Positions 1 through 64,000 of a DNA stretch of 64,000 nucleotides are shown piece by piece. This DNA is from Eledone cirrhosa (lineage: Eukaryota), in the NCBI GenBank assembly GCA_964016885.1, contig OZ024742.1, forward strand, positions 324,136,001 to 324,200,000, in the 5' to 3' direction. How positions within the stretch are numbered: the first letter of the stretch is position 1; every line of letters starts with the position of its first letter. Under the pieces are notes generated by a model. The model had not been told where the DNA came from. It saw only the letters and a program-made list of their open reading frames with translations, and ran no database searches. A program made the translations under genes and the position numbers.

Positions 1-955
1 TCTAAGCAGATGATTTGGTCTTTATAGCTGAATCCATAAAAGAACTAGAAAATAACTTCCGTCTATGGAAATGAAATTTGGAATCAAAGGGCCTGAGAGT
101 AAACTTAGCCAAAACTAAAGTGCTAGTGAGTAGGAAAGAAGATGAGACTCTGATCCCCTTAGAGAAGTGGCCCTGACCAATATGTAGAAAAGGAGTAAGC
201 ATGAACTCTGTATGGTATACACAATGTAACTCTTGGGTACACAAGAGATGTAAGTGGGATAACAGGTAGACTAACAAGAAAGAAAGACTTTGTATCTAGA
301 AGATATACAGGAGTAATCGAGGGGAAGAACGGCAGTGGTATTAACCTCTTCAAGTCACAGGAAGGGTCCATAGATGTGGTTGGTAGCTTCTGTTCTCTAG
401 GTGACTTAATTAACAGTGAAGGAGGGTGCTCTGAGAGCATAATAGCCAGAATAAGGATAGGATGGAAGAAGTTTAGAGAGCTATTCCTATTGTTGACAAC
501 AAAAGTTTTTTCCCTACATACAAAAGGATGACTGTATGATGCCTAGGTGCAAAGTGTGATGCTGCATGGTAGTGAAACATGGACAATGACTGCTTTTTTG
601 GATGTACAATATAAATGTGAGAGAAAGGCAGAGCCTGGATGAACTGAGGGAGAAACTGGGTTTAAGAAGAATCCTAGCTGGTGTGCAGAAGAGAAGACTC
701 TCTTGGTATGAACATGTGATGTGCATGAATGATGACTGATGGGTGAAGAAGTACCAGGAAGTGCCAGTGGAAGGAAGTTGCAGTAAAAGTAGACCAAGAA
801 AGACCTGGGCAGAGGTGGTGAGAGCTGACTTCAAATCGCTAAGACTCACAAAGGAAATGAGGAAGAAACGCAGCAAGTGGCGAGATGCTGAGCTGAGAAG
901 AACCCGTCCAACCTATGCAAGTGTAGAAACATATATGTTAAAACGATGATGATGG
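1..955 (+). mobile_element. Degenerate RTE-clade LINE 3' fragment
   Basis: Broken frames read ADDLVFIAES, GLRVNLAKTKV, MLHGSETW and RPRKTW; ends in a (GAT)n tail like the other RTEs here. Confidence 0.85.
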
Positions 956-1330
956 TATATGTGTTCTAGTGCTCATTATATACATCCTAGTACTCAATAT
1001 ATGTCCCCTAGTGCTTTATATATGCATCTTAATACCTAATACTTATGCTCTAATACTTAGTATATATGTCCTAGTACCCAGTATATACATTCTAGTATTC
1101 AGTGTATGTCCCAGTCCACAGTATATTTGTCTTAGTACTCAAGTATATACATCCTACTACCGAAGTATGTATATACAGGGTGTCCCCCCAAAAAATGTAT
1201 ACACACTTCACTTTGAATACCTGTAGAGGCAATATTTATTAGAATGCTGTTGAAGTATGTATGTGTATATCCTAGTATCAGTTATTTTTTCAAGAAGTCT
1301 GATACTCAGTATATGCTAACTAGTACTCAT
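956..1330. repeat. ~22-bp degenerate tandem repeat (tatatgtcctagtactcag-like) interrupted by a Tc1/mariner-type MITE fragment at ~1176-1260
   Basis: Repeated cctagtact/cagtatat units; the insert begins TA-CAGGGTGTCCC and matches the element at 62791-62891. Confidence 0.7.
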
Positions 1331-1458
1331 CAGTTACATTCTTTGATTATTTCTGTGGCCAACTTCAGATAATTTCTAGTATTATGTTGGCAGAGTGAGG
1401 TGGGAGTATTTGGATAATCATGATTTTATAAATATTTTTGTTTGTTTTTGTTTTCCAG

Positions 1459-1524
1459 AAACAAGAAGAAAAAAATTCCATTGATGACAGGAGAAGAAGT
1501 GGATATGGATCTCAGTGCCATGGA
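1459..1524 (+). CDS. TAF2: TAF2 coding exon (first in window; gene is 5'-truncated by the window edge)
   Basis: ccag|A AAC AAG...ATG GA|gtaagg encodes (R)NKKKKIPLMTGEEVDMDLSAM(D), nearly identical to the metazoan TAF2 segment RNKKKKIPLMNGEEVDMDLSAMD. Confidence 0.95.
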
Positions 1525-1963
1525 GTAAGGAGAATAAATTGCTAACTTAGCAATTATAATTAGAGTATATTAGAATAAATTATGGTTAGAGTAAATTAGA
1601 ATAGATTACTAACTAGGAATAAATTGGTAATTCACTTTATCAAAGAACTGGAACTATTTTATTTTAGATATTTAACTATTTTAATAGAAACCTGTCTAAT
1701 GCCCCTCTCCCATCTATTTTATTATCCAAAACTGTTCATTTTAACTCTTTGGCAACAACCTGACCAAAGCCAGCTCTGGTTCTATGAAACAAAACCACAT
1801 GTTTTAAAAGGTTCCCATTTAAATTAAACTATTCTAATTTAATTATATATATATATATATATATAAATGAAGTAATTCCGTCGGAAAGGTACAGGAAAAA
1901 AGAGTGCTCTATGTAGGTTACAGATCTTATTAGTTATGTAATAAACAACATAAGATATTTATT

Positions 1964-2019
1964 TCATTTACCAGTGGTTTCTTGAAAGCAAATAAATCTG
2001 CTTTCAGTCGTCAGAATGA
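1964..2019 (-). ncRNA. Identical hammerhead motif, antisense copy in the left arm of the foldback
   Basis: Exact reverse complement of 2397-2452. Confidence 0.8.
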
Positions 2020-2184
2020 GAAAAACCTGGTGTTTTTATTGAATGTGGATTTGAAAACAAAAATATAAGAAATATGAAAGTGAGGCTGAGGAAACAACGT
2101 GCGAAGAAGAAGAAAAGGATTATATATATATATATAAGTATATATATACACACACACACACACATATATACATAATATATACAT

Positions 2185-2232
<48 letters not shown>

Positions 2233-2396
2233 GTGTGTGTATGTATATATATATGTATATATGTGTGTGTGTGTATATATACTTATATATATATAATCCT
2301 TTTCTTCTTTTTCGCTCGTTGTTTCCTCAGCCTCACTTTCATATTTCTTATATTTTTGTTTTCAAATCCACATTCAATAAAAACACCAGGTTTTTC

Positions 2397-2452
2397 TCAT
2401 TCTGACGACTGAAAGCAGATTTATTTGCTTTCAAGAAACCACTGGTAAATGA
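2397..2452 (+). ncRNA. Type I hammerhead ribozyme motif (core intact), sense to TAF2 intron
   Basis: Stem I UCAUU/AAUGA; CUGACGA 2402-2408; stem II UGAAAGCAGA-uuua-UUUGCUUUCA; GAAA 2435-2438; short stem III with near-palindromic CCACUGG; GUA triplet 2445-2447. The 10.1-11.1 position is a C-A mismatch. Confidence 0.8.
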
Positions 2453-2540
2453 AATAAATATCTTATGTTGTTTATTACATAACTATATATATATATATAT
2501 ATATATATAAATCAGAGTAATTTAGTAAATTTATTCATTA

Positions 2541-2668
2541 TTTCATTATTCAGATGGTATTTGTAACTTCACAAAATATTTTTATCATCATTTTCATCAT
2601 CATTTTAAAACGATGATGATGATGATAAAAATATTTTGTGAAGTGAAGTTACAAATATCATAATGAAA
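2541..2668. repeat. Second short foldback centred on (CAT)n-ttttaaaa-(GAT)n
   Basis: atggtatttgtaacttcacaaaatatttttatcatcat pairs with atgatgataaaaatattttgtgaag..ttacaaatatcat. Confidence 0.8.
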
Positions 2669-2989
2669 TACTGAGTAATTTTAGTAAATCACTGATATCT
2701 TCACTAATTAAATGAAACACAGTTATTTCATGAGAAATCTGGTACCAAAAGAGTTGATCATCCTTGCTGTTGTTGGTATTATTTAGTCGAGTGGTTTTCT
2801 CATAGCAGTTGATGGCAACTTTTCTTATCTTTTAAAGGTTATCACCCTATTTTATAAGCTACTTTATAGCAGCTCCACACATGAGCCCATCATTCTCAGT
2901 GCTGTGTAAGAATCCGAGTTATCAGCTACATACACACGATATATAAAAGTATTTCTTCTTTTTTATCTTCCCTTTTACTTGCTATCTAG

Positions 2990-3122
2990 TGCTGATTCTC
3001 CTGTTCTGTGGTTACGTGTGGATCCTGAAATGACATTGCTAAGACAGGTTACTTGGGAACAGCCTGATTACATGTGGCAATATCAGCTGAAATATGAACG
3101 TGATGTAGTGGCACAATGTGAA
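2990..3122 (+). CDS. TAF2: TAF2 coding exon 2 (window numbering)
   Basis: ctag|T GCT GAT...GAA|gtaagt encodes ADSPVLWLRVDPEMTLLRQVTWEQPDYMWQYQLKYERDVVAQCE; phase matches the previous exon. Confidence 0.96.
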
Positions 3123-3279
3123 GTAAGTTTGCTATTGTTTTCTTTTGTTTTTTCCTTTTCATTTCTTGTTTCTATGTAGTTAGGGTGTTGTACTCACAAT
3201 CATAAGGTTTTTGGTTTGATTCCCGAACTGGATAGCATTTTATGTTCTTGAGCAAAACACTACATTTCATGTTGCTTCT

Positions 3280-3372
3280 TATAATAATGATGATAATAAT
3301 AATAAAATAATAATGAAAATTATTGTGTACAGTGCTCAGGTGCACTACAACTCATCAAAGTTCCATGTATAG
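3280..3372 (-). mobile_element. CR1 LINE 3' end fragment split by the LTR insertion (continues at 7867-~7918)
   Basis: (TAA)n + gaaaattattgtgtacagtgctcaggtgcactacaactcatcaaa matches the CR1 3'UTR at 30233-30490. Confidence 0.8.
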
Positions 3373-3765
3373 TGTGGTGGGAAAAAGCTATCTCACTTAC
3401 CGCTTTTCAAAGGCGCCGCTCTGATCTCCACTGCATGGTAGTTTGAAGACCATTTCGTGTACGTCCTTCTTCCTCGGTTGGCCGTCTCTATCCACGTATC
3501 AACAGCCCCATATCGTTTTGCTCTTTTCACTAGCGCTGCTATCGTCCTGCTCCTTACTCCTCGCCTGCCTGCTTCCGACTGCCTAGCACCGGGAGATCCC
3601 AAACTGGCGTTTACACCATTGCTAGGTACTACGCTAGGTACTGCCCAAACTTGCGTTCACCCCGTTGCTAGACACTGCCCAAAACTGGCGTTCGCCCCGT
3701 TGCTAGGCACCACTAGGCACCTGCAGCCACCGCACGCCACACCATACCCACACGCCCCCCTAATC

Positions 3766-6633
3766 TCAAGGATCAATTTCCTCCTCGTCTCTCTGCATGT
3801 GGAAGTCTGCTGTCCAGGTTGGTGGTCTACGACATCGTTGCGATCTCCGTAGTATTGGGGCAGGGCTCTGAGTTTCCACCTCATCTTGGGTTTCCTCTTC
3901 CTCGGAGTCCGTCGACACAGTGACTCTTCTTACATCCAGGACATGACGTGGTACCCCGTCCACAGACACATTGTTCTTTGAATTTACGGCCGTCACTGTT
4001 CCCCTTCCCCATTGAGATGTGCAACGTGCATCTGGGGGCTTAACCCAGACTTCTTTGTCCACCTGCACGAATGCACTCTCTTTAACCACTGGCCGTTGTG
4101 GTGGCGTGCACGGGTGCCTCCACTCGTATTTGAATACTGCTCTGTGTGGCACCAATTCCTCGACCTGTCCAACCCGAGGGGACATGTTATACCAGAACAC
4201 TGCCTCCATTGGTGAGACATGGCCCCGCTCCGCCATTGCCTTGATCGTCCGGTGGTGTCGCTCCACGATTCCATTCCTGCTCGGCCTGTGCGCCGCTCTG
4301 AAGAAACGGTTCACCTTCCATCCATCGAGCATCTCCCTCAGTGCCTCCGAGCGAAACGCTGCGCCGTTGTCCATCAGCAGTTCGTCCACAGGGTCCCACT
4401 CCAAGAACACCTCTCTCAACGTCCGCACGATTTCCTCGGCCGTTCCAGTCCTCATCTCCCTCCATATCGCCATTCGACCTGGTCCACAGTTGACCATCGA
4501 GAGGTACGTTCCCTGTCGGTAGTGCGTCACATCCACCGCTAATCGCTTCCAGTCGCGATCCACCGGGAGACTTCCCGTTTCGTGTACACCCGGGGCGGGA
4601 TCAATGGACTGACATCGGATGCAGCCTCTAACCACTCCCTGAACACTGTCTGCTAACGTCCGGGTCGATTCTCCTGGCTAGGAACAGGCTCCTATCCACC
4701 CCCATGTGGTGCATGTCATGCAACCCCGTCAGATCCGACTCGGTCAGCCGACACACAGCAGCTATCTCATCCTCTACCTCCTCCGGCGCTCCCATCCAGG
4801 CTTTCTTCACCCTAGTTAATATGTCCGCCCTGTTTTTCTCTGAGGGCACGAAAACTACGCTCAGCCTCAGGTCGAACTCGGTGGCCAGCTCTCCTAAAGT
4901 TCCCAGGCGGCGCTTTATCAGCATCTCCGCCGCGCCTCTCGTTCGCACTCTCTTCTCACTGGTGAGCACTGATCTCACCCATCCGAGTACAGTAGCCGAG
5001 TCGGTGCGTATCTCGATGGTGTGCAGCCCCCACCGCAGGGCGAGGTTCACTCCTCTCAACACCGCGTCCAGTTCGGCCACATGTGATTGCAGTCGTCCTT
5101 CTTTCTAAGCCAGGCTGCATCCTCGACCTCAACACCTCCTATCTCCAACGTGACACCCAGCGCTATGCTGCTGGCATTGCACCACACGGTCCCGCTCTGT
5201 GATTTGGGAACATACCAGCGTCCCCGCACTGGGTCGTCGGCCTTCACCCTTCCCACGATCTCCTGCATCATGGCCACCGTCCTCTCTCCCACTCTGTCAC
5301 TCCAAGTCACTCCTCCCGCTCGTCTCTTGACATAGCTGCATGCCGTCCGGAGCCACCCAGCGATCGGGTAGTGACCCACCAGCTTTCCGCACACCGAGAA
5401 AAGCTCCCGCCTACTCATACTTTGGCCCAGTTCCGGAACTTCGTTTCGCCTCTGGAATACCAAAACGCCCGTCCTGTCTCGCCGTAGCCTAAGTCCCAGT
5501 GCGGCTCCTCCCTCCAATGCTTCTGATGGCTTCGCAGTCAGTCCGTACCCCTGTAAATGGCTCGTGACCTCCGCCGCCAACACCACCAACTCGTCCACTA
5601 AGATGTCGTCAATGTAGGAGTTAGTAGCCCTCTTTATCTTGTCAGCCTTCCCCAGAACGGTCTTGAGGACCGCTGACATGATCTTCGGTGCGGAGCTCAG
5701 CCCGAAACCGAGTCTGGTCAGGCAATATGTCCGGCCCTTATACCTGACCAGCTGATACCGCCAGAGCTTCTCAGCTATATGCAACTGCAAGTAAGCCGAC
5801 TTTAAGTCTACGATCGCTGAACCCCCCGTCCTGCGTCTCCACTCACGCAGGGTTTCCCCGCAGATATCCGTGACCTCGCCACCCGTGTGGCATGACACGT
5901 GTTCGTTCAGCTCCCGATAGTCCAGCACCGGCCTCACCTTGCTCTTCGTGGGTTGCACCACCGCCATTAACGGCAATACTCTGCACTTCACCTCCTCCTT
6001 CCAGGGAAGCAGTATGCCCCCTTCGATCCATTTCTCTACTTCTCGCTCGAACTTGCTCCTAACGTTTCCCTTCAATGTATGTTGATAGCAGCCCACTTTG
6101 GTCTTCAGTGTTGGTGGTTCTCCCTTCCAGTACCACTCAACAACCCATCGCTGCCCATCAAACACGGCCTTGAAGTCTTTGTCCTGCACAGTGTAAGCGG
6201 GGTATTCCTCCTCGTGGGCCTTCTGGTTCTCATGACGTGCACTCACAGCGCATGCCGATGCAGCGGCGCCAAACGACACACCGAGGTTGTCCACCGTGAC
6301 GCCTCCTAAACGGCCAATCGCGTCCATGCCCATAGCCACGCCGATCCCATCCACCACACTGTCTACTACGATGGCCGAAAGCTTTATCCTCCTTCCCCGT
6401 ACCGCTATTTCCACCTCGCTGCGACCTCGGCATTCGATTTTCCTGCCGTCGACTGCCCTTCCACTGCTCTTCCCTCCCCACCTCTGCGCCACCCCCGCGG
6501 TCACCAGTGTCGTACAGCCCGTGTCCATGAGGGCTCGCTGTGGCTTCCCCCTCACGAAGACTTCCACCACAGGCAGCGCCGCTACTCGTAAGGGGCAACT
6601 ACCGGCACAGTAGTTCCCCTTGGATCGTTTCCC
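3766..6633 (-). pseudogene. pol: pol of the LTR element (protease, RT, RNase H, integrase), broken into three ORFs
   Basis: Protease ALMDTGC; RT VDLKSAY, FGLSSAP, YIDD; RNase H AELDAV and IRTDS; integrase HHCC (HDMHH..CIRC), VDVTH, MDNG, NGIVER; frameshifts near 5080 and 4635. Confidence 0.92.
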
Positions 6634-7353
6634 TGGTCACAGTTAGTAGCGATGTGGCCTGGTCGCTTACACCGGTAGCAAATTATCTCCGGCCTCAACT
6701 CCCTACAGTCTCTAGCCATGTGCGGACCATGGCAACGAAAACAGCGCCCTCTAAACGTTCGCGTGCGACCGCGTGCGACCGCGTGCCGAGGTTGCCTCCC
6801 TTTCACCGTTTCGCTGCCAAGTGTCCTGAGCCTCCGTAGTTGCTATCGCCGCAACACTCTTTTTGGCATCTTCTGCTATGATCCGGGCTTGTTCCACCAG
6901 TGAACGCATTTCCATCTCTTTATAACCCGGGACTTGCTGCAGCCTCACCGCTATGTCGTCTGGAAATCCATTAATGAACGCCAACCACACCGTGCGTTCG
7001 CATTCCGCCTGATAACCAGCCAACATGGCCAACCGCGTTATTTCCGCTGCGAAAATGTCGACGCGTTCACCATTCCACCTAATTCTCGCCAGCTTAGCAA
7101 AAGCTGCCAACGGTCCGTCGGCGAATGCATCCATCAGACGCCGCTCAATCTTCTGCACATCTCTTTGGCTATGCTCGTCCAACTCAAGGAAGAGTACCAG
7201 CGCGTCTCCCTCGAGGTAGAGTGCCATTAGGCCAGCCACATCCTCTATCTTCTGCAAACTTGCGACCAGCCAAACTTTACGCAGCCAAGCGATTACATCA
7301 CCCTCCCCGGTAAATGCCCTGATGGCTTCGCTCGTCCGTAGTCTTGTCGCCAT
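6582..7353 (-). pseudogene. gag: gag of the LTR element (two Zn knuckles), frameshifted by a 10-nt duplication
   Basis: ORFs 6751..7353 and 6582..6806; knuckles CFRCHGPHMARDC and CYRCKRPGHIATNC; gcgtgcgacc is duplicated at 6761-6780. Confidence 0.88.
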
Positions 7354-8924
7354 CCTCTGATTTGTCTAGCGGTAAGTGACACAAAAAAAAAATAAAACCA
7401 ACAACAGACTCCTCTCTGTTTTTCCAGTAGCTTTTTCTTCTTTCTTCTTTGTTCCGTCAGATCTGTTTCCAGTGTCCGAAATAGCTTGTGGTGGGAAAAA
7501 GCTATCTCACTTACCGCTTTTCAAAGGCGCCGCTCTGATCTCCACTGCATGGTAGTTTGAAGACCATTTCGTGTACGTCCGTCTTCCTCGGTTGGCCGTC
7601 TCTATCTTCGTATCAACAGTCCCATATCGTTTTGCTCTTTTCACTAGCGCTGCTATCGTCCTGCTCCTTACTCCTCGCCTGCCTGCTTCCGACTGCCTAG
7701 CACCGGGAGATCCCAAACTGGCGTTTACGCCGTTGCTAGGTACTACGCTAGGTACTGCCCAAACTTGCGTTCACCCCGATGCTAGACACTGCCCAAAACT
7801 GGCGTTCGCCCCATTGCTAGGCACCACTAGGCACCTGCAGCCACCGCACGCCACACCATACCCACATATAGTACATAGAAAAATGTACAAATGTTAGTAA
7901 AATGAAGAGTGTATGATGGGACTGAAGTCCATATCATTAAAACACCCAAGAAACATCTTATGAGATGAAACTTTGCTGGAGGCCAGTTAAACTAAACTGT
8001 AAATTTCAATTTTTTTTACCTCTACAAAGTCGTTTGAGAATCAGAATCTTGAGCAAATGGATTGATCTTGGTTGGCATACATTTGCTCATCATATAGTCA
8101 AGCTTGCTTGGATTAAATAGGAAAGATACAACACTTACATTTACCAAATGACGACCCGTCATAGTATTGACTAGACTTGATGTTGTTTAACTTTAGTGAT
8201 CAAACAAGAACCAGTATTTTCAACATGATTTGGCCATAAACAACAGATGGGTTAGAGCAGCCTACCTTACAGTGTGTACTGGGTGTGTTTTTTCATGGCT
8301 TCCACCACTATCATTTTACAGAATGTACTGGCTGTGTTTTTTATGGCACCAACACCAGAAACATTGTCACATGCTCTTCCTGACTGAAAGGTCCTCTCAA
8401 TCCCTATCTTGTTTCTGTTTGATTGTCAACACTGTAGCCTTTGCTCACTTACTGCATTCACTTTTACTGTTGTAGTTTTTGTATAAGTGGATGTGTCTTT
8501 TGTATTATGGCATCTCACCAGTTAGCTTGATCCTGTGTCATCAAGTTGACATAATATAAAAGACCCATTTTCCTGTACAAGTATTGCAACACTAAATGTA
8601 AATGTAGTGAGTAACTCAAAACACATCATTGACAACTGAATGGAGATAATCATCATCATCATCGTTTTTATACCCAGGTTTCCATGCTGTCATGTGTCTG
8701 GATGGGAGGGTTTGAAACAATATTTTATAACTGGATGCCTTTCCTGACACCAACTCTTTCAATCACCTTCTATAGCAAGTAGAGATATGGTGTACTTATT
8801 AAAAAGACTGGGATACACAGTATTATATATATATCATCATCATCATTTTTAATGTCTGTTTTTTCCATGCTTGCATGGGTTATATGTATATGTGATTGCG
8901 TGCATATATATATATATATATATA

Positions 8925-9272
8925 TCATCATCATCATTTTACGTCTGCTTGTGGGACGGGAACTGATTCTGGCTTGGTTTCTACAGCTGGATGCCCTTCC
9001 TAACACCAACCTCATTTACAGTTAGTGCTTTTTGCCGTGGCGCCTACACGACCACTTTGCAGTGTGGGCTGGGTGCTTTTTTTATCGTGGCACCTCCACG
9101 ACCACCTTGCAGTGGAATGATAGGGACATCTCATTTCTACAGCTGAGTAAACTGGAGCAATGTGAAATAAAGTGTCTTGCTCAAGGAAATAACACATCAC
9201 CCGGTCTGAGAATTGAACTCACAACCTTTCGATTGCAAGCCCAATGCTCTAACCACTAAGCCATGTGCCTCC
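8925..9272 (-). mobile_element. tRNA-derived SINE (family A) with RTE-derived 3' tail
   Basis: Reverse complement of the copy at 9421-9750; pol III A box TGGCTTAGTGG, B box GAGTTCAATTC. Confidence 0.85.
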
Positions 9273-9277
9273 ATTTT

Positions 9278-9311
<34 letters not shown>

Positions 9312-9420
9312 GTATGTATGTATGTATGTGTGTGTGTGTGTATCCCAGGTTCAGTCTTGGGTAACCACTGTAAGTAAAGTACTCAATATGTAGCAGAGTA
9401 TAAATATTTAATATAGAAAT

Positions 9421-9750
9421 GGAGGCACATGGCTTAGTGGTTAGAGCATTGGCCTTGCAATCGAAAGGTTGTGAGTTCAATTCTCAGACCGGGTGATGTG
9501 TTGTTTCCTTGAGCAAGACACTTTATTTCACATTGCTCCAGTTTACTCAGCTGTAGAAATGAGATGATAGGGACTGGGGTCCATATCATTCCACTGCAAA
9601 GTAGTCGTGCAGGTGACACGGCAAAAAAGCACCCAGCACTGTAAATGAGGTTGGTGTTAGGAAGGGCATCCAGCTGTAGAAATCAAGCCAAAAATCAGTT
9701 CCCGTCCCACCCTTGCAAGCAGGGAAAAAGCGGACGTAAAATGAAATGAA
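9421..9750 (+). mobile_element. tRNA-derived SINE (family A)
   Basis: Head ggaggcacatggcttagtggttagagca...gtgagttcaattc; CORE-like ccttgagcaagacactt; tail identical in type to the RTE 3'UTR. Confidence 0.85.
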
Positions 9751-9831
9751 ATGGCTTCTACAGGACTAGAACTGTTTTATTCGGATGATTTCCTTTGAAT
9801 TAAACAGTTCTAGTCCTGTAGAAGCCATTTA

Positions 9832-9867
<36 letters not shown>

Positions 9868-9948
9868 CCTCCCTCTCTCTCCCTCCCTCCCTCTCTCTCT
9901 CTCCCTCCCCCTCTCTCTCTCTCTCTCTCTCTCTCTCCCCCCCCCCCC

Positions 9949-9994
<46 letters not shown>

Positions 9995-10225
9995 AAATAA
10001 TTACATTTTTAAATATAAAAGAACTGAAAGTAAGTAAGTGGAGAAATTAAAACAGGTCAAAATACAGTAATTTATTATAACAAACAGTACATAAGGCTAT
10101 ATTTCGTTCGTACTTAAACATTTTTTCGAACAAGCATGTGAACAAAATCCTATTGTGTTAAAAAATAATTACATGTGATGCAAATTATTCATTAAAGTAT
10201 TACCAAATACAGTTTCACATTAAAT

Positions 10226-10273
10226 ATTGATTTACAATTGTTTCGTCCCTTATTGGAACTTATCAAAATCAAT
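10226..10273 (-). ncRNA. Degenerate minimal type I hammerhead motif in a (TA)n-flanked element (~9996-10352)
   Basis: Minus strand reads AUUGAUU-uUGAUaA-GUUCC aauaa GGGAC-GAAA-CAAUUG-UA-AAUCAAU: 7-bp stem I, palindromic stem III, two core substitutions. Confidence 0.7.
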
Positions 10274-10438
10274 CATTTTATGAGCAAATACCTCTACATA
10301 TTGTCTCACCACAGACACCAACAAATCTCAGTGAAAACCTATGTTTACAATAATTATATATATATGCATGCTTGTGCTTTTGTGTTTTAGTATATAGGTA
10401 TAATTTTAATGTCCCCACTATTTTCCTTCTTTTTCTAG

Positions 10439-10558
10439 GCTATTTTTGCTTTAGTTGCCTATTCTACACCAGCAACTCGGATGGCCTTAACTGATACCCT
10501 TGAGAATGAACAGTGTTTTTGTAAGGTTAGAATGGAAGCCTGCTTCTGCCTTGCCAAA
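10439..10558 (+). CDS. TAF2: TAF2 coding exon 3
   Basis: ctag|GCT...AAA|gtaagt encodes AIFALVAYSTPATRMALTDTLENEQCFCKVRMEACFCLAK. Confidence 0.95.
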
Positions 10559-10968
10559 GTAAGTGAATGACTTTTCTATATAAACCACTTTATCTACAGT
10601 TTTCTTAAATAAACAGGAAGAAATGTTTAGAACTAAGATTGGAAGAAAATTTGTAGGGAAGACAGATGACATCTGAGAATTTTCAGCTGTACATAAGTAT
10701 CAACAGATACATATATGTTGATACTTACAGAAAATAATTTTTTGCATGTTTTTGCTTACATTTTTATTATATTAAATTGTTTATTTTATTTAATAATCTG
10801 TAAATATAATGACATTATTTTCAATATCCTTTAGAAAATTCAGTTTGGAATTTTCACTGAAAATGTCATGCTTTTATCTTAATAATTTATAAACTTAAAT
10901 AATATATAATTTCAGTTTTCATATTCACTTCATAAATGGGTAAAATAATTATCAATATTTCCTTGTAG

Positions 10969-11109
10969 GTTGCTAATGCCATGGTGTCAAGCTGGGCAGG
11001 TCCTCCAGCTATGATGACAATCTTCAGAAAGATGTTTGGCTCTTACTCATGTCCAATGATCATCAGACAGAACAACTTCTCGAATTTTCAACAATATTTC
11101 TTGTTAAAG
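10969..11109 (+). CDS. TAF2: TAF2 coding exon 4
   Basis: gtag|GTT...AAG|gtatag encodes VANAMVSSWAGPPAMMTIFRKMFGSYSCPMIIRQNNFSNFQQYFLLK. Confidence 0.95.
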
Positions 11110-11632
11110 GTATAGAGGAGTTTATTTTTTCTTTTTAATTGCTGTTGATGTTTGTCTTGGACTGTAAACTTAACCTTGGGTTGTAGATTTGAACTGTTTA
11201 ACCTGCCCTGTTTAGCCCTTTTCTCACCATCATCATCATCATCATCATCATTGTTTTACATCTACTTTTCCATGCCTGCATGGGTTGTATTGATGATGAT
11301 GATAATTTTTGGTGAGGTTTTTCTGGCTGGATGCTCTTCCTATTACAAACCACTTTACAACGTGGACTGGGTGCCACCAGCACTAGAGAGGTTTTCTAAT
11401 GCGACATATAGGCTCTTTTTCTTTACTCTCGGTCCCAAATAATATGGGGGGTGGGGGTGGGGTGGAGTAAAGGGGTGGGGGGGGGGGGGGGGGGTCAGTG
11501 ATTTTTTTTTCTAGGTTGTCTCCATTGATTTTTTTTAAATTGGAAAATATTTGAAAAAATAATAAGTGTGGGACGGTGGGGAGATTCGAGGTCTGAGAGT
11601 ATTTATTTGTACCTGAACTGATGAGAAATAAA

Positions 11633-12960
11633 TTAAATGGAGTATAGCAAGGAATTTAGCATACAGGTTGGTGTCCACCAGGGCTCTGTTCTTAGCCCTC
11701 TCCTGTTCATCATAGTCCTGCAGGCAATAACGGAGGAGTTTAAGACCGGATGCCCATGGGAACTCCTGTATGCTGATGACCTCACACTTATAGCTGAATC
11801 TATGGTAGAACTAGAGAATAAATTCGAAACTTGGAAGCAGGGACTAGAAAGAAAGGGTCTCAAAGTCAACATGACAAAGACTAAGGTCCTTGTAAGTAGA
11901 CGAGAAAACAGAACCCAGATCCCCTCAGGGAAATGGCCTTGCTCAGTATGTAGGAAAGGTGTAGGTAGGAACTCCATTCTCTGCCCCACATGCAAACAAT
12001 GGGTACACAAGAGATGTAGCGGGATCTCAGGAAGCTTTATTAAGAAACTAGGCTTCACATGCAGCAGCTGTGCTGGGACAGCAAGCAGCAAACAGCCACA
12101 GGAAACAAGTACCACCAATCTCTGGGAGGGCTCTGTAGAAACAGTAGACAGCTTCTGCTACCTAGGTGACCGAATTAGCATCGGAGGTGGGTGTTCAGAA
12201 AGTACAATAACTAGGATAAGAACGGGATGAAAGAAGTTCAAGGAACTACTGCCACTGCTAGCTGCAAAAGGCTTCTCCCTTAAAATGAAAGGCAGACTGT
12301 ATGATGCATGTATCCGAACAGCAATGTTACATGGTAGTGAGACTTGCGTAGATTAGAAAGAAACGAAGCCTGCATGCTCCGATGGATGTGTAATAGTAAT
12401 ATACGCGAACGGCAAAGCATAAATGAATTGAGAGAGAGAGTGAGCATAAGAGGAATCAAATGCTGTGTGCAGGAGAGGCGGTTGCGTTGGTATGGAGATG
12501 TGATGCGTATGAAGGATGACAGCTGCATAAAAAGGTGCAGAGCACTAAAAGTCAATGGAAACCGCGGAGTGGGGAGACCCAAGAAGACCTGGGATGAGGT
12601 GATAAAAGCCGACCTTACCCAATTACACCTCTCAAAGGCGATGACACACGACCGTGACCTCTGGCGTCACGCAGTAATACAGAGTACGCGACCTCTCATG
12701 GGTACAAGCTGAAGCATATAGACAATATGCCCCAACACCCTCCCACTGCAAAGTGGTCGTGGAGGTGCCATGGCAAAAAAGCACCCAGCACTCACTGTAA
12801 ATGAGGTTGGTGTTAGGAAGGGCATCCAGCTGTAGAAATCAAGCCAAAATCAGTTCCTGTATGAGCAAGGCATGGTCAGCCGACCAGACTGCCCACAACA
12901 TGACAACCTGTCTAACCCATGCTAGCATGGAAGAATGGACGTAAAACGGTGATGATGATG
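11633..12960 (+). mobile_element. 5'-truncated RTE LINE (subfamily 1)
   Basis: GVHQGSVLSPLLF, LLYADDL, C4HC3 finger, RPKKTW, (GAT)n tail; highly similar to 36660-38051. Confidence 0.92.
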
Positions 12961-13828
12961 TCTTTTTGCTGGAATCAACTTTTTCATGTATATTTCCACC
13001 ATTAATTAATAGAGTTATGAAGAAAATCTTTAATCAACAAATTTCATTTAAATTATATAATTTGCAATAAAAATAAAAGATTAAATAATGAAAGTAACAC
13101 CACAGCACCCTTATGTATGACTCCATCAAGAGTTATGGGTCCATACATATCTAAGACTACATTATCCAATATACCCTTTATAAATGTAGTATTTAATAAC
13201 CATTTTCATGCCATGCTCCACTGTAACACCTCTGTCTCCTTATCAGTAGAAAAATATGTTTGGTATTAAAAAGATATAATGTAAAATTTGGAAACATTCG
13301 CCCTGAAATATTCAAATTGCTTCCTTGTTGTGGTATATGCTCCACAGTCAAAATCACTGTGGTAGAGTGTCATTTGAGTTAGATGCGACTGCTATTTCTA
13401 GCAGTTCGAGTAATCACATAGAAGCTCCCTTGTTGGCTCATTGAAACCATTATTTGTTTCAAATGAGGGCAGTAGATTGGCAGAATAAGTAGAGCATCAG
13501 ATAAAATACTTTCTGGTATTTACTTATGACTCTATGTTCTGAGTTCAAATCCTGCCAATGTCAACTTTGCCTTTCATTCTGCTGGGATCAATACAATAAA
13601 ATGCCAGTTAAGCACTGGGTTTCATATATTTGACTTTCTCCTTCCCTCAAATTATTGGCCTTGTGCAAATGCTAGAAATAATTATTTACTTCAAATTGTA
13701 AAAAGAATTATTTTTTTCAGTTTTCCAAAATTTCTAAAAATTTTTGTTTTTGTTGTTGAATAGTTTTGTTTTTTGTTTCCAATTTAGCTTTAGTTAATAC
13801 CTCTACTTTTTATTTTATTTCATTACAG

Positions 13829-13939
13829 ACAATTCCTTGTGCAATGGCTCGTTTACGTAACATTCACAATATATGTCCCAATGATGTGCTGAAATTTCTT
13901 CTTGACCTTTTCAAATATAACGATAATTCTAAAAACAAG
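13829..13939 (+). CDS. TAF2: TAF2 coding exon 5
   Basis: acag|ACA...AAG|gtaagt encodes TIPCAMARLRNIHNICPNDVLKFLLDLFKYNDNSKNK. Confidence 0.95.
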
Positions 13940-14495
13940 GTAAGTTCATCATCATCATCATCATCAAACATCTGTTTTCCTGGTTAGCAAGGGTTGGACA
14001 TGTTGTTACATCCTGTAAGGTGGTTGGTGGTGGGAAGGATGTCCTCCTGTAGAAACTATGTGAAAAAGGGTTGAGAAGGCTCTTCAGTTGTATCAACTTC
14101 TTAGTGTGGTTGATCTACATGATAAATGCATTTGTTCACTCTGTAATGTGGTTGGTGACTGGAAGAGCATCCAGCCATAGAAAACTTGCCAAAGGATTGA
14201 GAAGGCTCTTCAACTGTGTCAAAAATATAACAAACTCTCTAATGCTGGTGCCACAATAAAATGCACTTGATAGAGATGGGAATGTATATGTAAGCAAGAT
14301 GCTAACCTCCAGCCCATCTGAGCAGCTGATAGAAGGCAGTCCCCATGGCTCATCTGACAGTAGTTCTGATTAAGCAACCTTTGCTAGCAGGGGAAATGAA
14401 CATTAAATAATGATGATGAATCACCTTTATAGTCTTTGCTACATTGTTGCTTCATTACTATATAATTATTCACTAAATAATGATCTGGTGATAGG

Positions 14496-14618
14496 CAGTG
14501 CCGGATTTAGGACAAATGAGGCCCTGTGCTAGTTAAGTTACGAGGCCCCTTACTTGGGTCCTGAATTGTGGTTAGCTGTGCTTAAGCACACCTAACCACA
14601 ATGGTAAATCTGACACTG
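14496..14618. mobile_element. hAT-type MITE
   Basis: TIRs CAGTGCCGGATTTA / TAAATCTGACACTG; 8-bp TSD gtgatagg / gtgatagt; internal hairpin. Confidence 0.75.
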
Positions 14619-14743
14619 GTGATAGTTTAAAATAATGTTTATATTTCGTTTGTTGTTATTCTGAAATATTTTCTAATTTTTGTATTTTTTTCTAAATCCT
14701 GGTTTACAACCAATTAAAAGAAAAACATGTTTTCTATCTGCAG

Positions 14744-14829
14744 TATTCTGATAACTATTATCGTGCTGCATTAATTGATGCATTAGCTGCAACTGTAACA
14801 CCTGCTGTTGCTGCTGTCAGTCTTCTCAA
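14744..14829 (+). CDS. TAF2: TAF2 coding exon 6
   Basis: gcag|TAT...AA|gtaagt encodes YSDNYYRAALIDALAATVTPAVAAVSLL(N). Confidence 0.95.
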
Positions 14830-16254
14830 GTAAGTATTTGCAGTATCACCCACTGTTGTAACACATATTGTCGTAACACCTATTGCTGTAATACCTTTCT
14901 GTGTGTCAACTACTGTAATAACTTTTTACCTGTCTACCTATAACACCTACTACTGAAATACCTACTGCTCTAATACCTTCCTACCTGTCTACTGCTGTAA
15001 TATCTTTCTGTCTTCAGTTATGCCATAGACATGACAACCTCCCTAGTGTTGGTGAACTACATGATAAACCATCACTCAGTACACTCTGTGAAGTGGTTGC
15101 TGATATGAATGACATCCAGTCATAGAAAACTTGCTAAGCAAAGTGTTGGGAAGACTCCTCAGCTGTGTTATAGACATGATAACTTCCCTAGTGTTGGTGC
15201 CACGATAAAATGCAATTGGTAGAGTGTGAGATCTGTATCGGACCCCTGGACAACCAAGAAGTCTGAGGCTCTGCTTGAATACTAATTGGTCTACAACAAC
15301 ATGTAAAACCCTTGCTAGCAGAGAAGACAGACGTTAAATGATGATGATGTGTCTGCCTGTCTGTTTGGCTGTCCTTTTTGTTCTCCTATTGCTGATGTGC
15401 AAGAACAACAACCTTCACTCCAACTCATAATGATCCCTTATGTAATCACAACTGCTTCTCTATTAGAATGCAGGCAGTCTGCTAGCTACCCACTTCAGTA
15501 ACTACAGGCCTAGTCATGTATATATGATGGTACATACTACTGAAACACTCTATCAGATTTTTTGTTTTGTTGTATTGTTTCATTGCTTGATGTTGGATTG
15601 ATTATTATTTTGTTTTACTTTGTTTCATTCACAGGGGTCTGAGTTAAAATAGGTAGAAGGTTTGATAAGAAAACATTGAGAGAGAGAGAAATAGATGTGG
15701 GGAGTTTAAATTTGATATCCAAGCACACCTTTATAACTTATCTTTTCCAGTTTAGAATTAATTTCTTTAACCCTTTTTGTTACTATATTATTAATGAAAA
15801 ACATTGCCTATGATTTTCAAATCATACTGAAATTAATCAAGAATTTGGAAGGATTTGAGAATATAACTAACTTTCTCATTATTTAGTTAGTGTTTAGAAG
15901 ATAACTTTACAAAAAATTATGATGAAAGGTTTTAAAATAAATATAAACACTTTAACCCTTTATCATTTAAACTGGTCGTATCCAGCCAGAATTCTCTCAC
16001 TTCTGTAACCAGCTGCTCATACCAATGTTAAGTTATTGTTCTCAAAATAAATATCAAAATCTTGTAGCTTTGATATTTTGTGATATAAAGCCTTTACCGT
16101 GAAAATACAATATTAAATATAGAGTAATGTAAAGGGTTAAAGCAGTTTTGTATCATAGAATAAATGGGTAATTTCAGATAGTTTGGTATGAAAAGTGTTA
16201 AGTAATGAACTATGTTTTCTCATTTGTTTTGTTTTTGTTTGTTCTTCTTCCCAG

Positions 16255-16371
16255 CACTGGAATTAATCTGGATAGTCTGTCTGCTGATGTAAAGCTAATA
16301 CTTGAAGAAATCACACGTTACATGAATCTCGAAAAGCTGTTGCCCTGCTATCGTCATACAGTTGCGGTCAG
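16255..16371 (+). CDS. TAF2: TAF2 coding exon 7
   Basis: ccag|C ACT...GTC AG|gtagct encodes TGINLDSLSADVKLILEEITRYMNLEKLLPCYRHTVAV(S). Confidence 0.95.
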
Positions 16372-16374
16372 GTA

Positions 16375-16850
16375 GCTTTTCTTCTCTTCTTTTTCGTCCA
16401 CTTATTCCTGAGAGGGTCGTGGAGGCAGAGTCCTCAGACTCTCCTTCCAGTGGGTCCTATCAGAAGCAACCGTCTCTAACTGATCATGGATGTTATCCAA
16501 CCTTCTTGCTTTGGGGTCTACCCTGGATCTCTTGTCGATTGCTTTTACCTGTAAAATCTATCTAGCGATTCTTTCCTGAGACATTCTAACCGCATGCCCA
16601 TAGTATTGGAGCTGTTATCTCTCAATTTGGAGTAGTGACTCTACTTGGAGTGACTCCCTGATCTCCGAGCTACGCACTTTTTCGAGTAATGTTACTCCAA
16701 AGACCCTTTGGAGAAATTCCATTTCGGCCGTTTGTATTCGCGATCGTATTCTTTTGGTCATTACCCAAGATTCATGACCATAGGTAAGGGTTGGCATGAA
16801 AACCGAATTGAAGATAGCGAGTTTGGTTTTTATGCCTATTCTTCTGATAA
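16375..16850 (-). mobile_element. Degenerate RTE-like LINE 3' fragment
   Basis: PTLTYGHESW...RIQTAEMEFL..VFGVTLLEKVRSSEIRESL is a LINE RT C-terminus. Confidence 0.75.
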
Positions 16851-17335
16851 GTAGTAACAATACCATATATTGTATCGCCTGAGTACTTGACTGGTACTTT
16901 ATTTTATCAACCCCATAAGGATGAAAGATGACGTTAACCTCTGTGGTTAAATCAGAAATGCTACTAAACATTTGTCCAACCCCCTAATGACACTGCCAAT
17001 CGACTACCATGTTGTACATTAATAATTGTAGGCACAAGGCCAACAATTTGAAGGGGAGGGGAAAGTCGATTAAATCAACCCCAGTGCATTACTGGTACTT
17101 TATTTTATCGACCCTTGTAAGGATGAAAGGCAAAGCTATCTTCGGCAGGATTTGAACTCAGAATGTAAAGGATCATAACTAAATACTGCAAAGCATTTTG
17201 TCCGACGCTCTACCGATTCTGCCAGAATACAGTGTACTCTAGTGTACACCTCTGTTTAGTTATTCTGGTAACAGTTTTGGTTGTGATAACATATATAGTT
17301 TTATATATTTTTCCACTTTCTTTTTTGTCTTGCAG

Positions 17336-17475
17336 CTGTATTCGTGCAATCCGTGTGTTGCAAAAGAATGGTCATCTTCCCAGTGATCCGCAGATATTTG
17401 AGAGTTATGCAAAGTATGGTATTTACAGAGATATACGACTAGCAGCTTTGGAAGCCTTGGTTGACTATATTAGTG
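17336..17475 (+). CDS. TAF2: TAF2 coding exon 8
   Basis: gcag|C TGT...AGT G|gtgagt encodes CIRAIRVLQKNGHLPSDPQIFESYAKYGIYRDIRLAALEALVDYIS. Confidence 0.95.
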
Positions 17476-17536
17476 GTGAGTGCCATATTGGATTTATTCT
17501 TTTTTTATAGGAGAGTTCTAGAAGAATTTGCTAAGT

Positions 17537-17571
<35 letters not shown>

Positions 17572-18114
17572 TATTTTTGGGAAGTCTAATTGGGAAGGGT
17601 AATGCTTATGGTTCTTTTCAAAGCCTCTTTGACTGGTGGGAAGGAGGGAAAGATTTATGCTCACTTTTTTCTTTTTGGGTTATTCATTATGGACATACTT
17701 AACACTGACCTCCAAGTCATTTTTTGCTGCCAGCCATAACTTTCGATTTTCAAACCTTTTCTTCCATGCAAATCCAAGTATATCCATTATACTTTAGTAA
17801 CAAATTCATGTATATATTTTTTTTCATACATTATTCACTTAACTTAATCACCCTTGTTCAGTTTAACACCATCATCTAATCTTTGGGGGCTTTTAGCAGA
17901 GTCCACTCTGTTGCAAGTATTTGGGCCAGGTTTTCAGTTTGGGGCTGCCTTCCTGTCTATCTTCAACTTGTCCCGGGGGCCCTGAAACAGGTCATAGGTA
18001 CTGCTCTTCCTTCCTTCATGAAGCAGTAAAAGAAAAAAAAAGTTTCCACTAGTATATTGTTTCCAGTTGCTAAATTATTGATTTTTCAGAATTTATAAAT
18101 TTCTTCTCTTCCAG

Positions 18115-18184
18115 CTGATGTCAATGCTGATAAACTAAACTGGTTGATCAACTTAATGCAAACTGATCCTGATATATATGTCAG
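18115..18184 (+). CDS. TAF2: TAF2 coding exon 9
   Basis: ccag|CT GAT...GTC AG|gtaaaa encodes (A)DVNADKLNWLINLMQTDPDIYV(R). Confidence 0.92.
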
Positions 18185-18600
18185 GTAAAAAATTTGATAC
18201 TGTATTGTTGTTTAGCTCCTAAGTGAACTCTGATCAAACTTTTGAAACTTAAAGAATGTAGGGCTACATTATCCAATATTTCTTTGCTTTTCTAAAGATA
18301 TAGGTGTGATTTGAAGAGGTTTGGCTGCTATTTCTAGAAGGCTGAGCAACTATAAAAGCAAACAAACAAACACATTCAGCTTAAACATATATGTTGTTGT
18401 GTTGTTGCTTAACTTTCGCCAACCGTGACTGAGCAGATCTGTGACCAAGACTTGCCCATTTGTTTTTTGTATATCAGCAGCTTCACCTTCTAGTATGTTT
18501 TTCCTTTTATAGGAAATGTGCCTGTTGTATTTAGTAGGTCAAGCAATCAAAAATAAACTACTGTCATTAGCTCATGTACATTTTATTGTTTTCCTTGCAG

Positions 18601-18705
18601 GCACAGAATAATGGAAATGCTTTGTAAAAGGCCCCCATTTTTTAAAGGAGACTCAAGTCCATTAAATACTGAAGCATTGGTGGATAGTTTATGGAAATTG
18701 ATGAT
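18601..18705 (+). CDS. TAF2: TAF2 coding exon 10
   Basis: gcag|G CAC...ATG AT|gtaaga encodes HRIMEMLCKRPPFFKGDSSPLNTEALVDSLWKLM(I). Confidence 0.93.
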
Positions 18706-19367
18706 GTAAGATATTAATGAAGCATTTCTACTGCCATTAAAAAAAATTCCTACTTTCTAATTGTCATATTAAAATAACAAAATTATTCATTGTTAAACTG
18801 GTGTTAGGAACATAACTGATTCAAGACTGATAGAACAAGACGTCCATTTTCCACACTAGCATGGGTTAAGCAGGTTGTCCCGTTTAAGGCAAGTTGTGTC
18901 AGGTGACCATGTCTTGCTCATATTGGACTGTTTCTGGCTAGGTTTCTATGGCTGGATGCCTTTCCTAACGCCAACCACATTTACAGTGTGGGCTGGGTGC
19001 TTTTTGTTGTGACTCCAACACAGCCACTTTACAGTGCGGGTAGGGTACTTTTTGTCGTGACACCTACATGACCACTCTACAGTGTGGGCTGGGTGTTTTT
19101 TGTTGTGACACCTACACGACCACTTTACAGTGTGGGCTGAATGTTTTTATGATACCAACATAACTTTACTGTGTAAGGATGGTATAGACAGAAGTAGGAG
19201 GGTGGTTGAGGGGCTTGTGGGGTGTATGGAAGGCATATAGTGGTTAATTGGTTAAGAAGTGCCTACTAAATATATATATATATATATATATCAGTTAGGG
19301 TGTGGTAAAAACCGGTAGACCTTAATCCACCTGAGTACTCAATACTTGGTGTAGTAGAGTGGGTAAT

Positions 19368-19499
19368 ATGAAAAGATTCAGGACCCTGACGGCTGAGCTC
19401 TGGCCGTTTCAACAGATAGATCCGAACTAAAGCGTTTTAGTTCGGATCTAGCTGTCGAAATGGCTGGAGCTCAGCCGTTGGGGTCCTGAATCATTTCAT
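19368..19499. repeat. ~130-nt palindrome (probable MITE) upstream of exon 11
   Basis: gattcaggaccc...gatccgaactaaa gcg ttttagttcggatc...gggtcctgaatc; arms of ~60 nt. Confidence 0.85.
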
Positions 19500-19683
19500 G
19501 TATGTATATATATGAAACAGGTGAGTATGATTTATTATTGATCTAACTGGATTGTAAACTTTTTATTTAATGAAGCACTAGTAGACTTCAGAAAATAATT
19601 CAGCACTATTTATGTTGCTGCCACTTACATAATTTGATTCATTGCATCCTTTTGACTTGTGTGTTCTCCCATATTCTCTCCAG

Positions 19684-19783
19684 AACTGGTTCACCCCATG
19701 ACAGTCGTCTCCGATGTGGTATTGCAGACCTTTATTATTCTCTTTATGGTCGCTCTCGGCCCGCAAAATTGCCCATTCCTGAG
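19684..19783 (+). CDS. TAF2: TAF2 coding exon 11
   Basis: ccag|A ACT...GAG|gtaagt encodes TGSPHDSRLRCGIADLYYSLYGRSRPAKLPIPE. Confidence 0.95.
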
Positions 19784-19881
19784 GTAAGTGTAAATCTATC
19801 TGTATGCATACATACACACATACACACAAAACATGTATGTGAGTATATATATATGTATGTACATACACACACATCTCTCTC

Positions 19882-19913
<32 letters not shown>

Positions 19914-19914
<1 letters not shown>

Positions 19915-22056
19915 GTAGCTTGGAAGTGTCACTATGAAAGGCTACTAAATGAGGAGAATAAATGGGAGAAAGACAGTCTCCCCCACATCGACCCAATAGA
20001 GGGACCAGCAGTGTTAGTCGAGGGTAGTATAATAAGTAAGGCAATCAAAGATATGAAGACGGGTAAGGCGGCTGGGCCTTCGGAAATAGTTGCCGAGATG
20101 CTGAAGGCATCTGGTACGGTGGGACACACCATGGTCACCCGGATAGTCAACCAAGTCATACAGAATGGGGCTGTTCCGAAGGACTGGCGTAGCAGCATCA
20201 TCGTTAACTGTTATAAGGGTAAAGGAGATGCCCTAGATAGGAGTAACTATAGAGGCATTAAATTAATCGACCAGGTCATGAAGGTCACGGAAAAAGTAAT
20301 AGCGCAACTAATCAGAGAGCGAATTGATCTAGATGAAATGCAGTTCGGGTTTGTATCAGGAAAAAGTACCACAGACGCACTTTTCATTGTACGACAACTA
20401 CAAGAGAAGTACCTGGCTAAAAGTAAACCCCTATACTTAGCTTTCGTCGACTTGGAGAAAGCCTTCGACAGAGTCCCCCGTTCCAGTATCTGGTGGGCTC
20501 TTAGAAAACTAGGTGTTGATGAATGGCTTGTGAGAGCTATACAAGCCATGTATAAAGAAACAGTCAGCAAGGTTAGAATTAACAACGAATATAGTGAAGA
20601 GTTTAGTGTAAAAGTTGGTGTTCATCAGGGCTCTGTTCTTAGCCCCCTACTATTTATTATTGCCCTCCAGGCTATAACAGAGGAGTTCAAGACCGGCTGC
20701 CCATGGGAACTCCTATACGCAGATGATCTAACGCTCATAGCTGAAACAATGGCCGAGCTAGAGAAGAAATTCCAAACATGGAAGCACGGCCTATAATCAA
20801 AGGCCTTCAAATTAACCTGGCTAAGACCAAAGTTCTAGTTTGTAAGAAAGAAAATAAGGCGGCGGTCCCCTCCGGGAAGTGGCCATGCTCAGAGTGTAGG
20901 AAAGGCGTAGGTAGAAACTCCATTTTGTGTCCCAAATGCAAAGTTTGGGTGCATAAAAGATGTAGTGGGATCACAGGTAAGCTAACTAAGAACATAGATT
21001 TTACATGTGGCCGGTGTTCTGGGGCAATAAGTAGCAGCAAGTGCCCCAAAAATACTAGCTCTTTCAACTGCGCAGAGGGTTCTATAGAAATAGTGGACAG
21101 CTTCCATTACCTGGGTGACAAAATCAGCAGTGGGGGAGGGTGCTCTGAAAGTACAGTAGCTAGAGTCAGAACTGGGTGGAAAAAGTTCAGAGAGCTCATA
21201 CCACTATTAGCCACTAAAGGGTTCTCCCTAAAAAGGAAAGGCAGGTTGTACGATGCCTGCATACGAACAGCAATGTTGCATGGCAGTGAGACCTGGGCAT
21301 TGTGTGCAGAGGATATACGCAGACTAGAGAGAAACGAAGCTTGCATGCTCCGCTGGATGTGTAATAGTAATATACGTGAACGGCAAAGCATAAACGAACT
21401 AAGGAAAAAATTAGAAATAAGAGGGATCAGATGTTGTTTACTCGAGAGAAGGCTACGTTGGTATGGTCACGTGATGCGCATGAAGGACGATAGCTGTATA
21501 ACAAAGTGCAGGGCAATAAAGATAGACGGTAGCCACGGAATAGGCAGACCCAGAAAAACCTGGGACGAGCTGATAAATTCCGACCTCACACACTTACACC
21601 TCTCCAAGACAATGTTACTGGACCGAGACCTTTGGGGGTACTCAGTAATAGAGAAGACCCGCCTTACCTAAATACAAAGTAAAACCTACTACAGTCAGTA
21701 GGCATCTCTAACAAAATACACCCCCGTACCACCACCCCCACCCCATCCACACCGCCCCTTTCAATATAAAGTTATGTTGGTGCCACAACATCCAGGCCGA
21801 AACAAATGAGATCGTGTAGGTGTCACGTCAAAAAAACACACAGTTTACGCTGTAATGTGGCCGTGTAGGCAACACGGTAAAAACCTCCCAGTCCCACACT
21901 GTAAATGTGGTTGGTGTTAGGAAGGGCATCCAGCTGTAGAAAACCCGCCAGATAGTCCTATGCGAGCAAGATAACCACTCTTGCCTCAAGTGGGAAAACC
22001 CTCCATCCAAACCCATGCAAGCATGGAACACGGACGTTAAACGATGATGAGGATGA
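19914..22056 (+). mobile_element. 5'-truncated RTE LINE (subfamily 2), inserted in (TA)n
   Basis: ORFs 20011..20796 and 20778..21671 (one frameshift): NYRGIKL, FVDLEKAFD, QGSVLSP, YADD, PHD-like finger; (GAT)n tail; (TA)n on both sides. Confidence 0.95.
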
Positions 22057-22244
22057 TATATATATATATATGGAGAATAGGGTGGCTGTGTAGTTGGTAG
22101 TTAAGGTAGGCTTAAAAATAGGAATAAGAATAAGAAGAAAGCAAGAAGGGGGGGGGGGGGGGGTTCCCTCATCAGTTGTCTACTGGGGGTCTCGGATATA
22201 TATATACTTACACACATATCTATCTATCTATCTATCTATATATA

Positions 22245-25200
22245 TCGGATCAGCAGCATGCGACAGCTAGCCCCCACCTTTGACGACTTTGAGATGCACG
22301 CATCTCTCTGTCAGCCCGGAGGTGGGGGTGGGGTTGTCGTTCTGCTGCAAAAACATATGGGCCTTGCAACACAGATAGTTCACTTGGACCCAGGGGGTCG
22401 ACTGGTGGTGCTGGACCTTGGCAGTGGTGAAGGTAGAGCCTTTAGGCTGATAGCCGCATATGCCCCTTTTGGGACAGAGCGGCCCGACTTTTTCCAGCGT
22501 CTGGAGTCTTTTCTAGGGACGTCCCGTTCCCTGCTTTTAGTGGGGGATTGGAATGGTATCCTGGATGCACGTTGGGACTATGCAGGGGCATGTCCCGATA
22601 GAGAGGGGTGCAACAGCCTCAAGGGGTTACTCGGCCGATTTGACCTGGCCGATAGATTTCGACTAGATTTTCCGACGGTGCCAACCTGGTCTTGGTCAAA
22701 TCGCAGCGGATCATCTAGATCGTACCTAGATAGATTTTTAGTTAGAAATAAGGACGGGGACTTTTTAAGTTGTCCAGAAATGCTCATGGTTGGCTATTCA
22801 GACCACAAGTTGGTGACCTGCATGGTCAACCTTGATAGAACGCATAGACAGGGCCCCGGTTACTGGAAGCTCAACTTGTCCTTGCCGGCAAGTAGAGCCT
22901 ACAGGAATCGGATTAGTACGTTAGTTAAGGAACGGTTGACTGGAGCGATCGTCAACAGCAGGTGGTGGGTATCTCTAAAGAGAGAGATTAGAGTAGTCTC
23001 GATTGAATTTAGTAAGGTTCTAGCTGCGGATAGGAATAGGAAGGAAAGGGAGCTAATAGATAGAGTAGAAGAGGCAATTAGAAGCGGCGACGTGGCCAGA
23101 GTGCTAGCGTCGAGAACGGCTTTGAGCCAGTTTTTCGACGCGAAGCACGAAGGCTGCGTTGTCCGAAGTAAAATACGTGCTCTAGGGAACGAGGGGGCCA
23201 AAGCTGTTAGCTGGGCCCGCGTGACAGAGGCCAACAGTGGAACTAAATCCACCATCCGGTCTTTGCGAGACCTGGATGGACGGGCGATTCTTGAGCCTAA
23301 GCAGATGTGTGAGGCCTTTCAAAGGCACTTTGCCCGACTGTTCGGGAGGGGCGGGGAGCCGGTTGGGAACGTGGACTTCGGTCCATACCTCGACGGCCTG
23401 CCGCGCCTCTCGGACAGGGAGGCGAAGTCCTGCGAGGAGCCGATTTCGGCCGCTGAGATAGAGGACGTGCTGAGCCAATGCGGCAAACGCAAATCCCCGG
23501 GTCTCGATGGTCTTCCTTACGAATTATATCTAGCTATGCCGGACTTGTTCCCCGATCTCCTCGAGGCGGTCTACTGCAACTGGCAACAGAACGGGAGAAT
23601 TCCCTGTACTGTGACCAAGGGCGTAGTCACGCTAGTGAGGAAGGACGAGAACAAGGGGGACGAAATAAGTAACTTCAGGCCCATAACTCTGCTAAATACA
23701 GAGTTACAGATTTTGGCCAAGGTGCTAGCAAAGAGGTTGGCGCTTGTCGTGGGCAACCTGGTGGGAGATGCGCAGACATGCGCTATCCCGTCCAGGTCCA
23801 TCCATGACAACCTCCACCTCATGCGATACATCATAGAGAGGGTTGGGAACGAACCCGGCTTTGGTGGGGCTCTGATCAACTTGGATCAATCTAAGGCGTT
23901 CGATAGGGTCGACCATGGTTACCTGGATGCGGTGCTAGCGGCGGCAGGCTTCGGACCCGTTTTCAGGGGCTGGATCACTGCTATGCACAGCAGCCGCATC
24001 TGCTCTAGGGTCAAGGTGAACGGCTACCTCTCGGAGCCGTTCAAAATCGCGCGGTCCATCCGACAAGGGTGCCCTCTCTCCTCCCTTCTGTATGTGTTGA
24101 CTCTCGAGCCACTACTGCGGAAGTTGGAGTTGTTGCAGGGCATCCCTTTGGAACCGGGATTGCGGAAAGCGGTGTCAGCCTACGCCGATGACGTGACAGT
24201 AATGGTGTCGACGGCCTCCGAAATCGAGGCGGTCGGCACCTTACTGGAGGAGTACGAAAAGTTCACAGGGGCTAAGCTGAACCGGGACAAGTCGATCGGT
24301 TTGCAACTCGGCACGTGGAGGGGCAGACCGATGCCCTCCGATGGCGTCGTCGGACGCTGGACGGAGGGCCCGGTGAAGTTGCTCGGGGTCTGGTTCGGAC
24401 CGGACCTCCAGGTGGAGAAAAACTGGGCGGAGGTTACGAACAGGGTGTTTGCACTGACCCAGAAGTGGGCCAGTTGCAAACTATCCCTGAAAGGTCGGGC
24501 GGAGGTGGCGAACACTTATATGGCGTCCGTCATCTACTACCGCCTGACCGTAGTGCCCTGCCCAAGGGAAACCCTCACCAAGATGGAGCGCGCGCTCTTC
24601 CAATTCCTTTGGAAGGGGCGGGCTCCTATGGTGAGGAGATCCATCTGCTGTCAACACCCTTCGAAAGGAGGGCTGGGGATGCCGTGGCTAATGATGCGTA
24701 AACACGCATTAAGGCTACGGTACCTCTACGTATTCCTCACCGGACAACCGGTGTGTGCCTCGTTTGTGAGACGAACCTTTCCCAGACTCGTCTCACTCAC
24801 CGAGCTGCAATCCTGGGTCAAGCAAAGACCGAGAAAACTGGGCGCCTGGCACACTGAGTGTGCCCAGGCGCTCACCGCCCTCTGGCAGGCGGATCCGGTT
24901 ATCAGTGGAGACTCCACCGCAACATTCTATAGAGGGCTGGTACGCAGCAGGTGCGACGACGCCCTCGGAGAAGCCCTAGACATGGAGGAGGACGAACTGG
25001 CCAGCCTGTTCGGTAGGACATTCAGCCCGGGACCTATGGACAACTTCCAGAAGTCCCTGGCCTGGCAGTGCTACCGAGGGGCTTTACCCGTTCGAGAAAG
25101 GCTCTACAGACACGGGCGCCCGGGTAGGGACCCCGCCAAAAAGATCTGTCCCAGATGCGTGTGCGACGAGGAAACCGTTGCACACGCATTGGTACACTGC

Positions 25201-25830
25201 TCGGGCGTAGCCGATCTGTGGGGCTATGTCGAACAACTGCTGTCAGGGGTGGGACCGATCCGGTTGACCACCGAGTCTATTGTAATGATCAAGCCGCCTC
25301 CCCCCTTCAAAGATGAAGCAGAGGCGGTGTTTCTGTGCGTAATAGCCATGGCGAAAGAGGTTGTATGGTGGACGCGTCTGAAAGGACTGAGGTCAGGCAC
25401 CTTTCTCTCTGGCCAACAACTGGTCCGTTTCTTCCGATATCATTTCGGAAGAAGGATCAGGATGGAGAGAGAGGTGCTGCACCCCAGTCGTTTTTATGAA
25501 AGGTGGGTGAAAGTGGCGAGAATGGCCCGTGTGAATGGGCCTTCTCTTTACATAAGCCTGTAGGTGGAAAAGAGGAAGGAACGAGGGAGCACCCCCTCTC
25601 TGTGCTCCTGAGGAAAAGGGTTGCACACTTTTTTCGGGGGTGTGTGCGACCCCCCAAGGCGCCTCCTCTCTATTGAGGATTTTGTTAAAAATTTTATTTT
25701 TTGTTATATCTTATTTTATTTTTATATTTTGTTATTGCCTCCTCCATATTGAGGACGCCTTTTTGTGTAAACTCCCCCCTTTGTACTTGCCCACTTTTGA
25801 TGCCCTAGTGGCAAATAAAAGAAACATATC
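22245..25830 (+). mobile_element. Tx1/L1-clade LINE copy including 3'UTR with AATAAA, ending in (TA)n
   Basis: GC-rich block in an AT-rich host; 3' end gcaaataaaagaaacatatc(ta)n; no ORF1 present. Confidence 0.9.
22258..25563 (+). CDS. Tx1/L1-clade LINE ORF2 (APE endonuclease, RT, C-terminal Zn finger), N-terminus truncated but uninterrupted
   Basis: 1101 aa: LVGDWN, YLDRFL, SDHKL (APE); KSPGLDG, FRPITLLN, LDQSKAFD, RQGCPLS, YADD (RT); CPRC..ETVAHALVHC. Confidence 0.93.
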   Translation: MRQLAPTFDDFEMHASLCQPGGGGGVVVLLQKHMGLATQIVHLDPGGRLVVLDLGSGEGRAFRLIAAYAPFGTERPDFFQRLESFLGTSRSLLLVGDWNGILDARWDYAGACPDREGCNSLKGLLGRFDLADRFRLDFPTVPTWSWSNRSGSSRSYLDRFLVRNKDGDFLSCPEMLMVGYSDHKLVTCMVNLDRTHRQGPGYWKLNLSLPASRAYRNRISTLVKERLTGAIVNSRWWVSLKREIRVVSIEFSKVLAADRNRKERELIDRVEEAIRSGDVARVLASRTALSQFFDAKHEGCVVRSKIRALGNEGAKAVSWARVTEANSGTKSTIRSLRDLDGRAILEPKQMCEAFQRHFARLFGRGGEPVGNVDFGPYLDGLPRLSDREAKSCEEPISAAEIEDVLSQCGKRKSPGLDGLPYELYLAMPDLFPDLLEAVYCNWQQNGRIPCTVTKGVVTLVRKDENKGDEISNFRPITLLNTELQILAKVLAKRLALVVGNLVGDAQTCAIPSRSIHDNLHLMRYIIERVGNEPGFGGALINLDQSKAFDRVDHGYLDAVLAAAGFGPVFRGWITAMHSSRICSRVKVNGYLSEPFKIARSIRQGCPLSSLLYVLTLEPLLRKLELLQGIPLEPGLRKAVSAYADDVTVMVSTASEIEAVGTLLEEYEKFTGAKLNRDKSIGLQLGTWRGRPMPSDGVVGRWTEGPVKLLGVWFGPDLQVEKNWAEVTNRVFALTQKWASCKLSLKGRAEVANTYMASVIYYRLTVVPCPRETLTKMERALFQFLWKGRAPMVRRSICCQHPSKGGLGMPWLMMRKHALRLRYLYVFLTGQPVCASFVRRTFPRLVSLTELQSWVKQRPRKLGAWHTECAQALTALWQADPVISGDSTATFYRGLVRSRCDDALGEALDMEEDELASLFGRTFSPGPMDNFQKSLAWQCYRGALPVRERLYRHGRPGRDPAKKICPRCVCDEETVAHALVHCSGVADLWGYVEQLLSGVGPIRLTTESIVMIKPPPPFKDEAEAVFLCVIAMAKEVVWWTRLKGLRSGTFLSGQQLVRFFRYHFGRRIRMEREVLHPSRFYERWVKVARMARVNGPSLYISL

Positions 25831-25848
25831 TATATATATATATATATA

Positions 25849-26939
25849 TCATCATCATCATCATCAACGTTTAACGTCCGTGTTCCACGCTCGCATGGGT
25901 TTGGACGGGGGTAGTCCCACTTGAGGCAAGAGTGATTGTCTTGCTCGCATAGGACTGTCTGGCAGGTTTTCTACAGTTGGATGCCCTTCCTAACACCAAC
26001 CACATTTACATAGAACGGGGTGATGTGGATGGGGTGGGGGAGGTGGGACGGGGGGGGGGGTATTTTGTTAGAGATGCCTACTGGCTGTAGTAGGTTTTAC
26101 TATGTATTTAGGTAAGGCGGGTCTTCTCTGTTACTGAGTACCGCCAAAGGTCTCGGTCCAGTGACATTGTCTTGGAGAGGTGTAAGTGTGTGAGGTCGGA
26201 GTTTATCAGCTCATCCCAGGTTTTTCTAGGTCTGCCTATTCCGTGGCTACCGTCTATCTTTATTGCCCTGCACTTTGTTATACAGCTATCGACTTTCATG
26301 CGCATCACGTGTTCATACCAACGTAGCCTTCTCTCGAGTAAACAACATCTGATCCCTCTTATTTCTAATTTTTTCCTTAGTTCGTTTATGCTTTGCCGTT
26401 CACATATATTACTGTTACACATCCAGCGGAGCATGCAAGCTTCGTTCCTCTCTAGTCTGCGTATATCCTCTGCACACAATGCCCAGGTCTCACTGCCATG
26501 CAACATTGCCGTTCGTATGCAGGCATCGTACAACCTGCCTTTCATTTTTAGGGAGAACCCTTTAGCAGCTAATAGTGGTATAAGCTCTCTGAACTTTTTC
26601 CAACCAGTTCTGACTAGCTACTGTACTTTCAGAGCACCCTCCCCCACTGCTGATTTTATCACCCAGGTAACGGAAACTGTCCACTATTTCTATAGAACCC
26701 TCTGCGCAGTTGAAAGAGCTAGTATTTTTGGGGCACTTGCTGCTACTTATTGCCCCAGAACACCGGCCACATGTAAAATCTATGTTCTTAGTTAGCTTAC
26801 CTGTGATCCCACTACATCTTTTATGCACCCATACTTTGCATTTAGGACATAAAATGGAGTTTCTACCTACGCCTTTCCTACACACCGAGCACAACCATTT
26901 CCCAGAAGGGACCGCCGCCTTATTTTCTTTCCTACAAAC
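25849..26939 (-). mobile_element. RTE LINE 3' fragment (subfamily 2), inverted relative to 19914-22056
   Basis: ORFs 26108..26545 and 26562..26894 are nearly identical to the 20778..21671 translation; flanked by (TA)n. Confidence 0.93.
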
Positions 26940-27477
26940 TATATATATATATATATATATATATGTCTGTACATCTGTGTATGTGTATATATATGTGCGT
27001 ACATGTGTATATATATCTGTGTGTGTTTATATGTATGTGTGTTTTTCTATTCCATTAGATCTTCTCAGTTTATTATACATTTTACCCTTCTATTGCTATG
27101 TTCCCAATGAAGAACACTGCCTATGATTTTCAAATCATTTTGAAAATAATAAAAACTTGTAGGTATCTAAGTTTATCATTATTTATTTGCTGTCTAAAAC
27201 ATAACAAAGGTTCTTTCATAAAATTATGAAGGAAGGTTTGTGGGTAAATATGAAAAAAATTAAAATAAACAGCTTAGTATTGTAGAATTAGGAGTAGTTT
27301 GCGATAGTTTGGTATCAAAATAGTTAATTTCTAAGATACAAATTCTCCACATTAACTTTTAGATTTGCCAGAAGTAACACATTTTGACTGGTTTGACACG
27401 ACAAGGTTCACAAGTTTACTGCCACCATGTTTTTATATAGCTATTATATTTCAATGTTTTTATTCCCGTCTCTATAG

Positions 27478-27555
27478 TCAGTCATGGTACTCAATCTTAA
27501 GGAGAAAAAACCAATTGTAAATCCTGCTATTCTTCCGCCTGATGATTCTCTTATG
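27478..27555 (+). CDS. TAF2: TAF2 coding exon 12 (78 nt, symmetric phase 0)
   Basis: atag|TCA...ATG|gtaagt encodes SVMVLNLKEKKPIVNPAILPPDDSLM, matching the TAF2 VLNLKEKK..NP motif. Confidence 0.93.
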
Positions 27556-27867
27556 GTAAGTTTTATGAATAAGTCATTCCTTGTGTGACTGGCTTTATGA
27601 AATGTGTAGAAATTTTAGTGTGGAATACACAACAATCTTATATATATATAAAAGGATAAAGATCCCATAACTGCTTGTGGAGTTGTAGAGGCACTTCATA
27701 CGGCATGTCTTAGGTACTTTTAAGCTTGGTGGAGCACAACCCTCTCCAGGTCTGAACACAGCCGATTTTTTCTATAGAGGAAGAATCGACCCCAGTGCTG
27801 GACTGGTACTTTTTTTATCAACCTCAAAAGGATGAAAGGCAATTCGCCTTACATATATATATATATA

Positions 27868-28868
27868 TCATCATTATCATCATCATCGTTTAACGTCCAT
27901 TTTCCACTCTAGCATGGGTCTGGACGGGAATTGTCCCACTTGAGGCAAGATTGGTTGTCTTGCTCAGGACTGTCTGGCGGGTTTTCTACAGCTGGATGCC
28001 CTTCCTAACACCAACCACGTTTACAGTGTGTACTGGGAGGTTTTTTACCGTGTTATCTATATGGCCACATTACAGCGTGGACTGTGTGTTTTTTTGTTGT
28101 GACACCTACACGACCTCATTTATTTAGAACTGGATGTTGTGATAACAACATAGCTTTACATCGAAAAGGGTGATGTAGATGGCGGTGGGGGTAGGGTTGG
28201 GACGGGGGTGTATTTTGGTTAATAAGTGCCTACTGACTGTAGGTTTCGCTTTGTACTTAGGCAAGGCGGGTCTTCTGTATTACTACGTAGCGCCAAAGAT
28301 CTCGGTCCAGTGACATTATCTTGGAGAGGTGTAAGTGTGTGAGGTCGGATTTTATCAAGTTGTCCCAGGTTTTTCTCAGTCTGCCTACTCCGTAGCTACC
28401 GTCTATTTTGATCGCCCTGCACTTTTTTATACAGTTGTCATCTTTCATGCGCATCACGTGACCATACCAACGTAGTCTTCTCTCGAGTAAACATCATCTG
28501 ATCCCTCTTATTCCTAATTTCTCACTTAGTTCATTTATGCTTTGCCGTTCGCGTATATTACTATTACACATCCAACGGAGCATGCAAGCTTCGTTCCTCT
28601 CCAGTCTGCGTAGATCCTCTGCACACAAGGCCCATGTCTCACTGCCATGTAACATTGCTGTTCGTATGCAGGCATCATACAGCCTACCTTTCATTTTTAG
28701 AGAGAACCCTTTAGTGGCCAATAGTGGTATAAGCTCTCTGAACTTTTTCCATCCCGTTCGGACTCTAGCTACAGTATTTTCAGAGCACCCTCCACCACTG
28801 CTGATTTTGTCACCCAGGTAATGGAAGGTGTCCACTAATTCTATAGAACCATCTGGGCAATGGAATGA
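27868..28868 (-). mobile_element. RTE LINE 3' fragment (subfamily 2)
   Basis: ORFs 28494..28901 and 28257..28457; (CAT)n tail on + strand; (TA)n flanks. Confidence 0.9.
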
Positions 28869-29550
28869 TATATATATATATTCAAAACAGGACAAATACA
28901 ATGGAATAAATAACTGACAGTTCCTTTCTCCTTAGTCAATCTCTAAATATCACTACGTTTTCAGTGCATTAAGGTTGATATCGTTCATTCCAGTGCACAT
29001 TGGGATACAACAAAGACAAGCTACACCTTTAGGCGAATTACTCAAATATAGAAGAAAAAGCATTCCAAATTCCCAAATACATCAACTGACAAAGAAGGGA
29101 GAGAATGGTACGCGAGGGCTTAGCCAAAGGAGAAAAAATACAGAAAAGAGAGAAATAGTAAAACAGAAGAGAATAATAAGGACTGTAGTCCAATGTGCAG
29201 ACTAATAAGAATGACCCTGAAGTGTAGAAAAGGCAAGACAGGAGAATAGAAGAAGACAGACTGGGTGGTATGATGTCTATTATATGATAATTTCCAAAAA
29301 AGCTTGCATGACTAAGTTTTAGAATATAAATTCAAAATAGGGGTCACAGGACAAAAACAATGGAAAAAAATAATGGAAAGATAGACAGTCTGATCTCAGT
29401 CAACCTCTGGAAATTACTATGGTTTTAGTGCATTTAAGTTGATACCATTCATTCATATATATTCATCATCATTGTTTAATGTCCATATTCCACGCTAACA
29501 TGGCTTATATATATATACATACATACGCACACACACACATATATATATAT

Positions 29551-29917
29551 GGAGGCACATGGCTTAGTGGTTAGAGCACTGGCCTTGCAATCGAAAGGTT
29601 GTGAGTTCAATTCTCAGACCGGGTGATGTGTTGTTTCCTTGAGCAAGGCACTTTATTTCACATTGCTCCAGTTTACTCAGCTGTAGAAATGAGATGTCCC
29701 TATCATTCCACTGCAAGGAGGTCGTGGAGGTGCCACGATAAAAAAAGCACCCAGCCCACACTGTAAAGTGGATGTGTAGGCGCCACGGAAAAAAAAGCAC
29801 CCAACACTCACTGTAAATGAGGTTGGTGTTAGGAAAGTCATCCAGCTGTAGAAATCAAGTCAGAATCAGTTCCCGTCCTACCCTTGCAAGCAGGGAAAAG
29901 CGGACGTAAAATGATGA
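29551..29917 (+). mobile_element. tRNA-derived SINE (family A)
   Basis: Same head, body and RTE tail as 9421-9750. Confidence 0.85.
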
Positions 29918-30170
29918 AAAAATATATACACATATACATATACACACAGTGTAGTGAATTTCATAAAAGAAATTATGTCTAAAGTTGGCAGAGCACTCGA
30001 CCCAAGGGACGAGTTGTAATATACAAAATTTGGTTAAACTCAAAACATTTTCATCTGTCAAACTGATGAGCTGCGGAAATAAAAACTTCCCTAACTAAAC
30101 GCACATATTTGATAGATGCAAATGTGAATATAACCAAATTTTGTGTGTGTGTGTATATATATGTTTGTGC

Positions 30171-30207
<37 letters not shown>

Positions 30208-30232
30208 TGTGTGTGTGTGTGTGTGTGTATAT

Positions 30233-32684
30233 ATAATAATAATAATAATAATGAAATTATTGTGTACAGTGCTCAGGTGCACTACAACTCATCAAAGGTG
30301 CATGTATAGTACATAGAATAATGTACAAATGTCAGGAAAATGAACAGTGTATGAGTCATGGTATAATAATAATAATAATAATAATAATGAAATATTGTGT
30401 ACAGTGCCCAGGTGCACCACAACTCATCAAAAAGTGCATGTACAGTACATAGGGCAATGCACAAACATCAGTAAAATGAACAGTGCACGAGTCATGATAC
30501 ACACATGTGTGCATGTGTATGGAAGGGGTACATCAGGTGTAGTTTTGGCGTATTTCGGGAAGCATGAGTGTCTTAAAGGATGCAGTGTCTCGGCAGCTAA
30601 CAACTGATGCAGGCAGTTTGTTCCATGCTTCAGCAACTCTGAGCGTGAAAAAATGTCTACAAAAGTCATGGGAGCTGTGCTGTTTTCTGATTTTGTAGGC
30701 ATGTCCACGTGTGTTAGACACATGTAGATCAAAAAGGTGCTCAGGGTTGCAATTGGCGAGATGGTTAATAACTTTGTGGGTATTCACCAAGTCCATTGCC
30801 AGACGTCGGAGCTTCAATGAATCCATGCCCAGGGAAGCAAGGCGTTCAGAGTATGGTAGGTGTCTGATGGAGGGTATGCGCTTGGTTGCACGTCTCTGAA
30901 CAGTTTCCAGGAGGTCAATGTTCTGAGCAAGATAGGGGTTCCAGACTGATGATGCAAATTCCAAGTGTGGTCGTACCATAGCTGTATACAGTTTTAAATA
31001 GATGGCTGGAGAGCGGCTAACAAAGGTCTTGCTGAGTGATGCCAAGACACCCTCGGCCTTCTTGACAATCTTAGAGACATGCTTTGTCCAACGCAAATCG
31101 CTGCTGACAGTAATGCCCAGGTCACGTTCACAAGAGGACTTCTTGATATCATTGTTGTGGAGGGAGTATGTGGACGCTGGATTTTTCCTTCCAAAATGCA
31201 TGGTGGTACACTTGTCCACAGCCAGCTTCAGTTGCCAGTCTGTGATCCATTGCTGCATTGTGTCCAGGTCTGATTGTAGGAAAGAGTTGTAAATTTCAGG
31301 ATCAGTCCTTTTGATTTCAAGGTACAGCTTGATGTCATCTGCATATTTCAGTACTGTGGCATTCTGTAAGTTGGCATCTATGTCATTAATATATGCCACA
31401 AACAAAAGGGGACCAAGAACAGATCCCTGTGGTACACCAGATGACATCTCATATGGTGAAGAATACTGTCCTAGAACCGTGACTACTTCTTTTCGGCTGA
31501 GAATGAAGGATTTCAACCAGTCGAAAAGATCATCCCTCACACCCATTGCAGAGAGTTTTGTCATAAGTCTTTTGTGTGGCACAGAATTAAAAGCCTTAGC
31601 AAAGTCAAGGTAAACAACATCCACCCATGAGCTGCTGTCAGTGATTCGGGTGATGTCTTCAAGGAACTCGATAAGCTGATCGCAGCAGCTGGAGTTAGGG
31701 ATAAATCCAAACTGTGAGGGCCGGATGAGGCTGTGAGAGCTCCAGAAGTTCCAAAGTGTTTCTCTGACACAGGATTCCATCAGTTTGGCCATACAGCTAG
31801 TAAGACTGACTGGACGATAGTTGACAGGTGACATGCGGTTGCCCTTTTTGAACAGGGGAATGACACTGGCAGTTTTCCACTGCTCCGGAGTAGCACCATT
31901 GTTGAGACAGTATTGAAAGAAGAAAGAAAGCTGGCGCAAAAGGAAATACCCGCCACGTTTGAGAAGCAGGTATGTCACACCATCAAGACCAGGGGAGGCA
32001 TAGTTGCGCTTATTCTGAAGGTGACGTCGCAACATTGCAGGTGTAAATTCCATAGTTGTTATGGAATTTGATGTTAGAGATGGTGGAGATGGTACATTCT
32101 GGTTTTCAACAGTAAAAATACTTGCATAGCACTCAGCAATGAGTTCTGCGCATTCTTTGGGATCGTCAGTGATCTGGCTTGTGTGGGGATTGCGAAGAGG
32201 ACCAACTGGAGAGTGAGGTCTCTGCTTTGAATGGACATATTTCCAGAACACCTTACTGTCAGGATTGGTTGCTATGCACTGTTCAAATTCAAGCACTGCC
32301 TTTGTCACTTGCTTGAGATGGTTAGAAGATTTATTCCGCTTTTTCCTGTTGGCATCTGATTTATGCAGTTTATATTCCCGTTCAGCGTTCCGACGTTCTT
32401 TCCTGGCAAGTCGGACCGCTGAAGTTTCCCAAATTGCACTTTTGGGGTGATTATTTTTCCGCTTATGTGGCACCGATGCTGCACACGCTATCCATATTGA
32501 GTCCAGGATGCTCTGGAGTATAGTGTTCACATATCCAGAGTTATACATCTCATGCCAGTTTGGGCGCTGTAGCTCAGTGCAGTACAAGTTCCAATCCGCC
32601 CTCTTCCAATCAAAGCAAGCAGCTTGGAGATGGCTCTGGTTTTTGTTGCTGCCCTCAAGTGCCAGATTGGCAATGATCAGAGTC
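30233..32684 (-). mobile_element. 5'-truncated CR1-clade LINE with open 684-aa RT ORF and an extra 3'UTR copy (30233-30361)
   Basis: ORF 30533..32587: NYRPVSLTS, YLDFAKAF, GVPQGSVLGP, YADD, VRPHLEFASSVWNP, TRGH, RVAEAWNKLP; (TTA)n tail. Confidence 0.93.
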
Positions 32685-32697
32685 GTATATATATATA

Positions 32698-32806
<109 letters not shown>

Positions 32807-32860
32807 CGTTTCTGAATTTGTTTAGCAAGATTCTTTATCTGAAATCATGTGTTGAAACCG

Positions 32861-33464
32861 ATATTGTTATACTTTGGGAGGGTCATGTTGCCAATAAGAT
32901 AGAACACAAGGGTAAATTAGAGAACATAGAAATAAAAATAGAATCTACACACAGAAAAAATGCAATGTTTAGACAAATCACAGAGGCAATAAACATAAAA
33001 GAATTACAACCAAAATTAAATAGAAAACATGAGTGGAACAGCAACATCACAACTTACAATTAAGGACAAAATGAAAACACACATAGAACAAACAACCAAC
33101 CAATAACATGTAAATAAATAAACAAATAGATAAATGAACACAAACACACACATGCACCCGGATGTGGCGCATGCGCAAACTGAGCACACAACACACACAC
33201 AGAAACAAAATGGCGTAGGACAGAAGAAAGGAAAGGCACAGAAACAAAGAAAGGAATCCCCAGTCACTGAAGAGGTCACAGAGTGTGTGACGAAAGGACT
33301 ATGACTATATATAAACAACTATCTGGTTGTGGAACCAACTAACCAACCAGAAATTTATAAATTTGTAGATTTGTAAATTTATAAATTTATAAATATATAA
33401 TAAATTGAAGTGAAAGCAACTGGTGCGTGTGTTTCTTATTGGCAACATGACCCTCCCAAAGTAT

Positions 33465-33472
<8 letters not shown>
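32861..33472 (+). mobile_element. 5'-truncated Penelope-like element: GIY-YIG C-terminal remnant, pLTR with hammerhead, 39-bp inverted terminal copy
   Basis: KLENIEIKIESTHRKNAMFRQITEAINIKELQPKLNRKHEW resembles the PLE endonuclease tail (R..EA..I....P.LN); 32861-32899 is the reverse complement of 33434-33472; ends in (TA)n. Confidence 0.75.
33262..33306 (+). ncRNA. Minimal type I hammerhead motif in the PLE pLTR
   Basis: AGUCA-CUGAAGA-g-GUCACA gagug UGUGAC-GAAA-ggac-UA-UGACU; all core residues present, one extra G at the base of stem II, stem III vestigial. Confidence 0.75.
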
Positions 33473-33511
<39 letters not shown>

Positions 33512-33786
33512 TCAAGGTATTAAAAATAGTTGGAGAATTTTTTCTTTTGTCTATGATTATCGTTTTTATTTGTTGGGTATCAAGATGTGGGATTTGCACT
33601 TAGAATGTACAGAGCCAGACCAGATACTGCAAGGCATCTTGTTTGATGTTCTTATAATTCTGTCAATCCACTATCCGCGACTGATACTTTGTTTATTAAC
33701 TCCTGAAACTTAAAATAAAGAATTTTACATTATTTCTTTATGTACTAGAAAAGATCTTATTTCATTTTTTTAAATTTCTTTCTTAG

Positions 33787-34143
33787 GGTAAAGATAAGAA
33801 ACCTGTCCTGGCTATCACAGAGGCAGGACAACCACAACCACCAACACCACTACCACCACTAACACTACCAACAGCAGCAATATCATCATCATCTTCAATA
33901 TCATTGCTTTCAACATCATTGCCATCATCCCTGGTTCCAAGTGTCCCTTCACCAGCTCTTTCTTCAGGAACATCTACTACAGCAGTTGTCACCACAGATA
34001 CCAGTATTGTCACTCTACCTGTACCAGTAACACATCCACCTCTTCCAGGATCATCAACTGATGGTGATGTGAAACCACCCATTCCACACTCACCTTCAGC
34101 AGGGTTTGACATGTCACAACCAAACATAGAACATGAAGTTGCT
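33787..34143 (+). CDS. TAF2: TAF2 coding exon 13 (Pro/Ser/Thr-rich disordered region)
   Basis: ttag|GGT AAA GAT...GCT|gtaagt; 357 nt, open, phase 0/0, between confirmed TAF2 exons; no recognisable conserved motif. Confidence 0.8.
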
Positions 34144-34351
34144 GTAAGTAGAGCCCTATTTATGTGTCTATATTTTTAAAATGAGTTACTGGGAGAATGG
34201 ACTTACAGACCTGTCAACTCAAAAGAGCAAGATATCCCCATACCTCACAAGACATATACATAAAAGTTAGAGAAAAAAAAATAGATTGTCATCATCTATA
34301 TCATTTTTTAACATTCATCTTCCTTGTTACTCTTGATACTTTCTTTTATAG

Positions 34352-34984
34352 ACAAAGGATTCCTCTGAAGGAGCTGTGATTAAGATGGAAGTAGAGGACT
34401 TACCAGTACCACCAGTAGCAGCAACACCACCAGCAGCACCAGCAGCAGCACCATTACCACCACCACTGCCACCACCACCACCACCACCACTACTACCACC
34501 ACCACCATCATCAACAACAACAACAACAACAACAGCAGTAACAATACCAACAATATCAACAACAGCACCACCACCGATAGGAGCAGCAGTGGTCATTGGA
34601 GAGGAAAAGAAGGACATCCTGGAACCTAAGGCACCATTAACAACAACATCTGTAGCAGCAGCAGCAGCCGCAGCAGTCTCAGCTGCAGTTGCAGCAGCAG
34701 CAGCAGAAGCAGCAGCAGCAGCGGCTGCTTCTGCTTCAGCTAACACTGGCAATATATCCACTACCTCAATGGCACATGGAACTCCTTCAAAATGTGGCCC
34801 TGTTGCACCACTGCATCAGTTCCCTGTTCAGTCTGGGACAATAGAACAACAGGCTCGAGGTATCAAGAGGAAGGAAGAATCATCTCTGTCCCTGGACTCC
34901 AAGCAGAGCTATGGATCATTACCAGATCCTTTCTTACCTGATTATATGCAGCCAGATGATTCCAAGTTCAAATTGAAGTTTAAG
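34352..34984 (+). CDS. TAF2: TAF2 coding exon 14 (poly-Pro/Thr/Ala region ending KFKLKFK)
   Basis: atag|ACA AAG GAT...TTT AAG|gtaagt; 633 nt, open, phase 0/0, in frame with ORF 34376..35005. Confidence 0.82.
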
Positions 34985-35059
34985 GTAAGTTGTTGTTGGG
35001 GTTGAAAGAACTTTTCAGTTGTGTCAAGGACATATCAACCTCCTTAGTGCAGGTGCCAT

Positions 35060-38051
35060 ATTAACCTTACGAACTTAAGGATAGGTTTTACGAGTCCCTA
35101 ATGCACACTACTGCTCTAACAGACGACAATGACTTCCTAATCATCGCAGGAGATTTTAATGGACACGTAGGTAAACACTGCGACGGCTTCAATAGAGTAC
35201 ATGGAGGCCATGGGGTTGGCACAAGGAATGAGGAAGGATTCAGACTTCTAGAATTCTGCGACGCCAATGACATGTCGATATGTAACACAAACTTTAAAAA
35301 ACCCGACAACCACCTGATCAGGGGAGCACTCTAGTCAGATAGATTTTATCCTCATCAGAGGACGTGACAGATGGACGGTCGTAAACACAAAAGCCTTCCC
35401 TAGTGAGGAATGTACATCCCAACATAGCTTAGTTGTCAGCGACCTCACGGTCAGAACTAGACGAAGCCGGAAACAGAGGCCAACCTGGAGAAGAAAGATC
35501 TGGAAGCTGAAAGTCCCCTCAACCAGTAACAGATTTAAAGATATTTTACTCAACGCCTACGACAGTAAAGAAGAACAGATAGAGACATTTAATGTAGAAG
35601 AGAACTGGGAGTTCCTAAAAAATAACTTACTAGAGGCGACGGATGAGGTCTGTGGTTGGAGTAAGACCTCAAGCAGGAGGAGAGTGACTTGGTGGTGGAA
35701 CAATAAGGTAGATGAAGCAGTTAAGGCCAAGAGACAGGCATGGAAAGAATGGAAGAACAGGGGGAGCAGGGTACATTACATAGAGACCAAGAGGGAAGCT
35801 AGGCGACAAGTATACTTAGCTAGGAGGGAAGCAGAGGATAGAAAATTCAAGCATGTTTTGCAACGTGAGGACCAGAAACAGGAGGTATTCAAGATTGCGA
35901 GGCAGTGTGTCAGAGATAGTTGTGATGTCATTGAAGAGAAGTGTATCCGGAATGATAAAGGTGAGCTTGCCCTCACAAGTGCTGAGAAGAAAGATGCATG
36001 GAAGAGTCATTATGATAGATTACTAAATGAGGAGAATGCATGGGAAGAAGAGACCCTACCCCAAGTAGACCCTATAGAGGGGCCAGCAGTACAAGTCAGC
36101 AGCAGCGTAGTAAGTAAGGCAATCAAAGATATGAAGATGGGGAAGGCAACCGGTCCATCAGATATAGCTGCCGAGATGCTGAAGGCATCTGGGTCTGTAG
36201 GTCACACTATAACCACACGTATTGTTAACCAGGTAATACTAGAAGGTGTCATACCAAAAGATTGGTGCAGTAGCATCATTGTCAACTGCTACAAAGGTAA
36301 AGGCGATGCACTAGATAGAGGAAACTATAGAGGTATAAAGTTGATGGACCAGGTCATGAAAGTAACAGAAAGAGTTATAGCACAGTTGATTAGGGACCGG
36401 GTGAAAATAGATGAGATGCAATTTGGGTTTGTACCAGGAAGAGGCACCACTGATGCCCTCTTCCTTGTGAGGCAATTACAGGAAAAGTACCTAGCTAAAA
36501 GTAAGCCACTCTACTTGGCATTTGTCGACCTTGAGAAAGCCTTTGACAGAGTTCCATGTGCTGTAATCTGGTGGGCTCTTAGAAAACTAGGAGTAGATGA
36601 ATGGCTTGTGAAAGTGGTACAAGCCATGTATAGGGGAGCAGTCAGCAAAGTTAGGATTAGCAATGAGTATAGCGAGGAATTTAGCGTACAGGTTGGGGTC
36701 CACCAGGGCTCTGTTCTTAGCCCCCTCCTGTTCATCATAGTCCTGCAGGCAATAACGGAGGAGTTTAAGACCGGATGCCCATGGGAACTCCTGTATGCTG
36801 ATGACCTCGCACTCATAGCTGAATCTATGGTAGAACTAGAGAATAAATTCGAAACTTGGAAGCAGGGACTAGAAAGAAAGGGTCTCAAAGTCAACATCAC
36901 AAAGACTAAGGTCCTTGTAAGTAGACGAGAAAACAGAACCCAGATCCCCTCAGGGAAATGGCCTTGCTCAGTATGTAGGAAAGGTGTAGGTAGGAACTCC
37001 ATTCTCTGCCCCAAATGCAAACAATGGGTACACAAGAGATGTAGCGGGATCTCAGGAAGCTTAATTAAGAATGTAGGCTTCACATGCAGCAGCTGTGCTG
37101 AGACAGCAAACAGCCACAGGAAACAAGTACCACCAATCTCTGGGAGGGCTCTGTAGAAACAGTAGACAGCTTCTGTTACCTAGGTGACCGAATTATCAGC
37201 GTAGGTGGGTGTTCAGAAAGTACAATAACTAGGGTAAGAACGGGATGGAAGAAGTTTAGGAAACTACTACCACTGCTAGCTGTAAAAGGATTCTCCCTCA
37301 GAATGAAAGGCAGACTGTATGATGCGTGTATCCGAACAGCAATGTTGCATGGTAGTGAGACCTGGGCGCTGAAGGTGGAAGACTTACGTAGATTAGAGAG
37401 AAACGAAGCCTGCATGCTCCGATGGATGTGTAACAGTAATATACGTGAACGACAAAGCATAAATGAATTGAGAGAGAGACTGACCATAAGAGGAGTCAAA
37501 TGCTGTGTGCAGGAGAGGCGGTTGCACTGGTATGGACATGTGATGCGTATGAAGGATGACAGCTGCATAAGAAGGTGCAGAGCACTAGAAGTTGATGGAA
37601 ACCGCGGAGTGGGGAGACGCAAGATGACCTGGGATGAGGTCATAAAAGCCGACCTTACCCAATTACACCTCTCAAAGGCAATGACACACGACCGTGACTT
37701 CTGGCGTCACGCAGTAATACAGAGACCCGACCTCCCATGGGTACAAGCTGAAGCATATAGACAATATGCCCCCACACCCCCCACTGCAAGGTGGTCGTGG
37801 AGGTGCCACGGCAAAAAAGCACCCAGCCCACACTGTAAAGTGGACATGTAGGCACCACGAAAAAGCACCCAGCACTCACTGTAAATGAGGTTGGTGTTAG
37901 GAAGGGCATCCAGCTGTAGAAATCAAGCCAGATCAGTTCCTGTATGAGCAAGGCATGGTCAGCCGACCAGACACTGCCCACAACAGGACAACCCGTCTAA
38001 CCCATGCTAGCGTGGAAGAACGGACGTAAAACGGTGATGATGATGATGATG
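35060..38051 (+). mobile_element. RTE LINE (subfamily 1), 3 kb, APE C-half plus RT, disrupted
   Basis: IIAGDFNGHVG, QIDFILIR, QHSLVVSDL (APE); ORF 35684..37156 RT with YADD; PHD-like finger; (GAT)n tail. Confidence 0.95.
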
Positions 38052-38194
38052 ATAGAAATTGCTTCCCTTGACACTACATTATGTATTAAAGGGGAGATTA
38101 CTCTATAGGCAACATAATGCGCCTAGAGTGTTAAAAGGTTAAAATGCACCCAGTACATTCTGTAAAATGGTTGGTGATAGGAAAGGCATCCAAC

Positions 38195-38465
38195 CGTAGA
38201 AACTATACCAAAACTAGATTGTAAGTATGTGAGATGTGGACACCCATCCCACTGTTAAGAGGTCAGTAATGCCTGCTAAGTACTGAGAGTTGGCCTGTGA
38301 TGACCCATCCAGCTGTAGAAACTATACCAAAACTAGATTGTAAGTATGTGAGATGTGGACACCCATCCCACTGTTAAGAGGTCAGTAATGCCTGCTAAGT
38401 ACTGAGAGTTGGCCTGTGATGACCCATCCAGCTGTAGAAAGTATGCCAAAACTAGATTGTTAGTA
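38195..38465. repeat. ~118-bp direct tandem duplication within an RTE/SINE tail remnant
   Basis: actataccaaaactagattgtaagtatgtgagatgtggacacc...catccagctgtagaa occurs twice, with a partial third start. Confidence 0.85.
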
Positions 38466-39862
38466 TGTGAGAGTTCTTCTGTGATTATCCATCCGATCCA
38501 TGCCAGTATGGAGATGCAGGTGTTAAATGATGATGTTGATGATGAGGATGATACTGTATTTATGTATAAAGGTAGATTAGTGGTTAGGGTGTTGGTCTTA
38601 CAATATAAGGTTGGAGGTTCGATCCCTGTGCCGAGCAGCATGTTGTGTTCTTCAGCAAGGTACTTCATTTCACGTTGCTCCAGGTCACTCTGCTAAAATG
38701 AGTATCAGCAACTAACCTTGCAAGAGATTGGCATCCTGCCCAAGAGGATTGGAAGTCTTGGATTCTCAGTCACTTAAAACCACATGATACTGGAATAAGG
38801 GCTGATCTGATGTGTTTCTAGGCTTGAGAAAGACTGACTTTATTTATTATCATTCTGTGTTTGTGTGTTGTTTATGTTGTTGTATAGCCCCAGGTCAGCC
38901 CTGATTGAACTGACCTATGACCTAGAGGTCTTGTCATTGTTTTTGTTTTTTGTGGAAGACCAGCAGTTATCCATATATGCAAGTCTCTCTTCTCCACACC
39001 ACTGATGCTATCCAAAGGAAAGGCAAGGGCTGATAAACAATTTAGCATTTGTGATGTCACAGGCTAACTCAGAACAAATAGGCAGAAAGAGATACCACAT
39101 AGTATTATATCACACATGACACTTTAACAATTCTGCCAACCCATGCTCCTGGACTGGGACTTGACTTATCAATTCTGAAAATGTGAAGGGCAAAGTTGAT
39201 GTCAGTGGGATTTAATCTCAGAGTGTAATAAGACTAGAACAACTTACAATGCTTTGATGAGTTTGTTAATTCACTGACTTTGTATTTATCTATATTAATA
39301 CAACATAACAAGGATTTAAAGGCTATTTATTTACCCAGCTAAAGCAAGGGCTAGCCTTGTGGACTCCATGACAGGCTTCATACTTGCAATGGGATCCTTT
39401 TTGAGGCAATGTTTCATGCCCTTCTTAGCACAACCCTTTTAGTTGCCTCTCACAACACACAGGGATATGGTGTACCTATTCTAAACTGTATATATACAGT
39501 GTGGTGGAGTTGGGTCACTGACAGCAAAGTTCTTGTCATTGCTGGCGGCTTACCTTACTGGGTTGTCAGGTGATGCCAGTGAGGGTGCCTGGTTATTTCA
39601 GCACCTTAGCCTCACCATCACCTGTGGTAATGCTGCGAGCATGTTGGCTTGCCTCAAAATGTTTAGTTAACCCCCAAGATGTGAGGTGCAGCTGATTGTT
39701 GCACTTGGTGGTGAACCCCCTCCCCTTTTATCTTTATCATTATTGTTCAATGAGTTATATAGATACATACAGTATATTTAACTATATCAATCTAAATGTC
39801 AATGAATGTACTTCATCACACTATTATATATGATAAGAATTAATGAATTCTATTTTATCCAG

Positions 39863-40028
39863 CAAAAGAAAGTAGAAGAAGAAGAAGATTTTGTTGCACC
39901 ACGTACACAGATGTCTTCAGTGCCTCTGGAACGTTCTGGTTTAGAGTTGCCCCTCTCATACAATGATATTCCCAGCCAACTCAGTGAAGATTCCAGCTCT
40001 CCATCTTCATCAACACATACACTTCCAG
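39863..40028 (+). CDS. TAF2: TAF2 coding exon 15
   Basis: ccag|CAA AAG...CCA G|gtaaca encodes QKKVEEEEDFVAPRTQ...SEDSSSPSSSTHTLP; phase 1 matches the last exon. Confidence 0.83.
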
Positions 40029-40067
40029 GTAACATGGTCTTTATAATATGTATATCATCATCATCAT

Positions 40068-40350
40068 GTACTAGGTGCGTTTTGTCATGGCACCAGCACT
40101 ACCACCTTACTGGGTGGACTGGGTGTGTTTTATCATATCACCAGCGTTACCACCTTTCAGGGTGGACATGGTGTGTTTTCATATGGCACCAGCACTACCA
40201 CCTTACTGGGTGGACTGGGTGTGTTTTATCATGACACCAGCAATACCATCTTACTGGGTGGACTGGATGTGTTTTATTATGGCATCAGAACTCCCACTTT
40301 AAGAGTGGTCTGTGTGTGTTTTATCATGACACCAGCACTACCATTTTATA
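40068..40350. repeat. ~41-bp minisatellite derived from the RTE 3'UTR repeat unit
   Basis: About 7 units of gtgttttatcatggcaccagcactaccaccttactgggtggactgg; related units at ~18980-19170 and ~43660-43790. Confidence 0.8.
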
Positions 40351-40851
40351 GTAGAACACCGTAGAAGAAGGATAAGTACAGTTTGACAATGCAAAATTCA
40401 CTTTTTGCTTAATCTTTTTCATGTCAAAATACATTTTTTCTGTGGACAATTATATATCATTTGAAAGTTCTGGATGTAAACTTTCTTCTGATATACTTTT
40501 GATCTAAATCCGACACTTACATATCATGCCAGATCCTCTCAATCACCCTCTTATTTCTACACATTTATCTTTGTCCCATTTTTGTTTTTGGCTGCTGAGC
40601 GATAGCGCTAATTCTGGTTCAGTGTGTTATGGAGCACTATAACTCGATTTGTGTTGAAAATGTTGTAATCATGAAGAGGACTTGTTTTACTTTATTTTGA
40701 TATAAAAATCGAAGTGGATAGGTGAGATAATCATTATGAAATATAAAAGTGAAAATTTTATTGTTAATTTTTGACCATCTGTAAATCTCAGCTATATATA
40801 ATAAATCATTGCTACATTTTTTCTACACCTTTCTATTTTTTGTTTTACCAG

Positions 40852-41156
40852 ATATGCCACCCAACCCTAGTTCAGCTTCGTCATTTGGTGGGTTGAAGTT
40901 GATGTCTCAGTCGTCTCTGGACTTCTCAAGGCTTGGCTCCAGTGAGGAAAGTTCCGGTAAATTGCATAAGACCAAAAAGAAGAAGAAGAAGAACAAACAC
41001 AAGCACAAGCACAGACACAAAGACAGCCGTCCGGAGAAGTCAGACTCTTTCTCCTCTCGTGACAAAGACCGATCTGATTGGTCTCATTACAATTCTCCCG
41101 GCAGCAACTCTCCTGGAACACAGCCCACAAGCTCTCCAGAGTTCCAAGTTATCTGA
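40852..41156 (+). CDS. TAF2: TAF2 terminal coding exon with Lys/His-rich tail
   Basis: ccag|AT ATG CCA...ATC TGA; contains KKKKKKNKHKHKHRHKD, the characteristic TAF2 C-terminal basic/His stretch. Confidence 0.92.
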
Positions 41157-41479
41157 GAACAACATTTTAACAATGATACGACTGAGGCTGTTATTATTAA
41201 AACACCCAAGAAACTGCCTATGATGCAACCTTGTAGGAGGCCAGCTAAACCTACGTAGGTGTAAGCTGTAACAACAACATTTTAACAAGGACTGAATCTG
41301 GAACTAACTCAAAGCAAGGAACAGATTGTAATAAAACACTGAATTAAAAAAATCTCCTTGGGCGAGGGTCACTTTTGTTTTTATAGCAACCCTTCTTGAT
41401 TGATGACCTAAGTGACCCATAAGGTTCAGGGGTTGTGTAAATAAGTGAACATTCATCCATCTCATACAACCTGTAGGAG

Positions 41480-43100
41480 GTCACCTTTGCCATTCATCCT
41501 TCCGGGGTTAATAAAATAAAGTACCAGCCAAGTATTGTGGTTGATCTAAATGACTGACCCCTTTCCCTAAATTCCTGGCCTTGTTCCTATGTAAAAAAAA
41601 CAAATCCATTACCTTATCATAATTAAGCATATTAGTATTAGTTAATCATAAAGGATGGTGGGTTGACAGAATTAGTAGAGCATTAGATAAAATGCCTGGT
41701 AATATTTGTTTGCTTCACTATACTTCCTCCGTTCAAATCCTTTTAGTAACGGTTGTCTTGCCTTTCATACTTTTAGGGATCAATGAAATATAGTACTTGT
41801 CAAGACTGACGTCGATATAATTGACTGTAGCCTCTCTTTCAAAATATCTGCGCCCCTTGTAGAAAATTCAGAAATTACCATCATTAGACAAGACATTGAA
41901 TAACTGGATAAATATAGTGGTATTTAGTTACATCTCTTTACATTCTGATATCCAATCCTGCCAAGGTCAATTTAGCCTTTTATACTTTTAGAGGCCAATA
42001 AAATATAGAACTTCACAAAACTGCAAGCAGCATAATCAGCTATAAGTCTCCCTCAAAACATTTGTGCCATTCATCATCACCGCTAGCATGGGTTAGACGG
42101 GTTGTCCTGTTGTGGGCAGTGTCTGGTTGGCTGACCTTGTCTTGCTCATACAAGAACTGATTCTGGCTTGATTTCTACAGCTGGATGCCCTTCATAACAC
42201 CAACCTCATTTACAGTGAGTGCTGGGTGCTTTGTTGCTGTGGCACCTCCACGACCACTTTGCAGTGTGGGATGAGTGCTTTTTTGCCGTGGCGCCTCCAC
42301 GACCACTTTGCAGTGGAATGATAGGGACTCCAGTCCTATCATCTCATTTCTACAGCTGAGTAAACTGGAGCAATGTGAATTAAAGGAAACAACACATCAC
42401 CTAGTCCGAGAATTGAACTCACAATCTTTCGATTGCAAGCCCAATGCTCTAACCACTAAGCCATGTGCCTTCACTGTGGAAATTGTTATCATTATTAAAT
42501 ATTGAATGTGGCAGAGTTGTTAGTGTTGACTAGAATATTTGTTCTGGCTCCTTACATTCTGAGTTCAAATCCTACTGGGATCAGTATGATAAAATACCTG
42601 TCAAACATGGGGTTGAATGAATCAATTAATCCCTTCCCCGAAATTGATGGCCTTGCACCTAAATTAGAAATCATTTGAGAGAATTGTTAAAGTTTCAGAC
42701 AAAATACTTTGCAGTTCCAGCTTTTTGCATTCTGGGTTAAAATCTTGCTGAGGTCAACTTTGTCTTTCATTTTTCCGAGGTCAATAAAGTATCAGTTAAG
42801 TACTGGGGTCGATATCATCGATTTTCCTTACTCCCAAACTGCTGGCCTTGTGCTAATGCTAGAAAGAATTATTTCTCTATGAACAGAGGGTGGTGGATTG
42901 GCAGATTTGTTAGTGTTGAACAAAAGATTTTGCTGCATTTAGTTACAGCCCTTTACAATTTGAGTTCAAATCCTGCCAAAGTCAACTTTGTGTTTCATCC
43001 TTCTGAGATTGATCAAATAAAATATCAAGTACTGGGGTTGATTTAATCAACTTTCCCCTTCCATGAAAATTGCTGGCCTTGTTCCTAAATTATAAACCAT
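41480..43100 (+). mobile_element. Cluster of ~6 co-oriented degenerate tRNA-derived SINEs (family B) in the putative TAF2 3'UTR, plus an antisense family A/RTE-tail copy at ~42071-42472
   Basis: Repeated ttggcaga..gttagagc / tctgagttcaaatcc / ctttcatcct..ggggtc.ataaaat / gctggccttgt modules. Confidence 0.75.
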
Positions 43101-44349
43101 TATTTTTCCATGAAAGAAACCTAAGTTGTAAATAATCAACATTAATTTATATTGTTGTTTACTTGTGAAGATGCTTTTTCACTTGTAGTTCATGATTTTC
43201 AAGCCTGTCTGTTGCCGTCATTATTAACAGAAGAAAGAGAGACAGTTTTCAGTGTTATCCCCATCAATGACCTAATAACAATTATTAATGGATATTTTTA
43301 ATTCATTACAATTACTGTTGTATATATTTCTCCAAATTTGAAAGAATGTGATTCTTTATATCACCATAAAAGAAAGAAAAATAAACAAAGAAAAACCAGA
43401 AAGCAATTTCTTTTTAAATTCAGAGTCAACTATATGTACCATTTAATTTCAGAAAAGAAAAACTACTCTGTCTCCCAGTATATTTTTTAACGAATTATGT
43501 ATTGAAATTAAAGGTATGTAGAGCATCCATCTTTGTGCTTGATGCAATTTGATAGAAAGCTATTCTATAGCATCTTTGTACTACTTTATATTAACTTTAT
43601 CCTCTCAGTGCTTCGTAAAAGTCCGAGAAATTGAAATATACACGAAATTTGAACTATATTGGTGCCACAAAAAAGCACCCAGTCCACCCTGTAAGGTGGT
43701 AGTGCTGGTACCATGAGAAAAAGCATCCACTCCACCTTGTAAAATGTTACTGCTGATGCCATGAGAAAAAGCATCCAGTCCACCTAATAGTCCACAATAC
43801 ATATTAGTTCGCTCGGCACACCACCATGATCGACAACATCAAAAGGAACCTTGACACGCCTGGTTTCCCCATTACAACTGTAGCCTCCTGGCCTCAACTG
43901 TGGTAACGACAAGCGCCCATAGGAAGGAGCCCTATGAAGTGGAATGTCTGATGCAGTGGGTGTCACTAGCAGTCCTTTATTTTATCCGCGTGGTGCAGCT
44001 GATATATATCTCCTAGCCTCTTCTCTTTCATACTTTCGATATTTAATTATTTTTCTTTTCTTTTCATTTTTAATAGGAAACACCTTAATTGAAATCTGTT
44101 GGATAGTTTTTTTACACGTCTACATAGACAAGGGGGATAACTGAATTACTAAACAAAATGCAAGGAAGATAACTAAGATAATTTAGAAAATGTAAGGGAG
44201 AAAACTCTCCTTTTGTTTAGTTTCTACATGAATAAGAAGTAGTTCCAATGCTTTGTAATTCCAATGATGTTTCAGTATGTGTAATATCTCTTAAATTAGT
44301 GGTTCTTAAACAGGGCCATGACACCTCCTATGGGGCGTTGTGATCTCAC

Positions 44350-44880
44350 AAGAGGGAACTATTATATCGACCCTATACTCCAATACATAACTAGTACTAC
44401 ATTTATCGACCCCAGTAGGACGTAAGGGAAAGTTGACCTCTATGGGAGTTGAACTCAGAACAGGGAAAGTACTTAGGCACAAGGCCAACTATTTTGGGCG
44501 AAGGGAAAGTCGATTAAATCGACTCCAATGCATTACTGGCACTTTATTTTATCGACACCGTAAAGATGACAGGCAAAGCTAACCTCGGAAGGATTTGAAC
44601 TCAGATCGTAAAGCATGTCCGACGCTCTACCAATACTGCCAATCCATTGCCCTATTTTACATCTTATTATTGTTGCTTCATTGTAGAGCGGTGGATTGAC
44701 AATATCGGTAGAGCATCAGAGACTATGCTTTGCAGCATAGAGTTATGGCCCTTTACGTTCTGAGTTCAAATCCCGCCGAAGTTAGCTTTGCCGTTCATCC
44801 TTACGGGGTCGATAAGATAAAGCACCAGTAATGCACTGGGGTCGATTTGATTGCTGGCCTTGTGTCAAAACTAGAAACAA
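44350..44880. mobile_element. Family B SINE copies in head-to-head orientation (- at ~44350-44650, + at ~44688-44880)
   Basis: gcggtggattgacaatatcggtagagc...ctgagttcaaatcccgcc...catccttacggggtcgataa, with reverse-complement copies upstream. Confidence 0.75.
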
Positions 44881-47349
44881 TTATTGTTGCTTCATTGTCT
44901 CGTTGGACAGAATATCAATGAGGGTGGTTGGAAGAGCTAGTCCAATTCGTGCGGCTGATTTTTGCGGACGGCCATCTTCATCACAATCGCAGTAAGTAAT
45001 GATATGGTTCGCGAACACAAAACTCTAGATGATTCCACAGCTTTGGGTTGGACGACGACCAGAATATAAATATAATTTCATTATGTAAAACCTAGACTTC
45101 ATTAATAATTTCCATAATAAATCAACAAAGTGGGCACTAGTCTAGTATCTAATACAAAGAACACGCTGAATGGGATAGTATAAAAAGTTATTGAAAATAA
45201 ACGTCTGTGTAAAGTTAGCTTCTGCTTGATAAACATTATCGACAGTTTTTTCGCTTACGTTTGTAAAGTGAAAGATGGAGTTGAGCTACAGAAGGTTGAG
45301 AACCACCGATTTAACCGTATTGTTACCGTATTTCTAATGTGATATACTGACTATGTTTCAATTAATTCGAAAATAATAAAAAAATTTGAGGAATTTAATA
45401 AAATATAGGTAACTTTTTCGTTAGTAAGATGATGCTTGGAACATTATTTAACAAAAATTTCTTGAAATTAAATCATGATAGAAGGTTTTAATACGAGCAT
45501 GGAAGTTTTTAAATGAGCAGTTTGGTATCATAAAATCAAAGCAGTCTCAACATCAAAAGGGTTACATAAACAATACACTCTCCATATAAGAGTCTTGACC
45601 AGTCGGACATCAAATCTTTTGTAAATTTAATTAAGTATTAAGGATTTTTTTGGTAACACTTAACTGTCAGGATGTGATAGTTGGTTGTGCGTCACGTTTA
45701 CTTAAACTTACGATTGTTTTGCCCCACGAACATCCAAATCAACATCTCCGCCACCATTACTACCACCACTACCGTCACCATCATCACCAACACTGCCGCC
45801 GACACCATCACCAGCTCTAAGTACAGCATAAACACCACCGACGCTCCCACCAATACTTCCATCGTTGCTGCCGCCACCGCCACCACCACCGCCAGCGAAG
45901 AATAACATTTTTCTCTCGTGGCATTAAAAAAAAATTTTTTTTTTAGCTGTTTAATAGTCTATTTATTCGATATGTTCTCACCTAATTACCTGTATTAACT
46001 AATATATTAGCTTTCAATAAACCGTCTCTGTCAGAAGGGGAATTTTCCATTTAGCAGTTTTCAATCATTGCAGGATGAAGCCTCGGCAACTATGGTGGTT
46101 TTAGACCAGTCTACCTATTTTGTTAAGTGGGAGTTGAACACAGCGCTGAATTTGAACATTGAACACAAAGAGCCGGAACAAATACCTCAATGCAACTCGT
46201 CTGACGCTCTAATAATTCGGCAAATCAACGGACCCTGAACTGGTACTTTATTTATCGACCGGGAGAAGATGAAAGACAAAGTTAATCTCAATGCGATTTG
46301 AAATTAGAGTGAAAAGAGTAAGAACAAATAAAAGAGTGAGACAAATACTGTAAAACCTTTAATCTGGCGATCTAACGATTTTCCAATCCTCCGCCTTAAA
46401 ATGAAATACATCAAAACAATGCGTACTGATGGAGGTTAGCATTCATTTGTCAGGCACGGGTAAATATCTTCTATCATAATATCGCAAAGTGGAATTTGGT
46501 TAATGGCTCTTACAGGACTTGGATAATGGCCAAGATTCTCAATTTCATGTCCACAGTCCATCCGGTGAACGGAAATAAAATTATAGGAAAAATGTCACAC
46601 TTGTCTAGGAAATAAGTTACTGAAAAAAAGTAACATTTTATTTAAATATAACAACAAAAGATGTAATTTATTTAAAACAACGTAAATCTATACCTAAAAA
46701 GATATGAGACTCAACCTCATCGCAAAACACCAAAAAGTTCCTGTTTAAACCTCATAATAAAATAAATTCATTCATTTATCTAAGAATCCACAGCTATGTA
46801 CAGGTCTGATCATTACTGTATTGAAACCGATTGGCGTATTATCCTTAAAAAATCAAAGCAAGAGGGTTAAGCAATCAACCTTTCAATTAAAGAAAGTCAC
46901 AGGAACATGACTAAGATTGTATATATATTTATATTTGTGTGCACGGAGGAAAGAAACAAAATTAGATAATGAAAATAAGGGGAAGTTGGAAGGGAGGGGC
47001 ATACTTTACATCCTGTATATCTCTGCTGCGCCTCGCTGACAAAACACCGAAAGCATTTCCGTGGAGAACAGTTAGCGGCACCCACTGCATCCATACTCCT
47101 CCTCACGGGCTTCCTTCCCCAGGCAGGATAAACTCCCCTCAAATTTGAGGAAGAAAATGGAAGTTTAGGGACCAAGCGGTTGGTCATGTCCCAGTATTTG
47201 GCTATCTTCCTCTCCTCCATGTTACAGACGACAATGCCCGGATTTGTGACCGAAGGGTTGGAGAATAAATTGCAGAATCTGGCGTTCTAGATTAAAGATT
47301 TACCCCTTGAACTAGAAAAAGTTGGATATTTACTATCACAACGGTCGAA

Positions 47350-47960
47350 TACTGAAGCTGGCGCATTACTATACCAGCTCCTACAATTCTTGCCCTTAAT
47401 TCAGCCTCCTGCCTTCCATCACTCGTGAGCATACTTGAACTTCTTCACCTGGTTCAGTGGAATTCCATTCACATGTAGAGTGCACTGCGTAGGTTCCTTG
47501 AGAGGACGAGTGTCTCAGTCTTCACAGCACTGATTTTCATTCCAGCCGTGCAGCACTCGGCATCAAACCTATCAAGTGCATGCCGAAGATTACCTTCTGA
47601 CGAGTCAAGTAATACCATATCGTCTGCAATTTCAGCCGATTGTTTCTAAACCTGCCAGTCGTGATACGACTTACAACCCAACTACGCATACCAATCCTGT
47701 TGATATAAATAATGAACAGGAGAAGGGACAAGTCTAACCCTTGACGGAATCTGACTCTCACATTGAATGATTTTGAATTAGCACCACTTATCCGAACACA
47801 AATTGGGCATTCGTATAGAGATATCAGGGCAACAAGAAGCTGACTGTCGATTCCATTCACCCGCAGAACCACACACAGCCGGGTTGATATGCACATCAAG
47901 GTTGGAAGTCGTTTCAAGACTGGCGTGTAGGATCAGTCGTCTGGAATTTGCAGACGACAT
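47350..47960 (-). mobile_element. Highly degenerate RTE-like LINE RT fragment
   Basis: VRFRQGLDLSLLLFIIYINRI corresponds to the RT QG..LSP.LF motif; multiple frameshifts. Confidence 0.7.
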
Positions 47961-49588
47961 ATTACTTAACACGTCATGGTATTACTTTTCGATAGAGCTG
48001 TTCTGCTAGAGAACGTGTCGCAGGTGGCGGAGCAATACGGCCACTAGATATGTTGTTTAGTTGTGATATAAGCGGGCATCTACTGGACGAATAAGAAACC
48101 CCTGGACCAACAGCAGTAAACTGCTAGGAGAGATGGAGCAATGGGTGACACCTTCAGTTCCCAAGAAAACTCTCACAACCCAGTGATGTAGCTATGGCGA
48201 GGCGATTAAGGCCGCCTAAGAAAAAAAAACCTAGTTTTCGCAGGTCTGAGAAAAGTATGAGGGTTTGCACCAGGTTGCCGCGGGAGAATGCGGCATTGCA
48301 TGTGACATCCGCCGGCTCGAGCTGGGAGGGGAAGCCTGCAGCATCCAAGCCATGCTTTATGACCTCAGTGTTCCAATTGTTCGGTCAACTGAGCAGCTAG
48401 CACTTCAAATCAACGCATAAATGGCTTGGTATTCCAGAGACACATGTACTCTTAACGTAATTCTCAGGGAGATTCAAGTGTGATACAACATATGTGACAA
48501 GGCTGGCTCTTAGAATTACAGTTTACGTTAACTCAACTTCACTCACAAGTCTTGAGTGACCCGAAGCTAGGGTAAATAACATTCGCCACGCAGTGAGACC
48601 GAACCCGGAATATCATGATTGTGAGGCGATTATCTTAATCATTCGGTCATGCTGCGTTCATACTTCTTTGAGTATGATGAAAATTACTGTAAAATGAACG
48701 CTAACACATTTAACGTAATAATGTTAATTACGTCTTAATTATGAAACAAGTGCTCAGTGAGCAGTGCGAGCCGTGAAAAGTGATTGACGGGCTTCCGCAC
48801 AGTTTTCGTCTACTAAATTTCCATTTACAAATCATTGGTCAACTCAATTCTATTGTAGAAAATACTTGCTCAAAATACCGCGCAGTAGTTACAAACTCGA
48901 AGCCCTATAGTTGCGAAGTGAACTTCTTAACCAAGTAGCAATGACTCCGCCCACGGTTGAAATAGATATGCTGATTAGAGCCAGTACGGTAGGGTTAACT
49001 TTACTATTAAACGGATAAATGGCTAATTTAGTTAAAGTGTATGACTAACATCAATGATGGCTCTCATATAGTCGCTTGATCAGTTCGAGTAGTCGATACT
49101 AATGTTGTACAATGGCAATTTATTTAAAAACTACACACATATAACATTGCTGTTTGTTGTAATTCCCGTCACGTCTGACTTTTGATTTTTTCTACCTCAT
49201 CACCCAATGCACTCAACAAATTGTAGCGGAAATAGTCTGTGTGTTGTCGTTCTGATATGATAGTTAACATTACTGAATTATCAGCGGGGAAGTTAGGAGG
49301 AGGTTGATAAAACGCCAAATTTGAACAGTTCGCCTTAGATTATATGAGTAACAAATAGCTTGACTAGTGGTGATAGTCAAAGGATGGTGGGGAAGGGTGG
49401 ATAGGAGTTAATAGTAGGAAGAATCAAACAATTTAACATCTATAGTCACTTAGTGTCTCTCATATAATGATCATTTAACATCACAACTCATTTATTTGTA
49501 GGAATTATACGTAGAAAATATTGGTGATCTCTCAGAAAGATGACTTTTCTGTTTTCATTTATGCCTATTGCGATAAAAGAAATATATA

Positions 49589-50394
49589 CAATGTACCCCC
49601 GGCATTTGCGGTCCCAGCATTCGCGATCCCAGTTATTCGCGGAAATTTCCTTAGAACCTAACTAATAATTGTTCATGCAAACCACTGCATATTCGCGAAA
49701 TCGTAAATATCTTCCGCAATTTTTTAAATGGCATTTTTCGTGGCAATATATAATTTTTTAACGCTAAATTATTAATAACAATATACCGTATTTGCCGGCC
49801 TATTGGACGCCCCTTTTAAAATTATATTTCACGTTATGTTTTGACGTTTATAGGCATTTTTAGGGACCATGCCCAATATTCGCAGTTTTTCACTATTCGC
49901 GGGTTGTCTCCCGGTATTTGCGGGGGCTACGTTCCTAGAGCACCTGCGAAGAGTGAAAGACCGCAAATATTGGACCTGGTCCATAAAAATACCTATAAAT
50001 ATAACGTAAAATATAATAAAAAACTCATTTATTTGTAGGAATTATACGTAGAATATATTGGTGATCTCTCAGAAAGATGATTTTTCTGTTTTCATTTATG
50101 TCTATTGCGATAAAAGAAATATATACAATGTACCCCGGCATTTGCCGTCCCAATTGGACGCCCCTTATGCGAAGGGGCTCCCAATTGACCGGCAAATACT
50201 GTATATTGTTATTAATAATTTAGTTTAAAAAAATATATTGTCACGAAAAAAGCCATAAAAAATCGCGGAAGATATTTATGATTCCGCGAATATGCGGTGG
50301 TTTCCACGAACAATTATTAGTTAGGCTCTTAGGAAAATCTCGCGAATAACCGGGACCGTGAATGTCAGGACTGCGAATGCCGGGACACACACTG
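49589..50394. mobile_element. Rearranged Tc1/mariner (pogo/Tigger-like) MITE with ~210-bp inverted arms
   Basis: TA-CAATGTACCCCCGGCATTTGCG at the left and GCGAATGCCGGGACACACACTG-TA at the right; arms 49589-49800 and 50188-50394. Confidence 0.7.
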
Positions 50395-50443
<49 letters not shown>

Positions 50444-50583
50444 TCAACCAAATGACACAGTACTACTAATGTAGAAGTCATTTCTATTTTACATAAATTT
50501 TGCATCTTTTTACTTGATGTACTGAGTACCTTATTTAACTGTCGTCTCCTACTGTTTCGACGGAAAATCATTATGTATACACA

Positions 50584-50657
<74 letters not shown>

Positions 50658-51760
50658 GAAAGGATGAATATAAAATGAAAGTGCTTTTTTTAAAAAGGAA
50701 TTTATTAGGTATTGACATATGTTTCTGTAACAGACGCAATACCTATGTATCGCTGCTTGCGTAATCATATAATGTTAGCAAGTATTCGATAGCAAATGTA
50801 TAATCAGTTGTCACTTCTTCAGAGATTTTGGATAAATTGGATAAAATCAGAAAAATTGAAGTATTTATATTAGTAATAGAGGAAGAAAAAGAGGGGATAG
50901 TATATGACATATGGTAAATTAATTTACTGCTAAACAAGTATATAATGGGTTTCTAATGAGAATACCATGAGTAAATCTAAATAATATATATATATATATA
51001 TATACATGTATGTATGAATGTATTATATATGTATGTGTGTATGCATGCTTGCGTGCATACATGTATGTATGTAAAGTCACTCTCGAGTGCTACTGGTAAC
51101 ATGTAACCCGTACAACCTGTCTCATGGTCGGGTCGTTGGCGACTAAACCGGCAAACCCACCAAGCTAGCTTAGTGAGGAGGGTGATATTTAGACACCCTG
51201 CGGGATGAAATACAAGACCCGGCAAAAGGCGGAGGAACTCAGCAGAGTCAACGGTCATCCAAATAGTACTTTTTTATTTATTTTACCTTGGAGTGAAAGG
51301 CCCGCAGTTGTTGTCACAACACCTTTCTAAGAGAGGGAAACTGAAAAAAAAAACAAAAAATCTGCGGCTTCGGAAGTATCCGATGGTGTTGACCAGTTCT
51401 ACTTTTTGGGTAGTATTTTCGATGCTCAGAGAGTGGGATTGGTCGAGTACAAGGCCTTTCCCCACTTAAAAAACATTCAAAGCACAGGCATTGCTTGTTC
51501 AGGTTATGTTACAGGTTCGTGTGGCTGGCTGTAGCCTAAAAGTGCACAATTTTCTGTAATCTGAGAAGCGATTGCAATACTCTTAGCAGAGTTTGCAGTC
51601 ATGTATGTATGTATGTATGTATGTATGTATGTATGTATGTACTGGCAACCCCACCAAGGTTTCTTGGTGAGGAGGGTGACTTTGGACATCCTGCAGGACT
51701 AAAAACAAAACCTGTCAAAGGGCAAAGGAGCTCTTAAGAGTCAATGGCCATCCAAAATCA

Positions 51761-52692
51761 CCGGGAGAGATGACCCCTTAGCCTTTGTCAAGGCAGAATT
51801 CTAGGAGAAGGAAAACTCTGATATAACACCTGCAACTCTGATGGTATCCAATGATGTTGACTTGTTCTTCTTTTTGGTAAATATCATCTTGGTTAAGAGA
51901 GTGGGACTGGCTTTGTGCAGTGCCTTTGCTCACTATAAAAGCTTCACGGCACAGGCATTGCTTTATATCTGGAGATCTCTCTGCACTTGTCGTCACATGG
52001 TACCATGGGCCCAGCACTATGTGTCAATAGTTGTCACAAGTGTAGTGTTTGTACCAGAGTTTTCAAGTCGCTGGCTGGACTAAAAAGTCACACTCGTTCA
52101 GCGCATTGGTAGGGGTTCTCCTACATGGATATAAAGTAGTGGCCGTACTCGAAAACGAGTTGGCAGCCACCATGTATGTATGTATGTATGTATGTATGTA
52201 TGTATGTATCCGGGAGAGATGACCCCTTAGCCTTTGTCAAGGCAGAATTCTAGAAGGGAAACTCTGATATAACACCTGCAACTCTGATGGTATCCAATGA
52301 TGTTGACTTGTTCTTCTTTTTGGTAAATATCATCTTGGTTAAGAGAGTGGGACTGGCTTTGTGCAGTGCCTTTGCTCACTATAAAAGCTTCACGGCACAT
52401 GCATTGCTTTATATCTGGAGATCTCTCTGCACTTGTCGTCACATGGTACCATGGGCCCAGCACTATGTGTCAATAATTATCACAAGTGTAGTGTTTGTAC
52501 CAGAGTTTTCAAATCGCTGGCTGGACTAAAAAGTCACACTTGTTCAGCTCATCGGTAGGGGTTCTCCTACATGGATATAAAGTAGTGGCCGTACTCGAAA
52601 ACGAGTTGGCAGCCACCATGTATGTATGTATGTATGTATGTATGTATGTATGTATGTATGTATGTATGTATGTATGTATGTATGTATGTATG
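51761..52692. repeat. ~450-bp direct tandem duplication, each unit ending in (ATGT)n
   Basis: 51761-52209 vs 52210-~52692; the duplicated spurious ORFs 51778/52227 and 51841/52287 are nearly identical. Confidence 0.92.
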
Positions 52693-53529
52693 CATGTATG
52701 CATGGATATGTGTGTGTGTGTGTGTGTATGTGTGTGTGTGTGTGTGTGTGTGTCAAATAGGCGGCTTTTTTCCCGGTCAAAATACAATTTTCACGAGAAC
52801 TTTTAATGAAGGAAGATGTCTATAATCTCTACTGAATTTAACAGGAAAGGTGGTTAATTCCAACGTTACCATATAAAAGGTTTAATTAATTTGTCTGTTT
52901 TCAAGTTTTAGACTATAATCTGAAATGATCGCTTAATTACTCAATGTCGCTTGGGGTATCATTAATTCCAGTCGCTTACGACGTTGAACATTTGCTGTAT
53001 TAATATTTTTTTAATTATTATTTTGCTTCAATTTAATTTAATCGATTTAAAAAAAAATCGTGTTCGATGGTGAAGTGCTTTTGTGATTATTGGTGAAATA
53101 TAGTTTTAATCCTAACCTGCCTTTTCGCTGTAAATTAAGACGGAAAGTAAAAAAAAAAAAAGTAAAAAAAAAACAAAAAAAAAAAACGATGAATCCATGT
53201 TAAGAAGGAAAAGAACATTCTTTTAATGCAGTGATTGGCCAAAATGATGAATGAAATGGAATGGAGTAAGTTTTCGTCGGTTTCGACGATGATTATTCCA
53301 GTTGTTAGATCAATTGCGACATCCACCTCTTGAAATTAATGTACAAATGGCTGAGGTTTTTAAAGACACACGCATCCACAATCTAATTTTCAGGGAGATT
53401 CTGCGTGATACGGTGTGTAACAAGGCTAGCCCTTTGAATTACAAACAGTTTCCTTTTATCTGATTTCAGTCACAAGGTTTGGGTAGACCCAAGGCTGAAG
53501 ATGCTATGCAGTGGGACCGAACTTGGGAT

Positions 53530-53745
53530 TTTATGCTAACTTGGACTCGACAATCTCCCTAAATCTCTTTGCTAGACACTTAGCATAGACTTTACTGGAG
53601 AGGCTTAACAAGGAGACCCCTCTATAGTTAGAGCAATCTATCTTGTCTCCCTTTTTGGAAATTGGGATTATCAGTCCCGATTGCCACTGCTTTGGTGCCT
53701 TTGCAGAGACTAAAGCCACTCATGAGTCAGCCAGATAATAGCTGG
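53530..53745 (-). mobile_element. RTE-like LINE RT fragment
   Basis: APKQWQSGLIIPISKKGDKIDCSNYRGVSLLS. Confidence 0.8.
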
Positions 53746-54603
53746 AGTCAATCTTTCAGTCTAAGCTTCAAGAGACATCCTCCTACCCAATGGAATCCAG
53801 TCATTAACACATTCTGACAGCTGGGGCCTTGTGAGTATCCCCACTCCGGCTTGTGCAGTCAATTCTGGCACCACACCTGAATAGTGGAGTTTCCATCATC
53901 CATCCAAATCCACAGTACCAGTGCCACGTAACTTTACTGAGTCAACACCGACTAGATCTAACCGGTAGCATCTGGCCTTCTCTACTAATTCCTATTTCTT
54001 ACCTGTAAGGGTTGTAACCTTCAAGTTGCCAATTGTTAACGTTTACTCTCTTCTGGGCCCTGTTTGGTGTATCAATATTCGCAACCTTTGTGCGTCCGTC
54101 CCACACCTCCCAGGACAGGTCACAGGCCCATCGTCAGTTCTGTAGCATTGTATGGAGGCTGTAATATATTTTTCGAACCGGCTTCACTACCTAAAGCCTC
54201 AACGCGTCTCTTGTTACCCCGCACGAAGGATGATGCAGTATGTATGCTTGAAATATTTAACAAAATATAATTGACTCAAATTAGGCTATGTATTGTTATA
54301 ATCTTTTTTAAAGAAACCCTAATCAAAAAACCGTAAGGGACTGATTGATACAATATTTGGCACGAATACTTAACAATATAGGTTCAAAAGAAAAAAATGA
54401 CAAAATTTTCGTTGAATCTAATTATATATATTTAATCTCTTTTGATTGATTTAAATGACATTCTCATAGGAATATACATACGTATGTATGTATGTATGTA
54501 TGTATGTATGTATGTATGTATGTATGTATGTATGTATGTATGTATGTATGTATGTATGTGTGTGTGTAAGTATGTATGTATATAAATAAATAAATATATA
54601 TAT

Positions 54604-54681
<78 letters not shown>

Positions 54682-55479
54682 GTACATATATATATATATA
54701 TAAAGCCTAATTAAATAAGTGAGACGACAGTTACTTCAAAGCTGCGTGGAACAAAATGGGTGAAGTAGACTTTCGTTCTGCTGAAATAAACAGTCACATC
54801 AAAACGGAAAATGTTTATTTAACAAGTTTATTTTTCAACAATTGAGACCCCCCATCGCCCTCAGTTAATTTGGTTATTTAAAGGAATCAATAATTAAAAA
54901 AAACGTGGATAGAAAAAATAAACGTAGATAGAAACGTATTTGTACTCGAACTAAATATCTTTCAAACAAAAAAGCCAGCTTTATATTTACAACGCAGTTC
55001 ACCTGTATCTGTCTCGAATACTAACTTTAACATATTTCTAAAGGTTGTTTGTCTTTTCTTTAACCTGTTTGACTTTTTCAGAGGCTATTGACACAGTATG
55101 ATCGAATGGTTAAGAGGTTCACCTGACAATTATGAGGTTAGGGGATTGATTCTACAGTGAAGTATTTTGGGTAAATGTCTTTTGCATATAATAGTTATTT
55201 CTACTTTAGGCACAAGGCCAGCAATTAACCCAGTACATTACTGGTGCTTTATTTTATCGACCCCGTAAGGATGAAAGGCAAAGCTAACCTCGGCGGGATT
55301 TGAACTCAGAACGTAAAGGGCTGTAACTATGCTGCAAATCATGGTGTCTGACGCTCTATCGATGCTGCCAATCCAATATAATAATTGTTTCTACTTTTGG
55401 CACAAGGCCAGCAATTACCCAGTACATTACTGGTGGTTTCTGATTTAGGCACAAGGCCAACAATTTTGCGAAGCGATCC

Positions 55480-56480
55480 AGCGCTACTCTGGCACCAATA
55501 ACAATCATTACTTATGAAGCCATCTAAGCGATCTATGGTCCATCGTCCAAGCACAACGTACCTGTTGGCAGTACTGACAGAAACGTTCTTATGAAGGATT
55601 CTGACCAAATCCTCTCTCGATGGGCACAATATTTCAAAGATCTCAACTACTGCCACCATGAGGTTGATCCGGCTGCACAGAAACAGTTTCCCAGCTTTCC
55701 CATCATCGAAGAACTCGATGATCAATTTCCTTTAAGGAGGTCTTCTTGGCGATCCGATCTCTCCCCAACAGGAAGTCACCTGGGTCAAACGGGATCCCTT
55801 ATGAAATCTACAAGTATCGCACTGCACAACCATCTACGCGGGCTGTGTAAGGCCACCTGGGACACCGGCCTCCTTCCTTAGAAGGATCATCCAAGAGAAA
55901 GGATGATCCTTCTATCTGCGGAAATAGTCGTGGGATTACCCTTCTGGGGGTAAAGCTATTGTTCTGGGGGGTAAAGCTATTGTTCTGGGGGTAAAGCTAT
56001 TGAAAGCTATTGTTGTCATTGGCACCCGATAATCAAACCCATTTGATGTCAGTGTTGGCGTGAAGAAAGGCTGCGTACTTACTCCGGTTCTTTTCAACCG
56101 CTTTGTCACGGCCGTTACTCTCGTCACACGGGGTGAACTCTGTCCTGACAATCGAATCACGATGGAAGTGATGGAAGTGTTTTCAATCAACGATGACTCA
56201 AATCCCAATCGAAGTCTCAGACTGCCATGATCTTTCAGTACCAGTACGCCAATGACTGCAGCCGGCCAACTACGATCAAGAATCGATGCAGCATATCCTG
56301 AATGTCACAACGAACGTTTAACAAGGACTCTGTCTGGAAGTTAACACTAATAAAACAGAAGTAATGTATGAAAACGGTCTCCGTCCACCGCTTCAGGTTC
56401 CTTTTCTTCGCATTAGCAGTAACACTCTCAACATTGTGTCACGTTTCAACTAACTCAGGTTGAAACTGTCTAACAACTGG
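55480..56480 (+). mobile_element. Degenerate RTE(BovB)-like LINE fragment
   Basis: ILSRWAQYFKDLN, KGDPSICGNSRGITL, GVKKGCVLTPVLFN, YAND remnants. Confidence 0.75.
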
Positions 56481-56594
56481 TCTGAATTTATAGGTTTAGT
56501 TATTAAGTTAAATGTACATTTAAAACCACCTCTCTTGTTTATAAAATCGACACACCGATTGATACCTTATCAATAACACTTTAAGGAATATCCT

Positions 56595-56645
56595 GGTTAT
56601 CTTCTGATGATAAGATAATAATCTCTGAAACGCTTAAGCATAATC
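56595..56645 (+). ncRNA. Minimal type I hammerhead motif with weakened stem II, in an element ending at (TA)n 56762
   Basis: GGUUAUcUU-CUGAUGA-ua AGAU aaua AUCU cu-GAAA-cgcu-UA-AGcAUAAUC; core intact, 9-bp stem I with one mismatch. Confidence 0.6.
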
Positions 56646-56756
56646 TCGTAAGTTTTTCTGTGTAAAAGTGACGCGATGGAAAGTGTATCTGCACTTTCCT
56701 TTGTAACAGCGAGGCTTCAAATTAATGAAACACTGTTGTTATATCTATGTTAAACC

Positions 56757-57570
<814 letters not shown>

Positions 57571-58328
57571 ACACATCTCACACATACAGATACATATTCT
57601 TATTCTTATTGCGCAAGAATCTTTAAGCCTCTAGCACCGAACATGAATCCACATTCTGCTTATTGTTATTATTCTAGTTTGTGGAAATGTATCCCCGTAG
57701 ATGATATGATAAATAGTCTGTTGTTTGTGCTTGTGTGAGCATATAACATCATTATTTGTGAATCAGCTTCATTGAACATTTCCTTGTGAATATTATATTA
57801 CATAGTTATAACAAATGTATACAAAGTTACATAACCTGAAGAGTAATGTAGAGAAATCTAACGATGAAATGCCGGCAACAACTTATATATAGAGAGCATG
57901 ATCTGACAGTATGCTGAATGTGCCTGGCGTTATAATAAATCTCTTCAGTATACTTCGGTATACTTGCTGATGCACTGAAATATATGACACCATTGCAATA
58001 ATAAATACAACCAACTTACACTCTGTTCTTTTCCAGAAAGAAAGTGAGGAAAGAATAACTCAGGAAAGTCAAAAACCTACGCACGAAAAAAAATTAAAAA
58101 GATTGTAGTACAGTATCAACGGCATTAAAAAACACATTTATGGAGCTAAAGAATTTTATAATCTCTCCCAATATTCATGTAGCAATAATTCAAGAAATAT
58201 TCTTTCTACCAGAACACAGAACACCCACCAATATAAATCATGTAGACATCAGACTAAATGACTAAATAGATTCTTTCATTATAGATAGATGTTGTCAGAA
58301 TTTCTCAATCATACGATCATTAATAATA

Positions 58329-58409
<81 letters not shown>

Positions 58410-58574
58410 TGGTTAATGCCTTCTTGACTGCCATTTCAGTTTGTATGGCGTTTATAACATATGTTTATAGCTCTGGTTTTTTAAACTATGGAGCGCTTGC
58501 CAGTATGACTCTGATTTGCGTTACGTTTCGCTTTTTCTACCCACCGAAATGCGATTCTCGCTGAATTCATATTT

Positions 58575-58800
58575 GTATATAAAACAAGATGGTGTAGGAC
58601 AGAACAAAGGAGAGACACAAAATAAAAACCTAGTCAATGAGGAGGTCACAGAATGTGTGAGAGCTTTGACAATATATAAACAGCCTTCCAGTTATCGAAC
58701 CAACCAGCCAACCGGAAATATATAACAAATTGAAGTGAAAACCAACAGGTGCGTGTGTTTTTATTGGCAACATGACCCTCCCAAAGTATAACAATATATA
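58575..58800 (+). mobile_element. Second, more decayed copy of the Penelope-like pLTR
   Basis: Matches 33205-33472, including the end ttattggcaacatgaccctcccaaagtataacaat(at)n; ribozyme core decayed (aatgaggaggtcaca...gtgtgagagc). Confidence 0.85.
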
Positions 58801-58829
58801 TATATATATACACATACATACATACAAAT

Positions 58830-60140
58830 ACTTTCGATTTCGTCAACACTTTGAACCTCCCCGAGAACGTCGTCGCTCTTGCTCACCACTAGTCTTCAAT
58901 AGAATTCTAGAGAAGAATTTCCACTGGCCGACTGGTATAGAGCTGTGTGTACTTGACAACATTCCAGATGCCAGGCGCCCAGTTTCGGTCATTGCTTGAC
59001 CTACGACTGCAGCTTAGTAAAGGAGACGAGCCGTGGAAAGACCTATCTGACAAATGGAGACCACACCTGATCACCGTTTTAGAACAACTAGAAGATATCG
59101 TAGCCTCAACGCATGTTTGTGCATCATCAGCCGCGGCATGCCCTACCCTCCGTATAGAGGGTGCTGGCAGCACCAATTGAAGCTGTTCCTTCCACAAAAT
59201 ATGGAAGAGCAGGTGCTCCAATTTGGCGAGGCGTGAACGGGGACAAGGCACGACAGTCAGGCGGGTAATAGATGACTTCATCCCAGTTCTTATCCACCTG
59301 GAGGTCTGGTTTAAACCAGACCTAGAGCAACTTCACCGGTCCGTCAGTCCAGTGTTCAATGGCGCTGTTGAACGGCATGGATTTGCCTCTCCAGGTACTG
59401 AGCTGCAAACCAACCGACTTTTCTGGGTTCCGGGTTGATATTTGCTTTTGTCAAACTTTCATATTCCTCTAAGAAGTGGCCTATCACCTCGATTTCCGAG
59501 GTGTTCGACACCATCACGGTGACGTCGTCCGTATATGTGACAGACTCCTTCCACTTCTCGGTTCGAGTGGGATGCCCTGCAACAGCTCCAACTTCCACAG
59601 TAGTGGCTCAAGAGTCAATACATACAGAAGGGAGGGCATCCTTGACGAACCGAGCGCGTAATCTGTAACGGTTCTGATAGGTGGCCGTTGACTTTAACTA
59701 TAGAGCAGATGCCGCAGTGCATTGCAGCGATCCAGCCTCTGAACCGAAGCCGGCTGCCTTGAGTACAGCATCCAGATGTCGATGGCCGACCCTATCGAAA
59801 GCTGCCTTCGTGTTTTGCATTGAAGAAATAGTCTTGTGCCATTCTCGCAGCTAGCACGTCGGTTGCAATACCTCTCCTAATCATCCCTTCTAATTTAGTT
59901 ATTAACTGCACTTTCTTTCTATTTTTTCTATCACTACTTCTTTACTAAATGCTACTTGAGAGCATCCCATCACCTATTTTTGACGACTGCCCCTGTCAAC
60001 CGGTGCTTAACTAAAGTGCTAATCCGGTAGACTTTACGTTCTGGGAACAACGCGTTAAACTTCCAGTAACCGAGTCCCTGTCTACGTGTTCTATCTAGGT
60101 CAATCAGGCTGTTCATAAATTTGTAGTCTAAATAGGCGAC
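58830..60140 (-). mobile_element. Degenerate, internally deleted Tx1-clade LINE related to 22258-25563
   Basis: RQGLGYWKFN, YTDDVTVMVSNTSEIEVIG and RLTVVPCPRSRLAKLE remnants match the intact ORF2. Confidence 0.85.
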
Positions 60141-62537
60141 CGTTTGAAATTGTAGATTCCCTAAAAAAATAATTGTTTCTACTTTTGGCACAAGGCCATC
60201 AATTACCCAGTGCATTACAGGTACTTTATTTTATCGACCCCGTAAGGATGAAAGGCAAAGTCAACCTCGGCGGGATTTGAACTCAGATCGTAAAGGGTCG
60301 TAACTATGCTGGAAAGCATGGTGTCTGACCCTCTACCGATACTGCCAATCCACCGCCCTAAAAAATAATATTTGTTCAAATGATAGCATTTGAACGAACG
60401 CAGAACATAAATGCAATCAATTACAAATCCTACCCACCCCACTACATTTACCTCTCTTTAATATATGATAATATATATGAACGTTACCCACCTCTATTTA
60501 ATATATAATCATATATTGAATATACATGTGAAAGTTTAACCATTTCCTTACCATATTTCTAATGAAAGGCCCTCTGTGATTTTGAAATAGCTTTCCAAAT
60601 ACTCAAGAATTTTGAAGGAAGTAACAATATAACTAACTTTCTCATTATTCTGGTGTTTGGAACATAAATTAACAAAGGTTCTTATATAGAATTATAATGG
60701 GAGATTTTTCGACAAATATAAATACTTTAAGCTAAACAGTTTTGTATTATAGAACCAGGGATAGTTTCTGGTGGTTTGATAATCACAGGGGACCTGAATT
60801 TGACAGATATAACATATTCTATGTATCTAACCTTGATTTGAGAAAGAATTGGCTCAGAACCTCTATTCATTGCGTTTACCGGTTATTGATATTAGCTAAA
60901 ACTCACCAACGTGTGAAATTAGAAGGGTGAGTAATGTACCATCAATTCTCCCTTCACAATCTTCGATAATGCATAAACATTTGCTTAATTATTCACTTAC
61001 ATAATGATCGAAAGTGGGTACGAGAGTTATTCACTGTTGCTATGATTGAAAGTGGGCACTAGGCCATAATGTTAAGCATTGACAAAAATCGATTTATATC
61101 TGGTTGAAATAAACTACCTTAAACCTCAAAAGTAAACATTCACGTAGGAAGGTTGTGATGAACGTTCATTGAGACATTCTTGCTATTTGCCAACAAATAC
61201 AGTTCGAAAATAATTGAAAATTAAGTGTTCAGCGGCTACTAGGTAGATTAAAGACAGCATAGTGTTTTCTTGTTATATTTTAAAACGAATAACTGACAGA
61301 AAAGAAACCAAAACGTCTTAGACTAGAACCCACTATGAAACTGTCATGAATTCGGCTTTTTACAACTGGCGGGGTCAATCGCTCATTAGGTTTGAACACA
61401 GCCGATTTCTTTCAAAGAGAGAGAGAGAGAGAGAGTGAGTGTGAGAGAGAGAGTGAGAGAGAGAGAGAGAGAGTGAGAGAGAGAGTTATTACAAAAATCA
61501 GCCACTACTCGACCGGTACTTTATATATCGACCACATAAGGAAGGAAAGCGACTTCTAACGACTTCTCAACCGCCTAATAACTATTAATTGTTTCTACTT
61601 TAGGCACAAGGCCAGTAATTACCCAGTACATTACTGGTACTTTATTTTATCGACTCCGTAAGGATGAAAGGCAAAGTTAACCTTTGCGGGATTTGAACTC
61701 AGACTGTAAAGGGACGTATGCTAGAAAGCATGGTGTCTGACGCTCTACCGATTCTGCCAATCTACCATTAATGGAACTCGCACATAAAGCAAACTCTAAT
61801 ATTCCTTAATAGAAAATTTAAAGATAGGAATGCATAATATAATATACTTACTATAACAACATGGCCAGTAATTCAGTGGAATTTATCTTTACCAAACACA
61901 TATCTTTAAACTATACACATCTCACATTACATCTAAGACTAAGAAAATTCCATGGTTAATACATTTGTGTTACACCCAACATATATACGAACTCTAATAT
62001 GAAAATTCTTGAATGAAAATTACCTATCTAATTTAATCACGTGCTTTGCATTACATCTTACATAACATATATTCATTTTATCACCACATGTCTTTCTACC
62101 ATATAGGACGCCATTTTAAAAATTTTAAACACTTCTAACACTTGTAACATGCTTTTACATTCTACATGAAATATGCTTGTTTCATTGATTATATAACTCT
62201 TACCTCATACATGCCTTTATTAATTGTATTAACTCTTGCATTATATAACCTTAACATTACCTGATTTCCAATGCTATGAAATCTTTTATCTATCTTATCT
62301 TACATCTTTTTTTGTTTGTACTTTTTGCACATGTATTACCTTAAACAATATCTTTTTATACATAATATGCTTAATTTTTCACTTTTCACCATTGCTCCTT
62401 ATAATTGTATTTTCTGAAGCATAACATTCTTTTTTATCTCCTGATTTTCTATATGATGTCTTTGACAGACAACAGTTATGTATCTACCTAAATGTTCTGA
62501 AGACTAGGATTTTAATTACCTGTTTAAACATTCTCTA

Positions 62538-62584
62538 TGCTCCGATGATTCCAGACATCCCTCTGGAAGAAACAATTGCCAGCA
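62538..62584 (+). ncRNA. Degenerate minimal type I hammerhead motif, preceded by a partial one at 62491-62532
   Basis: UGCU-CcGAUGA-UUCCAGA cauccc UCUGGAA-GAAA-CAAUUG-cC-AGCA (two U>C core changes); upstream AAUGUU-CUGAAGA-...-UA-AACAUU lacks GAAA/stem III. Confidence 0.65.
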
Positions 62585-62790
62585 AATAAATGTATTAAAC
62601 TAAGATTTGATTGTTTTAATATTTTGTACCTCGGCTCCGTAATACATTTGAAAACTTGCATTGAGCCTTTTCTCCTAAAGGTAATTGGCTAGTACTTAGT
62701 ACTACCCTCCATATTTATAATTGTATATTAAACATATATAAGTATAAATATTATTATTATTACTATATATATATATATATATATAACATA

Positions 62791-62885
62791 CAGGGTGTCC
62801 CAAAACATTTGATACACACTTCAGCAGCATTCTAATAAATATTGCCTGTACAGGTAATCAAAGTGTGTATACATTTTTTGGGAAG

Positions 62886-62891
<6 letters not shown>
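62791..62891. mobile_element. ~100-bp Tc1/mariner-type MITE
   Basis: TA-CAGGGTGTCCCAAAA...TTTTTTGGGAAGACCCT(A)-TA; internal sequence shared with 1176-1260. Confidence 0.75.
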
Positions 62892-62959
<68 letters not shown>

Positions 62960-63254
62960 TGTTTATCGAAATTGTGTGTATATTGATAATCGATGTGTGC
63001 CAAAACGGTTTATTACAGGGCATGATATTTCTCTCACAAAACAAAATAAAAACGGTCGAATTTGGAAACGAAAATCATTAATCATTGTTAACACTATCAA
63101 GCAACAAATCGGATTAATTGATTTGGGCCGCTACAGCTTCAATACCTATTGTTGTATATTTTAGTAAAATCTGTTTGCTTTCTGGCCTTATATTTCAAAT
63201 GTTCACACACGCACACGCACACGCACACACGCACACGCACACACACACACACAT

Positions 63255-63333
<79 letters not shown>

Positions 63334-63404
63334 GCATAGGGATGGCGGTGTTCTTAAGAGGTAAACGACGGAAACTGTGCGGAAACCCGTACTTATTATT
63401 TATA

Positions 63405-63990
63405 AAGGGTGGTGGATTGGCAGTATCAGTAGAGCGTCAGACACCATGCTTTGCAGCATAGAGTTATGGGCCTTTACGTTCTGAGTTCAAATCCCGCTGA
63501 GGTTAACTTTGCCTTTCATCCTTACGGGATCGATAAAAGAAACCACCAGTAATGCACTGGAGTCGATTTAATCGACTTTCCCCTCCCACCAAATTGCTAG
63601 CCTTGTGCCTATAGTAGAAATCTTTATATCTTCGCTTTTCCTTTTCTCCCATTGGGACTTTAAAACATGTAAAGTAAATTATTTGTATTTAATTGATTCT
63701 GATGAACTATTCTTGCAGGAATGGACTCTTCATTCCTTTTAGTCTGGCCAAACATTAAATGCTTTAATAATGATTTCTACTTTAGGCACAAGGCCAGTAA
63801 TTTGACGGGGAGGGGGAAGTCGATTAAATCGACCCCAATGCATTACTGGTACTTTATTTTATCGATCCCGTAAGGATGAAAGGCAAAGTTGATCTCGGCG
63901 GGATTTGAACTCAGACGGTAAAGGGCTGTAACTCTATGCTGCAAAGCATGGTGTCCGACTCTCCACCGATACTGCCAATCCACCACCCCT
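63405..63990. mobile_element. Two young family B SINEs tail-to-tail (+ 63405-63625, - 63772-63990); further copies at ~17025-17225, 55195-55375, 60175-60360 and 61590-61765
   Basis: ggtggattggcagtatcagtagagcgtcagac...ctgagttcaaatcccgc...ctttcatccttacgggatcgataaa...ccttgtgcctatagtagaaa and its reverse complement. Confidence 0.85.
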
Positions 63991-64000
63991 AAACGCTTTA

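Follow-up and report, generated by a model that had tools for sequence, protein, structure and literature searches.

Hydra-clade Penelope-like elements (PLEs) target (TA)n and bear hammerhead ribozymes, and the motifs RWK, DKT and CxCX5C are those defined for the clade (PMC8557442, accessible sections). The same sections describe PLE insertions in which a 5'-truncated copy is inverted and the tail is confined to one end, and list Hydra-1_Obim from Octopus bimaculoides with a hammerhead whose long stem II is not G-C closed (PMC8557442). Recently active Penelope-like families are reported from Octopus vulgaris (PMC13282606, accessible part). Minimal hammerheads (min-HHRs) of metazoans form pairs on opposite strands 100 to 700 bp apart, and the monomers showed no cleavage in vitro according to the available text of PMC4209133. 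The hammerhead of an anole PLE needed its protein to cleave, and PLE protein acts on both strands of its target in vitro by cutting and extending them, with two reverse transcriptase (RT) start sites bounding the tail (PMC11167929, available text). The literature of 2014 and 2021 already contains hammerhead pairs on opposite strands, PLE tails in inverted arrangement and a Hydra family from octopus. Antisense masking of an intronic PLE hammerhead was not found in the literature searched, including the accessible part of PMC7761336.

The locus compared here with these systems lies in a 64-kb stretch of the Eledone cirrhosa genome (64,000 nucleotides, referred to as the window). The host gene, TAF2, is encoded on the plus strand from approximately 28 kb before the window to position 41153 (tblastn, three homologues); the exon at 17331-17471 matched human TAF2 (phmmer, E = 1.1e-17), and the nearest named homologue was from Argonauta. 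Exon matches were obtained by tblastn at 1457-1525 and 2991-3122, and GT/AG boundaries set the intron between them to 1525-2989. The whole insertion falls within this intron, confirming the preliminary description, which had placed a hammerhead in sense orientation in TAF2. All features are compiled in Table 1.

Table 1. Coordinates of the insertion, its host intron and the internal control, given as positions in the window
Feature	Position	Strand	Basis
TAF2 coding exon upstream of the insertion, 5' edge approximate	1457-1524	+	tblastn, 96% identity to TAF2 homologues; GT donor at 1525
TAF2 intron, 1,465 nt, containing the insertion	1525-2989	+	tblastn, GT/AG
(TA)n target flank, left	1844-1865	.	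sequence; family copies end in (TA)n
PLE tail, ~65 nt, left arm only; continues into the ORF leader in full-length units	1866-1930	-	similarity search; L061, L077, L097
5'-truncated PLE 3' end, inverted arm, including element-derived TA/TG microsatellite	1931-2212	-	92% identity to L005 over 387 nt
Hammerhead copy, antisense in TAF2 pre-mRNA	1964-2019	-	script
Head-to-head junction inside self-complementary TA run, best symmetry centre ~2212	2185-2232	.	sequence symmetry
5'-truncated PLE 3' end, sense arm, short tail-less 3' end	2213-2485	+	91% identity to L005 over 297 nt; 95-96% to best other copies over 190 nt
Hammerhead, type I minimal, core intact, predicted cut after 2447	2397-2452	+	script, folding, variant comparison
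(TA)n target flank, right	2484-2509	.	sequence
TAF2 coding exon downstream, 3' edge approximate	2990-3122	+	tblastn, GT/AG
Second core-intact minimal hammerhead, other PLE family, sense in a later TAF2 intron, no covering twin (internal control)	33262-33306	+	pattern search, folding

Complementarity between the arms at 1931-2170 and 2246-2485 reaches 95% over 240 nt; of the 191 unique bases, 2 differ, and the microsatellites are of unequal length. The long foldback of the preliminary description was thereby borne out, apart from its left end: there, the arm runs 65 nt further (1866-1930) into a stretch that recurs in the family as a tail, is not mirrored in the right arm and had been overlooked. 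The left arm carries the long 3' end and therefore really begins at 1866. As had been noted, the microsatellite is mirrored as well, since it is part of the 3' UTR of the element (91-92% identity to L005). The insertion sits in (TA)n, the target of the Hydra clade, and the copy itself (1931-2212 and 2213-2485) contains no ORF.

Sequence reading and script agreed on an intact-core, type I minimal hammerhead at 2397-2452 (+), as proposed before. It consists of a 5-bp stem I, CUGACGA, C2409, a 10-bp stem II, A2434 and GAAA, followed by a 2-bp stem III with a triloop and A15.1-U16.1 and by GUA at the predicted cut. Thus, the CUGANGA, GAAA and NUH core elements and an open stem I are all present, and the lengths of stems I and II together with a near-palindromic stem III, which forms an 8-bp self-duplex (-8.2 kcal/mol), are those of PLE min-HHRs. 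The script also verified that 1964-2019 is the exact reverse complement. The C-A mismatch previously noted at 10.1-11.1 is real: the G10.1-C11.1 closing pair, a consensus but not universal feature, is absent, 62 of 65 copies have C facing A at this position, the base of stem II, and this state is fixed in the subfamily of 2397-2452. U-A occupies the position in the Hydra subfamily with intact ORFs and in 7 of 15 variants. The covariance models did not recover the motif; Rfam hammerhead models gave no match to 2397-2452 at gathering score, nor among the 64 matches at E ≤ 10. When 15 variants were compared, which had been hand-picked from 60 distinct ones and whose kinship inflates the score, 92% of the cells were paired and 4 of 19 pairs had changed on both sides; this level was reached by 13 of 500 shuffles, and slid controls gave 0-2. 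Such modest stem covariation would fit function in the ancestry of the element.

The family comprises at least 2,101 copies, the number of exact genomic matches to one of its 38-mers, and the exact 50-nt core of the TAF2 copy occurs 55 times. A genome search with the right arm yielded 1,457 candidates; among the best 40, which were scored, the top other copies were 95-96% identical. The search with 1866-1965 gave 1,259 first-look candidates. Family copies run into (TA)n at approximately 38 nt (short end, 21 of 39 hits) or 103 nt (long end, 16 hits) beyond the cut site; the other 2 hits had different 3' ends.

Relatives of the insertion flank a 714-aa RT/endonuclease ORF. In L077, a same-strand pair on C1 with members 4.6 kb apart, hammerhead and tail are followed by a broken RT/endonuclease ORF, a long 3' UTR and a tail-less hammerhead; its first pseudo-LTR (pLTR) is 90% identical to the TAF2 arm. 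The tail of L061, which is 94% identical to the TAF2 copy, leads into the same ORF leader as in L077, and this continuity of tail and leader was present in L061, L077 and L097. A protein search with the PLE ORF, in which the best 150 of 66,992 first-look candidates were scored, led to ten loci with open frames of 713-718 aa and pLTRs 81-84% identical to the TAF2 arm (12 stretches examined). A hammerhead-bearing pLTR flanks a single ORF with RT and C-terminal GIY-YIG in L077 and L095-L105. The long flanks of L071-L076 held no ORF tied to a TAF2-type pLTR, with an unrelated-looking PLE ORF fragment in L073, and a same-strand pair on C27 was a local duplication without ORF. The subfamily of the TAF2 copy is accordingly linked to the ORF through pLTRs of 81-90% relatedness and the tail-leader junction of L061 only.

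The ORF contains RWK, DKT, a CxCX5C linker and C-terminal CxxC and CxH (compared with section 11 of PMC8557442). A Pfam search of the ORF and its fragments returned no named domain; its top homologue, P0004, carries Pfam GIY-YIG. Compared by eye, ORF and hammerhead architecture resemble Hydra-1_Obim. Judged by these ORF motifs, with the proteins compared by eye, 2397-2452 is the pLTR end of a Hydra-clade PLE. The earlier assignment to a PLE-type hammerhead in an inverted pLTR pair is borne out by the family similarity, the ORF-bearing relatives and the head-to-head layout.

The young Hydra subfamily with intact ORFs has a second, diverged hammerhead approximately 400 nt after the stop codon and 1.4 kb before the one in the pLTR (L097:4082-4174 and like places in L087, L088, L092, L095-L103 and L105). 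The cut site is mostly GUG (14 occurrences), which hammerheads are not known to cleave. It may be the relic of an older pLTR or a non-cutting dimer partner.

The mirrored arrangement was followed through the family at 51 other loci (57 minus 6 duplicates), picked as best matches to arm or tail and hence not a random sample. At 20 of these, an opposite-strand copy was found within 1.5 kb, in every case head-to-head and with the tail confined to one of the arms; at 14 of the 51, the complete hammerhead is contained in both arms. Inspection by eye of the first 100 C1 copies listed gave 9 pairs less than 500 bp apart and 3 at 4-5 kb, all head-to-head. An inverted 5'-truncated copy with a one-ended tail thus characterizes the TAF2 insertion as well as all 20 twinned loci, and by this likeness the mirror copy in TAF2 is the standard inverted 5'-truncated partner of a PLE. 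As the preliminary description states, the antisense arm is transcribed first in TAF2, which it took as potentially protective. The order results from the head-to-head arrangement, whichever strand is read, and holds for any such pair. As a consequence of geometry it is no sign of selection.

The analysis established the family, its copy number, its connection to an RT/GIY-YIG ORF, the head-to-head geometry and the one-arm tail. The locus is very probably a single 5'-truncated Hydra-clade PLE insertion in (TA)n of a TAF2 intron, composed of two head-to-head 3' ends, in which the hammerhead is a likely inert passenger. Based on the published PLE biochemistry, the enzyme of the element would have cleaved the TA target on both strands, and two cDNAs would have been primed, one from the distal start site with the tail and one from the proximal site without it. 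Synthesis of both presumably ended prematurely, and the self-complementary TA run near 2212 would be where they were joined. A MITE or foldback DNA transposon was rejected on the grounds that both arms are 3' ends of a PLE and that the tail is asymmetric. A non-LTR retrozyme was likewise rejected, as there was no short head-to-tail tandem and no second same-strand copy in 164 kb, and the tandems looked at were ORF-bearing units of 4.3-4.6 kb.

Folding of the whole intron paired the twin with the hammerhead at a probability of 1.0, and the same pairing was obtained by equilibrium folding at each of five transcript lengths. During transcription of TAF2, the arms are thus predicted to zip into a hairpin of approximately 270 bp that would bury the sense motif; the trapping in double-stranded RNA suggested previously agrees with this model. 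In the sense arm alone, the probability of stems I and III was at most 0.01, since the stem III strand pairs with an ACCAG further upstream. An 81-nt fold had a z-score of -3.47 (0 of 200 shuffles folded as well), and its minimum free energy (MFE) structure was not the hammerhead. As for the possible dimerisation raised earlier, no same-strand family copy that could act as partner was present in 164 kb. Even without its twin, 2397-2452 would be predicted to miss a dimer partner and to misfold; silence, and not regulation, is what is predicted for the motif. MFE folding gave the control at 33262-33306 no stem I either, so that predicted misfolding cannot separate active from inactive motifs.

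This control is a further minimal hammerhead in the same pre-mRNA, with the canonical G10.1-C11.1 pair present. It lies in a 5'-truncated PLE of a second family at 32805-33480 (+). Relatives with 92-98% identity to this PLE encode a CX4CxxC linker and GIY-YIG in their ORF; by the linker motif, this family appears Neptune-like. It was counted by pattern search (3,388 exact copies of a 35-mer), as a DNA search with 33262-33306 missed even its own locus. No twin of 33262-33306 was found in 164 kb; a 104-nt inverted stub ends short of the hammerhead. A decayed copy of the second family (74%) with a broken hammerhead core was observed at 58582-58704 (+).

The earlier proposal that the twin protects an essential gene from self-cleavage is not supported, in view of this unshielded motif and of twins at 20 of 51 loci. 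An unshielded sense hammerhead tolerated in TAF2 makes protection of 2397-2452 look unnecessary, though by a single case from a different family. In a broader form, the hammerhead, as monomer or dimer in trans, would harm host pre-mRNAs, and sense intronic copies would persist when masked by a twin, the TAF2 copy being one such survivor. The predicted complete masking of the motif is what this explanation expects. At TAF2, the two arms differ less from each other (2/191, 99% identity) than those of most other family pairs, and they have in common two substitutions seldom seen elsewhere (in 0 of 61 and 1 of 74 other copies). Conversion from arm to arm could yield such a state; no donor copy with both was found, and five other places share one of them. 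Moreover, the bare 56-mer adopts the hammerhead fold within 0.4 kcal/mol of the MFE (pair probabilities of ~0.3 for stem I and ~0.65 for stem III), and retrozymes are under-represented in Xenopus introns according to the accessible part of bioRxiv 10.64898/2026.07.22.740005. However, the solo control with its G10.1-C11.1 pair is tolerated in the same gene (one example, different family), twins are as frequent as roughly 4 in 10 sampled loci, and the published behaviour of min-HHR monomers and of the protein-dependent anole hammerhead (PMC4209133, PMC11167929, available text) also speaks against cleavage in the host. We consider survival by masking very improbable. Extended to octopods at large, with their thousands of hammerhead-bearing PLE ends, head-to-head insertion of PLEs would amount to built-in self-silencing, with selection removing solo sense-intronic copies of active subfamilies and keeping twin-masked ones matched by conversion; this we offer as a long shot. 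If it were true, hammerhead activity in vivo could be read from how frequent twins are on each strand across the genome.

That the foldback is an artefact of assembly or of a chimeric read is very improbable. Its centre on a TA microsatellite and the near identity of the arms would be compatible with such an origin, but 2 unique positions and the lengths of the repeats distinguish the arms, the tail is on one arm, the flanks are not mirrored, the TAF2 exons are collinear on both sides, and 20 other loci have the same architecture.

Long near-perfect duplexes are typical ADAR substrates and coleoids edit heavily, and editing of the hairpin itself is plausible; it would be likely to occur with cleavage predicted to remain unaffected. 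Virtually no credence is given to a switch along the lines of the preliminary description, in which ADAR, for which this duplex is well suited, loosens the hairpin and the freed ribozyme cuts TAF2 pre-mRNA and tunes its level: the 56-bp twin duplex amounts to -96.5 kcal/mol versus approximately -11 for the hammerhead fold, 0 of 120 simulated trials with 10-50% of the adenosines as G or unpaired released the motif, all five core adenosines were intact in only 1 of 40 trials at 50% editing, and a dimer partner was missing within 164 kb.

Further elements were observed in the window. The same intron has a second AT-rich imperfect hairpin (2553-2662) directly 3' of the insertion, with only sub-threshold matches to miRNA models. 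An LTR retrotransposon at 3442-7897 (-), with LTRs at approximately 3442-3852 and 7556-7897 and broken gag/pol-like frames read from the ORFs, is antisense in the next TAF2 intron. At ~10226-10273 (-), a hammerhead-like motif has a U3-A8 core variant, a 7-bp stem I and a palindromic stem III, and a 40-mer of it has one exact copy in the genome. A 1,152-aa open frame at 22105-25563 (+), sense in a TAF2 intron, belongs to what we take, by its motifs, to be an L1/Tx1-like LINE; several RTE-like and CR1-like LINE fragments were read from ORFs elsewhere. Rfam matches at 8123-8241 (-), 9206-9263 (-) and 42403-42464 (-), one 5S rRNA-like and two tRNA-like, are probably pseudogenes or SINE heads.

Taken alone, the TAF2 copy matters little: there are thousands like it, and the kind was described in 2014 and 2021. 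It is useful as a test case of whether PLE minimal hammerheads cut RNA in vivo: with several young families and thousands of copies, twinned or solo, a count by intron strand could reveal selection against cleavage.

Compared with the accessible sections of PMC8557442, the TAF2 family is like Hydra-1_Obim and other Hydra-clade PLEs in RWK, DKT, CxCX5C, the C-terminal endonuclease and the (TA)n target. Close to the 3' end, it also has a hammerhead in which stem II is long and stem III reads ACCA-n-UGGU, as they do; an inverted, 5'-truncated copy together with a one-ended tail is a further trait in common with relatives of the clade. It differs from the Hydra elements described there, mostly below 3 kb, in a unit of approximately 4.3 kb with a long microsatellite-rich 3' UTR, in a tail of ~65 rather than 30-40 nt, and in clear pLTR tandems, whereas Hydra-1_Obim is listed without pLTR and is a different family. 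With the metazoan min-HHRs in the available text of PMC4209133 it shares type I, a stem I of 4-5 bp, an enlarged stem II, an extra base after A9, a palindromic stem III suited to dimers and opposite-strand pairs 100-700 bp apart, but not the conserved G10.1-C11.1, which is replaced by C-A here and by U-A in the subfamily with intact ORFs. The RECK-type intronic hammerheads of amniotes are also type I and sense in a host intron, and are conserved across species (PMC6155905, accessible part); the TAF2 copy is one of thousands of young repeats. The PAc Poseidon element of Anolis, as presented in the available text of PMC11167929, belongs to another clade, and its mechanism was determined in vitro whereas that of the TAF2 insertion is deduced; common to both are two classes of 3' end split by a tail reaching into the ORF region and an AT-rich target.
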